Part shown: positions 1 to 64,000 of the stretch, piece by piece
Position numbering within the stretch: position 1 is the stretch's first letter
Layout of the letters: the number at the start of each line of letters is the position of its first letter
Assembly (NCBI GenBank): GCA_951406725.2
Contig: OX597816.1
Span: 50,468,001-50,532,000, forward strand
Direction of reading: 5' to 3'
DNA length: 64,000 bases
Source: Octopus vulgaris
Taxonomy: Eukaryota
The notes under the pieces: generated by a model
What the model was told of the DNA's origin: nothing
Database searches by the model: none
Seen by the model: only the letters and a program-made list of their open reading frames with translations
Made by a program: the position numbers and the translations under genes

Positions 1-848
1 TGTGTGTGTGTGTGTGTATGTGTATGTGCAAGAGTGTGTGAGTATGTGAATATATCCATTTATGTATCTGTAAAGTTAGAAAATAAAAAAAGAAAGACAT
101 TTACAGCAAATTAATGGAACCTCATGTGATAGTATCATAATAACTGTTAATCTTAAGTTTTATTAACCTAGTCATATTTTTATCCTGTACATCACTTAGA
201 ACCACTCTCTAACTTACGAACTATTAATCCATGTTGTTTCTTAACCTTAAAGATTACACAGATTATACAATTTTCTTGGGAATGTGTCTTGGTTCTGATT
301 TTGTTGATCTGATTTGTCATATAAAAATATTGCAGTAGATATCATTTGTGTGATCTGTATGAATGTGATAGGGGTTCGTAGTACTAAACATTTTCGTTTT
401 TTCATGTATCCCAAGTTTTTTCAAAACTTGATACTACAGTGATAACTTATTAATATTTCATAAAAAATTTATTTAATTTTATTCTAAACATTTCGGCTAC
501 GTAAGGATTCGATCACTTCTTACTTCGTACATTTCGACACACTCTCTTTTGCCACGCTATATATGTTGATACCAATTCTTCATTTAAAGTATTTCTTTTT
601 ACCTTCTAACTGAAAATGAATACGAACATTTCATTTGAAGTTTTAACTTTTAACTCATGAATGTGTACGGCGGCAGAAAACTGAATTTTATTATAGATTT
701 TAGGTTTTATAGATTATATCACCGACTCGATATCTCTGAGATTACCTCTGCTATAGTATCTATTTAATGCACCAAATTTCAACTTCCCTATATCCTATTG
801 TAAGTGCCTTCTATCTACCTATCTGTTACTAATATTCTGCGTTCACGT

Positions 849-1063
849 AAGGCGGCGGGATGGCAGAATTGTTAGTACGCCGGGTATAATGCTTAGCTGC
901 ATTTCGTCCATCTTTACGTTCCGAGTTCAAATTCCGGCGATGTAGCCTTTGTCTTTCACCCTTTCGGTGTCGATAATACAAGTGCCAGTTGAGCACTGGG
1001 ATCGATGTAATCGACTTGGCTCCTCTCAAGAACTGCTGGCCTCGTACCAAAACTTGAAACCAG
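849..1063 (+). mobile_element. SINE family A copy (tRNA-like head plus conserved central domain)
   Basis: Head GGCGGCGGGATGGCAGAATTGTTAG, B-box-like GAGTTCAAATTCC, then the family core (consensus GCCTTTCATCCTTTCGGGGTCGATAA..AAGTACCAGTT..CTGGGGTCGATGTAATCGACT). Recurs more than 10 times in the window. Confidence 0.85.
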
Positions 1064-2199
1064 TTTTCTGCGTCCACTATTTTACGTTCCCTATCATTCT
1101 ATCTATCACTACCTCTATTTCAATGTATATCTATATCATTTAGTCTCACACTTATCCTCTCTGCATATTTGCAAGCATCCGAGCCATGTATCCTGCTTAA
1201 GGGTACTTCCACCTACTAAATACAGAGGAATTCAATGAAAATGTTCAGAGGCGTTGTCGCTGCACCTGTGTATAAGCCGAAAACAAGAAAAAAACAGAGA
1301 AAGTTTTCTAAATCTGCCCCTGCTACAGAAAACTACAGTGTCTGCTATAGAGGAATTACCATGTAGACAACATTAATTTTCGTTGGCATATAAAACGTTA
1401 GATAAGTTCAGTTTCTGTATACAACTTACCATATCTATTTCTTTCGCCAAAGCAGACAGTAAAAGAGTACAATCCAAACGGTATGATCCAAAATTGGATT
1501 TTCATGGCTTCGACTGTTCAAATCTGAAAATATATAAAATAAATAACGATAACAACAAGAGCCACCACTTCAAAGGCAACAACGACAACCACAACGACGA
1601 TGACAGCAAATCGAGGATGAATTATTTTGCATTATTGAATCACTACATGATTTATATATGTGAAATATGTTAGTTCTCTTTATAATCGCAAGCGGCGCCA
1701 CCATTTGAAGTCATAGTAGATTTCAGTTTAATAAATATCAAAGAAAGTATTTGTTTGTTTGATTCTTCTGTAAAGCATGTGCATACATCAATGGATTGCA
1801 GAAACTTTGAATGACCTCTCTTGTAGGTGAGATCAACTGATAATCTAATATCAGTTAGGATATCAATTGATATTATATAATATCCCAATATGCACAAACG
1901 TTATACGTAAAAGAAGAAGCATCGTAATTGCTAACTGAATATTTTGCATCCTCGGTTTTAATATAAAATAGGTAAATTGTAATGCAGAGTTAACGAAAAT
2001 ATATTTTATACAACGTTGAAATAATTTTTAAATGCTGAATGTTTGTTGGATGTTAATCTTCAAACTTTGCGCAAACAAAACTTGGCATTTTCGTCACCGC
2101 ACAGTTTGAGTTGTAATAGATTGCTATTTGATCTTACGCCAGTAAACATGAATTACTTATCTCAAACTGAGTGCAAATAATGATTGATAATTCCTTCTT

Positions 2200-3400
2200 C
2201 AATCTGGACTCCCCTCACAACTTCTATCAAATATGCAAATCACAAATATTATTCTACTATGAAACAAATACATTGTCCTCCGTCTCTAATGTATCTTTCT
2301 TGTTTAGTCTACACTTTCTATTTCAGGCTTCATTCTAAAATATATTCGTGTCTGTACATAGATAAAATCTTCTCTCCCTGTCACTCACTGTTCTCACATA
2401 TTAACAACAAAGACTTCCAGTAAATCTGAATCAGATCTGTTCTCTATCTCGCTGGTTTTATTTATTATCTACCGCTCTGCGAGTCATCTGGCCAGTAGCG
2501 GCTGCTGTTCGGTTATGTATCTCCGTGTTACGAGGTTATCTCTATCACCTCACCTATCTATGAAGATATCATACTTGCTGACTTCAATGTACATAATATC
2601 TCTTGGTTCTCGTACTTTTCCAACACCATGACGGTTTGTGTATAAGCCTAATCATTCACGAGTAATATCTCTCAGCAGCAATTACTACCCTCACCTAACC
2701 CCATCAGTGACTGTCATACTGATAATTCAAATACTTTAGATCTTAGCTTCATAGACATATCCATCATCGTTTCTGTACCGATATAATTATCCAAAATCTA
2801 ATCAATGAAATGTAACGTAATTTACAGCAAATATTTATCTTTGAAATATTTTATCGTATATCAAAGCGACTATGAAGTCCGTGTTATGCTATTTCACAAG
2901 AAAAAATATGAATTCACCTATTCAAAGCCGCTAAACAACTGACCGAGAGCATGCACCTAGGTATGACTCACCACCTTACCAGCACAATTGAATTCCAATT
3001 CGAAAGCAAATAACTTGCTTCTGAGTAGTTTACAGATTCTCAATCTAACATGTGGTTACTTGCTAAATCATTAGTATCGCCAAGATTAATCATAAATCTA
3101 CCCTCGCTATATTCGTTGAAACTTTACACACTGCACCTATAAAAATAAGTTTGCTTTGTACTTCACTTTTCCCTAATTTCAAATCTCTGGCATCCACTGC
3201 AAAACCATTTTCTGTGAAATTTCTATAATCCCGAATAAGCTCTTCAGATTTTTGACCTGCCATTTCCCTCTCCTACATGCCCTATTTTTTTCATTTTTCT
3301 CAATGACAATCCGTAGCAACATATGATGGAATGCCACTTTCCTAAGAATGGTATGGTCCTTGACCGGCTAAAGGCATCACATTGCCCTTATTTGCAGTAA
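2200..3400 (+). pseudogene. Highly decayed APE-type LINE remnant (CR1/L2/Jockey-like)
   Basis: Short translated patches FIIYRS (~2460), IILADFNVHNISW (~2568-2606, GDFN-like motif) and NTLDL (~2730) occur in endonuclease order. No intact ORF; boundaries approximate. Confidence 0.4.
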
Positions 3401-5207
3401 TATCGTAGTGGGTTGTAGACAATGGCACAAAGTCAATTTTGTCTCGTGTAATGGCTGTCAAATATACAACATTGAAAACATATCACATTCTCCACATAAA
3501 TTCACAAAGACAACAGTCAACCAGGGAACCCCTTGTCTGCATGCGCAGCATCTTTGGTTACTATGGAAACAGAGTATAAAACGCTCGCTTTTGGCTACTA
3601 TGGAAACACATGTGTAAAATACTCGCTTCTGATTGGCTAGAATACCCAAATTAAAAATTTTTTAAAGGCTAATAGCTTTTTTAATTATGGATTTATAGGG
3701 GAAATGAATTTCATTTACATAATTAGTATACAAAAGGTAATCCATATACGAAATTTGAAAACAATTAGAACAAAATTGTAAACAGCGACAAAAACCACGA
3801 AGATATATGTTCTTTAAAAAACCAAATGTCACCTGATATATTTGAATATTCAAGAGACACGACATACCCATATATTATATTTATAGATAAAGAAATATGC
3901 TACTATACATTTTTACACACTAAATTAGATTGATTTATCTTTGCTCTTTGGAAGCCGCAATTGAGTACTCTGTTTAGCGGTTTATGCTTCAAAGTAGAGC
4001 TGTTTCAGCAGAAATGAAACTGAGGCAATACATTTTAGTAGTAGCTGCATATAAGTTTAAAACGGTTGCCATGTAGCTGTTTATCCACGGTTATTCTATT
4101 CATTTTTTTTTTTTTGGCAAAACAACCGTTATTTCAGACTTAAAAGGCCATACGTAGTAGTGCTTCTCTTTCGATGTTTAATTGAAGAAATATCTATAAT
4201 AAAATAGAAAAACTAATTTTCACTGATTTAATGAAAAGAATCCATAGACTTTCGTTCAATACTCTTGATGAAATATAGGCAATGCCGACATGAATTTTGT
4301 CGACTTAAAAAGAGAAAATTGATTGAGAAAAAATGAGTACGCGATGGTCATCGGAAGATGTATGCACAAATAATATCATTTCTGAACTTAAACTTATTGA
4401 AGATCATTTCAATACTATTACGACGTTAGTATTTTAATCTCTGTCCGTGTGTCAACACATTTTCACACGTATATTTCCACGCATTTTTTAAAAAAATGAG
4501 CCACCGTATTTTTCATTAACAGTAGTTTAAAAATTAACTTGTCAATTAAGTAATTATGTTGCGATGTTTCTATTTGCATAGAGCCATGCTTAATTAATGG
4601 AAAAAACTAAAAGCAAAATGCGTAACGTTATTTCGAGTTTCTTTTGTTCTTTTTTTATATAAACAGCACGCAAAAATAAAGAAACAGCCCCCAAGAAATT
4701 ATTATGCAATGGACAGAAACAAATCAATAATCATGTCGATCCCAAGGATACATATTCAGACAATTTCATGTAAAGTCCGAAGAAGAAGAAACAAGTGTAT
4801 GCGATATTACATTGAGTAGAGCAACATTTTAAAGGTAATCAAATGAATCAAGTTTCAGCCTCACAATTCCATACGGCTTTAATCACTCCATGTATTAGAA
4901 TACTGATGATGTCTAATTTAAACCATAATATCAGGAATTATGTTGAAAAAGACTTGGTCCTCAAATCTTTCAAGTAATGCCCAATATGTATTCCTATTTT
5001 AATTTAGTTTTGTATTGAACTTGTCTTTTACTTATATTTTCCTTTCGTTCAAACAGGGTGTTGCATTATTCATTGCATAATATTTGAGGCATATCTCATT
5101 AAGCACCTGGTACTGAAGGCCTTGTTTTCATCAAGATGAGGGGTAGTAAAACAGCCGAACTACAGATGAGAAACGGAACCAGGACCTATATCACAATTCC
5201 GATACTA

Positions 5208-5356
5208 TTTACTCTTTTACTCTTTTACTTGTTTCAATCATTTGACTGCGGCCATGCTGGAGCACTACTGTTAGTCGAGAAAATCGTCCGCAGTATTTAT
5301 TTTTTGTAAGCCTATTACTTATTCTATTAGTCTCTTTTGCCGAACCGCTAAGTTAC
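5208..5356 (-). mobile_element. SINE family B, 3' fragment
   Basis: (CTCTTTTA)n tail and TGACTGCGGCCATGCTGGAGCA, matching the reverse complement of the 29785-30178 copy. Confidence 0.85.
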
Positions 5357-5629
5357 ACTAAATGTACCGGAGTAAAAAAAACAGGTACGGTATTGAGCAG
5401 CTACTTGAAATATGATAGGCAAAATTCACATGGGTGGGGTGAAAATTTAACTCATTATACTATATTGTAAATGTTTGCATCAGGTACTCTAACCATTCTC
5501 GCAATTCACCGACTGAGAGAAGTTATTCTGACGAAACTAGTGCAAGTGTCTATTCGAAGAGTATTGAGGTTATATATGGAAATAAAAAATATATATACAT
5601 ATGTGCGCGTGCATGTAAGGGAGAAATCT

Positions 5630-6270
<641 letters not shown>

Positions 6271-6932
6271 TGTTTAAGCATTATCTGTCATTACCTCTAA
6301 CCTTTCTTTAAATTTCTACAAATATGTTGTCTTTTTCTCTTTATTTTCATCGCTGTACTGGCATTTACCGCACCTCACAAACACTTGTAAGACCTTCATC
6401 TTCCTAAGTTTGCACTTTTCCGCTTTATTCGGTACTTTAAATAGAAGGAAAAAAAAATTGTAAGCCTCTTTGATCCCAATTTATTTAGCCTGTAATACAA
6501 GCTGACATTTTATCGCCATTCGACAACTTAATTCGCATTACAGAATCTGTTCAGGGAATAACAATTAATACTTAACATTGTCAACATTAATCACTATAAT
6601 TCCTAATTTAATGTTTGTCGTTGTTTAAAACAGGAATGATTAGCACCAAGCAGTTATTGTCCCTTCGTTATTACAGCGAATTATTAATCGTTATAGTAGG
6701 AGAAATCGGCTGGAAAGTAGATTAATGACGTTGGACGAAACCGGCAACATGAGATTAAATTGAGAAAATGGCAAGAGATAAAAACGTACACCTTGTTTTG
6801 CAATGATGAAACAAGAAAACACTCCGTGGTTTCAAAAGTATGCGTGTACACCCATTCACTCTTGTACAAACATGTATGTATATATGTGTGCATGTAGGTA
6901 GGTTTATGTAAATATATACATTCACACACACA

Positions 6933-6978
<46 letters not shown>

Positions 6979-6980
6979 TT

Positions 6981-7162
6981 ATCTTTTATCTTTTACTTGT
7001 TTCAGTCACTGGACTGCGGCCATGCCGGGGCACCACCGCCAAGGGATTATAAGAAGAAATCGTCCCATCCGTCATGTTTAGAGCCTGGTAATAATGATAT
7101 CTATCGCTTTTAACTAACCACTAGGTAACGGGAGTGTAAACAAACGAACAGAGGTTGTCAAA
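6981..7162 (-). mobile_element. SINE family B, diverged 3' part
   Basis: CTTTTACTTGTTTCAGTCACTGGACTGCGGCCATGCCGGGGCACC matches the family B 3' end. Confidence 0.75.
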
Positions 7163-7644
7163 CACTTTTTACAAACACTTTTTATTGCAATAACACAAAC
7201 GCACGTGGAAAAAAAAAATGATGATGCTACGATTCTCTCTGGTCGAACACAACTTCTCTATTCACAAACAATACAGAACAGCCCTTCCTTAATTTTTCTT
7301 AAGCCTAATAGTAGTAAACATCTGAACTTTTTTTTACCGATAGGACCGCACCTAAATAAAAAAAAAAAATATATCACTGATGGTGATGGTGATGTTGGTG
7401 ATGATGATAATAATGATAGTAATAGTGCTGATAATCTATCTCTCTATCTACACACACACTCAAAGAGTTCAACCAACACACAGAAAGTATTATTTGACAG
7501 GCAAGAACTCTAGTGTTGAAGACAGTCAGCCAGCCAACCAGCAAGCCAGCCAACGAGAGAGACAGACACTACTGTGATGGTGATAAGGATAAAAAAACAA
7601 AAATAACAATAATAAGATACTGCTGTGACTACACATAAAACAAT

Positions 7645-7752
7645 ATCATTGATGATGATGGTGGTGATGGTGATGGTGATGATGATAATGATGATGGTAA
7701 TGGTGGTGATAATGATGATAGTGATGGTAATGGTGATGATAATAACAACAAT
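7645..7752. repeat. Degenerate (GAT/GGT/AAT)n trinucleotide repeat
   Basis: Visible triplet run just upstream of the retrotransposon. Confidence 0.9.
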
Positions 7753-7863
7753 AAGCCGACTACGGCTGCTATAATGGTACGATTACAATTGTAACGGCAA
7801 TGATGGCCGTCTCCCCACGAGCCAATCAAAGCTAAAAAATGATAACATTATCGTAGCACCAAA

Positions 7864-9165
7864 ATGTTTTTGGAAACTAAAAGGAAAACTATATCAGTAT
7901 ACCAAATCGCTTGTCCTATGATTAATCTGGAAGCGCGTCCCCCAGGGAAGAGCCAGCCTGGGATCGAAAAGTCATCAACTGGCACAAACTCTTCTCCGAA
8001 TACGGACATGGATGGTCACTTGAACGGGAAATCCCCCAACTCGAGCCCTCCAAGTTCACCACCACAACCACCACAGAAAGAAAAATGTAAGCGGAACAAA
8101 TGGACCCGAGAAGAGTATAAAGAAGTAATATACGCTTATTACTATGCATTAGGTAGGCCATCCCAAGAGAGACACACCGCAAACTCTTACAGTATATGGA
8201 GAACACGGAATCAAGACAGTAGGCCCTATTTGGACGAGAACAAATTAGCAAATGTGAGGGGGGATATCTTTAGAAATAACAGACTCACAGACAGTGAAAT
8301 AAGCGCGATCAAGCACGCAACGGAAAATGACATAAATATAAGACACAAAGGAAATGAAGAATCAGATGAACAGTATAGCCCGCCACGAGGCTTAATTGAA
8401 AGACTGCCATCTGACCAAAGTAGGCAAAGGCCTGAAGATACAAGAAATTCTATTGTACCAGTTAAAGATAGCCAGGAAAACGAAAAAACAACAGTAACTG
8501 AAGATCTCGCATTTGCTGAAGAACACAGAGAGTCTATGGCAGAAATGAGGCAGAAAATCCTGAATACGCTTGAAGTTGTAAGACATACAAGTATGAATGA
8601 TAGAGAACCGCTTCATAAACTCTCAAATACAAACCAAAATAAAAAACAAATCCAAATTGGCAACTATGTAACAAATGAAATAATACGAGAATTAAAACAT
8701 GATTTTACTGAGTTAAATGGAATTATTTACGCTTCTGCTAGGGCAATTGAAACCAGCTGTATGCCCCCGAAAAAACAAAGAAAACAAAACCTGGGAAGAA
8801 ATCAAACCTGGAGAAGTAAAATTGAAAAAGAGATTGAATTTATGAGAGGGGAAATATCAATATTAAATGAACTAATATGTGGAAATGATGTAAGATCCAG
8901 AACAGGAAGAAAGATGAAGAGAAAATTTGGATCCTCACCAAGAGAAGAACTGATATCAATAAAAGAAACGCTGAAACAAAAATTCCAAGCAAAAGCCCAA
9001 AGAATACGAATATTTGAGAAGAGAAACAAGTTTTACAAGCAAAATAAGCTGTTCACATCCAATGCCAAAAAATTCTACAGAGAAATAGGGAAGGAGAAAG
9101 TATCCATTAAAGACCCCCCCTCCCATGGAAGAAGTTCAAAACTTTTGGAAAAGGATTTGGAGTGA
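7864..9165 (+). pseudogene. N-terminal half of the retrotransposon ORF
   Basis: KWTREEYKEVIYAYY-like N-terminal motif and basic R4-type region QNKLFTSNAKKFYR. Shifts +1 at the C-run near 9114-9124 into the frame MEEVQNFWKRIWSD*, which is the frame of the RT ORF. Confidence 0.85.
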
Positions 9166-11530
9166 CTAGAAGACGTACAACATAAATGCAGACTGGATTA
9201 TACAAACTGAAGGATCCTACCAAAATTTACAACAAGCATGGGATGACATCACAATAGCAGACCTAAGAAAGGCACTCACGAAGGCCCATAATTGGAAATC
9301 CCCCGGTAAAGATAGGGTGCCGAACTTCTGGCTCGCATCGCTCCCATGCGCACACGGTAAGCTAGTTCAGCTGCTCAATGGAATTATTAGAGACCCAAAG
9401 AAAACACCTGAATGGTTAGCAAGTGGCATTACTTACCTACTCCCAAAAAATAACGAAACCAACCTTCCAAAAAGCTATCGGCCTATAACCTGTCTATCCA
9501 CCACGTATAAAATCCTAACATATGCATTCATGGAGAAGAACGATATTTTCCCCATTGAACAAAAAGGGTGCCGCCGAGTCTCTTACGGATGCAAAGATCA
9601 ACTGCTAATCAATCGTATGATCCTTGAGAACTGTCACAACAAGCGCAGAAATCTCAGCACCGCATGGATTGACTATGAAAAGGCCTTCGACAGTATACCG
9701 CATCCATGGATCTTGAGATCGCTGGACATCTTCAAAATTTCCCCTGTGATTTCAAACTTCCTGAAGCACAATATGTCGTTGCGGAATACGAATCTCCAAT
9801 TATACCACTCTAATGGAGTACTTGCCTCAGAAAATATAAACATCAACTGTGGAATTTTTCTAGGTGACTCACTTTTACCTTTAATATTCTGCATAGCCCT
9901 AATACCCCTTACAAGTGAATTAAACAGAACAGGGTATGGGTATAAAATTGCCAATAAAAAAATAAGCCATCTATTTTATATGGATGACTTAAAACTTTAT
10001 GGTAAAGTCAATAATGAACTTGAAGGCCTATTGCGCACCGTGAAAGCATTCAGCGATGACATCGGGATGGAGTTTGGACTTGAGAAGTGTGCCAAGGCCA
10101 CTTTCCAGAAAGGGAAAGTGAAGACCACAAATTCAGTCGTGTTAGATGTTGACACAGTCATAAGAGAGCTTGAGCAAGAACAAACATACAAATATTTAGG
10201 GATAAATGAAAGCTCTGGTATTCAGCATGCAAGCATGGAAGAGAAAATCAGGAAGGAATGTTATAGGAGAGTTCGTGCAGCCCTGAAATCTGAACTAAAT
10301 GCACGTAACAAGGTGTTAGCTATAAATTCCCTAGCAGTTTCAGTTGTTACTTATAGCTACAATGTGTTGAACTGGAATATGAGTGAAGTAAAGAATATAG
10401 ATAGAAAAATACGCAAGCTGCTGAGTTGTAATAGGATGCACCACCCAAAGGCAGACGTAGATCGCCTTTACCTTCCCAGAGCCCAAGGAGGTCGAGGCCT
10501 GATCCAATTTGAACTAGCTTACAAAACAACCACAATTGGACTGGCCAAATATCTCGAAATATCGAATGACTGGATGCTAAAGCTCGTGGAAAATCACGAG
10601 AGACGAAAGAAGCTCCATTCTATCATCAAGGAAAGCAACAAATTTGCTATTGATCTCGTGCAGGATACCCAAACTGAACAACCCGAGGGAAGTACGGCAA
10701 CTATTGTTGCAAAGAAGGTGAAAATGATGGCAATGAAAAAAGCGCACGAGCAATTGGCTGATAGGTGGGAGGAGAAACCTCTGCACGGCAAATATGTGAC
10801 CTGCAGCAAACAAGCTGATGTTGACCAGAAGCAAACCCATCAGTGGCTGCGGAGCTCAGGGCTAAAAGCAGAGAGCGAAGGTTTCATCCTGGCTGCTCAA
10901 GACCAAAGCCTATTAACCCGGAACTACCAGGCCAATGTGATGAAAAATGGAGCAGACCAAAAATGCCGATTCTGCAACGACATGATTAAAACAGTGGACC
11001 ACCTAATCTCTGGATGTAAAGTCTTAGCACCAGTGGAGTATAAATTAAGACATGACAGAATTGGCCAATATCTCCACTGGCTAATAAGTCGGCATTACAA
11101 TATCAAAACTGCCGACAAGTGGTATAATCACCACCCTGAGGCTGTAACTGAAGGAGAAAATGTAACCATTCTGTGGGACTTTCCAGTACATACAGACCGA
11201 ACCATCAAGGCCAATAAACCAGATATTGTTGTGAAAGACCAAAACAATAAAGTTTGCTTATTGATCGACATGAGCATCCCCTGTGATCATAATATCTTAG
11301 CGAAAGAGTTTGACAAGCTCAGAAAATATAAAGACCTACTCATTGAAATTGAGAAAATGTGGCATCTCAAGGCGGTTACAATACCAGTGATCGTAGGAGC
11401 ACTAGGAATGATCAAGAAGGGAACCGAAAATTATATGAGAATGATCCCTGGCTTACCATCCCTGCAAGAAGTGCAAAAGATTGTCTTAACTGGTACATCA
11501 CACGTATTGAGAAGAGCATTGTCGATGTGA
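9125..11530 (+). pseudogene. Reverse transcriptase + CCHC zinc finger + restriction-like endonuclease (in-frame TAG at 9167-9169)
   Basis: KSPGKD, YRPITCL, WIDYEKAFDS, GIFLGDSLLP (QGD motif altered), LFYMDDLKL, YKYLG, CRFC..HLISGC, RHD, KPDIVV..LIDMSIP..KLRKY. Confidence 0.93.
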
Positions 11531-11704
11531 GAACTGTTGCTGCTCATGTATTTTAATTTAACTTTAAAAAAAAAAAAAAATGAACGAACTACTGAGTTTG
11601 GTTTAATGGCCTACCAATATACACTATGAGTTTCTTTGCCCTAGGAGTCGGGAAGACACTCGGCAAGAAATGGAAGAAAATTTGAAAGAAGAAAAAAAAA
11701 GTAT

Positions 11705-11760
11705 TAATAATAATAATAGTAATAATAATAATAATAATAATCCTAATAATAATAATAATG

Positions 11761-11825
<65 letters not shown>

Positions 11826-11845
11826 TATAATAATAATAATAATAA
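11705..11845. repeat. (TAA)n microsatellite at the retrotransposon 3' junction
   Basis: About 140 bp of TAA triplets abutting the 3' UTR. Confidence 0.95.
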
Positions 11846-12322
11846 AAACAGAGTTAGGGAGTATAACTGTAAACATACAGGAAAAAATTCAATTTAGTAT
11901 TAAATCAAATTCACAATATAAATATATAATATATATAAATTAGAGAAAGAAAAAAATATATATTAATGTATAAATGCACGTGTATGGATGTGTTTGTATA
12001 AATACTAATTAAGCTGATGATGATAAATAAATATATATTTAATTAAATAGACATAAACAACGAACACACGTACAAACACGTATGTATAAAGTATATTGTG
12101 AAGAAAATTAATGGAATTAAAGTATTTATTGCAGATATGTCTCTAGTACACTTAGATTGATTCGTTAATTCGGTTAGAGTTTGTCAGCTTTCAGATTTTG
12201 CAAAGCGTAGGTAGGTTACGGATGGGTCTTCACATACATGCTTCTGTATATGCGAGTATGCAAGTATGTATTGATCATGCACAATCACCTCTATGTCTGT
12301 ACACATATACACACCCACACGA

Positions 12323-12392
<70 letters not shown>

Positions 12393-12393
12393 C

Positions 12394-12568
12394 GCTAAAT
12401 ACACAAGTTATTTATTCTCTCTCTGTTTATTTTCTCTTATTCCTTTCTGTTTAAGAGCGTAGCCTCGAAATGTAAAAGACTTTCTTACTTTCCCCAGCGT
12501 CAAATTAATACACCTTCTTGTTGTTCACGCACCTGTCTTCGTCTTTTGTCTTTCTGTAAATTTCAACT
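12394..12568 (+). mobile_element. Short (TA)n-flanked module with decayed minimal hammerhead (relative of 48725-48946)
   Basis: CTTT-CTGTTTA-A-GAGCGTAGCCTC-GAAAT-GTA-AAAG at 12443-12478 aligns with the intact motif at 48808, but the core is mutated. Its tail TGTCTTCGTCTTTTGT recurs near 54250. Confidence 0.6.
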
Positions 12569-12869
12569 ATATATATATATATATATACAGATAGATAAAT
12601 TCAAATATATACTTACATATACATGTAAATTAATCTTTAACATTAACGCGATTATTGACAGTGACTTTCGTCCAGCTAATCCATCATCAGACAGCTTCAG
12701 GATGGTATATCTAGAAGAAACTTCGAAGTGACTTCCAGTACTATTCTCGATAAAGTATAACAATTTGGACGCTGCATATTCACTTTAATGTAAAATTGAT
12801 TTTCTATAACGCAAAAGAAAGAAGACACACACACACAAACCCGAACACACAAACACAAGCTACACGCTC

Positions 12870-12871
12870 TG

Positions 12872-12949
<78 letters not shown>

Positions 12950-12974
12950 TTATCTCTCTCTCTCTCTCTCTCTC

Positions 12975-13016
<42 letters not shown>

Positions 13017-13018
13017 TA
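12870..13018. repeat. (TATC)n/(TC)n/(TA)n microsatellite
   Basis: Directly visible. Confidence 0.95.
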
Positions 13019-13395
13019 CGTTTGGTATATTATGTGTAGCTTTCTTCTAAAAGGAAGCCAAATTTACATAAAACAGAAAGGCGACAACCTGGCGTCGAAT
13101 GGTTAGGAATTTTGTTCTCTGTATATTTGAACTTGATCTTTCGTTTAAGAGTAACCTCATCACGCAATGTCACTTAGTTATTGATCTATGCTGGCACCAA
13201 TGCACGTATGTCTAAATTGCAGTTGACAAGCTATCGGAAGTTGAACAATCAAAAATTTTGATAGCAGCATTTTATGTAGAATTACGCTTCAATTTAGGAA
13301 AATCTTAACGAAGACATTTCTATTATGGTAAAAGTCTTGTGGAGTGGATTGTTTAAACTATATGTATTTTCAGTAGTCATAGCAGCATTTCAAAT

Positions 13396-13596
13396 TCAGA
13401 TAAACGTCCAACAATTATGATCCTTATTCTGGAAGATTATCCATGACATCGGATTACAGTCAGTTTGAGAAATTGCGTGCCAGTATCTAACGAAAGTGTG
13501 GATGTCTGTCTTAAAAATTTCAAGGAAGTAATCATTCTTAAAATTTCGTGCGACAAGACTCAAAACGAAAGATGCAAATAACAAATGTTGCTGCAA
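13396..13596 (-). pseudogene. Decayed Tc1/mariner-type transposase fragment
   Basis: WHAISQTDCNPMSWI resembles the WPxxSPDLNPxDxxW motif. No other motifs intact. Confidence 0.4.
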
Positions 13597-13728
13597 TATT
13601 TATGAACAAATAGGGATCGTAAACAATTGTTTAAAAAGTTTTGTAGTTTAACTACTGATGATTAAGTCATGACAGATGATTAAATGAAACATTTGGCTAA
13701 CGTTGCTCACTGTCATGAAATACATACA

Positions 13729-13785
<57 letters not shown>

Positions 13786-13787
<2 letters not shown>

Positions 13788-14054
13788 TAACAATTGAGGA
13801 TAAAATCTTTAAAAGAAATTATCAGTAGTCAGCGTGAAAAACCTCGTAAGAGAAAAAATCCGTAAATTCTTCCTCTTTGAAAATATTCATTTATATTTTA
13901 TATTATATTGAGGGTACTACTATTCGTAGATACCAACACGCTAAGAGGGACCAATGTGGTCAAAACTACTAAAAATATTTTTAGTAGTTTTGACCACATT
14001 GGTCCCTCTTAGCGTGTTGGTATCTACGAATAGTAGTACCCTCAATATAATATA
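13786..14054. repeat. Inverted fragment of the 496-bp HHR unit, forming a perfect 156-bp palindrome (13899-14054)
   Basis: 13786-13976 is the reverse complement of the terminal segment of the 19244-20450 array. Centre AAAAAT|ATTTTT at 13976/13977. (TA)n on both sides. Confidence 0.95.
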
Positions 14055-14103
14055 TATATATATACATATATATATATACATATATATATACATACATATA
14101 TAT

Positions 14104-14149
<46 letters not shown>

Positions 14150-14605
14150 CATATATATATATATGTGTGTGTGTGTGTGTATATATATATATAAATACAT
14201 ATGCATATACATACATATACTTATACATATACATACATATATATAGATAGATAGATGTATGTGTGTGTGCGTTTGTGAGTATGTGTGTCTGTGTAAAAAT
14301 TAATGCTTACAAGGTCAGAAACATTATCAAAAAAGTTCATTTATTAAAAGGATGTCTTTTATCAGGCTTTTATACTGTTATTGGCGACCATATGGCATCA
14401 TACAGCAGGGTTATTCCTTGAGCTGGATAAAGATGTGGAAATCCATTAGTGTATAGAATTTATATAAAAATTTATAGACGTCAGAATAATCAAGCTCAAA
14501 ATATAAGTTACAGCATTAGTTTCTGTGTGGTAGCAACAGCTGCAAGTTGTTGAGTCTTCAGTCTCATACCATTACATATATTATTTTATAAATAATTACA
14601 TATTT

Positions 14606-14949
14606 AATAAGAATACCCAAAGAGTGCAAACCTCCGCCAAGCCAGCACCAACAATTAGCATTCTCTCAACGATTAGTCAGAGATGATTTTTAAAATGAGA
14701 ATATCTAAAATAAACGCGACTGCTTTCACAATAAAGAATACTAAAAAATGAACCCGACCGCTTCCAAACCTTAAGTAAAAAAAAAAAAAACAGAAAAAGA
14801 ATCCAGAATCCTTGTCTGGTAGTGGATCAGTTCCAAATCTAATCAGTTCGTGCCAGTGACGAGGATAAACATCCCTGAATTTTTCATACGAATCCATCCA
14901 GCGGTTCTTGAGATATATATTGTCCAACCTTTGCTAAGGCGGAGGTAAT
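14606..14949 (-). mobile_element. Non-autonomous Helentron-associated (HINE/DINE-like) element
   Basis: Subterminal inverted repeats ACCTCCGCC (14630-14638) and GGCGGAGGT (14938-14946), placed asymmetrically relative to the ends. Internal GGATCA..CCAAATCTAATCAGTTC block is typical of such elements (from recall). Confidence 0.6.
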
Positions 14950-15004
14950 TATGATCCACCAGCAACTGTGTGTTCGCAATTCATCAGGCAGCACTGCTGG
15001 ATCA

Positions 15005-15241
15005 CGTTGTGAGTGTTTATTGAACGAAAACACCTAAAGCTCCACGAGCCTCCAGTAGGGGATGGAGGCGATCCCTGCTGTACTATTTCGCTACAACTTT
15101 CTCTCACTCTTTCTTCTCTTGGCCTGCGCGCTTAGTCAGTGGGGTAACGTCATTTGAAGGCTAAATCAATGCGAAGCACATTGTGACCATCGATGTGTAA
15201 CAACATCTGATAGCGTATTCAGTCACGGTGATCACGGTGAT
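15005..15241 (+). mobile_element. SINE family C, 5'-truncated
   Basis: Matches the reverse complement of 18216-18508. Tail of CACGGTGAT repeats. Confidence 0.85.
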
Positions 15242-16024
15242 ATCTACCCGATCTCATCGTCAGTGTGTTAGCGTAATTAGTTATAGTACTACAGGCAGTT
15301 AATATAATGACAATCTCAAGTCTAGATAAATCAGATTTGTATTTGACGAATGTAGGTGCTTATTGGCTTGATAGTTGAATAGTAATTAAAGATATCTAGT
15401 TGTACAAACTTACTACACTTTTTCCAGGCTGTTGAACCAACTAATAACATCTAGTGTATCCAACCATAGCGTAATTTAATTAAAGATCTTAGAGTAGGTA
15501 AAGTTCTATCTATAATTATCTGATCGATTCGACCAACGATAGATATAGATGGCCATATCAGTCTAGTCGTTGGATCACTGTGCAACTTAATTTTATGGTA
15601 CTTAAGATAAATTGTAGGTTTTCTAAGTGTATATGGTTTGATCTTTCCCCTATACATAATTCCGTAACTATTTCATGTACCCTTCTATCTATGTTAGCTT
15701 GTGTTTCCCGTGTAGTATGTTTGTATACACTATTTCTGCCATAGAAAGCTTTTTATATATTTAATGTTAACATCATGTAGATTTCCAATTTTCTTCACAC
15801 ACACATACACGCATACTTACACACACACACACACACACACAGAGACACACATATATGTAACCATATCTTATCATATATCATATCAAGCAGCAGGGGTTAT
15901 ATAATCAGCTTCAATACCTTACAGTTGTTTCTGCTTCAAAATGCAGTGCACTCAGAGATGAGAGATTGTGTAACATCCTCTAACTTTCTTAGAATTATTA
16001 AATTGATGTGTGTGTGTTTTTGTG

Positions 16025-16124
<100 letters not shown>

Positions 16125-16407
16125 AGAGAGAAAGTGAGACAGACAAATAGATGTATTATATATACGTTAATGTGTTTGTGTGTACATGTATAAATATTAT
16201 ATATAATTGTTTTTAAAATTTATATTCTATTTAATTAAAAAAATAAAACAGTCACAAAAGGGTCTTAGACTTAGTACCGAGGCTCCATCCAGCTCAAGAA
16301 GAAATGGAAAAATGTTTACATGAAACAGAAAAATTTGCTGAAGCAATGCGTTGGAAATATAATAGACACGTACGTCAATCAACCAATCATCAATAGATCA
16401 TCCAATC

Positions 16408-16484
<77 letters not shown>

Positions 16485-16930
16485 CGTATGTCACTAAGGA
16501 AATCACTAATAGTAGTGAAAGCATTGATTTATTTTTACTTCGTCGTTTTGGGTGTACCTCTGAGTTTTACAAATCAGCAATCATTTCGAATACGCGACTG
16601 ATATAATAAGCAATAGATTTACATCGTTTTTCAAAAATTTATGGAGTTACCAATTTTGGCTTTGTCGTTAGTGAAAAACTGATTTTGCACGTCATAACTG
16701 TAACAAATCTAGAATGATTGATGTTTTTTACAAAAAAAAAAACAATGCTTTCAATTTGTCTTCATGAAATAATAGATAAACTTTGGATATAATTTTGGTT
16801 GTTATGTTTAGAAAAAAATCTTTTCAAAATTCAGACAGGACTAAAACAGTCGGTTTGTGAAGTGCGATCAGAAATAGAGTTTGATGTATAATATATTATG
16901 AAGGTGAAACTTATATTAGGCATCGCATTT

Positions 16931-17122
16931 AAGGCGACGAGCTGGCAGAATGGTTAGCGACCTTTCGTCTTACTTTAAGTTTTGAGTTCAAATTCCGCCG
17001 AGGACGACTTGGCTTTCATGCTTTAGTGGTCGATAAAGTAAGTACTAGTTGAGCACCGGGGTCGATGTAATGGACTAGCCTCTCTCCCAAAGTTGCTGGC
17101 TTCGCGTTAAAGTTTGAAGCCA
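16931..17122 (+). mobile_element. SINE family A copy
   Basis: AAGGCGACGAGCTGGCAGAATGGTTAGC ... GAGTTCAAATTCCGCCGAGG ... GGGGTCGATGTAAT. A more decayed copy follows to about 17330. Confidence 0.85.
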
Positions 17123-18162
17123 ATATCAAACATTGTTAAAGTGTCGATATAATAAAATAGTTAGTAGGCTGGGCAGATTGCTTATTGGAATTTCATCTGG
17201 ATTTACGTTCGACTACGTGTTCTATGTCTCGGGATCAATTAAATAAGCACCAGTTGAGCACTGGAGTCAATGAAATCAATTAGACCTCATTCTACCAAAT
17301 TGAAACATCTTATGCCTATAGGAGAAATAAATATTAGCCGCTGTTGCAGATGGAAAACAGTTAAAAAATTAACAAGGTTGAAATAATTCTGCAATGATGT
17401 ATTAGGATGGATTCTTTAACTATGTGGTATGTTTAATAGACTTCAGTTACATACTAGTAATTGTTTTACCATTTCTCCAAATATGAAATCGATTTCGGAA
17501 CTGTGATTGGCAAATCACATAAACAATAGATTAATTTCGTTACAGACTCTTCTATCTTCACCTAATCTATATACAGCGATAGCAGAGAAGCACAAATATA
17601 ACTGGGCGTTTTATATTCTTTTCTGTTTGTTTCAAGTAACTCCTCCATTTTCTAATTCTAACTACCATAGGTTTTGCGACAATGGATAGCATTCATATAT
17701 TCAAAGGATCATTACGAACAAATTACGAAACTAAAATTTGCTAAAATGTGAAATGATAATCGCCAAAGCAGCAAAAAAAAACAACAACTTCAGACTACTT
17801 TAGCATCCTTTGCACGTAATAATTTCCTTTTAAATCAGTGGGTGGTATCTTGACCTTTGATTGAATGCTCGATCGTGTTTACCTCGTTCGTGTTAACATA
17901 ACAGCAGTTTATCACTTAGCTGATAAACTCTGACAGATTTATATCGGTTACAGCTGACCGGACCTATAAGAAAGCAGCAGGACTTCTAAGACGGTATTTG
18001 AAGTACTGGCAGTAACAAATGACTCAAACCACACACACACCCAATTGCACAACCCAGACCCAGAATGCACATTCCGCATATGCATGTAAGTATGTGCGTA
18101 AGTATGCATGTATCTATCAATTTATGTATATATATGTATGTATATATGTATGTATATGTATA

Positions 18163-18215
<53 letters not shown>

Positions 18216-18217
<2 letters not shown>

Positions 18218-18508
18218 CACCGTGACCACCGTGACGACCAGGCTATCAGATGTTGCTACACATCGCTGGTCACAATGCGCTTCGCATTGTTTTAGCCTTC
18301 AAACGACACCACCCCACTGGCTAAGCGAACAGGCCAACAAAGGTGTGAGAGAAAGTTGTAGCGAAAGAGTACAGCAGTGATCGCCACCACCCCTGCCAGA
18401 GCCTCGTGGAGCTTTAGGTGTTTTCGCTCAATAAACACTCACAACGCACGGTCTGGGAATCGAAACCACGAATCCGCTGCCCTAACCACTGGGCCATTGC
18501 GCCTCCAC
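18216..18508 (-). mobile_element. SINE family C, near full length, tRNA-derived head
   Basis: Minus strand reads GTGGAGGCGCAATGGCCCAGTGGTTAGG (A box) ... GGTTTCGATTCCC (B box). Short CACGGT-repeat tail. Confidence 0.88.
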
Positions 18509-18519
18509 GTATATGTATA

Positions 18520-18563
<44 letters not shown>

Positions 18564-18697
18564 ATGAGGGTGTCTCAAAGACACCAACATGCCGAAATAG
18601 CAGTCGAAACACTGACTATAGTACCACGTTAAATGTTCATATCGCACCATGAGGCAAAGCGGAGGGACAAAACATACAAGCAAAAATTATTGAATAA

Positions 18698-18755
18698 TTC
18701 AAGATCCAAGGATTTCTGGTTCTGCTTTAGATAAGCTTTACCGTCATCAATTGAA
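18698..18755 (-). ncRNA. Type I hammerhead ribozyme-like motif (C3U core variant)
   Basis: UUCAA-UUGAUGA-C-GGU..ACC-A-GAAA-UCC-UU-GGA-UC-UUGAA. Stem I UUCAA/UUGAA, stem III AUCC/GGAU, AUC cleavage triplet. Confidence 0.65.
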
Positions 18756-18904
18756 TATATCAAGGGTACATCAATACAGATATATATATGCACAGCAAAC
18801 GATATACTTACATATACGAGCGTCGTACATACATACATATGCACGTATGGATGATACTCCGGTATCGTTTCTGCATCTAGTTCAGCAGATTTCATTCATA
18901 TCGG

Positions 18905-18969
18905 TCATGCTGACGAAGACTACGGGTATCCTTACGGATAATAATAGTCGAAACTGTTTCAGTACATGA
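18905..18969 (+). ncRNA. Type I hammerhead ribozyme, intact core
   Basis: UCAUG-CUGACGA-A-GACUA-(22 nt incl. UAUCC/GGAUA hairpin)-UAGUC-GAAA-CUG-UUU-CAG-UA-CAUGA. All three stems are Watson-Crick. Predicted cleavage after GUA (A18964). Confidence 0.88.
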
Positions 18970-19203
18970 ATGAGTATTATTTTTCGTATATTTTCACTTG
19001 TTTATTGCTTGGGTTGGTGTTGAGTTTGATCTGAGAACATAATATTTTGTGGAGAATGGCAATTTGACGTCTATAACTAGCATGTTGACTGTCCACTTTT
19101 TCGTGTTCAGTCTTTAAATGGTATATATAAATATTTAATCTTCGGATTTTTTTAATATGTTAGACCACTGGTTTCAATTGATAAATATTGATTTCTACCC
19201 TTA

Positions 19204-19246
<43 letters not shown>

Positions 19247-19649
19247 AAGTTTTGCATTCGGTAAAATTTTGTTTATTTTTAGTAGTTTTGACCGCATTGG
19301 TCCCTCTTAGCGTGTTGGTATCTACGAATAGTAATACCCTCAATATAATATAAATGAATATTTTCAAAGAGGAAGAATTTACGAATTTTTTCTCTTACGA
19401 GGTTTTTCACGCTGACTACTGATAATTTCTTTTAAAGATTTTAGCCTCAATTGTTAATTTATATTTTTCACCGGAATAGTTCAATACTGAATATTTATTC
19501 CGACTAGGCAATTTGTACCGAAATGCATTGCGAAAAAGCCCGCCATTTTGCTAGACATGTAAAGATAAACATTCGTACAAGCTACGACGAATTCTACGGT
19601 TGGCTATCGAGTTTGTAATGTTATGTTCTTTCTTATATTTCTTGAGTTT

Positions 19650-19713
19650 GTTGCACTGACGAACATGAAATGCATATTCTGCATTAAATGCGAAATCACA
19701 TGTGATATGTAAC
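19650..19713 (+). ncRNA. Type I hammerhead ribozyme, unit 1 of array
   Basis: GUUGCA-CUGACGA-...-GAAA-UCAC-AU-GUGA-UA-UGUAAC. Stem I GUUGCA/UGUAAC, palindromic stem III AUCACAUGUGAU, AUA triplet (cleavage after 19707). Stem II pairing is ambiguous. Confidence 0.78.
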
Positions 19714-20145
19714 TGAATTCTTTTTTAAAATGATGTGTTTTGAAGTTTTGCATTCGGTAAAATTTTGTTTATTTTTAGTAGTTTTGACCGCATTGGTCCC
19801 TCTTAGCGTGTTGGTATCTACGAATAGTAGTCCCCTCAATATAATATAAATGAATATTTTCAAAGAGGAAGAATTTACGGATTTTTTCTCTTACGAGGTT
19901 TTTCACGCTGACTACTGATAATTTCTTTTAAAAATTTTATCCTCAATTGTTAATTTATATTTTTCACCGGAATAGTTCAATACTGAATTTTTATTCCGAC
20001 TAGGCAATTTGTACCGAAATGCATTGCGAAAAAGCCCGCCATTTTCATAGACATGTAAGGATAAACATTCGTACAAGCTACGACGAATTCTACGGTTGGC
20101 TATCGAGTTTGTAATGTTATGTTCTTTCTTATATTTCTTGAGTTT

Positions 20146-20209
20146 GTTGCACTGACGAATATGCAATGCATATTCTGCATTAAATGCGAAATCACGTGTG
20201 ATATGTAAC
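20146..20209 (+). ncRNA. Type I hammerhead ribozyme, unit 2 of array
   Basis: Same motif 496 bp downstream. Stem III AUCAC-GU-GUGAU. Cleavage predicted after 20203. Confidence 0.78.
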
Positions 20210-20445
20210 TGAATTCTTTTTTAAAATGATGTGTTTTGAAGTTTTGCATTCGGTAAAATTTTGTTTATTTTTAGTAGTTTTCACCGCATTGGTCCCTCTT
20301 AGCGTGTTGGTATCTACGAATAGTCGTCCCCTCAATATAATATAAATGAATATTTTCAAAGAGGAAGAATTTACGGATTTTTTCTCTTACGAGGTTTTTC
20401 ACGCTGACTACTGATAATTTCTTTTAAAGATTTTATCCTCAATTG

Positions 20446-20500
<55 letters not shown>

Positions 20501-21969
20501 GTTTATGCATATATTTATCATGATTCCTCATGTAAAACCGTGTGTTGAAACAGGTATTGTTATATTTCGAGATGTTCATTATTTTTCTCAAATAAACTCA
20601 TGCACTATATATTCGTTTTTCTCAAGAGAGATAACCTTCATATAATGAGAGTCCGTGGTTCATCTAGACATGCCTTGGACGAGTCAGTTAAATATATAAT
20701 TCTGAAAATACACACCAGGTCGTTCTCTCTCTAATACAGAATCATATATTATGCTTATAGCCATAGCTATAAGTACAAACATTTAAACATTTATTCAGGG
20801 CTCGGACATCATATAGGATTTAAGTGTCACATTCAGTTTTCCCCCACCAAATAGATAAATGTGACATTGAAGTCTCACTGGTCATGAACCATCAACCGGT
20901 GAGCCTTCCAATTTACTCTCTACATTTACTTAGAAAAGAATTTTATCTATCTATCTATCTGTTTGTCTGTCTATCTTCTATCACGCTATATACATGTGTG
21001 TGCGTGTGTGTGTGTCTATGTGGAAACTGTAGAATCTCTGCTCCATGCAAACTTCCCTTTAATTGACATGCTTCACATATATGAGAAGAAATGCGAAAGA
21101 AGAATAACAGAAACTATATGACACAATGAGTCTTAGGTAATCGATATTGTTCAAGAAATAAGAATATTTCTAAAAATGGCAAAGCATTTTACTATTGAAC
21201 TTTTTAAACTTCATTTTCGTAAGTCTGTTTTTTTCTTCTCTTTTGCTTGGTTTTGTAATACTCTTACATTGTTTTCATGTTCTATAGTTTCTGCATTTTT
21301 TCTGCATTTCTTTATTCATATCTCAGCTTCAGTTTCTTTGTTCTCCCTGTTGAGTGAGTAATATAGCTATATAATGCATACTACATCTAGTCTTGTTTTG
21401 GCTTTTTGCTATGTTGCTATCCCATCCATTGCTGTTACTTCTACTGCGAAAATGAAAAAAAAATATATATTAAGACAGTATTCGTTTGCTTACTATAGAG
21501 AGTTTGTTAAAGTTATTCAATTTCTTCATATACGCTGCTCTTAACGTTCTACAATTGTACTAATGGTGATATATATAATGTTGACACAAGGTCAGGCGAC
21601 ACGTTGTGAGAAAGTACGTTTTATATTTATAGACGTCGCTGCTTGACTGATATTTATTTTCTTGGTGAATAAATGTTCAAATTTGCCCTAGGTAAAATCT
21701 GAACGAAGAACATAACGTTAAATAATAAATTAATTTCAATCCACTTTTGGTCAATTCTTTACCGATATTATTAAATGGAAAAACATATAATTAAATTAAA
21801 GAATCGCAGTATCCTTGATAATAGTGACATGAAGGTATAAATTGTTAATAATATATAATAATATATATGACATATCAATATATAATAATAAATTATATAA
21901 TGCATATTATTATATGTTTAATATTCTTTCTAATCATGGTGCTGTTGCAACAATATTGTGAAAAGATGT

Positions 21970-22280
21970 AAGCTGGTTACATCGACTCTAGTATTTAATT
22001 GATACTTTATTTTATTGAACGCAGAAGAATGAAAGGCAAAGTAGACTTCAGTAGGATTTGAACTCAGAGCATGATTAGCGAGTATGAATAGCCCTAAACA
22101 ATATGTGCGTCGCGCTATCAATAAAAGATAAAATATAATTCTTCCTACTATACGCACAACGCCTTACATTTGAGAGGAGGGGCAAATCGATTGCATCCAC
22201 TTCAGTACGTATCTGGTAATTATTCATTCCATCGTCACCGAAAGGATGAACGGTACATTTGAACTCGGCGGAATTTAATA
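21970..22280 (-). mobile_element. Two decayed SINE family A fragments
   Basis: GAATGAAAGGCAAAGTAGACTTC..GGATTTGAACTCAG and GAAAGGATGAA..CTCGGCGGAATTT. Confidence 0.65.
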
Positions 22281-22857
22281 GATGTATAATAATGTTATCT
22301 ATAATTATAAAATAGGCATGGTGACAAAAAACTTTGTAAGGGAAATTAGCTTATTAAATCATGCGGAGTATCTGATTGACACGTTTCTTTTTTTTTTATG
22401 GATGGGATTTGAACTCAGGACTTAAAGAACTATATCACCAGTTGATTTTATGTGACGCCTTGCGGATTCTCTGCAACTGATCCCAAAGATTTTGCCTTCT
22501 CCAGCAATATACATGAAATTGTGGTTACTAATCTAAACCAGAAACTGTTGCGCGGGTAGAAGAGTCACTCGATATCGCTAACACCAGTAACTGAACAGTA
22601 TTATTTTAGCATCTCCGGTAAGATGACAGGCAAAAAATAGGCTTTGGTGGTTTTGAAATCGGTATTAAATAAAACCACAGAAGAAATACCGAGCAGCAAC
22701 TTTTCTGACACTTTAACGATTCTACCACATCACCACTCATACCATTCGTAATCACATTTTCTGATTTACGAACAAGGGGCGCGATTTTATGATTAGTCGA
22801 TATCATTGACTGAATATATGGCTGGAGCTTTATTTAATTAAGCCTTAAATGATAAAA

Positions 22858-23119
22858 AAATAAATAATAAATGCGCCCTTTAAAAGCCTAGCCAGGCTCA
22901 TGAACCCGGTTTCCCGGTTTCTATGGCGTATGTGTTCCCCAGCTGGACAGGACGCCAGTCAATCACATCGTTAATCATTTTTGCCAGCTGAGTGGACTGG
23001 AGCAACGTGAAATGAATTGTTTTGCTCAAGAACACAACGCGTCGCCCAGTCCAGGATTCGAAACCACAATCTTACGATCATGGTGCTGACACCCTAATCA
23101 CTAAACCACGCGCCTCCAC
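22858..23119 (-). mobile_element. SINE family D (tRNA head + CORE-like block) with 12-bp TSD, nested in a decayed family A copy
   Basis: Minus strand GTGGAGGCGCGTGGTTTAGTGATTAGG..GGTTTCGAATCC..GTTGTGTTCTTGAGCAAAAC. TSD TAAATGATAAAA at 22846-22857 and 23120-23131. Confidence 0.85.
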
Positions 23120-24189
23120 TAAATGATAAAAGGAAAAGTTAAAATCGGCAAGCTTGAACTTGGAACAAATAGCTAAACATTTTCTCGACGTTCTAACTCT
23201 TTCTGCCAGCTCGCTTCCTTATCATATAATTAAAAGCTATAGTAATTAATAATAGCCGTATTAATCATATTTTAATATATGGTAACACAAGTACAGAAAA
23301 TGTTTGGGTGGGAACAATCGATTATATCGATTTCATTACTTGATTCATACATAATTTAATCATACACGGAAAGATGAAAGGCAAAATTGCTCTCGATGAG
23401 AACTGTGATCATAACATAAAAGTTCCTTATGGCGAAAACATTTGTATTTATAGTAAAAAAAATAACAAATTAAATGTAGATGGTTGAAGGGTTTATGTCG
23501 ACTCGGTACATCACGACCTCTTATTTTCATTTCACAATCACCACCGTTAGGAACATTCTGGCCATGTGCCAAAATTTGAAACCAATATACCAAAATACTT
23601 CATTAGTAGTGAAATATAGAAACCACAGTTGTCCTCAGATTTTATACTCCGAATGCGTAAAGAGCAAAGAAGTATTAGTAGGCTCATACTTATCCTACCT
23701 GTCAAAGAGGCGTTGATATATACACTTATAATAAAACGGATTATCGATTCAAATGATATGAATATCGTATCAAATTTGTGGAAGCTGTCACTAAAATAGC
23801 AATAAAGTCAGAAATTCAGTGGGAAGGTTTGAATCGATTAAAATGACATTAGTATTTGACAAATAACTTTTTGTTATGTACCCAAAAACAATGAAAGGAA
23901 ATCGTTAAAACAAATACTGAATTTTAATTTTTTTTCCCGTCTCGAACGATTCTGCCAATCCACTTCCTTTTAGTAGTTGTACTAACATGATTGCTTTCAA
24001 ACAGAGACACAAATATCAAATATTATGAGAGCCTTACCGTTATTCGGGACTTCGACAACTAATGGTAACTTTGTAACATATAGCGTATTGAGCAGGTCTA
24101 ATCATTGCAGATTTCTTCTATGTAGATATATAGATACATACATACATGCATACATAGATAAATAGATAGATAGTTTTTCGGTCATTTTC

Positions 24190-24425
24190 TTATTTCTTTT
24201 TTGCCCATAAGGGGCTAAACATAGAGGGGACAAACAAGGACAGACAAAGGGATTAAGTCGATTACATCAACTCCAGTGCAAAACTGCTACTTATTTTATC
24301 GACCCTGAAAAGATGAAAGGATGGAAGGCAAGAAATATGGTGAACGAGTGGAGGATAGAGATGTGTGTTGAATAAGTCATGGTGGATGTTGTCTGTCCTT
24401 GTTTGTCCCTTCTATGTTTAGCCCC
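24190..24425. mobile_element. Rearranged SINE family A tail (inverted ends enclosing a 60-bp local duplication)
   Basis: 24211-24247 is an inverted repeat of 24389-24425. 24333-24392 copies 25051-25110. Confidence 0.8.
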
Positions 24426-25880
24426 CAGATAGACAGAAGGAAAGGAAGTTAGTTAGATAGATATATAGTTTGAGATAAATAGAGAGGGAATACTTTATTT
24501 ATCGACACCTTCAGGAACACATTCAATATTGACGTGAACAGGATGTTGTACGCCTTGCCGTTGAAAGAATACGCCAACGTATTCTATTCCGATGATCTAA
24601 TAGTCCTTCCTATCAGCCAACATAGCGTGCAAGAGAAATAGTTAATAAATCCATTAAATCGTGTGAAGTACAGTTTTATATTTTCAATCTGAAAAAGGGG
24701 TTCTGACCTTGATGTGCACACACCTTCTGAGTAGAGTCGTATTGAAAATACGGCTGGTATTCAGCTTGGCATCTCCAAGTGAATGACTTAAAGTAAAGTG
24801 GAAAAGCAAGGGATTTTGAATCAATGTTTAGTTATTGATTAGACTCAGTTCGGCCCTTGTAAAGCAGTTTTATGGTCATGGAAACGCTACTTAAGACAAT
24901 CTCCCTTTTCTTTTATACAGGAAAACCAGTGTGATTATTTCTCTCTAAAAGTTTGGTGTGTAAACTGGTAAATTTGTTAACTGTATGTAACCGGTCAAGT
25001 TTCTACTTAGAAGATTCTCCTTTCGCTTAGTGTCGAGCCTAGGTAGAGAAAAATATGATGAACGAGTGGAGGATATAGATGTGTGTTGAACAAGTCGTGG
25101 TGGATGTTGTACGGGAGAATATAATATTGGGAAGTAGAGATTGTTGCAGGAGTACTAGATAAACATGACTGAGAGTCAGTGCATTTCTTGGATAGAAATT
25201 GGAGTTTGATGTTAATAGGTTGTTGCCAGTAAACTGCATAGCTTTCTTTTCAATTTGTGTTGCAGCATGTGCGTATTTTATTTGGGACTGACGTAGTATG
25301 ACCGAATGGTTAAAAATGTAACTACGAAATTACGGCCTGTCGTGTTATATGTAATTGGGTCGTAGCACCCGAGTTATTTGAATGAGACTGTTTCAACTGA
25401 CCCCATCGGACTGTCACATTTAATTCAAAAATAACCCTCTCACAATGTGTAACACTGATTCACACTGGCTCAAAATGTAACAATACCATAATCCAGAAAA
25501 TTAATGTATTCTATAAGTGTCTTCTGAACACTCAGCCACTCCATACGCTATTTTAGTATGCTGGTATATCCATTCATCTATTTATCAATACTAGTGACGA
25601 TACACTTACTTATGTGGCACAAGTGTCTTGCGTTATGCCGGAGAAGAGGACCATTCACTGCTGCTTTCATCTCTCCGGAAAGATGTAAAACGTTGTAGTG
25701 CATTTGAACATAATACAAGAAAAAGTAGATATAAAACTAGAGTATATTTATCCAAGATTATGTAACAAAATCACTAGATAAGACAATATTTTACACTGAC
25801 CTCAGCACATCACTAGTATTTATTTTCTTAACTATGTACTGATACAGGAAAAGTTGAAATCGTCAATATTTAAATACAGA

Positions 25881-26434
25881 AAGGCGGCGAGCTGGCAGAA
25901 ACGTCAGCACGCCGGGCGAAATGTTTAGCGGTATTTCGTCTGCCGCTACCTTCTGAGTTCAAATTCCGCCGAAGCCGATTTGCCTTTCATCCTTTCGGGG
26001 CCGATTAAATAAGTACCAGTTACGCATTGGGGTCGATATAATCGACTTAATCCGTTTGACTGTCGTTTTTGTCCTCTCTGTGTTTAGCCCCTTGTGGGGA
26101 ATAAAGAAATAGGTATTTGCTCTGTCGTTATGTTCTGAGTTCAAATTCCGCCGAGGTCGACTTTGCCTTTCATTCTTTCGGGGTCAATTAAATAAGTACC
26201 AGTTACGCACTGGGGTCGATGTAATCGACTTAATCAGTTTGTCTGTCCTTGTTTGTTTCCTCTGTGTTTAGCCCCTTGTGGGTAGTAAAGAAATAGGTAT
26301 TTCGTCTGTCTTTACGTTCCACCGAGGTCGACTTTGCCTTTCATCCTTTCCGGGTCGATAAATAAAGTACCAATTGCGTAATGGTGTTGATCCCCTTCCC
26401 CAAAATTTCTAGCCTTGTGTCTAGAGTAGAAAAG
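25881..26434 (+). mobile_element. SINE family A with internally triplicated body and 16-bp TSD
   Basis: Body units begin GGTATTT at 25930, 26112 and 26296. TSD AATATTTAAATACAGA at 25865-25880 and 26435-26450. Confidence 0.92.
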
Positions 26435-29400
26435 AATATTTAAATACAGATTATAAAGAGATGTAACTGAATAAACTCACGACCATTCTTACAATTCACC
26501 CACACTTTCCTCACTTCGCTTCTATTGCTATATCAGTCATTCGGTTCTACATTTTAGGTGAAAAAGCTTTTCTTTGACGTGTATTGTCTGTAGTCTCCTT
26601 CTTGTTGCCGTAGCTATTTGTCTGCTGCTGCAGCTATAACTTCGTCTGCTTCAACTGCTTTGTCTAATCTATTGCTAAAACCAATAACAGCAAAATTCTA
26701 AGACAATATTCTTTTGATTTTTTTTCAATTGTTTCTTCCGGCAAAACTTTCGTTTCTACATGTACTTGTTCTTCGCTTTCAACCGTTTTACCACTTCTTT
26801 CCGATTTGATCCACAGTGGTCTTTGATTTCTGTTCAATCATTTTAAAAAGTTGCAACGAAATATTTAAAATTGTATATAATTAATCAATTACGTGAGATG
26901 AAACTGGAAACATGAGATCCCTGTTAATTAATAAAATTAGAGTTTTCAGAAAACAGACCTTGAAAAATGTTGGGTTCTGTGAGAAAGTTCTTTTAATAAA
27001 GGTATTGGAAAAAAAGCATTGCTTTATGTCAATGTTGATTATTAACATAGGTAAGCAATGATATATTTCAGAAGGTGTATCGTCCTGAATCGACTATAAA
27101 GAGTACGGTGCTTCTAGAGCCAAGTTTCTGATCCTAGCCAGAGGATCTTATTGGATTTTTACATTAGACGGATGTTACTAATTAATATATAATGCATTTT
27201 TTCTGATACACTACTACTAAATCTTGAAGTTTACTGATCTTCAAAGTGGATTTTCTCTGTCGGTACATGACCACAAACATTGAATAATGAATGAAATGGA
27301 TATAAAGAAATCGATCTACAGGGGTGCAAATGCGTGAAACAATTTTTTTTGTAGGTATTCCATGTGTACATACTCGCTAATATCTACATCAGTAGATATT
27401 TAACGTTATTATCCTTATTTTATACAAATTAGGTGACAGTAAATCAAGGAAAGTGACTGATGACAACTGAACCGAAAAAGCAGATGCTAATACAGTTAAG
27501 TATTTTGTTTTGAAAATCCTGCAACCTAGAAACTGAAAATGTATCTGTTTAAGACATTACGATTTTGTTTAGGAAACAACTTTTTTGACATTTGGTAGCA
27601 CGGAATTATCTTGGCACATTTTTAAAATGCAAAATCTATCCTTCTCAAAATAAGAATATTATTGACGTCTTTCAACTTGGATGAAGGAAAACAGGTTTTA
27701 TAGGTGATGCTTTTGCACCTTTCGTGTTTCAAGAAGGCAACATAACGTTGATTCACTAAACTTCCGCGTAGGACACATCAAGATGAATATATTATTCTAT
27801 GCATTTGCAATTTCAGTATGTAGAGCTACTCAAAGTTCCTCAAAGACTTCCATCATTCAGTGTTGGTCATGTATTCGTACATGTATGTAAAGAATAAAAC
27901 ACTGTTCTTTTTAGGAATAATCTGCAAGAAATTTACTTCTCTGCCAAATACCGATGTTTATGCATTGGTAAGGTCTGCCGAATTGGGTTAATACAACTTG
28001 TTTCTGTAGTGGCAATGTCTGCTCTCAGAACGCAAAGGAAATGAACAAATAGAGAAATGAACATTTTACAGATTTGCCTCTAAAAATCTGGGTTTGAAAA
28101 TATTTTAATCAACTCGAAAACATCGAAAAGGAGATCTGAACCTGTCGTCTTTTGAACTCAGAAAACAGAGTCAGAACAAATAAAACAAAGTGTTCTATCG
28201 CGTGTTCTAATAACAATACCTATGCACTGGCTTAATGCCTCAAATACTTGCGTGAATAATACTAATAATAATACGGATGAACATTGTAAAGCATTTTCAG
28301 ATAAAATCCATTGACATGGACAAGGGATCTTGCAATGAGATTAATAATGAAATTAAATCAGATTAACATTTCTTTTTAGGATTTCCTGTATTACAGAAAA
28401 GTCTCAGATAATTATTAAATTAGACAATTTTTTGCTATAATTAGATGTGAAACGTAAATCACTCTAAAACTGATGAGTCTTGGATTCCAATTTGATAGAT
28501 CGCTTCATGTTGGGTTATCTACAGTTAAAAATATATTTTGAGGGATTATGCATAAGTGTATAAATCAAACATCTTTTTCAGTCTTAGCCTTTAGATATAT
28601 TTCGCCTAATGATATTTATGTAATTCAGTATTATATAGAGGTTTGATACACAAATGTTGTCTCGCAGATAAGCCGACTAAATGGGAGTGGTCTGTTTTTT
28701 CTTCCTTTTCTGATATTTTCAACAAAGGAAATCTTGCATCTGATCGTTTTTTAGATTGTTTTTTTCCATTAATTTTGCCAAATTGCTAAACCAAATCAAA
28801 TTATCACATAAGTAATTACGGTTCGACAGAAAGGAAAGAGTTTCAATTCTTTTATAGACATTCGCTTTCTTTTCGAATGGCAGTATAATTTTCTGTGTTG
28901 TTCTAAAGAGATTGATTCAGAACATAAGAAACATTCATAAAATCAACAGTCTGCTATATTTATTAATTAGAATTCAAAGTGATTAAAAATAATCCCCAGA
29001 AGAAAAAAATTCTCATATAAAATTCAAAGGTTTCATTGTGGATAACTGAAAGTAGATTTTAGTTTTTGATTTTGAAGAAGACTTGATTGAATTTACTATA
29101 CTAAATAAATCAATTTTCGTAGGCGATATTTCAACAATTAAAACTGTGTTCAAAGAAATAATTTACAATTTTCAAATATAAAACTGTAATTCGAAAGGGT
29201 CTCTCTGGAAACTAATGCGATTTAGGTCAAAGCAGCAAACACTCGAATAGACCAGCACACGTATTACTGATTTATATCTGATAAACATACCGCGTTTTCG
29301 GTAGCTATTCGTACATTTCGAACGAAAGGTATAAAAAGCGATATATGCTCATCTTTTTCTGCCTTCCGTACTATTTTGTTACAATAATGGATTCCTTCTA

Positions 29401-29784
29401 TGTCAGGAAGTCTGATACGCTTGTTATAGAAGAAACAAGATCGTGTGAGGAGCATACATTTTCTGAGAAACATAAATGTAAGCGTAGCTGAACGTCAAAA
29501 TAGTGATGTTTCACAGATATCATGTCACTAATTTACAACCACCTTGATTTATTGATGCAAAAATACATTTATAATCGAGAAAAATCTAAGATATTAGCGG
29601 AGCTTTGGTGTGTAGCTCACAATAATCTGTCATAGAAAGCAAACAGAATCTGAATCTTCGTGTTCAGATTCACAGATAGGACACTTTTTACGCAGCTTCT
29701 AATAATTTCATGTCGTTTTTAAAATTTTTACATAGTTCACAAAAATGTAATAACTTCACCTCACCAGTAATACCATGCTTCTTT

Positions 29785-30178
29785 CAGTAGTGGCTGCGTG
29801 GTAAGTGGCTAGCTTACCAACCACATGGTTCCGGGTTCATTCCCACTGCGTGGTACCTTGGGCAACTGTCTTCTACAATAGCCTCGGGGCGACCAAAGTC
29901 TTGTGAGTGGATTTGGTTGACGGAAACTGAAAGAAGCCCATCATATGTATATATATGAATGTGTGTGTATTTATGTGTTTGTGTTTGTCCCCCCAACATC
30001 GCATGACAACCGATGCTGGTGTGTTTACGTACACGTAACTTAGCGGTTCTGCAAAAGAGACCGATAGAATAAGTACTAGGCTTACAAAGAATAAGTTCTG
30101 GGGTCGATTTGCTCGACTAAAGGCGGTGCTCCAGCATGGTCACAGTCAAATGACTGAAACAAGTAAAAGAGTAAAAGA
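29785..30178 (+). mobile_element. SINE family B, full length (tRNA head, CORE-like block, internal TA/TG microsatellite, (GTAAAAGA)n tail)
   Basis: GTGGCTGCGTGGTAAG (A box), GGTTCATTCCC (B box), ACCTTGGGCAACTGTCTTCTAC, tail AAGTAAAAGAGTAAAAGA. Confidence 0.9.
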
Positions 30179-31895
30179 AAACTTTGATTATGACAGCCAC
30201 CACTGATGTGAAAATGGTCGATTACAAAGGAGGCATGAAAAATATTAAATACTCCTAAAGCGTATTCTTGCGCGTGTACAGCCGCGGTGCCGTCCTCTTT
30301 GAATTTCATCTATTTTGGAAATCTTCTTGCATATTTCCAGAATCGAAGGATAAATAGCAAATCAATTACAGTAGGAACTAAACTGAAAACAGGATTTGAC
30401 ACAAGAAAATTTTATCCGCTCTCTTACACAGAGGGCCTTTCAGAAGTTACTGAATATTGGCTCATCATTTAAATCTTCATAAAGGAGTGTAATAAATTAT
30501 ATCTACACTTTATTTTATCCCCCGCAAATAATGAACATCAAAATTGACCGCTTGACTAATATCAAAATTTATTCGTGGACGATATAGTAAAGAAGTTAAT
30601 GAACTTCTTTTCTGTGTCGAAGCAGCAGCAGCAGTAGTAGTAGTAGTTGTAGCATTTGCTGTAAGAACGTGCCGCTGTACCCGCCATTTGTTGGTGATTC
30701 CCAAGTCCTAGCCTGTGACCCCTTTGCATCACTTAGTCGACTACCCTCCAGCCCATTGGTCTCTTAGGTAGTTGTTACTGGTGACGTGCTATGAGGTTGG
30801 AATCCAAGTCCTCTTTTAGTTGCCTTCTATGATACGTAGAGGAAACGTTTTGCCTATTCTTTGACAAGCCTGTTGTCACACCTTTGTTTGTTAAGGATGT
30901 ATAATATGATCAACATGCCTTGAATGTAACCGAACCCATCACATAATGACATCACACTAGTTTCTGTATGATACCATGTAGTATCTCCTAAATAATAATT
31001 TTGGACTCGTCTCACCTGATTTGCGATTCGTTATCACTCACGATTTTAACTCCGTAAGCGTGTTTACTTTACATATCACTTTAAGAATATCAAATCCCAA
31101 TTAAGTATATCCGCATGGATGCTCATAAGGAAACTGGCCTGTTAAAATGTACGAATATAACCTTCTGATATCGTGACTTGACGAGACAGAGAGAGAGAGG
31201 TAAAAAAGGCATATTGGCAGCTAAATTTAGACGTGAAGGTATTATATTTTTGTGATCTACTTAAAATTTTCATATACGACGTTGAATTATTAGAATCGGC
31301 GTAAAAATATGCCATACAGGTGAGTCTGTACACGAAGATTTAGCTTCTATTTGTTTTCTATGGCAGATTATCATGAACTACACACAAATGTTCAACTTAT
31401 ATCTTAAGTATTTCTCGATTATAATGTTTTTGTATCAATAATTCAAGGAGGCTATAAATTAAGGACATGATATCTGTGAAACATCCTCATTTTGAATTTC
31501 AGTTATGCTTACATTTATAAAGTTTCTCAGAAAATGTATGCTTCTCACACGATTTTGTTTCTTCTCTAGTAAGCATATCAAATACCTTGATATACAAGGA
31601 AACCATTATTGTATGAAAAATCATACGCTTTTTATCACTTTTGTTCTAAATTCATGGCGTTAGAATAGAATATGAAATTTGCAATTTCAATGCAATATCA
31701 TGTAAAATTTTGTATAGCGTCTGAACTCGGCTTAAAATGTAACTATCAAAGCAAAGTTCATAATAAAAGGCAATCAATTTAACAATTATATGAAAACTCC
31801 ATTTGCGAAAGCTGTTTCAGTTGTCTATATGCTTCTTACAGTTCTATAAATGTTTAACACAAAATTAATTATATAGATTGTGAAATCCCATATTC

Positions 31896-31896
<1 letters not shown>

Positions 31897-31956
<60 letters not shown>

Positions 31957-32101
31957 AATCAATAGAAAATATGATTAAATAATTTTGCAATTGTAATGAT
32001 GCACAGGTTATTAATAGTGCTGTAAGGAATTAAGCCGATAAACGTCAAAAGCATATTTTGCGTCCCGTTTTACTTATACATTTATTAAAATGCATTTGTG
32101 A

Positions 32102-32166
<65 letters not shown>

Positions 32167-32237
32167 CTATATTTACATGTGTGTATATATGTTTGTGTGT
32201 ATGTATCTGTGTGTGCATATGTGTGTATATATAAAAA

Positions 32238-32292
<55 letters not shown>

Positions 32293-32320
32293 TATACAGA
32301 TATATACACAAGCATATATA

Positions 32321-32352
<32 letters not shown>

Positions 32353-32412
32353 AGTAGTTACATATGTATATGCTTTTATGCAAACAAACCCTCATATATG
32401 TGTGTGTGTGTA
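31897..32412. repeat. (TA)n/(TG)n microsatellite cluster
   Basis: Directly visible runs at 31897-31956 and 32105-32412. Confidence 0.9.
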
Positions 32413-33351
32413 CAACTGATTTGCGGGAACATGTTCATCTATTAAATTTCACTGACCAGCTTAGGAGGACAATTATATAATTTAAAGAATGTTAATGATC
32501 CTATTCTATTTGTATCTGTATATGTTCAATTAATCTCCCTAAACTCTGAACTTTATCCAGTGTTTATCATCGTAACATTACAGAATTTTTCCTCTTGATT
32601 TGGGATTTTGACATTTTCAACAATTTGATCAATTTACAATTCCGACATCGTGTCTCTAAAAAGGAAAAGAACAAATATTTAATTGATGATTAAATCGAGC
32701 TAAAATATCGATCAATGTTATGTTCTGCTTCCTCTTTTAATGATTTCAACATCATCGACAAACCAAAAAAAAAAAAATGTTGCTTATTAGCGAACTGGCA
32801 ATATAAACAACTAAATATATAAAGACAGAATATTTGTGCTGTGCGACCTCACCAGCAGATAGTCTTAAATAACTGACTCAAAAGGGCAACTGTCATGTGG
32901 TACTGGTTTTGATAAGTCAAAATTACCTCTTTTAGTAAGCAAGAGTTAAATCAAGACTTTACCGCTGCCTCCCAATGTGAAAAATCTTGTACTAGGTGCC
33001 GCAAAACAAAAATAAACATCTAAACAGATTTACACATTGAAACGACAGACTGTAGTCTACGCTCCTTGACTGAAGTTTTCTAACACGATCGAAATGAAGT
33101 AGTAGTGCAGTTATGCTCTCATGGTTATGGGTAACTGCATTGACATGTTTCATATCCATTGACGAATAGTTTATTTAGCGTGAAAATTTAGCATGCTTAA
33201 GTTTGGGTTTATATCAGTAAAGGAGAATGAGATTATCATCTTTATTACCAGAAATGTTCCACAATTTAATTTTATTTTCATTTCACAACATTCTGCATTA
33301 GCGTGCGGTTCTTCAAATTACTGGCAACCTTAATTTGGTATATTTATCGTT

Positions 33352-33712
33352 TTGTTTTTCTATTATTTGTTTCCGTCATTAGAGTGCGGCCATACTGGAG
33401 CACCGCATTCGACAGCTTTTAGCTTAATGAATCTACAGCAGTGCTCATTTTGCAAGGCATGGTACTTATTATATTCGACTTCTTTTTGCCGAAGAGGTAA
33501 GTTATGGGGACGCAAAGAAACCAAGCCCAGTCATCAAGAGATGGTGGGAGAGAAAAACAGACACAAAGACACACACACTCACACATGTATACGACGGGCT
33601 TCTTTCAGCTTCCGTCTTCCGTCGGCCGAGGCTATAGTAGAAAAGACTTGACTAAGGTGCCACGTAGTGAGGCTGAACTCGGAAAAAAGTTGCTGGGACG
33701 CTCGCTTCTTAC
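33352..33712 (-). mobile_element. SINE family B, diverged
   Basis: TGCGGCCATACTGGAGCACCGC ... GACGGGCTTCTTTCAG ... CCGAGGCTATAGTAGAA. Confidence 0.75.
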
Positions 33713-33877
33713 CGTACATGCGTGTCTGCGTCTGTGCCTGAATAATCTGCCTTAATTATAGTAACACGACGATAAATTTATCAGGAATCATATTTAGACG
33801 TAATAGAAGACGATATCCTGCTTAAGAGGTAAAACGGTAAATAAACTAATATTTTCGCTGCATTAAATCGTCGACAG

Positions 33878-34090
33878 AGGTGACAAGCTGGCAGAATCGT
33901 TAGAACATCAGGCAAAATATTTAGCGGCATTTAGTCTGTCTTAAGGTTCTGAGTTCAAATTCTTCCGAGGTCGACTTTGCCTTTCATCCATTTGGGATCG
34001 ATAACTTAAGTGACAGTTAGACGCTGGGGGCGATGTAATCAACTAGCCACGCTCCTTCCACCAGATTTCAGGCCGCCTAAAGTAGTAATG
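33878..34090 (+). mobile_element. SINE family A copy
   Basis: AGCTGGCAGAATCGTTAG ... GAGTTCAAATT..CCGAGGTCGACTTTGCCTTTCATCC. Confidence 0.85.
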
Positions 34091-34182
34091 TTTATTATTA
34101 CTAGTTTTAATTATGGCAGCGAGATTGCAGAATCCTTAGCACTCCAGACAGAATGCGCCCTCATACACCCCCCCACACACGC

Positions 34183-34235
<53 letters not shown>

Positions 34236-35417
34236 CACATACATATACACATACAACATTCATTTCTAGAGTATCTTGTATTTTGTATCTGCAATCCGTC
34301 AGCGAAGCGTCTCTATTTAATATCTTATTTCTAAAATTCCCTATACGTCTGCGAAAAACCATACTGTGTGGTTGGGTTTTCTCTTTCCAGGTGAATGTCC
34401 CTACCTAACTCTTTCTCATCTCTCTCTCTCTCTCGCCCTTTGATTCTCTCTTATTTCCGTGTGACCTATTTTAATTATCTGTTTGCTGTCTCACTGTTCC
34501 ACTGTTTTTCGACGGTTCTCTACTCTAATAACCATTTATATCATCATCTTCAAAGCAACAAGCTTGTAATACATCCAATTCAGTCCGATCTAATCCAAAT
34601 ACTGTAGACAAAATATGTTCGATACAGAGCGATACTGAGTTTCTTTTGATGTGATTTTGTCGTTTCATTTCATATTTACCATATCATATTGAGTAAACAA
34701 GGGAAACAAGAGAAAGATTCAATATATATTCCCGACTCTATATCAAATGTCAGCTTTCACAGCCAAATAGTTACATAACAGAACAAATGAAACACCTACT
34801 CTGCTTTCTCATTGGCACAAAGCGTCAATTATAATGCTTGTGTTACTAGGATTTATGGAGCACTTACGGATGAATGTATATATATATAAAGTCTCATTCA
34901 GTGTCACTACAGCAGCATGAATTGACAGGGTTGAGAAATTCGCTAAACATTACACAGATTTACAACATTATAGAGTTCGTTGTCATCAGTATTTTGTTTT
35001 GATTGGCAGTGGTATCAGCAATTAGTGTTTGCAGATATTTCTATTCTTTTTGCTTTTGCACTTTTGAGTAATACGAATTATAACAAAATCGTTGTCCTAA
35101 TATTTAACGACTTTCACATACTAATGGGTGCTTATTTTAAACAGGTATATATCACAATGAGCAAGACAAACGTGTTTTGTTCTAAACATTTTATTTTAAA
35201 TAAATAATCCTGTTTAACGATAAGCACGTTTAACAATGCCTATTTATGCTGCCATGAATAAAATTCAATCTCGAAATATTTGACAATTTTATGGAGTTTT
35301 GAATGAAACCTATATAAAAGTATATATAAATACATGCATATTTACATACTGTGTGGTTGGGATGTGTGTGTATATATACATACGTGTGTGTGTGTGTAAA
35401 AGTATATGAAATTGTAT

Positions 35418-35575
35418 ACTCTTTACTTGTTTCAGTCATTTAGTCGAGCAAATCGACGCCAGGACTTATTCTTTGTAAGCCTAGTACTTATTCTATCGGT
35501 CTCCTTTGCCGTACCGCTAGTTTACGGGGACATGAACACACCAGCATCGGTTGTCAAGCGATGTTGGGGGGACAA

Positions 35576-35662
<87 letters not shown>

Positions 35663-35826
35663 TATACACCAAAGGCTTCCTTCAGTTTCCGTCTCTCAAA
35701 TCCACTCACAAGGCTTTGGTCGGCCCGAGGCTATAGTAGAAGACACTTGCCCAAGATGCCATGCAGTGGGACTAAACTCGGAACCATGTGGTTCGTAAGC
35801 AAGCTACTTACCACACAGCCACTCCT
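35418..35826 (-). mobile_element. SINE family B with internal deletion near the 3' end and expanded internal (TA)n
   Basis: Reverse complement of 29785-30178. Lacks the TGCGGCCATGCTGGAGCACCGCC segment. Confidence 0.9.
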
Positions 35827-37364
35827 AGGTTTTACTTTTTATACATCTCTCCAATGGCGAAAAATAGCGTCTCTAATCCAGGAACATGAGGCATTTTAAT
35901 TAAGGCATACAATTAACTTGGTAGCGACGCATGAATATCTTTATCTACGTACGTATACATGATTTCCCTTTATGCTTATGTTGTCATGCCCAGCCACATT
36001 ATTTTATGCAAATGAATGTCCATAGTAAATTAAACTGTGAGTCAATTCATCATCACGAACATAAAACTCAGTACGAAATCAGACCTAAATATTTTAAGAT
36101 CCAGTATCAGAATGAATTTGACGAGTGCTGGCCTCTGTCTTGCCGTTCCTAGATGGCTTGAAACTAATAATTACAGATAAGTGATTTTGAACGATCCACA
36201 ACAAAGATTGTTATACCAAGCAAGAATTACAATGCGGAATTGAACTTATTATTTGATTTCTCCTCTCGTTCTACATTCTGTATATGAATGCGTTAAAGCA
36301 TTTCATTCGCCTGATAAATATTCTGACGACCACTACATAAACCAATACGGCCCGTTATCTTAATATGTTAACATCCAGTACTTCAGCGCGCTACTGCTAA
36401 TTTTTAAAAGGAAAATAAAAAAAGGAAAAAGGCAAATATGAAAATACACAACTGATTATCCTACAATTATAAGGAATTATTGATTACAATTTCTGAATGG
36501 AATAATTACTTCATCGATTATTCCATTGATTAATTGAATATATTTTGAATTTTGACAATAACGTTATTCAAATGTGCATTTTCAACATTTAAAAGTTAAC
36601 AATTTTTGAAAATCTTCTAGTTTCTCCCCATAGCAACAGATCTAGTTAAAAGTTTAATAACTTGACCGCCGAAAAAAAAGTTCACAAACTAATTAGAAGA
36701 AAAAAATATGAAGTGAAATATGCATTTATGGAGAACTCATGTATAAACAACATGATTTTAAACTGTATAATCTGCTATTTACCCAGTAACTCTACCAGAT
36801 ACAAACAGACTGCTACTTTCCCACAACAATTATCTTGGGTTATTTGTTTCTGTCCCAATCAATTGTAACAAAGTTAGTTTTGTTTTGTATTTCGTAAAGA
36901 TTATTGGTTATAGAAATTTTATTGACAACCAGGGACATGAATTTCACACTATTCATATTTATCAAAATACACGTCTATAGAAAACGCCTTGTTTTATTTC
37001 AGGAATATATGTATATATTTATATATTCATATTTAAGGAAGGCGGTGATACAACTCAGAAATTTACTCGTGGGTTAGAGATATTTTAAGTTATAATCCAA
37101 CATAGATATGTAGCTTTCTTCCTTATGATGTACCTCGTGTACAAATCTGCAAACACGTGTGTGTGTGTTTGTGTATGTATTGTGTGTGGTGTGTGCGTGT
37201 GTGTGTATGTGTGTGATTGTGTGAGTCCACGAGTGTGCGTTATTTATAAGTATGAATTATAAATTACAGTTTCTAAAGTGATACCACTTGTTCCGCTTTT
37301 CCACTCTTTCTTCTGTATTATACATATATACACACACATATATGCATATATATATATACGTTTA

Positions 37365-37677
37365 AATATTTGTTGTGCAAGATTTTTTATGTGAAGTCGT
37401 GTGTTGAAACAGATATTGTCATATTTCGGAATGGTCATTTTGCCAGTTTAGCCAATAAAAACACACGCACTATATATTTGGTGTTACTTTGCTTCAGTGT
37501 TATTTATTTTTTACATTAATCTTAATCTTATTTCGGGCAGAGTTCTTTCGTCACACTCATGTGACCGCATCAGTGGTCCTTTGTTTTCTTCTTACTTATT
37601 TGTGTCTCTCCTTACCAACCGTCAGCCATGTGGTTTTTTTTGCTAAACTGACAAAATGACCATTCCGAAATATAACA

Positions 37678-37682
<5 letters not shown>
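37365..37682 (-). mobile_element. (TA)n-flanked HHR module with short inverted terminal copy (same family as 54000-54218)
   Basis: 37413-37451 is inverted at 37642-37680. Body is the reverse complement of 54000-54218. Confidence 0.8.
37537..37576 (-). ncRNA. Minimal hammerhead motif, mutated (A9C, stem I mismatch)
   Basis: CCA-CUGAUGC-G-GUCAC-AUGAGU-GUGAC-GAAA-GAAC-UC-UGC. Confidence 0.6.
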
Positions 37683-37735
<53 letters not shown>

Positions 37736-38958
37736 ATTGAATAAAGTTACTATATGATCTAGTTTTCAGATTTTTAATTATTGTATTATATTGTATTATA
37801 TGTTTTTATTATTGTGTTACCCTTCAACATTGTAAAAGATTTTCTTAAAATAAAATAATAAAAATCGTGATAAACATGCTGTAACTTTATTCAACCGATA
37901 TATAATTCTATTCACATTTACACAAGTTTAGGAAAAAATGTATATCTATATATATGTGTGTGTGAGTATACACATATATTCATAAATACATCCATACACA
38001 CACATATCCTTTATTCGGTTAAACGTATAGGGGAAAAACCTAACCATTACTACGTCCATTTAGTCATGCTATGAAACACTACGGACAATCAGTTGGTGAG
38101 GTTTGTATGTGATTAGAAAATATTCAATAATGTGAAAGTTTACCTCACTAGTGAGTTGGATAGGCGATTATATTATTCTATTATATTTCAGTGGAATTAG
38201 ATTTTCGTGTAACGAAATTTGCTATCAAGTACATATGGCTTACGGATTTGAAATGCCGCGAGCATATTCATTGTTCTGTTGTTCTCATCACATAATAAAG
38301 TTAGATTCATTTTCGATTTTCATAATATCGAACGACAAAAGCGCTAAAATACGAACTACATATGTTTAGAACATTTTGGTGGACTGAATATACCGGCATA
38401 ACTATTTTAATAACAATCATGCAAAAATTATTTATCGTAAATATATGAAAGATGTGAGAGTGAATCTCAAAACAGAAATCTTAAATTTTTACAAGAACAA
38501 ATTAAAATAACTTGCGGTGTAAATCACAGCCGGAAGTTGTAACGTTAGCTTCGGATTTGGTGTCTTGCTGTTTAATGCCTTAGTAAATGTTACGAAGCGC
38601 ATGATAAATGGTATGATTAGGAAAAACCCGTAAGCTGTAACTGTCATTTTGCAACAAAATTTCCCTACAATCCATTTATTTCGTCCGAACATATAATACC
38701 TTTATTATAAGTGATTGAACGAAGCGCAACATGAATTATAAATTCTGAAATATAAGCAGAAGTTTTGGAAAGTTACACAAATACGTTGGTTATACGTTTA
38801 TATATTTTCAGTTTTATATATCAATAGATATCTAAAATATATAGAGAGAGAGCGGTACCCCAGCATCGCCACGGCCTCAAAGCTGAAACATATAAAAGAG
38901 TATATACACATACACACACACATACACACATATGGAGATATATAAATATACACACATA

Positions 38959-39001
<43 letters not shown>

Positions 39002-39152
39002 ATATATAAATATATATATATATATGTGTGTGTGTATATATAAATATATATATATATATGTGTGTGTGTATATATAAATATATATATATACATGTGTGCA
39101 TGTGTATACATATATATACACATGACAAATGGGAAGAAGCTATTTTAGATAT

Positions 39153-39535
39153 TCTTTTATTTTTTTGTTTCAGTCATTGGACTGTGGACATTCTGGAGCA
39201 CCGCCTTCAGTTGAACAAATCCACACCAGGATTTATTCCTTGTGAGCCTAGTATTTATTCTATCGGTCTTTTTTGCCGAACCGCTAGGTTACGGAAACGT
39301 AAATGCACCAACATTTGGCTCATGCGATGGTGGAGGTGACAAACACAGACACACAAATACATGCATACACATACATATACATGACAGGCTTCTTTCAGTT
39401 TCTGTCTACCAAATCCACAAAGCTTTTGTCGGCCCGAGATTATAGAAGGCACTTGCCCAAGGTGCCAAGCAAGGGGGCTGCACCCAGAAACATATGGTTG
39501 GGAAGCAAGCTCCTTACCACACAGCCACTCCTGCG
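39153..39535 (-). mobile_element. SINE family B, full length, diverged
   Basis: Plus strand ends CTTACCACACAGCCACTCCTGCG (tRNA head on minus). Colinear with other B copies. Confidence 0.88.
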
Positions 39536-40424
39536 ATAGTATATTTCTAATAGCCTACCTGATTTCACAGATAATTTTGAACTTAAATTTCAAGAAAAGT
39601 AGAAAATGGGGACCTATGCCTACAAATGACTTGCTTCTGACTCGTGTTGGAAAAGTCTCTTGTTTTCATGGAGAGAACATTAGTATCCGTTTATTTTACA
39701 CTTTGATTGGCAGAATATAATCACACGATTAAGCGTAGAATATTTTCTACGATCCTCGCTACGACCGTGTGATAATGTCAAGTGAGTGTTGTTTATTCGT
39801 CGAAAGTTAAGGCCGACATGGTTGAATGAACGTTTCTTGTGACGGTCGTAAACAATCAAGGATCTCACTGTTGAGTGATTTAATCCGATTTAATCTGTCG
39901 AGTGGCAAAGTGGACAGGAATTTTCATAGGATCATTAAATTTTGTTAGTTCTCTGTTGTTGTCTGAGTATTACTGCTAGGGAGCCCTCTTGATGTTAATA
40001 TATATATTTTCTTTATCTATTCGCGTTTGAATCATGGTATTGTGTGAAAAAAATGTCTATATCTACAGGCGGACTGGATATGATTTCTGTGTATTTATGT
40101 AGGCATTAGATTTTGTTCTAAATTCTTGCGTTAATGTCATGAGAGAGAGAGAGAGAGAGAAAAATGGTTGTGCTCAAACGTAACGTTATTGAGTGCAAAT
40201 TCAAAAGGACAAGTGATGGGTGAGCTCGTGCGTGAGTAATTGTGGCTGAATATAATTTGTTAAAGTTCTAGTCTACATTTGTATACTTGTATGAATATAA
40301 TTTCTTTGTTATGATATTTTCTGGTGATAATATTGTAAGTCTCCCTGTTTTGAGATTGTGCGTGATAATAAAGGGTAATGTACTGTGCTTTTCTGAAGTA
40401 CTGATGTTTGTTCTCATATATATA

Positions 40425-40465
40425 TATATATTAAAACACTACCGCGGTTGAAGGATATATATATA

Positions 40466-40506
<41 letters not shown>

Positions 40507-40533
40507 TTCAACCGCGGTAGTGGTTTAATATAT
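40425..40533. repeat. Inverted repeat (~30-bp arms) around a (TA)n spacer
   Basis: ATATTAAAACACTACCGCGGTTGAAGGA ... TCCTTCAACCGCGGTAGTGGTTTAATAT, with 1 mismatch. Confidence 0.9.
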
Positions 40534-41831
40534 TCTTAAGTTCACCATTTCGTAAATCGCAGCAGCCTCCGAGCTTCACCACTAATTTTGATCTCAACTA
40601 AATTCCAAACTGTTAATAGTTTTAAAGAAAAGCAGTTGGCATAAATAATTTGAGATTTGGTTCAGCAAAAAACAGTTACACCAAAATATGTCAGATCTCA
40701 AGTAGGCAGCAAGGCAGATATTCATCTTCAATTAACATAAAACTTTTAATTTTTAATTAAAAGTATACTTTCCTCAGGTTTAAATGATAGAAAAATGCAC
40801 GAGGAATTCAGAATCGGTAGTCGCATTGAACAAACATCACTAGAAAAACAGTTATGAGGTAAAATGTTACGAAATATAATTTAAGAATTAACGCATACGC
40901 AATAAGAATAATATATTTCTAAAATAAATGTTCACATTCAAAGGCGGCGAGCTGGAAGAAACATTAGACATGCATCATGAACGAATGTCTACATCACTAT
41001 ATATGCTTTTGTGTGTGTCATTTGGTACCTGAAATTTCACTCGGTTACGCATTCATCAGATACATAGATAAGACACTCTGCTTATTAGAAATTATGAACA
41101 GCAAAAGGATAAACATTTTTCTCATCTTGAAATATATTCAAATGTTTTATCATAAACCTATTCCTTCCAAGATTTCCAACATTGTTGTAGATAGTTTATT
41201 AGTACTATATTAGATGATGCATCTTAAATTAACACGAAACAGAAATACCCTGCTTGGCGGAAATCACGTTGTAATTATTCAGATCACAATATATTTATAA
41301 CTTTTTTACTATTTCCGCTCACAAAATATTTGCGAAATTAATTAAATATATTTTCAACAAGAAAAATAACTACACGCATTTTGTCGTTATGTTCGCCTAA
41401 TTATAATTTGTGAGAAAAATAATTTTATTCCTTAATTTTTCGAAATTTTAATTTCAAATACTAAGCGAACATTTCTGCATATGTTTTCTTTTTCTGTAAG
41501 TTTCAACATTCAACATGATATTTGCCTTTCGCTTGAAAAATAAAATTTTTTAAAATATGTGAAATACTAGGTCATTGAGTATATGAAATATAATCTCAGC
41601 GTTAACTTAGATTAATTGAAAAATATTTGAGAGGCTTCCTGCTCCTTACACACGATTGCAAAGCATCTGATCAATAACAACAATATCAAGAACAATGTGT
41701 AAGATTACGGATAGCACAGCTTGCACATAGTGATAAATTAAGCTGTTCTACAATGAAAGGGTCAAAGCATTTATAGCTAACGGTGGAAATTAATTCGTTC
41801 TGGCATAATTAGCACAAACATAGAACTTTTG

Positions 41832-41891
<60 letters not shown>

Positions 41892-44404
41892 GGGAGAGAG
41901 AGAGAGAAGAGGTGAAGGGAGTTCATTAGTTAAATGGAAGAAGTTCCGGGGTATATGCTCGGCGTCATACTTAGTGAATTTGCTAGTTGATAAAAGTGAT
42001 GACTAAATGATAATACTTCATGGCAATAATCAGTATTTCAGTGCTTGTAATGGGATTAATCAATGGCAACAAGTAAAAAACAAAAAAACAAAAAATATGA
42101 ATCTTGTACGAAAACAAATTGTAACGTTTAGACTGGCCTTCGTAAGCGAAGTTTCGCTTTTACGTACTTCTGTTATTCTATATGTTTTATTTTTCTCAGA
42201 AGAAAATAGGTTACGTAATCAAATAGAGTGATATGAAGATATACAATAGGACTTCGCTAGAGTTGCTACTTCCTGCGTAGTGTAGCTGAATTTCAATATC
42301 CTTACCATTATACAAAGTGTGCTAAAAAATTCTTGGATTTGGGTAAAAAAAAAATACAGGAGGATCAGTTAACTAAAATTGTATTCAATATATACCCTCT
42401 CAGGTTCACACATTGCAGTAACTTGACTGACGTAAGAAGACATCGAATGACCCATCCTTTTTTCCTGTTCCTCTAATTGTTGATTTTCCTGTCCACCTTT
42501 GTATCGTCTATCTGTCCGAATGTTTTATTGTCCTTTATTCTGTTTTTCTTCCATTTTTTAATATTTATATAGCAAGCGTACGCACACTTTTGCTCACTTT
42601 ATATGTACATATACATATATAATTTTTAATAATTTTATCTATACCTTATAGATGACTGTTTTATTCTTTTTATTCACTATGAATTTACTTTATATTTATC
42701 TTTCGTCAACCGTCTGTATTTCTATTTTATTGTTCTAGTTTTAATTGTTTTACTTTATCCCTAATCACATTCTGATCAATCTGTAAGCCCTTTACCCGAG
42801 TATATTTTAATATCAGACATAAACCGTAAAATCTAGTCTGCTGAACTGTATTGATAGGCCCAGATATAATATTGCAAGTTACATTTTCCCCTCTGATGAA
42901 ATTATGCCCATGTCACATAAATGCAAATTTAATCCAGAAATGTGTAATTAAATTACTTAGTATTAATTGTAACGGCTGTAAGAAGCGAAGATGACCAGTT
43001 TGTTAAAAATAAACAATTGTTAACGTTTTTATCATCATTTTCTTTTCTTCTTTGACTGCACACGCACATATATGCTTGTACGTACGTTAATATGTTTGTA
43101 TGCATGGATGTATGCATATATATGTGTGCATGTGTTCGTGTGTGTCAATATCAGCATGCAGTAAAAAGTGGTTCATTTAAAATGCGCTACGGTTTTTTTG
43201 CCTGAGTAAATTATCTTCCTTTTTTCGATTTTGTGTCTTTACTACCCAAGCAGTATGAGGACATCAATATTGGAGTCAATGTAATCACCTACAATCACTA
43301 AAATCACGGTCTCAGTCCACTACTTGAAACTAATAGAAGTTGTGCAGATGTTTTAAGCATAAGAAAACAAAAGCATGATATCCTCAAAAGAAGAAAACTA
43401 GTATCAGATGATTTTTTTAAAGATCAATATAAATATGTTTTGTTTAATATATTAAGCTTAAACATTTGTTTACACGTAATTTCTTATTTAGCGTTATACT
43501 CTAATTATATTTATTCATTTATTTACTATTGCTTCAATTATGTAAGTTCCAATCTTCTGATCTTTTGTTTTATAATTCGCCTGTTTTTCTATTTTCTTTT
43601 CTTTTTTTTTTTTTTGGTTTCGTTTAAAACTCATCGTTATTCACCAAACAGACATAAACAGTCGTCTAATGAGAGTTTTAAGCTAAACAGACACGTAAAA
43701 CAATTCTATTGAAACTGAAACAACAAGCTAATAAAGCCCCTTTCTTAATGCTCTTAATCTCATTAATTACTTGAATTCGTATTGTTTTTCTTTGCTTTTA
43801 TTTGGATTCTTGTAAAATAATCAAGAGCTGCGGGTTTTTGTTTGTTTTTTCTAACAGCGTTTTATGTAGTTTCTTCACCACGCATTGTACTACCGCTACA
43901 AAGCAGCAGCAGCAGTAGCGGTAGCAGTAGCAGTAGCAGCAGCAGTAGTAGTAGTAGTAGTATAGTAGTAAATGATTTATGTTTACACTCCGGTTAGATT
44001 TGATCGATGCTGTGATTGACGCACACGGTATCAATCAGTTCAACTAAGTTGAATCAGAGTTCAAGCGAAGTTTATTCCTCTCTGAATATACATTTTCCTA
44101 TTCATTTATCTATATTTCATCCATAAATGCAGACTTTTAGATAGTTAATAATTTGCCTTAGGTCATCCTACTTGCAGCAAGCATCTGAACAAAGCCATTT
44201 CGTGTAAGGCACCTCGTCTATTTCTCGCAAACGATGCTTCTCTATTATTCACGAACGCTGTGCCTCTAGGGCTACGTAAAGTACCATGCGTTTCTAAAAT
44301 TATAATTAAAAGCTACAGAAACTGATACTAAAGTTGGGTGTTTTGAATAATATACTATTTCTATGTTTTTGAGGGTTTTTTTTTCCTTTTTTGGTTTTTG
44401 TATT

Positions 44405-44790
44405 TAATCTTTCTCCTTTTCCTTGTTTCAGTCATGACTATGGTCATGCTGGGGCACCATTTTGGAGAATTTTTGCTTACCGAATCAACCTCAAAGCTGA
44501 TTTTCGTGTTCAAGCCTGGGGCATAAGTTATCTGTTTCTTTTGCTGATCCGCTAAGCAACACTGGTTGTCAGACAGTGATGGGAGATAAACACAGACACA
44601 ATCACACACGCGCACATACACACACACGCACACACGCACACATGGATGTATATATAAATATACAACAGGCTACTTTCAATTTCTGTCTACCAAATCCACG
44701 CATAAGACTTTCAGTTGAAGACACTTTCTCAGGCTGCCAAACAGTAGGACTTGTTACCAAGCCGTGTAGATAGGAAGCAACACTCTTAGC
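44405..44790 (-). mobile_element. SINE family B, old copy
   Basis: CTTGTTTCAGTCATGACTATGGTCATGCTGGGGCACC ... TTTCTGTCTACCAAATCCAC. Confidence 0.7.
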
Positions 44791-45912
44791 TCAGAACCAA
44801 ATCTTTAATTAATTTCTGTATATTTCATTTCTGCTTTACCTTAATAATTCGACAGCCTCTGTAACTTCCCATGGGAAGTTAACGCTATTATAATGTCTTT
44901 TCTTTAAGAAATATTATTAATGCCCAAATTCTCGAATCTGTTCACATGAGATCGGAACTTATCTGTGTTTCGCTGGCATTTTGCTGAAAATGACTATAAG
45001 TATTATTGCCTATAGTCAGGTCGCCAGCCCGTCGCGATGGTTATCTCGTAGATGTTACTGGAACAACACAAAACGAACTCCTTTGCTCAAGGACACTAGC
45101 GCGTCTTTCAAATTCGTGATTCGAACACATGTGTTAATGCTTGTGTTCTGCATACTCTGACCAACAGGATCTCAACCACCTTTGATTAATATTTTATTCT
45201 GCTGGATCATCATAGCCATTCGATATTTAAAAACTAGATTTCTAGAAACTTCTTTCAAGATTCCTATTTTGTTTTCCAGACATTAACATATGTAGGTTGA
45301 GTGATGTAAAAAGGTAGATAGAAAAAAATAGTAATTGTTTCTTGAAATGCCTGCCAATACATACATCGAAAGCAAACTCTTTTCAGAGGCCTTTAAAATA
45401 CTGTTCTGGATCGGCAATTTACAATTTTCTTGCGTAGGCCACCCAAAATTTTATATAGACCGTGTTTCAGAACCTCTGCTCTAATCTAATTCCCTGTCTG
45501 TGTGTTAATGCACTGGTAATTATATATTTGGTCTTCTGTATAAAATAACGTCGTATAAATTTATAATCCTTAATTTAGGATTATCTAAAACTACACTATA
45601 AAAGCAGATGTTCACTGTTTAACATTTTATAGATAAATTTGAAGGCAATTCGGTTGCTTTTACTTGCAAAACTAGCAACAAAATAGCCGTTCACTTCTTC
45701 GCTTACTTCCTAAATGCAAAGTACAAATCAGAAAAGAGCTCTACTATAATCGACTCTACCATGTTCAAAGCATCATCATTTTCTACTATTTTCTTTCTTT
45801 TAGAACGCACGCGAATTGCTGGAACTTTGAAACATAATTATTCTTAAAATGTGGGTTACTTTACGCACTACCGAAGTAGTACACGCACACACACACATAA
45901 ATATATACACAC

Positions 45913-45943
<31 letters not shown>

Positions 45944-46552
45944 TGCATGTATATATACATGAATATAAGCATACGTGTGTGTATGTATGTATACATTCAA
46001 ATATATATATATATGTATGTGTGTGTGTAAACACACATATGATGTGTAAACACAACTACACTCTAGCACATGTATACGCGTGCATACGAACGGCGAACAG
46101 TAGTCATTTAGCTTCTAGAATATCCGATTAAAAATAAAATGAAAGCATTTTATTTATTACACTTAATTAGAAATGAAATGAATAAAAATAAGCAGAGATA
46201 AAATATTTCATGCATAGCTTCCCGGGGTAAGATGAAAATACTACAAGAACTTTATCACATTCAAATTAATTACCGCTGAATTATGCTTTGATGAGGGAAA
46301 TGAGAGACGCAATTATATACGAGAACTGTGTTTTCTTTATAGGCTTGCCCGGTTAAGATGACGTTTAATCATGTATCCAGATCTAAACTGAGCCGAAATA
46401 ATTCAATATTGTTTATAAAGCGGGAAGTAATGAGTGTGAAGATTTAGTAGAACGCCAGAATAAAAAAAAAATGTTTTAACAGTTTTAGTGTAGTTATTTT
46501 ACCCGGAATTGCAGTGAAGCTGCTACCATCCTTTCTGTATAAAAGTCTAGAG

Positions 46553-46885
46553 CAGTGGTCAGACTTTTTTTAGTTTAATGTCAGAATTTTTGCGGTCTAC
46601 TCAACAAAATATTACTATGGAGATCCACAATAGCATTTTAAGTGACCCCGAAAAAATTAGTGTTAAATGTGGGCAACGATATGTATTGCAAGATACAGTT
46701 AGGTTTCTTTCTCTGACATTTTGCCTCGTTCAACCTACAGAAGTTAATGTGTGGAAAACATAACTGGAATTTTGAAAAAGGTTTCTGCAAAATTAGTTAT
46801 TAAACATCGAATATCTCTGGGTGTCCACCTGAACAAAATAGTAATCAAACGGATCCGTAGATGAAAAATGTTTGAGAACCCCTTG
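46553..46885. mobile_element. Possible hAT/Charlie-like MITE remnant
   Basis: Ends CAGTGGTC... and ...TTTGAGAACCCCT, preceded by GTCTAGAG. TIR and TSD are imperfect. Confidence 0.4.
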
Positions 46886-48649
46886 GCTGGACTATAAAAG
46901 ACCAGAATAAGAAAGAAGAATTTAGTATAGAAGGAAAATAGTCATAATATATAAGGGATAATGCAATGTAGTAATATGGGCTTTATTGGTACACTAAAAC
47001 AAAAGAATTCGTAAAATTGGGGAAACATTCTAAGGCAGATCAACAGTTCTATTTAAAAACGGGACAAGTCTCTACCGAACTGTTATTCCTAGAAGCTGAT
47101 TGAATGTCTTCTACGTTAAAATTATCTGTTCTGTGTTAAAATTAAGTGATTAGTGGCTTAGATTTTTAGAGTTGTGTACCGGTGAATATCGAGGCAATAG
47201 TCAATTTAGTATATTATTAGTATACTAATAATATACTAATAATACAGCTCCATATATACATAGATACACAGGATCATGCACATGTACATACACATATACA
47301 TTTATTTATCTACATTTAGATATATAACTATATATATATACATATATATACATATATACATATCTATATATACATATATATATATATATACACATATGCA
47401 TACATATATATATGTATGCATATGTATGTATATATATATATATAATGAATGTATGTGTATATATTTATATGCATGTTTATTTATATATTACGCATATATC
47501 CATATACTGGTCTGTCAAACACGAACTTTGACCAGTGAGAATAAATCAATATCGCCTTTGCTATAATTCTTCCACATTGATTTCTATGTATTTTATTTAC
47601 ATGAAAATTGTATAGAAATGGTAAAAATAAAAACCTAACTCAAATGATATTAGTTGCAAAATAGCAAGTTCAGAAGTTGTTATAGACTAACGCCCAATTA
47701 ACGCCTAACGTAAACCATGATTATTGACAGTGATGTCACAAAGTGACGTTACAAATAGAATTAAATGTGTATTTAGGACTGAAGCTATCACCAAATCAAT
47801 AAGTTGTGCCCTAGTTTGTGTCAAAGTGTCATTCAAAATCTTCTCTGAATAAATTATTTCCCTGGGGTGCAATCCTAAGATAAAAACGAACGAACAATTG
47901 AGTGTGAATGTTTAAGTTTTTGATTTTATTGTTGATTTACTGTAATTTGGTACAAAATAAGTTTACAAATTATTTCAGTTAATTGAGTTTCGCTAAGACA
48001 ATTATTTGAATGCCTGTGTAATGTTTAACACATACGCAGGTGGAGGCATGTAGAACGTGTTATCAAATGCCCCCAGAAGAATGAAATAGAAGTTATTCAA
48101 TACAACAGGGGCTGAATTTAGAGTGAACAAAGAATAAATCGAAAATGTATAATGAATATATTGCTGGGTTTTGGTAATCGACGATGCTTTATTCCCTTGA
48201 GATAATTCACATGATAGTGTTATACCACTTTATGGAGATAAAATACGTTTCGAGCTAAAGAACTAAGGTATGCATATAAATTACTCTGTTCTGTTCCAAA
48301 AGATACTTATCTACGCTATTCAAATACATACCTACATAGGCCAGAAATGTTTTCAACTCATTTTGAATACTACTAAATCACGTAGATGTTGGGGATAATT
48401 TTGGACTATTGTCGTGCTGATAATGCCTATACAGGGCTGTCCTTTTATATACAGACTAAAACTTATCAATTTCCTTAATGATATCTCAGTTTTGACGAAT
48501 TCTTGATTTTTAAGCTGACCTGCTCTTCACATTGCTATTTGGTAATCATGACACGTAGACTAGAGATGGAGTTAATTTTAATAAACCACGAATTATTGCT
48601 GTATATTTTATATAACACTGTTTTATATATATATTTATATATATATACG

Positions 48650-48724
<75 letters not shown>

Positions 48725-48726
<2 letters not shown>

Positions 48727-48945
48727 TACTATAAAATGTGACCGCGTGTGTACCGTTGGCGACTTTTTTCCCCCGTCTTCCCTTCTCTGGATCTTTCCTT
48801 TTCCTATGTTTCTGACGAAGAGCTCCGCTCGAAACGTAAAACCCTCCTTCTTCCTTTCCTTCCTGAGCGTCCAATAATACTATATTTGTTCCACGTCCTC
48901 GCGTTGTTGTGTTTTCTCTTTGTGATTTCATGTTTGGATTAACTT

Positions 48946-48946
<1 letters not shown>
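48725..48946 (+). mobile_element. Short (TA)n-flanked ORF-less module carrying a minimal hammerhead
   Basis: A 220-bp non-microsatellite island between two (TA)n tracts. Related to 12394-12568. Confidence 0.75.
48808..48842 (+). ncRNA. Minimal type I hammerhead ribozyme (Penelope pLTR-type)
   Basis: GUUU-CUGACGA-A-GAGC-UCC-GCUC-GAAAC-GUA-AAAC. Stem I GUUU/AAAC, stem II GAGC/GCUC, stem III reduced to palindrome ACGU. Confidence 0.85.
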
Positions 48947-49016
<70 letters not shown>

Positions 49017-49865
49017 ATGTGTGTGTGTGTGCGGGTGTGTTTGTGTGTAGGACGAGGCTTAATCATCATTCTAATTTGCTATATATGTTCAAAACAGAAT
49101 TGTGTAGGGGAAGGAATACATGAAATGAGTTATGAATTAGGACCTGTGGTTATTCCGTCTCTAATGCACAGCTGAAAAAATATTTCTTCAGTCATCATTC
49201 CATACAAAGAGTATATGTTTAACGAAATTTTCTCATATAGAAATTTTCAACACATTTGGATCTAAAAATTTCGTGATTTATATAATATCTAGAAATTTCG
49301 TAAAATATTTAAATATTGAAACAAATGTTTTGTTTAATACAAAGCCATTTGTTACCGAATTTCATTTATGTATTGGGAATTTAATATTTCCTCTTATTAC
49401 ACAGACTTACAAGCAGTATCGTGGTGAAGTATTATCAAAATTGGTTTTTAATGTCTAACCATAGAACCACAGTAACGCCCATGACATTTTTCATAGTCTC
49501 CGTGGCTGGTAGAAAAGAGGACGGAAATAAAACCGAGTAAACGAAAGATTTCTTTAAAATATTATACGTTGAAACGTTCCCTCAATATTTTCTTTCTAAT
49601 ACAAATTTGTAGAAAACTTTTCGGACATGTTCAGGTGTATAAATAGAAATTAAATATGTGTATCTCATGAGTATTGCCTCAGAACTTAAGAAGTTTTCAG
49701 GTAGGTGTGAGATATTTAAATAAATAAGAAAAAAATGGCTTTTGCAACTGTAGATGTAATGTTACAAAATAAACGAACTGATTAAATTAACAGGTTATCC
49801 AATCTTCCGGGAAAACGTACCGACTAATCAGAGGCTGCACTGAATAACTGAAGAATTAATTTCAA

Positions 49866-49922
<57 letters not shown>

Positions 49923-50986
49923 CTAAATGTCTGCCGTAAACAAGTTACCGTCTACTTATAGAAAGAAAACCAAGCAACGATTTTTAGCGACTCTTAAGGA
50001 AAGGGGAGATAATTTAAAAACTGAAAATTAATTTTTCCAAGTTGAATTGAATGCCAGTAGAAAATTATGTACGTTCATGACCGGAAACGCAGTAGCAAAC
50101 CCTGCTGTTTCTAAAATAATTACCACGCTTGATTATTTAAATGAAAGTAGTTCATATTCTACCTGCTAGAAACATTAAGTTAGTTTCTTGAACTATATTG
50201 TATTTCCATAAATGTAAATATATTAGTGTTTCTCTTTACTCATTTGTTCCTGAAATTTATGATACAAAATACTGCATATACCTTACTACTTCCAGAAATA
50301 GGCATTCTTTATTCAACACTTCTTTTGTAATGACATTAAGCATACAAAAACAGCATGTAAATTAACACCTTGCGTTATGATTTATATATCAACTTTGACC
50401 GACGGGTTCTGCATAAGATTATAAATAACTGTTTTGTTTTTGTTGTTTTTTTTTGGCTGTTAAAGGTAACCAAACGTAAATCATAAATACACAGGACGGG
50501 ATGTGATATGAAAATAAAACAAATCACGTACTTTTAGAAAAAAAGGAAAACTGAAAGCGTAAACGAAATGCAGAGAAATCGGGGAATAAGCAGTGGCATT
50601 GAAACAAATATTAAAAGAGGAACTGTGAAATAGTAATTTAAAGCAAAGGATGGTGGGAAAGACATAGAGGGAGAGAGAGTGGGACAGTGTGTGTGTGTGT
50701 GTGCTTGTATGTCTATGTGCATGTGTGTGTGTGTGCGTGAGAGAGAGAGAGAGAGGGAGAGAGTGATAAAGAACAAAAAGAGACAACACGAATGTTGTTA
50801 AACAGAATCCTGAATACACAGTAGGCTGGTAAATTGTGTACTTAACACTACGTTAGTGATTGAATACTGTATTTATGTACGTGTGTGTGTGAGAGAGAGA
50901 GAGATCAGTGGTACCCAACTTGTTCGCAACCCTTTTATTTAAATGTGTTTTCCGACGGACCCCTTTTAATATACTTATGTACGTAA

Positions 50987-51020
<34 letters not shown>

Positions 51021-51053
51021 TTTATTTAAAAGCAGCAGAAACTTCAACAAAAC

Positions 51054-51091
51054 CTGTTACTCTGAGTTTCACGTTCCCGTTCGTCGGACAG
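51054..51091 (-). ncRNA. Minimal hammerhead-like motif (U4C core variant)
   Basis: CUGU-CCGACGA-ACG-GGAA-CGU-GAAA-CUC-A-GAG-UA-ACAG. Confidence 0.65.
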
Positions 51092-51106
51092 TTTTTCTAG
51101 CAAAAA

Positions 51107-51144
51107 CTGTCCGACGAACGGGAACCTGAAACTCAGAGTAACAG
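51107..51144 (+). ncRNA. Minimal hammerhead-like motif (U4C core variant, stem II mismatch)
   Basis: CUGU-CCGACGA-ACG-GGAA-CCU-GAAA-CUC-A-GAG-UA-ACAG. Confidence 0.6.
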
Positions 51145-51247
51145 GTTTTGTTGAATTTTCTGCTGCTTTTAAATAAAGCATATTACTCTACCACTGGTAT
51201 TTGAGTACTCTTTTTTCCACCTTGTTTCACATTTATGTGTTTACTCC

Positions 51248-51291
<44 letters not shown>

Positions 51292-51476
51292 TAGATATAT
51301 GGGGGAAAAAAAAATATATATATATATATATATGTTTGTGTGTATAAGTATATATATATAAATATATATGTATATATTTATATGTATATATATATATATA
51401 TATATATGTATATACATATATAAATATATATATATATGTCTATATATATATGTATGTATAAGTATATATATATGTA

Positions 51477-51517
<41 letters not shown>

Positions 51518-51550
51518 GTTTATATATATATATATATATATATTTATGTT

Positions 51551-51581
<31 letters not shown>

Positions 51582-51619
51582 GTTTATATATATATGTTAA
51601 TATATATATGTATATATAT

Positions 51620-51878
51620 GTAGGCGGAAACTGATAAAAGCCCGACGTATGTGTGTGTGTTGGTGTATCTGTGTTTGTCACTCCACCATCGCTTGATAAC
51701 CGATGTTGGTGTGTTTACGTCCCAGTAAATTAGCGGTTCGGTATAAGAGACCGACAGAATAAGTACTAGGCTTACAAAGAGTAAGACCTGGGGGTCAATT
51801 AGTTTGACGAAAGACGGTGCTTCAGCATATCTGGTGTCAAATAACTGAAACAAATAACAGAATAGAAGAATACAAGAA
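51620..51878 (+). mobile_element. SINE family B, 5'-truncated
   Basis: GGAAACTGATAAAAGCCCG ... GGTGTGTTTACGTCCC ... TAAGTACTAGGCTTACAAAGA. Confidence 0.82.
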
Positions 51879-52355
51879 TATGTATCATGAACATGAGCAT
51901 CGCATTTCTCGCTTCAAGAACAACTAAACATTAATAGTTTAAACAAGTTTTAAATTTAGCGACCCGACAGAAATATGCTGCTTGTTTTTTTACACAGTTT
52001 AGCCAAGAAAACAACATAATTATTTTTATAAAAGCAATTGAATTTGATGACTAAGAAATATGATCAACGATCCGAAACAGAAGCAATTCCCATGACAACC
52101 TTAAGTAGGTATAGACATAGAAATTTATAAAAATGAAAATGAAATACAAATAATTATGGTAAGCAAAATACAAGCAACCACTAGAATGACGAAGCCGTGA
52201 AACCTAACTGGCCTAAAACCTAACGTAAAGCAATATAACAAATCGAAGGTAGAATTCAACAAATGAAATAAATAACCACAGAAAATACAGTAGTAAAAGC
52301 AATCCAACGGTCAATGTTTAATAGAAAGCAGAGAGAAAATGAGCGAAACATCAGG

Positions 52356-52401
<46 letters not shown>

Positions 52402-52514
52402 GTAAGACAAGTTCTCGCCTGATGATCACTGTCGCAGAAGACTCGAATCTAGATAATATATAATATAAAAGAATGTAACGTAATATTATATAATATAAAC
52501 TCTCTCTCTTTCTT

Positions 52515-52560
<46 letters not shown>

Positions 52561-52572
52561 TATATATATATA

Positions 52573-52954
52573 TGTAAAAAATTCAAACTGGGACAAGAAC
52601 GCAAAACATTTAGAAGACGATACAAGAAACACGGACGGGACATTCGAAGCCTTCAATCTTCAGTCAAGAACCGGATCATCCTAGCAATTTCGGCTGATTA
52701 ATCTTGAGATTGCTCCAATCTGGCCAGACCCAAGGCAAATCTCAGCTAAACGCATTAGATTCCTTGGAAGAAAGCTTCGAATGTATACAAAACAAAGACG
52801 GAAAAACGTACGATGTTACACGAATATGAATACAAAAAATTCGTAAAGAGGATGATCCGGTTCTTGACTGAAGATTGAATGCTTCGAATGTCCCGACCGT
52901 GTTTTTTGTATCGTCTTCTAACTTTTGCGTTCTTGTCCCTGTTTGTATTTGTTT

Positions 52955-52957
<3 letters not shown>
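52573..52957. mobile_element. Microsatellite-flanked element with ~110-bp inverted arms and ~165-bp spacer
   Basis: 52573-52682 is inverted at 52849-52957 with several mismatches. Confidence 0.85.
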
Positions 52958-53042
<85 letters not shown>

Positions 53043-53221
53043 CGGCGTACGTACCCTTTGTCTTATATATATATGTTATTCAAGAGTACTTTGAATACAC
53101 ATAGGTTGGTATATTGCGTACTTAATACTATATTTGTGATTGCATACTGTATTTATGCATATATGTACGTATATTTGTGTTTATGTATGCATGAATGTAT
53201 GGTTGTGTGTATGTATGCATG

Positions 53222-53273
<52 letters not shown>

Positions 53274-53948
53274 CGTGTATGTGTGCTTGTGTGTGTGTGT
53301 GTATGCATATGTACCTGATAAAATGTTATTGTAAATAACATAATGATACCTAAATACAAATATCATATGTCTTACGGAAATGGGCACCAAACATGTATAT
53401 ATCATGCAAGTAGTAGTATGAATATTCCACAAACAAACAAGAATAGCAGCCTGAAGGTTATCTCTTCTTTTCAGAATAACGACATTGAGATATATCATTA
53501 AAACTTCATTGGAAGTGAAATTGCTGCGCCTACTCGCACTTGCCCTAAAAATAAGCCACTCAGCTGACCAATATGAAGTGACAGAGTAAGATGTGTGTCA
53601 CCAAATGTGATGCAACCACTACCTGTTTATCCCATATCTGTTCTCTTAGGGATCACCTACCTACATAGTCATCTCATACATCGTACAGGTTGCTTGAAAC
53701 ACTCAGATCGAAGGCTGCACCTTACACATAGTTGTTTCACCTCAAATTGTAACCCCGTTTCTATCAACTTCGCTGATCCTGGTAGTTATGTCGCACCACA
53801 ATACTTTAAATGGAGTATTAACGGCTTTAATTTCACCAGCCTACAAGGACTGTATTCGGCTTTTGTTTTCCCAGACATATGTATTCATACAAATATAGAT
53901 AAATTAGAAATATACATACAAAAGTTTTGCATAATTTAAAAATCATTG

Positions 53949-53986
<38 letters not shown>

Positions 53987-53999
53987 GTGTGTGTGTGTA

Positions 54000-54218
54000 A
54001 ATAGTTGATCGTTAGCAAGGAAAGACACGCATATAAGAAAGAAGAAAGCAAAGGACCACTGATGAGGCCACAGAAGTGTGACGAAAGGACTCTGGCCGGA
54101 AGAATACGATTAATGTAAAAAATAAAATAAAACTGAAGCAAATTAACACCAAATATAGAGTGCGTGTGTTTTTATTGGTTAAAATGTCAACATGACCATC
54201 CCTAAATACAACAATATA
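54000..54218 (+). mobile_element. HHR module, same family as 37365-37682
   Basis: AAAGGACCACTGATG..GTGTGACGAAAG..CTGAAGCAAA..ACACCAAATATA..GTGCGTGTGTTTTTATTGG is shared with the reverse complement of 37410-37640. Confidence 0.8.
54056..54095 (+). ncRNA. Minimal type I hammerhead ribozyme
   Basis: CCA-CUGAUGA-G-GCCAC-AGAAGU-GUGAC-GAAA-G-GA-C-UC-UGG. CUC triplet, one stem II mismatch. Confidence 0.72.
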
Positions 54219-54275
54219 CTAATACATTTGTTTGTTTTGTACACCAATTGTCTTCGTCTTTTGTTTTTTTCATAA

Positions 54276-54337
<62 letters not shown>

Positions 54338-54369
54338 CGTTATGTAAATTTTGTAAAGTACCAAAGCAT

Positions 54370-64000: not shown

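What the first reader, a model, noticed from the sequence alone, without database searches (positions are those of the whole stretch)
18905..18969. Textbook monomeric type I hammerhead with an extra A after the core
Seen: stems of 5, 5 and 4 bp, all Watson-Crick, an invariant CUGACGA/GAAA core and a GUA triplet. One unpaired A (18917) lies between A9 and stem II. The same extra nucleotide appears in the unrelated motifs at 48808 (A) and 54056 (G), suggesting a conserved core variant rather than decay. This is the best candidate for activity as a monomer because stem III has a real loop.
Basis: partly seen in the sequence, partly recalled or inferred. Interest (0 to 1): 0.7.

Follow-up and report, generated by a model that had tools for sequence, protein, structure and literature searches.

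The report
Penelope-type hammerhead ribozyme in animal repeat
A 65-base stretch inside a dispersed repeat has every core letter and all three stems of a self-cutting hammerhead RNA, and its 'extra' A is a published hallmark of the hammerheads of Penelope-like jumping genes, so it is likely an ordinary relic of that kind, whose cutting as a single copy is untested and predicted to be hindered by misfolding.

Summary
The motif is real. 18905-18969 (+) is the only complete type I hammerhead in the window: stems of 5/5/4 Watson-Crick pairs, intact core, GUA site, one extra A (18917). None of 300 shuffled windows held one as good. Related contigs in 3 of 4 laid runs show no change at any core position, extra A included, and carry C-G where this copy has U-A at the end of stem I.

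The extra nucleotide is not new. It is part of the published consensus of Penelope-like-element (PLE) hammerheads (CUGANGAH; PMC4209133) and occurs in a viroid ribozyme. The motif fits that consensus, and PLE hammerheads with a real helix III are also published.

The 'best monomer' claim is weak. Helix III is only -0.5 kcal/mol and near-palindromic, and forming the junction costs 2-8 kcal/mol against core-blocking folds, versus 0.4-1.2 for phage look-alikes. No PLE reading frame was found nearby and no genome is held, so the parent element is unidentified. Verdict: new member of a known kind, low interest.

The parts
18905..18969 (+). type I hammerhead ribozyme motif (whole)
   Evidence: descriptor scan, sole hit; 0 of 300 shuffles as good
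18905..18909 (+). stem I, 5' strand (pairs with 18965-18969); terminal pair is U-A here and C-G in all laid contigs that cover it
18910..18916 (+). core box C3-A9 (CUGACGA)
   Evidence: no change listed
18917..18917 (+). extra unpaired A between A9 and G10.1, the H of the published PLE consensus CUGANGAH
   Evidence: no change listed
18918..18949 (+). long helix II: 5 bp, 4x4 internal loop (18923-26/18941-44), 5 bp, UUAC tetraloop
   Evidence: pair probabilities 0.9-1.0 in 18888-18980; A18919G (keeps G-U) and G18924A (internal loop) in related contigs
18950..18953 (+). core box G12-A15.1 (GAAA)
18953..18963 (+). helix III, 4 bp plus 3-nt loop, near-palindromic; loop starts with A in related contigs, which lengthens the palindrome
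   Evidence: hairpin -0.5 kcal/mol, self-duplex -6.9 kcal/mol; T18957A in all laid contigs covering it
18962..18965 (+). GUA triplet and predicted cleavage site between A18964 and C18965
   Evidence: hammerhead numbering (established knowledge); not tested
18894..18904 (+). possible extension of stem I (18894-99 with 18970-75) and 5-nt bulge; the same bases also form the predicted inactive folds
   Evidence: C18897T and G18972A occur in related contigs but were not shown together in one contig
18858..19011 (+). ribozyme-bearing module of about 155 bp, at much lower read depth than its flanks
   Evidence: contig 15 of run X13 spans exactly this; one X1 contig joins 18854 to 19020 with 33 other letters between
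18557..19211 (.). composite repeat of about 650 bp between two (TA)n tracts (18527-18556, 19212-19243); both flanks of the ribozyme are highly repeated
   Evidence: no second copy in the window

Best explanation
This is a type I hammerhead motif with the core, extra nucleotide and U-rich/AU-rich flanks of published Penelope-like-element (PLE) hammerheads, sitting in a repeated segment between (TA)n tracts, and it is likely the ribozyme of a truncated or non-autonomous PLE terminal repeat that would cut its own RNA after A18964. Mechanism: in the parent element the transcript runs through the terminal repeat, the three stems dock, and G12/G8 general base/acid chemistry cleaves after the GUA (standard hammerhead chemistry, from knowledge; not tested), trimming the retroelement RNA out of a longer precursor. 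The extra A is a tolerated bulge at the foot of helix II. Helix III is a near-palindrome, so two neighbouring copies could pair it between them (dimer mode, as proposed for metazoan PLE hammerheads), while a lone copy could fold it only weakly. This solitary copy is predicted to spend most of its time in core-blocking folds and to cut slowly, if transcribed at all. Shown: sequence, rarity, repeated nature, conserved core, one compensatory pair. Inferred: PLE parentage, cleavage, dimer preference.
For: Sole descriptor hit, 0 of 300 shuffles. Fits the published consensus 'U-rich ... CUGANGAH G...C GAAAN Palind NU H ... AU-rich' (PMC4209133 suppl. Fig. S3); the same CUGACGAA-G core is printed there for PLE hammerheads of Acropora and sea urchin, and the Hydra PLE hammerhead has a helix III with an AUU loop and a GUA site. 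Of 5 variable sites listed inside the motif, 0 are in the 14 core positions and none breaks a pair; 18905 and 18969 change together, both within single contig 15 of X13; chance that two of three random sites are helix partners is about 0.027. 1077, 531, 122 and 1 contigs of the 4 runs lie on the 641-bp stretch. Two other motifs in the window are classic minimal PLE-type hammerheads with the same extra nucleotide. (TA)n is the reported target of Hydra- and Naiad-clade PLEs. Junction cost 2.2-8.1 kcal/mol over 50 transcript boundaries versus 0.39-1.19 for two phage motifs with long helix III.
Against: No PLE reverse transcriptase or GIY-YIG remnant in 43 of the 75 frames of 45 aa or more between 14.5 and 24 kb that were scanned, and no genome is held, so the link to a PLE is by motif signature only. 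No Rfam hammerhead family matches, even at E up to 10, though Rfam also missed the phage look-alikes. The compensatory change is a single event (this copy against all laid contigs), and only contigs 80% alike or more were laid, which favours conservation. The extra A with a long helix III also occurs in phage contigs, so the signature is not unique to PLEs. (TA)n tracts are everywhere in this window. Nearest-neighbour energies ignore tertiary contacts and Mg2+, so the misfolding prediction may overstate the problem.
Confidence: 0.68

Rival explanations
1. An efficient monomeric ribozyme: the 4-bp helix III and a tertiary contact between the stem I bulge and the helix II internal loop let one copy cut fast at physiological Mg2+, as in fungal and protist PLE hammerheads. 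This is compatible with PLE origin and differs only in mode.
For: Helix III has 4 WC pairs and a closable loop, one pair more than the longest metazoan examples I read in Fig. S3 of PMC4209133. The hammerhead fold of the 65-mer is only 0.9 kcal/mol above the minimum. A fungal PLE hammerhead with a large helix III cuts as a monomer, 0.16 per min at 1 mM Mg2+. An extra A lowers the rate only moderately in CChMVd (review).
Against: Helix III hairpin is -0.5 kcal/mol versus -7.5 and -8.9 for the phage motifs. The exact hammerhead fold has probability 0.012 in the 65-mer and stem I about 0 in 18888-18980. No pseudoknot longer than 5 bp between the 5' flank and the helix II interior, and those found compete with the outer stem. 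Related copies make helix III more palindromic, not longer.
Confidence: 0.2
2. A stray unit of a non-LTR retrozyme: a short tandem repeat whose hammerheads cut out unit-length RNAs that circularise, as in mussels, corals and axolotl.
For: Type I hammerheads in molluscs usually lie in such repeats, and the mussel ones lack the usual loop-loop nucleotides (PMC7229834). The motif is repeated and non-coding. A guessed-RNA run holds a contig across it.
Against: No second copy in 64 kb; the 496-bp tandem next door has no hammerhead core; no joint that goes back on the stretch in 4 of 4 runs; canonical retrozyme hammerheads have a 4-bp helix II and no extra nucleotide is described for them in the passages read.
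Confidence: 0.08
3. A host-domesticated ribozyme at this locus that cuts an intron or a non-coding transcript for the benefit of the animal.
For: The motif is intact and this copy keeps the terminal stem I pair through a double change.
Against: It lies in a high-copy repeat among other repeats; no host gene was identified around it; no evidence of transcription of this copy.
Confidence: 0.03
4. A chance match to the hammerhead pattern.
For: No Rfam match; the fold z-score of 18890-18990 is only -1.38.
Against: 0 of 300 shuffles as good; compensatory pair and invariant core in related contigs; fits the published PLE consensus including flanks.
Confidence: 0.01

Closest known systems
Hammerheads of metazoan Penelope-like elements (Cervera and De la Pena 2014, PMC4209133), especially the variants with a small palindromic helix III (Hydra Poseidon, Aedes, Saccoglossus 2, Drosophila willistoni)
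   Same: Type I topology; CUGANGAH core with an unpaired nucleotide before G10.1; G10.1-C11.1; short helix I (5 bp); palindromic helix III; U-rich 5' and AU-rich 3' flanks; dispersed single copies; the Hydra example has an AUU loop and GUA site like the relatives of this motif.
   Different: Helix III is 4 bp plus 3-nt loop (published metazoan examples read: 0-3 bp); helix II is 32 nt with an internal loop (up to about 23 nt in the rows read); no PLE reading frame found next to it.
Chrysanthemum chlorotic mottle viroid (+) hammerhead (De la Pena and Flores 2001, seen through review PMC3705267)
   Same: Extra A between A9 and G10.1 in an active ribozyme.
   Different: Viroid RNA with defined loop 1-loop 2 contacts; not a genomic repeat.
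Fungal, protist and prokaryotic/phage type I hammerheads with a large helix III (PMC4209133; PMC3088659; L082, L083, L104, L105 found here)
   Same: Type I with a closed helix III and no recognisable canonical tertiary contact; the phage motifs found here also carry the extra A.
   Different: Their helix III is far more stable (-7.5 to -8.9 kcal/mol for the two computed) and the junction is predicted to form freely.
Metazoan non-LTR retrozymes (Cervera and De la Pena 2020, PMC7229834)
   Same: Type I hammerhead in a non-coding repeat of an animal genome.
   Different: Retrozymes are head-to-tail tandems of about 220-390 bp that make circular RNA; this copy is solitary.

Membership tests
Type I hammerhead ribozyme | Core CUGANGA, GAAA and NUH in order | tested here: met
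   18910-16, 18950-53, 18962-64
Type I hammerhead ribozyme | Three helices around the core, ends in helix I, G10.1-C11.1 and A15.1-U16.1 | tested here: met
   5/5/4 WC pairs
Type I hammerhead ribozyme | Stems kept among homologues by compensatory change | tested here: met
   One double change 18905/18969, one G-U-keeping change, loop changes, no core change listed; a single event, few contigs
Type I hammerhead ribozyme | Match to an Rfam hammerhead model | tested here: inconclusive
   No match, but 0 of 3 control loci with hammerhead-like motifs matched either
Type I hammerhead ribozyme | Site-specific self-cleavage | not testable with these tools
   Only assembled contigs were offered; they cannot show RNA ends
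Type I hammerhead ribozyme | Tertiary contact between helices I and II (loop-loop or pseudoknot) | tested here: inconclusive
   No pseudoknot over 5 bp from the 5' flank; bulge and internal loop exist but no known motif recognised
PLE-type hammerhead motif | Consensus CUGANGAH, G...C helix II, GAAAN-palindrome-NUH, U-rich and AU-rich flanks | tested here: met
   Compared by eye with suppl. Fig. S3 of PMC4209133
Penelope-like element | RT (and GIY-YIG) reading frame next to the ribozyme-bearing terminal repeat | tested here: not met
   None in 43 of 75 frames scanned between 14.5 and 24 kb; so not filed as a PLE, only as PLE-like. Most published motifs are also solitary
Penelope-like element | Other copies of the motif attached to a full PLE | not testable with these tools
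   No genome held; metagenome scan gave 2 chance hits in coding DNA
Minimal hammerhead (min-HHR) | No real helix III or loop 3 | tested here: not met
   4 bp plus loop here; the 48812 motif does meet it
Non-LTR retrozyme | Head-to-tail tandem units each with a hammerhead | tested here: not met
   No second copy in window; no going-back joint
Non-LTR retrozyme | Circular RNA monomers | not testable with these tools
   No raw reads offered

The most novel reading that the evidence does not exclude
A family of non-autonomous PLE-derived repeats in a cephalopod-like genome carries a switchable hammerhead. It can cut as a monomer through a 4-bp helix III and a new tertiary contact between the stem I bulge and the helix II internal loop, but it is held off by built-in anti-core pairings (the upstream hairpin and the CUGA-complementary strand of helix III) until a second copy or a cut 5' end releases it.
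Probability: 0.1. Interest if true: 0.55.

Novelty: new member of a known kind. Interest (0 to 1): 0.24.

Why it matters
It adds one well-formed example to a known class. Its modest value: it sits between the minimal, dimer-dependent metazoan PLE hammerheads and the monomeric fungal ones, so a monomer-versus-dimer assay on it would bear on why PLE ribozymes cut so poorly in vitro and what the extra nucleotide does. It also shows that Rfam misses intact hammerheads of this shape. Two searches of the held library listed no paper devoted to octopus hammerheads, judged from titles and abstract starts; most subscription papers are not held.

Tried and rejected
Own genome: none held, so no copy count or parent element. 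Rfam: 0 matches at gathering score in the window; 14 matches at E up to 10 in 18500-19300, none a ribozyme. Metagenome scan with the family pattern: 2 loci, the same coding-like sequence with no stems I or III, rejected as chance. Viral scan with a looser pattern: 116 loci, of which 5 passed the full descriptor; 4 are convincing (L082, L083, L104, L105), L118 is weak, none is homologous to the window. Pfam on 43 of 75 nearby frames: no hit above a cut-off. Terminal inverted repeats joining the two ends of the 650-bp segment: none found, so a MITE reading was dropped. The 496-bp tandem as a retrozyme array: no core in it. Expression: run X13 is only guessed to be RNA and its contig across the cleavage site cannot show ends or strand; the one recorded RNA run (X20) does not cover the motif; neither is used as evidence. 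Covariation in the stem I extension: C18897T and G18972A both occur, but contig 15 of X13 has the second without the first, so inconclusive. Earlier findings by sequence and by place: none. Lunse et al. 2016 on dimeric PLE hammerheads is not held; I saw it only as cited in PMC6765202. PMC6155905, PMC3376415 and PMC9608096 gave only the citation of the 2001 paper or nothing relevant.

Full report
Setting. The window is AT-rich (GC about 0.29-0.39 in most 2-kb bins), full of (TA)n and related microsatellites, with few long frames and one LINE-like reverse transcriptase at 7846-11530 (Pfam RVT_1, E 3.5e-24). It reads as repeat-rich animal DNA. That it resembles an octopus genome is my recollection of such repeats, not a tool result; no genome is held and the sequencing runs are coded.

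Observation. The sequence at 18905-18969 is as described. A type I descriptor (stems at least 4/3/3, G-U allowed, 0 or 1 extra nucleotide) finds exactly one hit on both strands of the window, this one, with stems 5/5/4 and one extra A. In 300 block-wise dinucleotide shuffles the mean number of loose hits was 0.03 per window and 0 of 300 had a hit with 5/5/4 Watson-Crick stems. Numbering: C3 18910, A9 18916, extra A 18917, G10.1 18918, C11.1 18949, G12 18950, A15.1 18953, U16.1 18963, A17 18964. Helix I can extend by 6 pairs past a 5-nt bulge. Rfam gives no hammerhead match, but it also misses three control loci with hammerhead-like motifs (0 of 3), so this says little.

The two companion motifs. 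At 48812 there is a core with extra A, 4-bp stem II and the palindrome ACGU in place of helix III: a minimal hammerhead. At 54059 the extra G was not confirmed by the strict scan, but a second copy at about 37.5 kb on the minus strand has a perfect 6-bp stem II behind the same G; each of the two copies carries its own lesion. So three unrelated motif families in one window have the extra nucleotide.

Relatives. 20 of 24 listed runs, from 12 studies, hold part of 18560-19200, none half of the words or more. I laid 4 of them at 80% likeness: 1077, 531, 122 and 1 contigs lay on the stretch. Depth is very high on both flanks (X1: about 29,000-189,000 over 18560-18845 and 75,000-755,000 over 19000-19131) and far lower on the motif (555-2321). 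The tool warns that depth is no copy number, but the pattern points to a lower-copy ribozyme module of about 155 bp between high-copy repeats; one contig joins 18854 to 19020 with other letters between. Three of the 4 runs cover the motif (X1, X4, X13). Five differences are listed inside it: T18905C and A18969G (all depth in all three runs; both in contig 15 of X13), which swap the terminal U-A pair of stem I for C-G; A18919G, which keeps a G-U pair; G18924A in the internal loop; T18957A in loop 3. None is in the 14 core positions, the extra A included. The chance that two of the three majority differences are helix partners is about 0.027 before asking that they restore the pair. Limits: it is one event, contigs drop rare variants, and the likeness filter favours conserved copies. 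No joint goes back on the stretch, and blastn finds no second copy in the window.

What is known. [quoted passage not shown] This motif fits every term. Their alignment has the same CUGACGAA-G core in Acropora and sea urchin PLEs, and real helices III in Hydra (AUU loop, GUA site), Aedes and Saccoglossus. They report that most motifs are solitary, probably truncated PLEs, that minimal ones need dimers and cut poorly, and that a fungal one with a large helix III cuts as a monomer. The extra A was first described in the CChMVd (+) ribozyme, where it lowers the trans-cleavage rate moderately (review PMC3705267, passages). Craig et al. 2021 (PMC8557442, passages and a supplement search) give (TA)n as the target of Hydra- and Naiad-clade PLEs. 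A 2026 annotation of Octopus vulgaris lists 31 recently active Penelope-like families and does not contain the word ribozyme (PMC13282606, passages). Retrozymes are tandem and make circles (PMC7229834, passages). Perreault et al. 2011 (PMC3088659, passages and section 8) discuss other core insertions. My own viral scan found the same architecture, extra A plus long helix III, as pairs 756 bp apart in two viral contigs (4 convincing of 116 loci), so the signature is neither new nor confined to PLEs.

Monomer or not. Helix III here is worth -0.5 kcal/mol as a hairpin and -6.9 as a self-duplex; relatives have A at 18957, which by inspection makes 10 of its 11 positions self-complementary. Its 5' strand repeats the CUG of the core, so its 3' strand can pair with the core instead; this is the minimum-energy fold of the 65-mer (-14.5 versus -13.6 for the hammerhead, exact fold probability 0.012). 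With upstream sequence a hairpin over 18901-18913 and a slipped helix I take over (-21.9 versus -17.0). Over 50 combinations of transcript ends the junction costs 2.2-8.1 kcal/mol; the two phage motifs cost 0.39-1.19. These energies ignore tertiary contacts and Mg2+, so monomer cleavage is not excluded, but the real loop alone does not make the case.

Parent element. No RT or GIY-YIG remnant was found in 43 of the 75 frames of at least 45 aa between 14.5 and 24 kb. The segment lies between (TA)n tracts at 18527-18556 and 19212-19243 and has no terminal inverted repeats joining its ends. I therefore file it as a type I hammerhead of PLE type, not as a proven PLE.

Mechanism and verdict. Most likely (0.68) it is the ribozyme of a truncated or non-autonomous PLE terminal repeat, which would cut after A18964 to trim element RNA, best when two copies share helix III; this lone copy is predicted to be mostly misfolded. 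An efficient monomer (0.2), a retrozyme unit (0.08), a domesticated ribozyme (0.03) and chance (0.01) are the rivals. Shown: anatomy, rarity, repetition, core conservation, one compensatory pair. Inferred: parentage, cleavage, mode. Earlier scan notes on PLE-type hammerheads with an extra nucleotide in other genomes are unchecked and were not used as support. Novelty: new member of a known kind. Interest 0.24.

Noticed in passing
window 7846-11530 (+): Two long frames (439 and 786 aa) offset near 9165 encode a LINE-type reverse transcriptase (Pfam RVT_1 E 3.5e-24, weak zf-RVT). The layout recalls Dong/R4 elements (recalled, not tested). No similarity to the ribozyme segment.
   Followed up: partly
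window 48724-48949 (+), core at 48812: Minimal hammerhead with extra A, 4-bp stem II and ACGU palindrome, in a short segment between two (TA)n tracts; typical PLE minimal motif.
   Followed up: partly
window 54011-54217 (+) and 37413-37619 (-): Two copies (85% alike) of a repeat with a hammerhead that has an extra G and a 2-bp helix III; one copy has a stem II mismatch, the other a change at A9.
   Followed up: yes
window 19244-20456: Tandem of 2.4 units of 496 bp, 97% alike, directly after the (TA)n tract that ends the ribozyme segment; part of the unit recurs at 13720-14069 as an inverted pair. No hammerhead core, no Rfam match.
   Followed up: partly
L082/L083 and L104/L105 (two IMG/VR viral contigs): Pairs of perfect type I hammerheads with the extra A and 5-7 bp helix III, 756 bp apart, which could cut out the RNA between them; Rfam found nothing in L082 and L083.
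   Followed up: partly
window 18569-18585: 7-bp hairpin with a 3-nt loop 13 bases inside the left end of the 650-bp segment; role unknown.
   Followed up: no
window 18596-18610: 13 of 15 letters match the 3' side of helix II plus GAAAC of the ribozyme (18940-18954), with no CUGA box upstream (blast E about 0.6); probably chance or an old remnant.
   Followed up: no
window 16949-17122 and 18214-18446: Short interspersed repeats with further copies in the window (many for the first, one at 15005-15243 for the second), SINE-like by appearance.
   Followed up: no

Follow-up and report, generated by a model that had tools for sequence, protein, structure and literature searches.

A tandem hammerhead array lies between (TA)n runs

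In the window (the whole 64-kb stretch of Octopus vulgaris DNA that was analyzed), TRF identified a tandem repeat at 19244-20456 with a period of 496, 2.4 copies (2.44 units), and 97% matches (Table 1). Met-initiated open reading frames (ORFs) within the array are short, the longest encoding 39 aa on the plus strand and 49 aa on the minus strand. The first-pass annotation had described 2.4 ORF-less units of 496 bp, flanked by (TA)n and carrying hammerheads 496 nt apart, and our analysis confirmed this layout. Because 5' ends vary across the family to which the array belongs, the start at 19244 is read as a 5' truncation point. The conserved multi-branch RNA domain is a candidate RT-binding domain, and end site 2, at which the partial third unit halts, may mark the RT start of this copy. 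Units 1 and 2 diverge by 2.5%, at the older end of the within-insertion range, and the window copy appears to be decaying.

Table 1. Features of the array and its flanks, in window positions (q, position within the 496-nt unit)
Feature	Position	Strand	Basis or remark
5' (TA)n run, half of the microsatellite target	19212..19244	.	TRF; family 3' ends adjoin (TA)n
Unit 1, q1-q496; start is the 5' truncation point	19244..19739	+	TRF, family comparison
Motif GAAATGCA..AAGCCCGCCATTT, q277-305, common to all lineages	19520..19548	+	467 exact pattern matches; consensus fold
Type I hammerhead motif 1, family-typical (A.C base of stem II, 4-bp stem III)	19644..19720	+	
Predicted cut-to-cut 496-nt monomer (putative circle)	19708..20203	+	Prediction
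Unit 2	19740..20235	+	12 differences from unit 1 over 488 compared positions
Conserved multi-branch RNA domain, approximate limits	19775..19920	+	Encloses end site 1, precedes end site 2
Hammerhead motif 2, with private changes predicted to misfold it	20140..20216	+	
Partial unit 3	20236..20456	+	Extends beyond end site 1 (~20347-20353), halts at end site 2 (~20449-20456)
3' (TA)n run	20449..20497	.	TRF

Elsewhere in the window, a near-intact non-LTR retrotransposon occupies 7846-11530 on the plus strand, between (TGA)n and (TAA)n; it has frames of 439 aa and 786 aa (RVT_1, E 3.5e-24) and a C-terminal CCHC and restriction-like endonuclease motif, and by its features we take it to be R4/Dong-like. 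The longest microsatellite of the window is a 2.3-kb (AT)n tract at 59235-61521.

The array belongs to a dispersed family of several lineages

The genome, scanned as 2.8 Gb in 227 contigs, is rich in AT microsatellites. A search with the unit returned 1752 candidates, and the best 40 of these are 96-98% identical and lie on many contigs. Exact matching across the genome gave 707 occurrences of the ribozyme 3' half, 605 of the lineage A motif 3' of the cut, and 467 of the motif common to all lineages, while reversed-pattern controls for all three motifs gave 0. The first 100 listed ribozyme matches represent 82 insertions; by a hand count, which is a floor given that exact matching was used, 7 of these carry two same-strand ribozymes and none carries three, and the 1.2-kb window copy therefore lies at the long end.

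Identity to lineage A is 81-92% for B/C, 72-78% for D, and 65-67% for E and F, and lineage identities overall span 65-98%. Lineage E is young too, with copies up to 98% alike. Head-to-tail periods in three lineages are 495-500, 481, and 484 nt, and a type I hammerhead is present in at least two consecutive ORF-less head-to-tail units. We take the conserved fold and the period of 481-499 nt, shared by lineages 65-75% alike, to suggest selection on the RNA. Low-depth contigs of the family were found in four runs presumed to be RNA, and these contigs are uninformative on strand, ends, and circles. A joint 496 nt back in such contigs was considered as a sign of circles and set aside; it also occurs in apparent DNA runs and reflects genomic tandems.

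Other hammerhead tandem families are present in the same genome. A second family (L069:226-1125), with a period of 494-498 nt and a long stem II, lies in (TA)n; it lacks blastn similarity to the 496-nt unit and has 26 exact pattern matches genome-wide, and a motif related to its hammerhead occurs at L062:5659-5753. A third (L226:5173-6412) has a 565-nt period with 2.2 units at 98.7%, ends at (TA)n, and shares the stem II layout of the 496-nt unit.

The hammerhead fold is conserved across the family and predicted to fail in window unit 2

Motif 1 has the type I core CUGACGA at 19656-19662 and GAAA at 19692-19695, with a predicted cut after A19707, and motif 2 lies exactly 496 nt downstream, with a predicted cut after 20203; these cleavage positions, already proposed in the first-pass annotation, match the core motif in both units. 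The motif consists of stem I GUUGCA/UGUAAC, CUGACGA, a 29-nt stem II, GAAA, and stem III AUCA/UGAU followed by UA, and thereby contains every part of the type I definition (core CUGANGA, GAAA, UH, three helices, and an open stem I). Among 78 parsed motifs, a sample skewed towards lineage A, N7 is U in 40, C in 30, A in 7, and G in 1, and the core is otherwise kept. The closing pair of stem II is usually G10.1-C11.1. Both window copies have A.C, and not G-C, at this position. The same 78 motifs have A.C in 62, G-C in 12, G-U in 3, and U.U in 1; the 15 with G-C or G-U come from older lineages, and lineage E has G-C. An A.C at the base of stem II lowers hammerhead activity.

In 18 aligned family motifs, the hammerhead fold (stem I, 3 bp, a 3x3 loop, a 6-bp hairpin, and a 4-bp stem III) pairs in 96.3% of cells, compared with 19-49% for slid controls. 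Two stem II pairs are altered on both sides in this alignment; these double changes follow lineage and therefore represent few independent events. Both sides of stem I have changed among five lineages; the 4 pairs of stem III are invariant, and the ribozyme fold persists through ~35% divergence. Rfam searches yielded no hammerhead family at gathering over the whole window or at E<=5 over 19200-20500, returning two chance hits; the call therefore rests on the core motif and covariation.

The two window copies behave differently in folding predictions. The MFE fold of unit 1 is the hammerhead, and the pairing probability of stem I is 0.6 in unit 1 versus 0.12 in unit 2, where private changes, seen in 1 of the 78 hammerheads, favour a core-sequestering hairpin. 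The GAAUAUGC/GCAUAUUC fold, proposed earlier as a conformational switch, requires these very changes; because they are private, the proposed switch is better described as decay in one copy. The remaining stems that had been regarded as competing are nested parts of one conserved stem II. As for the palindromic stem III, the description holds for unit 1, where the palindrome is perfect, and fails for unit 2, which has A20196G; only lineage A has the palindrome. That folding must be dimeric is likewise unsupported, with the 4 stem III pairs invariant and the loop non-palindromic in lineages B, D, E, and F. Because the private changes make the hammerhead fold of unit 2 improbable in these models, monomer release from the window locus is doubtful.

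A consensus built from nine full units of five lineages comprises the hammerhead, a trunk helix, and a central multi-branch domain, with a double change in 13 of 81 pairs. The q277-305 motif is predicted to pair with q486-q19 as the trunk helix, whose pairs are mostly invariant and therefore lack covariation support. Its AAGCCCGCCATTT part, which we take to be YY1-like, may be a promoter, as it was initially read, and is predicted to pair into this helix. Folded as a circle, the predicted 496-nt monomer gave z = -4.8 against 60 dinucleotide shuffles.

Insertions end at two sites that are paired in inverted copies

The most informative feature of the family, absent from the first-pass annotation, is where its copies end. 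Family 3' ends adjoin (TA)n at two sites, q112-118 and q214-221, which lie ~145 and ~250 nt past the predicted cut with a spacing of ~105-125 nt. The 5' ends are scattered, indicating 5' truncation, and many copies consist of two arms in inverted orientation. We classified 117 insertions as 66 two-armed inversions, 50 single-orientation copies, and 1 complex case. For 53 of the 66 inversions both ends were assignable, and 51 of these combine site 1 with site 2; the exceptions, one 1+1 and one 2+2, are both ambiguous, and the other 13 inversions have one unclassed end. Of the single-orientation copies, 25 end at site 1, 23 at site 2, and 2 elsewhere. Under free choice, the observed pairing of site 1 with site 2 has a binomial p of 1.6e-13. 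The sets A-top, D, and E were picked by similarity and may be biased; in a set picked mainly by ribozyme pattern, the pairing was mixed in 16 of 16.

Penelope-like elements (PLEs) are described, in the accessible text of Craig et al. (2021, bioRxiv 2021.04.23.441226), as 5'-truncated, with inverted 5' copies and a tail of 30-40 bp at just one of the ends. This tail has been traced to two internal sites, 3' of the hammerhead, at which RT begins (Frangieh et al. 2024, PMC11167929); both target strands are extended, and a PLE dimer is predicted (PMC11167929). The family shows each of these marks, namely 5' truncation, 5' inversion, a tail on one end, and a microsatellite target, and on this sequence evidence its two-site end pattern is the PLE 'tail' signature. 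PLEs of the same genome provide a direct comparison: tails are 30-35 nt in Neptune-type families and ~70 and ~150 nt in two Hydra families. The tail of ~70 nt belongs to Hydra-2, and in Hydra-1 the ends lie 52-65 or 197-223 nt past the cut and are mixed in 6 of 6 inverted copies.

Copies run through the predicted cut

Among 30 matches chosen 3' of the cut, 25 run through it, and 73 of 75 junctions across the predicted cut keep exact spacing. Of 200 arms, 143 reach the predicted cut; 136 of these continue past it and 7 end within 3 nt. RT from either site on a cut linear monomer would halt at the cut; most arms instead run through. In lineage D, 3 of 25 arms end exactly at the predicted cut, which may hint at cleavage in vivo; it is a hint because many 5' ends also fall within the 25 nt that follow the cut on its 3' side.

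Divergence was compared in 59 insertions (168 pieces at >=92% identity, that is, at least 92%). It is 1.24% between tandem units and 1.02% between inverted arms of one insertion, versus 2.15% between insertions. Tandem units carry matching common lineage alleles in 48 of 51 comparisons, and inverted arms do so in 17 of 17; private alleles were shared 21 times and unshared 112 times in tandem units, and 14 and 74 times, respectively, in inverted arms. The low divergence within insertions and the shared alleles therefore indicate that one unit-length sequence templated each insertion. Taken with the continuity across the cut, these patterns suggest repeated copying of a unit-length template, most likely a circle. 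The first-pass reading of a retrozyme-like, reverse-transcribed element is upheld in this respect, the more-than-unit copies having come from a template continuous across the cut.

Circles have been proposed for PLEs in the available part of PMC4209133 and for retrozymes in that of PMC7229834. PAc, the only PLE assayed in vitro, did not depend on ribozyme cleavage and mainly used RNA that had not been processed as its template (PMC11167929), and among Xenopus retrozyme dimers 1 of 9 was cleaved in vitro, according to the accessible text of bioRxiv 2026.07.22.740005.

Search for a partner Penelope-like element

The first-pass annotation had allowed that all copies might prove to be attached to a Penelope ORF. 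In the stretches examined this is not the case: tblastn over three sets of stretches that partly overlap, numbering 90, 150, and 30, detected no PLE ORF, with RT plus GIY-YIG, joined to a family copy. PLE fragments neighbouring copies are few, and those inspected are set apart from the copy by (TA)n or unrelated DNA, or are on the opposite strand. Conversely, in 172 PLE-bearing stretches, sampled as the best 63-150 of 6,136-28,920 candidates per query, no pLTR homologous to the unit was found, and the unit matched only nested family copies. The partner is therefore argued from architecture only. The families in which no sequence homology to the unit was detected comprise the Neptune-type families, a young GC-rich PLE, Hydra-1, Hydra-2, and an old Hydra-like family.

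By resemblance, Hydra-1 is the best partner candidate, a judgement we hold to be about evenly balanced. It has an 896-aa open frame with a DKT motif and without CCHH, and its hammerhead has a canonical core, a stem II built as in the unit, with 3 bp, a 3x3 loop, and a UGCA hairpin, and a palindromic stem III. The family RNA model scores Hydra-1 pLTRs weakly (19-24 bits, E 0.05-1), and the ~92-99% identity of Hydra-1 within-insertion repeats overlaps the age of the 496-nt family. Its site spacing is ~150 nt, versus ~105-125 nt in the unit, and a comparison of its tail region with the central domain of the unit found no shared fold beyond a hairpin just before site 2.

Several PLEs were recorded during this search. 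The GC-rich PLE (L187-L193; G000:C10:97.80-97.83 Mb and others) is extremely young, with a 1008-aa frame, an identical 186-aa stretch in 95 of 150 scored copies, head-to-tail tandems ~6.2 kb apart, and a hammerhead variant (CCGACGA/GAAA) before the ORF. A young Neptune-type PLE (L061-L066) has a second upstream ORF overlapping its 781-aa RT-EN frame, repeated CCAAT/TGACGTC motifs in the 3' UTR, and a U3/A8-type hammerhead variant. A very young Hydra-clade PLE (L234-L263) has a 727-aa ORF, >99% within-insertion identity, a minimal hammerhead, and a 70-nt tail. One PLE homologue is named from Argonauta.

Comparison with known systems

By its sequence, the 496-nt family falls within the definition of a non-LTR retrozyme, with cleavage and circularity predicted. 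As in the animal non-LTR retrozymes described in the accessible parts of PMC7229834 and Li et al. (2026, bioRxiv 10.64898/2026.07.22.740005), the few-hundred-nt repeat is ORF-less, carries one type I hammerhead per unit, forms head-to-tail copies and a well-folded predicted circle, and coexists with PLEs; the unit is low in GC (32%). Unlike these retrozymes, which those texts describe as long arrays, the family consists mostly of dispersed sub-dimer and inverted insertions in (TA)n, has a long stem II with a 3x3 loop and a 4-bp stem III, and is linked to PLEs by its insertion signature and not by pLTR homology; its circle is a prediction. The unit length, which had been thought unusual, is ordinary, since cricket pDo500 repeats are ~500 bp (PMC2837043) and retrozyme consensus lengths span 51-972 bp (bioRxiv 2026.07.22.740005); 496 nt lies within the reported retrozyme ranges (150-450, 51-972, and about 500). 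The Dolichopoda pDo500 hammerhead satellite also shares the conserved hammerhead and compensatory changes. In contrast to our family, it is satellite DNA making up ~5% of one genome, and PLE-type ends are not described for it in the accessible text (PMC2837043).

PLE insertions and pLTRs, as far as they are covered in the available text of bioRxiv 2021.04.23.441226 and PMC11167929, resemble the family in 5' truncation, partial tandems, 5' inversions, a one-end tail, two internal RT start sites 3' of the hammerhead, and (TA)n targets, found in the Hydra, Neptune, and Naiad clades. Unlike PLEs, the family has no RT or endonuclease ORF, and its tail is ~105-125 nt versus the 30-40 nt in the published portions. 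A PLE origin of vertebrate retrozymes has been argued from co-occurrence and pLTR similarity in the accessible text of bioRxiv 2026.07.22.740005, in which the term 'tail' does not occur. Among the papers listed by literature searches on octopus and cephalopod hammerheads, retrozymes, and PLEs, we found no account of this family or of a site-pairing rule for retrozymes. The retrozyme class, its size, and the circle idea are already published. What the family adds is the allele evidence for a unit-length template and the strict two-site rule, and at the level of sequence it offers unusually clear genomic evidence for PLE mobilisation.

Proposed mechanism and alternatives

We consider it probable that this dispersed ORF-less hammerhead repeat is a non-LTR retrozyme copied by a PLE RT-endonuclease, probably from a ribozyme-made unit-length RNA circle. 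A copy with two same-strand ribozymes (~1 in 10 insertions) would be transcribed, and cutting at both ribozymes followed by ligation, by analogy with published retrozymes, would yield a circle of ~496 nt. A PLE protein, perhaps that of Hydra-1, would then bind the central domain and nick (TA)n. Each target strand would prime RT at a different internal AU-rich site, ~145 or ~250 nt beyond the cut on its 3' side; we observe two end sites that pair strictly, and infer the priming from them. RT would cross the ligated junction for a variable distance and give rise to the 5'-truncated, inverted, or more-than-unit copies, structures that are all observed. Against this explanation, the arms of an inversion overlap in sequence, for which strand displacement or two RNA molecules would be required. 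The absence of pLTR homology in the sampled stretches, the differing site spacing of Hydra-1, the in vitro results on PAc and on the Xenopus dimers, the A.C of lineage A, and the small number of stops at the cut also count against it.

The repeat might instead be a PLE passenger with a linear template, either read-through RNA that escaped cleavage or cleaved monomers between which the RT jumps, in which case the ribozyme would be a weak or protein-gated end-processing element and the circle would be unneeded. This we regard as unlikely. In its favour, PAc RT used unprocessed RNA in vitro without ribozyme cleavage (PMC11167929), lineage A has the A.C mismatch at the base of stem II, some arms halt at the predicted cut, two same-strand ribozymes occur in only 7 of the 82 insertions that the first 100 listed matches represent and three in none, and RT jumps between transcripts of one source locus would also give allele sharing. 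However, purely linear copying only shortens arrays and lets neighbouring units diverge, whereas units of one insertion resemble each other more than units of different insertions do and have private alleles in common; template jumps should leave scars at the junction, yet spacing is exact in 73 of 75; and the ribozyme fold has been kept over ~35% divergence. It is improbable that the unit is merely the pLTR of an autonomous PLE and the copies its 5'-truncated products. All insertion features are indeed PLE-like, and the PLE search scored a limited top fraction of the candidates per query (the best 63-150 of 6,136-28,920), but what lies upstream of a unit is another unit and never common unique sequence. 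No two of the 50 single-orientation 5' flanks match as far as the junction, the four hits ending ~20 nt short; in all inspected cases, (TA)n or unrelated sequence intervened between a copy and the nearby PLE fragment, or the fragment was on the opposite strand; and three lineages have head-to-tail periods of 481-499 nt. Least credible of all is an ordinary minisatellite, or a dead fragment duplicated locally in tandem, in which a ribozyme-like motif arose by chance. Rfam gives no hit, and unequal crossover, which according to the accessible text of bioRxiv 2026.07.22.740005 can add units to a terminally redundant copy, may account for the extra unit of the window locus; the hundreds of dispersed copies, fixed ends, inversions, and covarying fold refute this explanation at the family level.

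Returning to the PLE-copied retrozyme, the family bears on what mobilises animal retrozymes, for which PLEs have so far been proposed from co-occurrence and pLTR similarity, by supplying insertion-level evidence. It also bears on how PLEs make more-than-unit copies, for which ribozyme-made circles are proposed in the available part of PMC4209133 and unprocessed RNA is favoured by the in vitro work of PMC11167929; the family leans towards a unit-length template. Since the RNA is small and protein-free, its end sites are mapped, its fold is conserved, and young candidate partner ORFs exist in the same genome, both questions are directly testable. A broader reading, which we offer as tentative, is that several long-lived ORF-less ribozyme circles of ~500 nt (the lineages of the 496-nt family and the unrelated 495- and 565-nt families) parasitise Hydra-clade PLEs, and that the two RT subunits of a PLE dimer start in an obligately asymmetric way on the circular template, one site per target strand, at two start sites flanking one RNA domain. 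If true, this asymmetric two-site model would explain PLE tails, inversions, and pLTRs together, and the 496-nt unit would be a minimal substrate.
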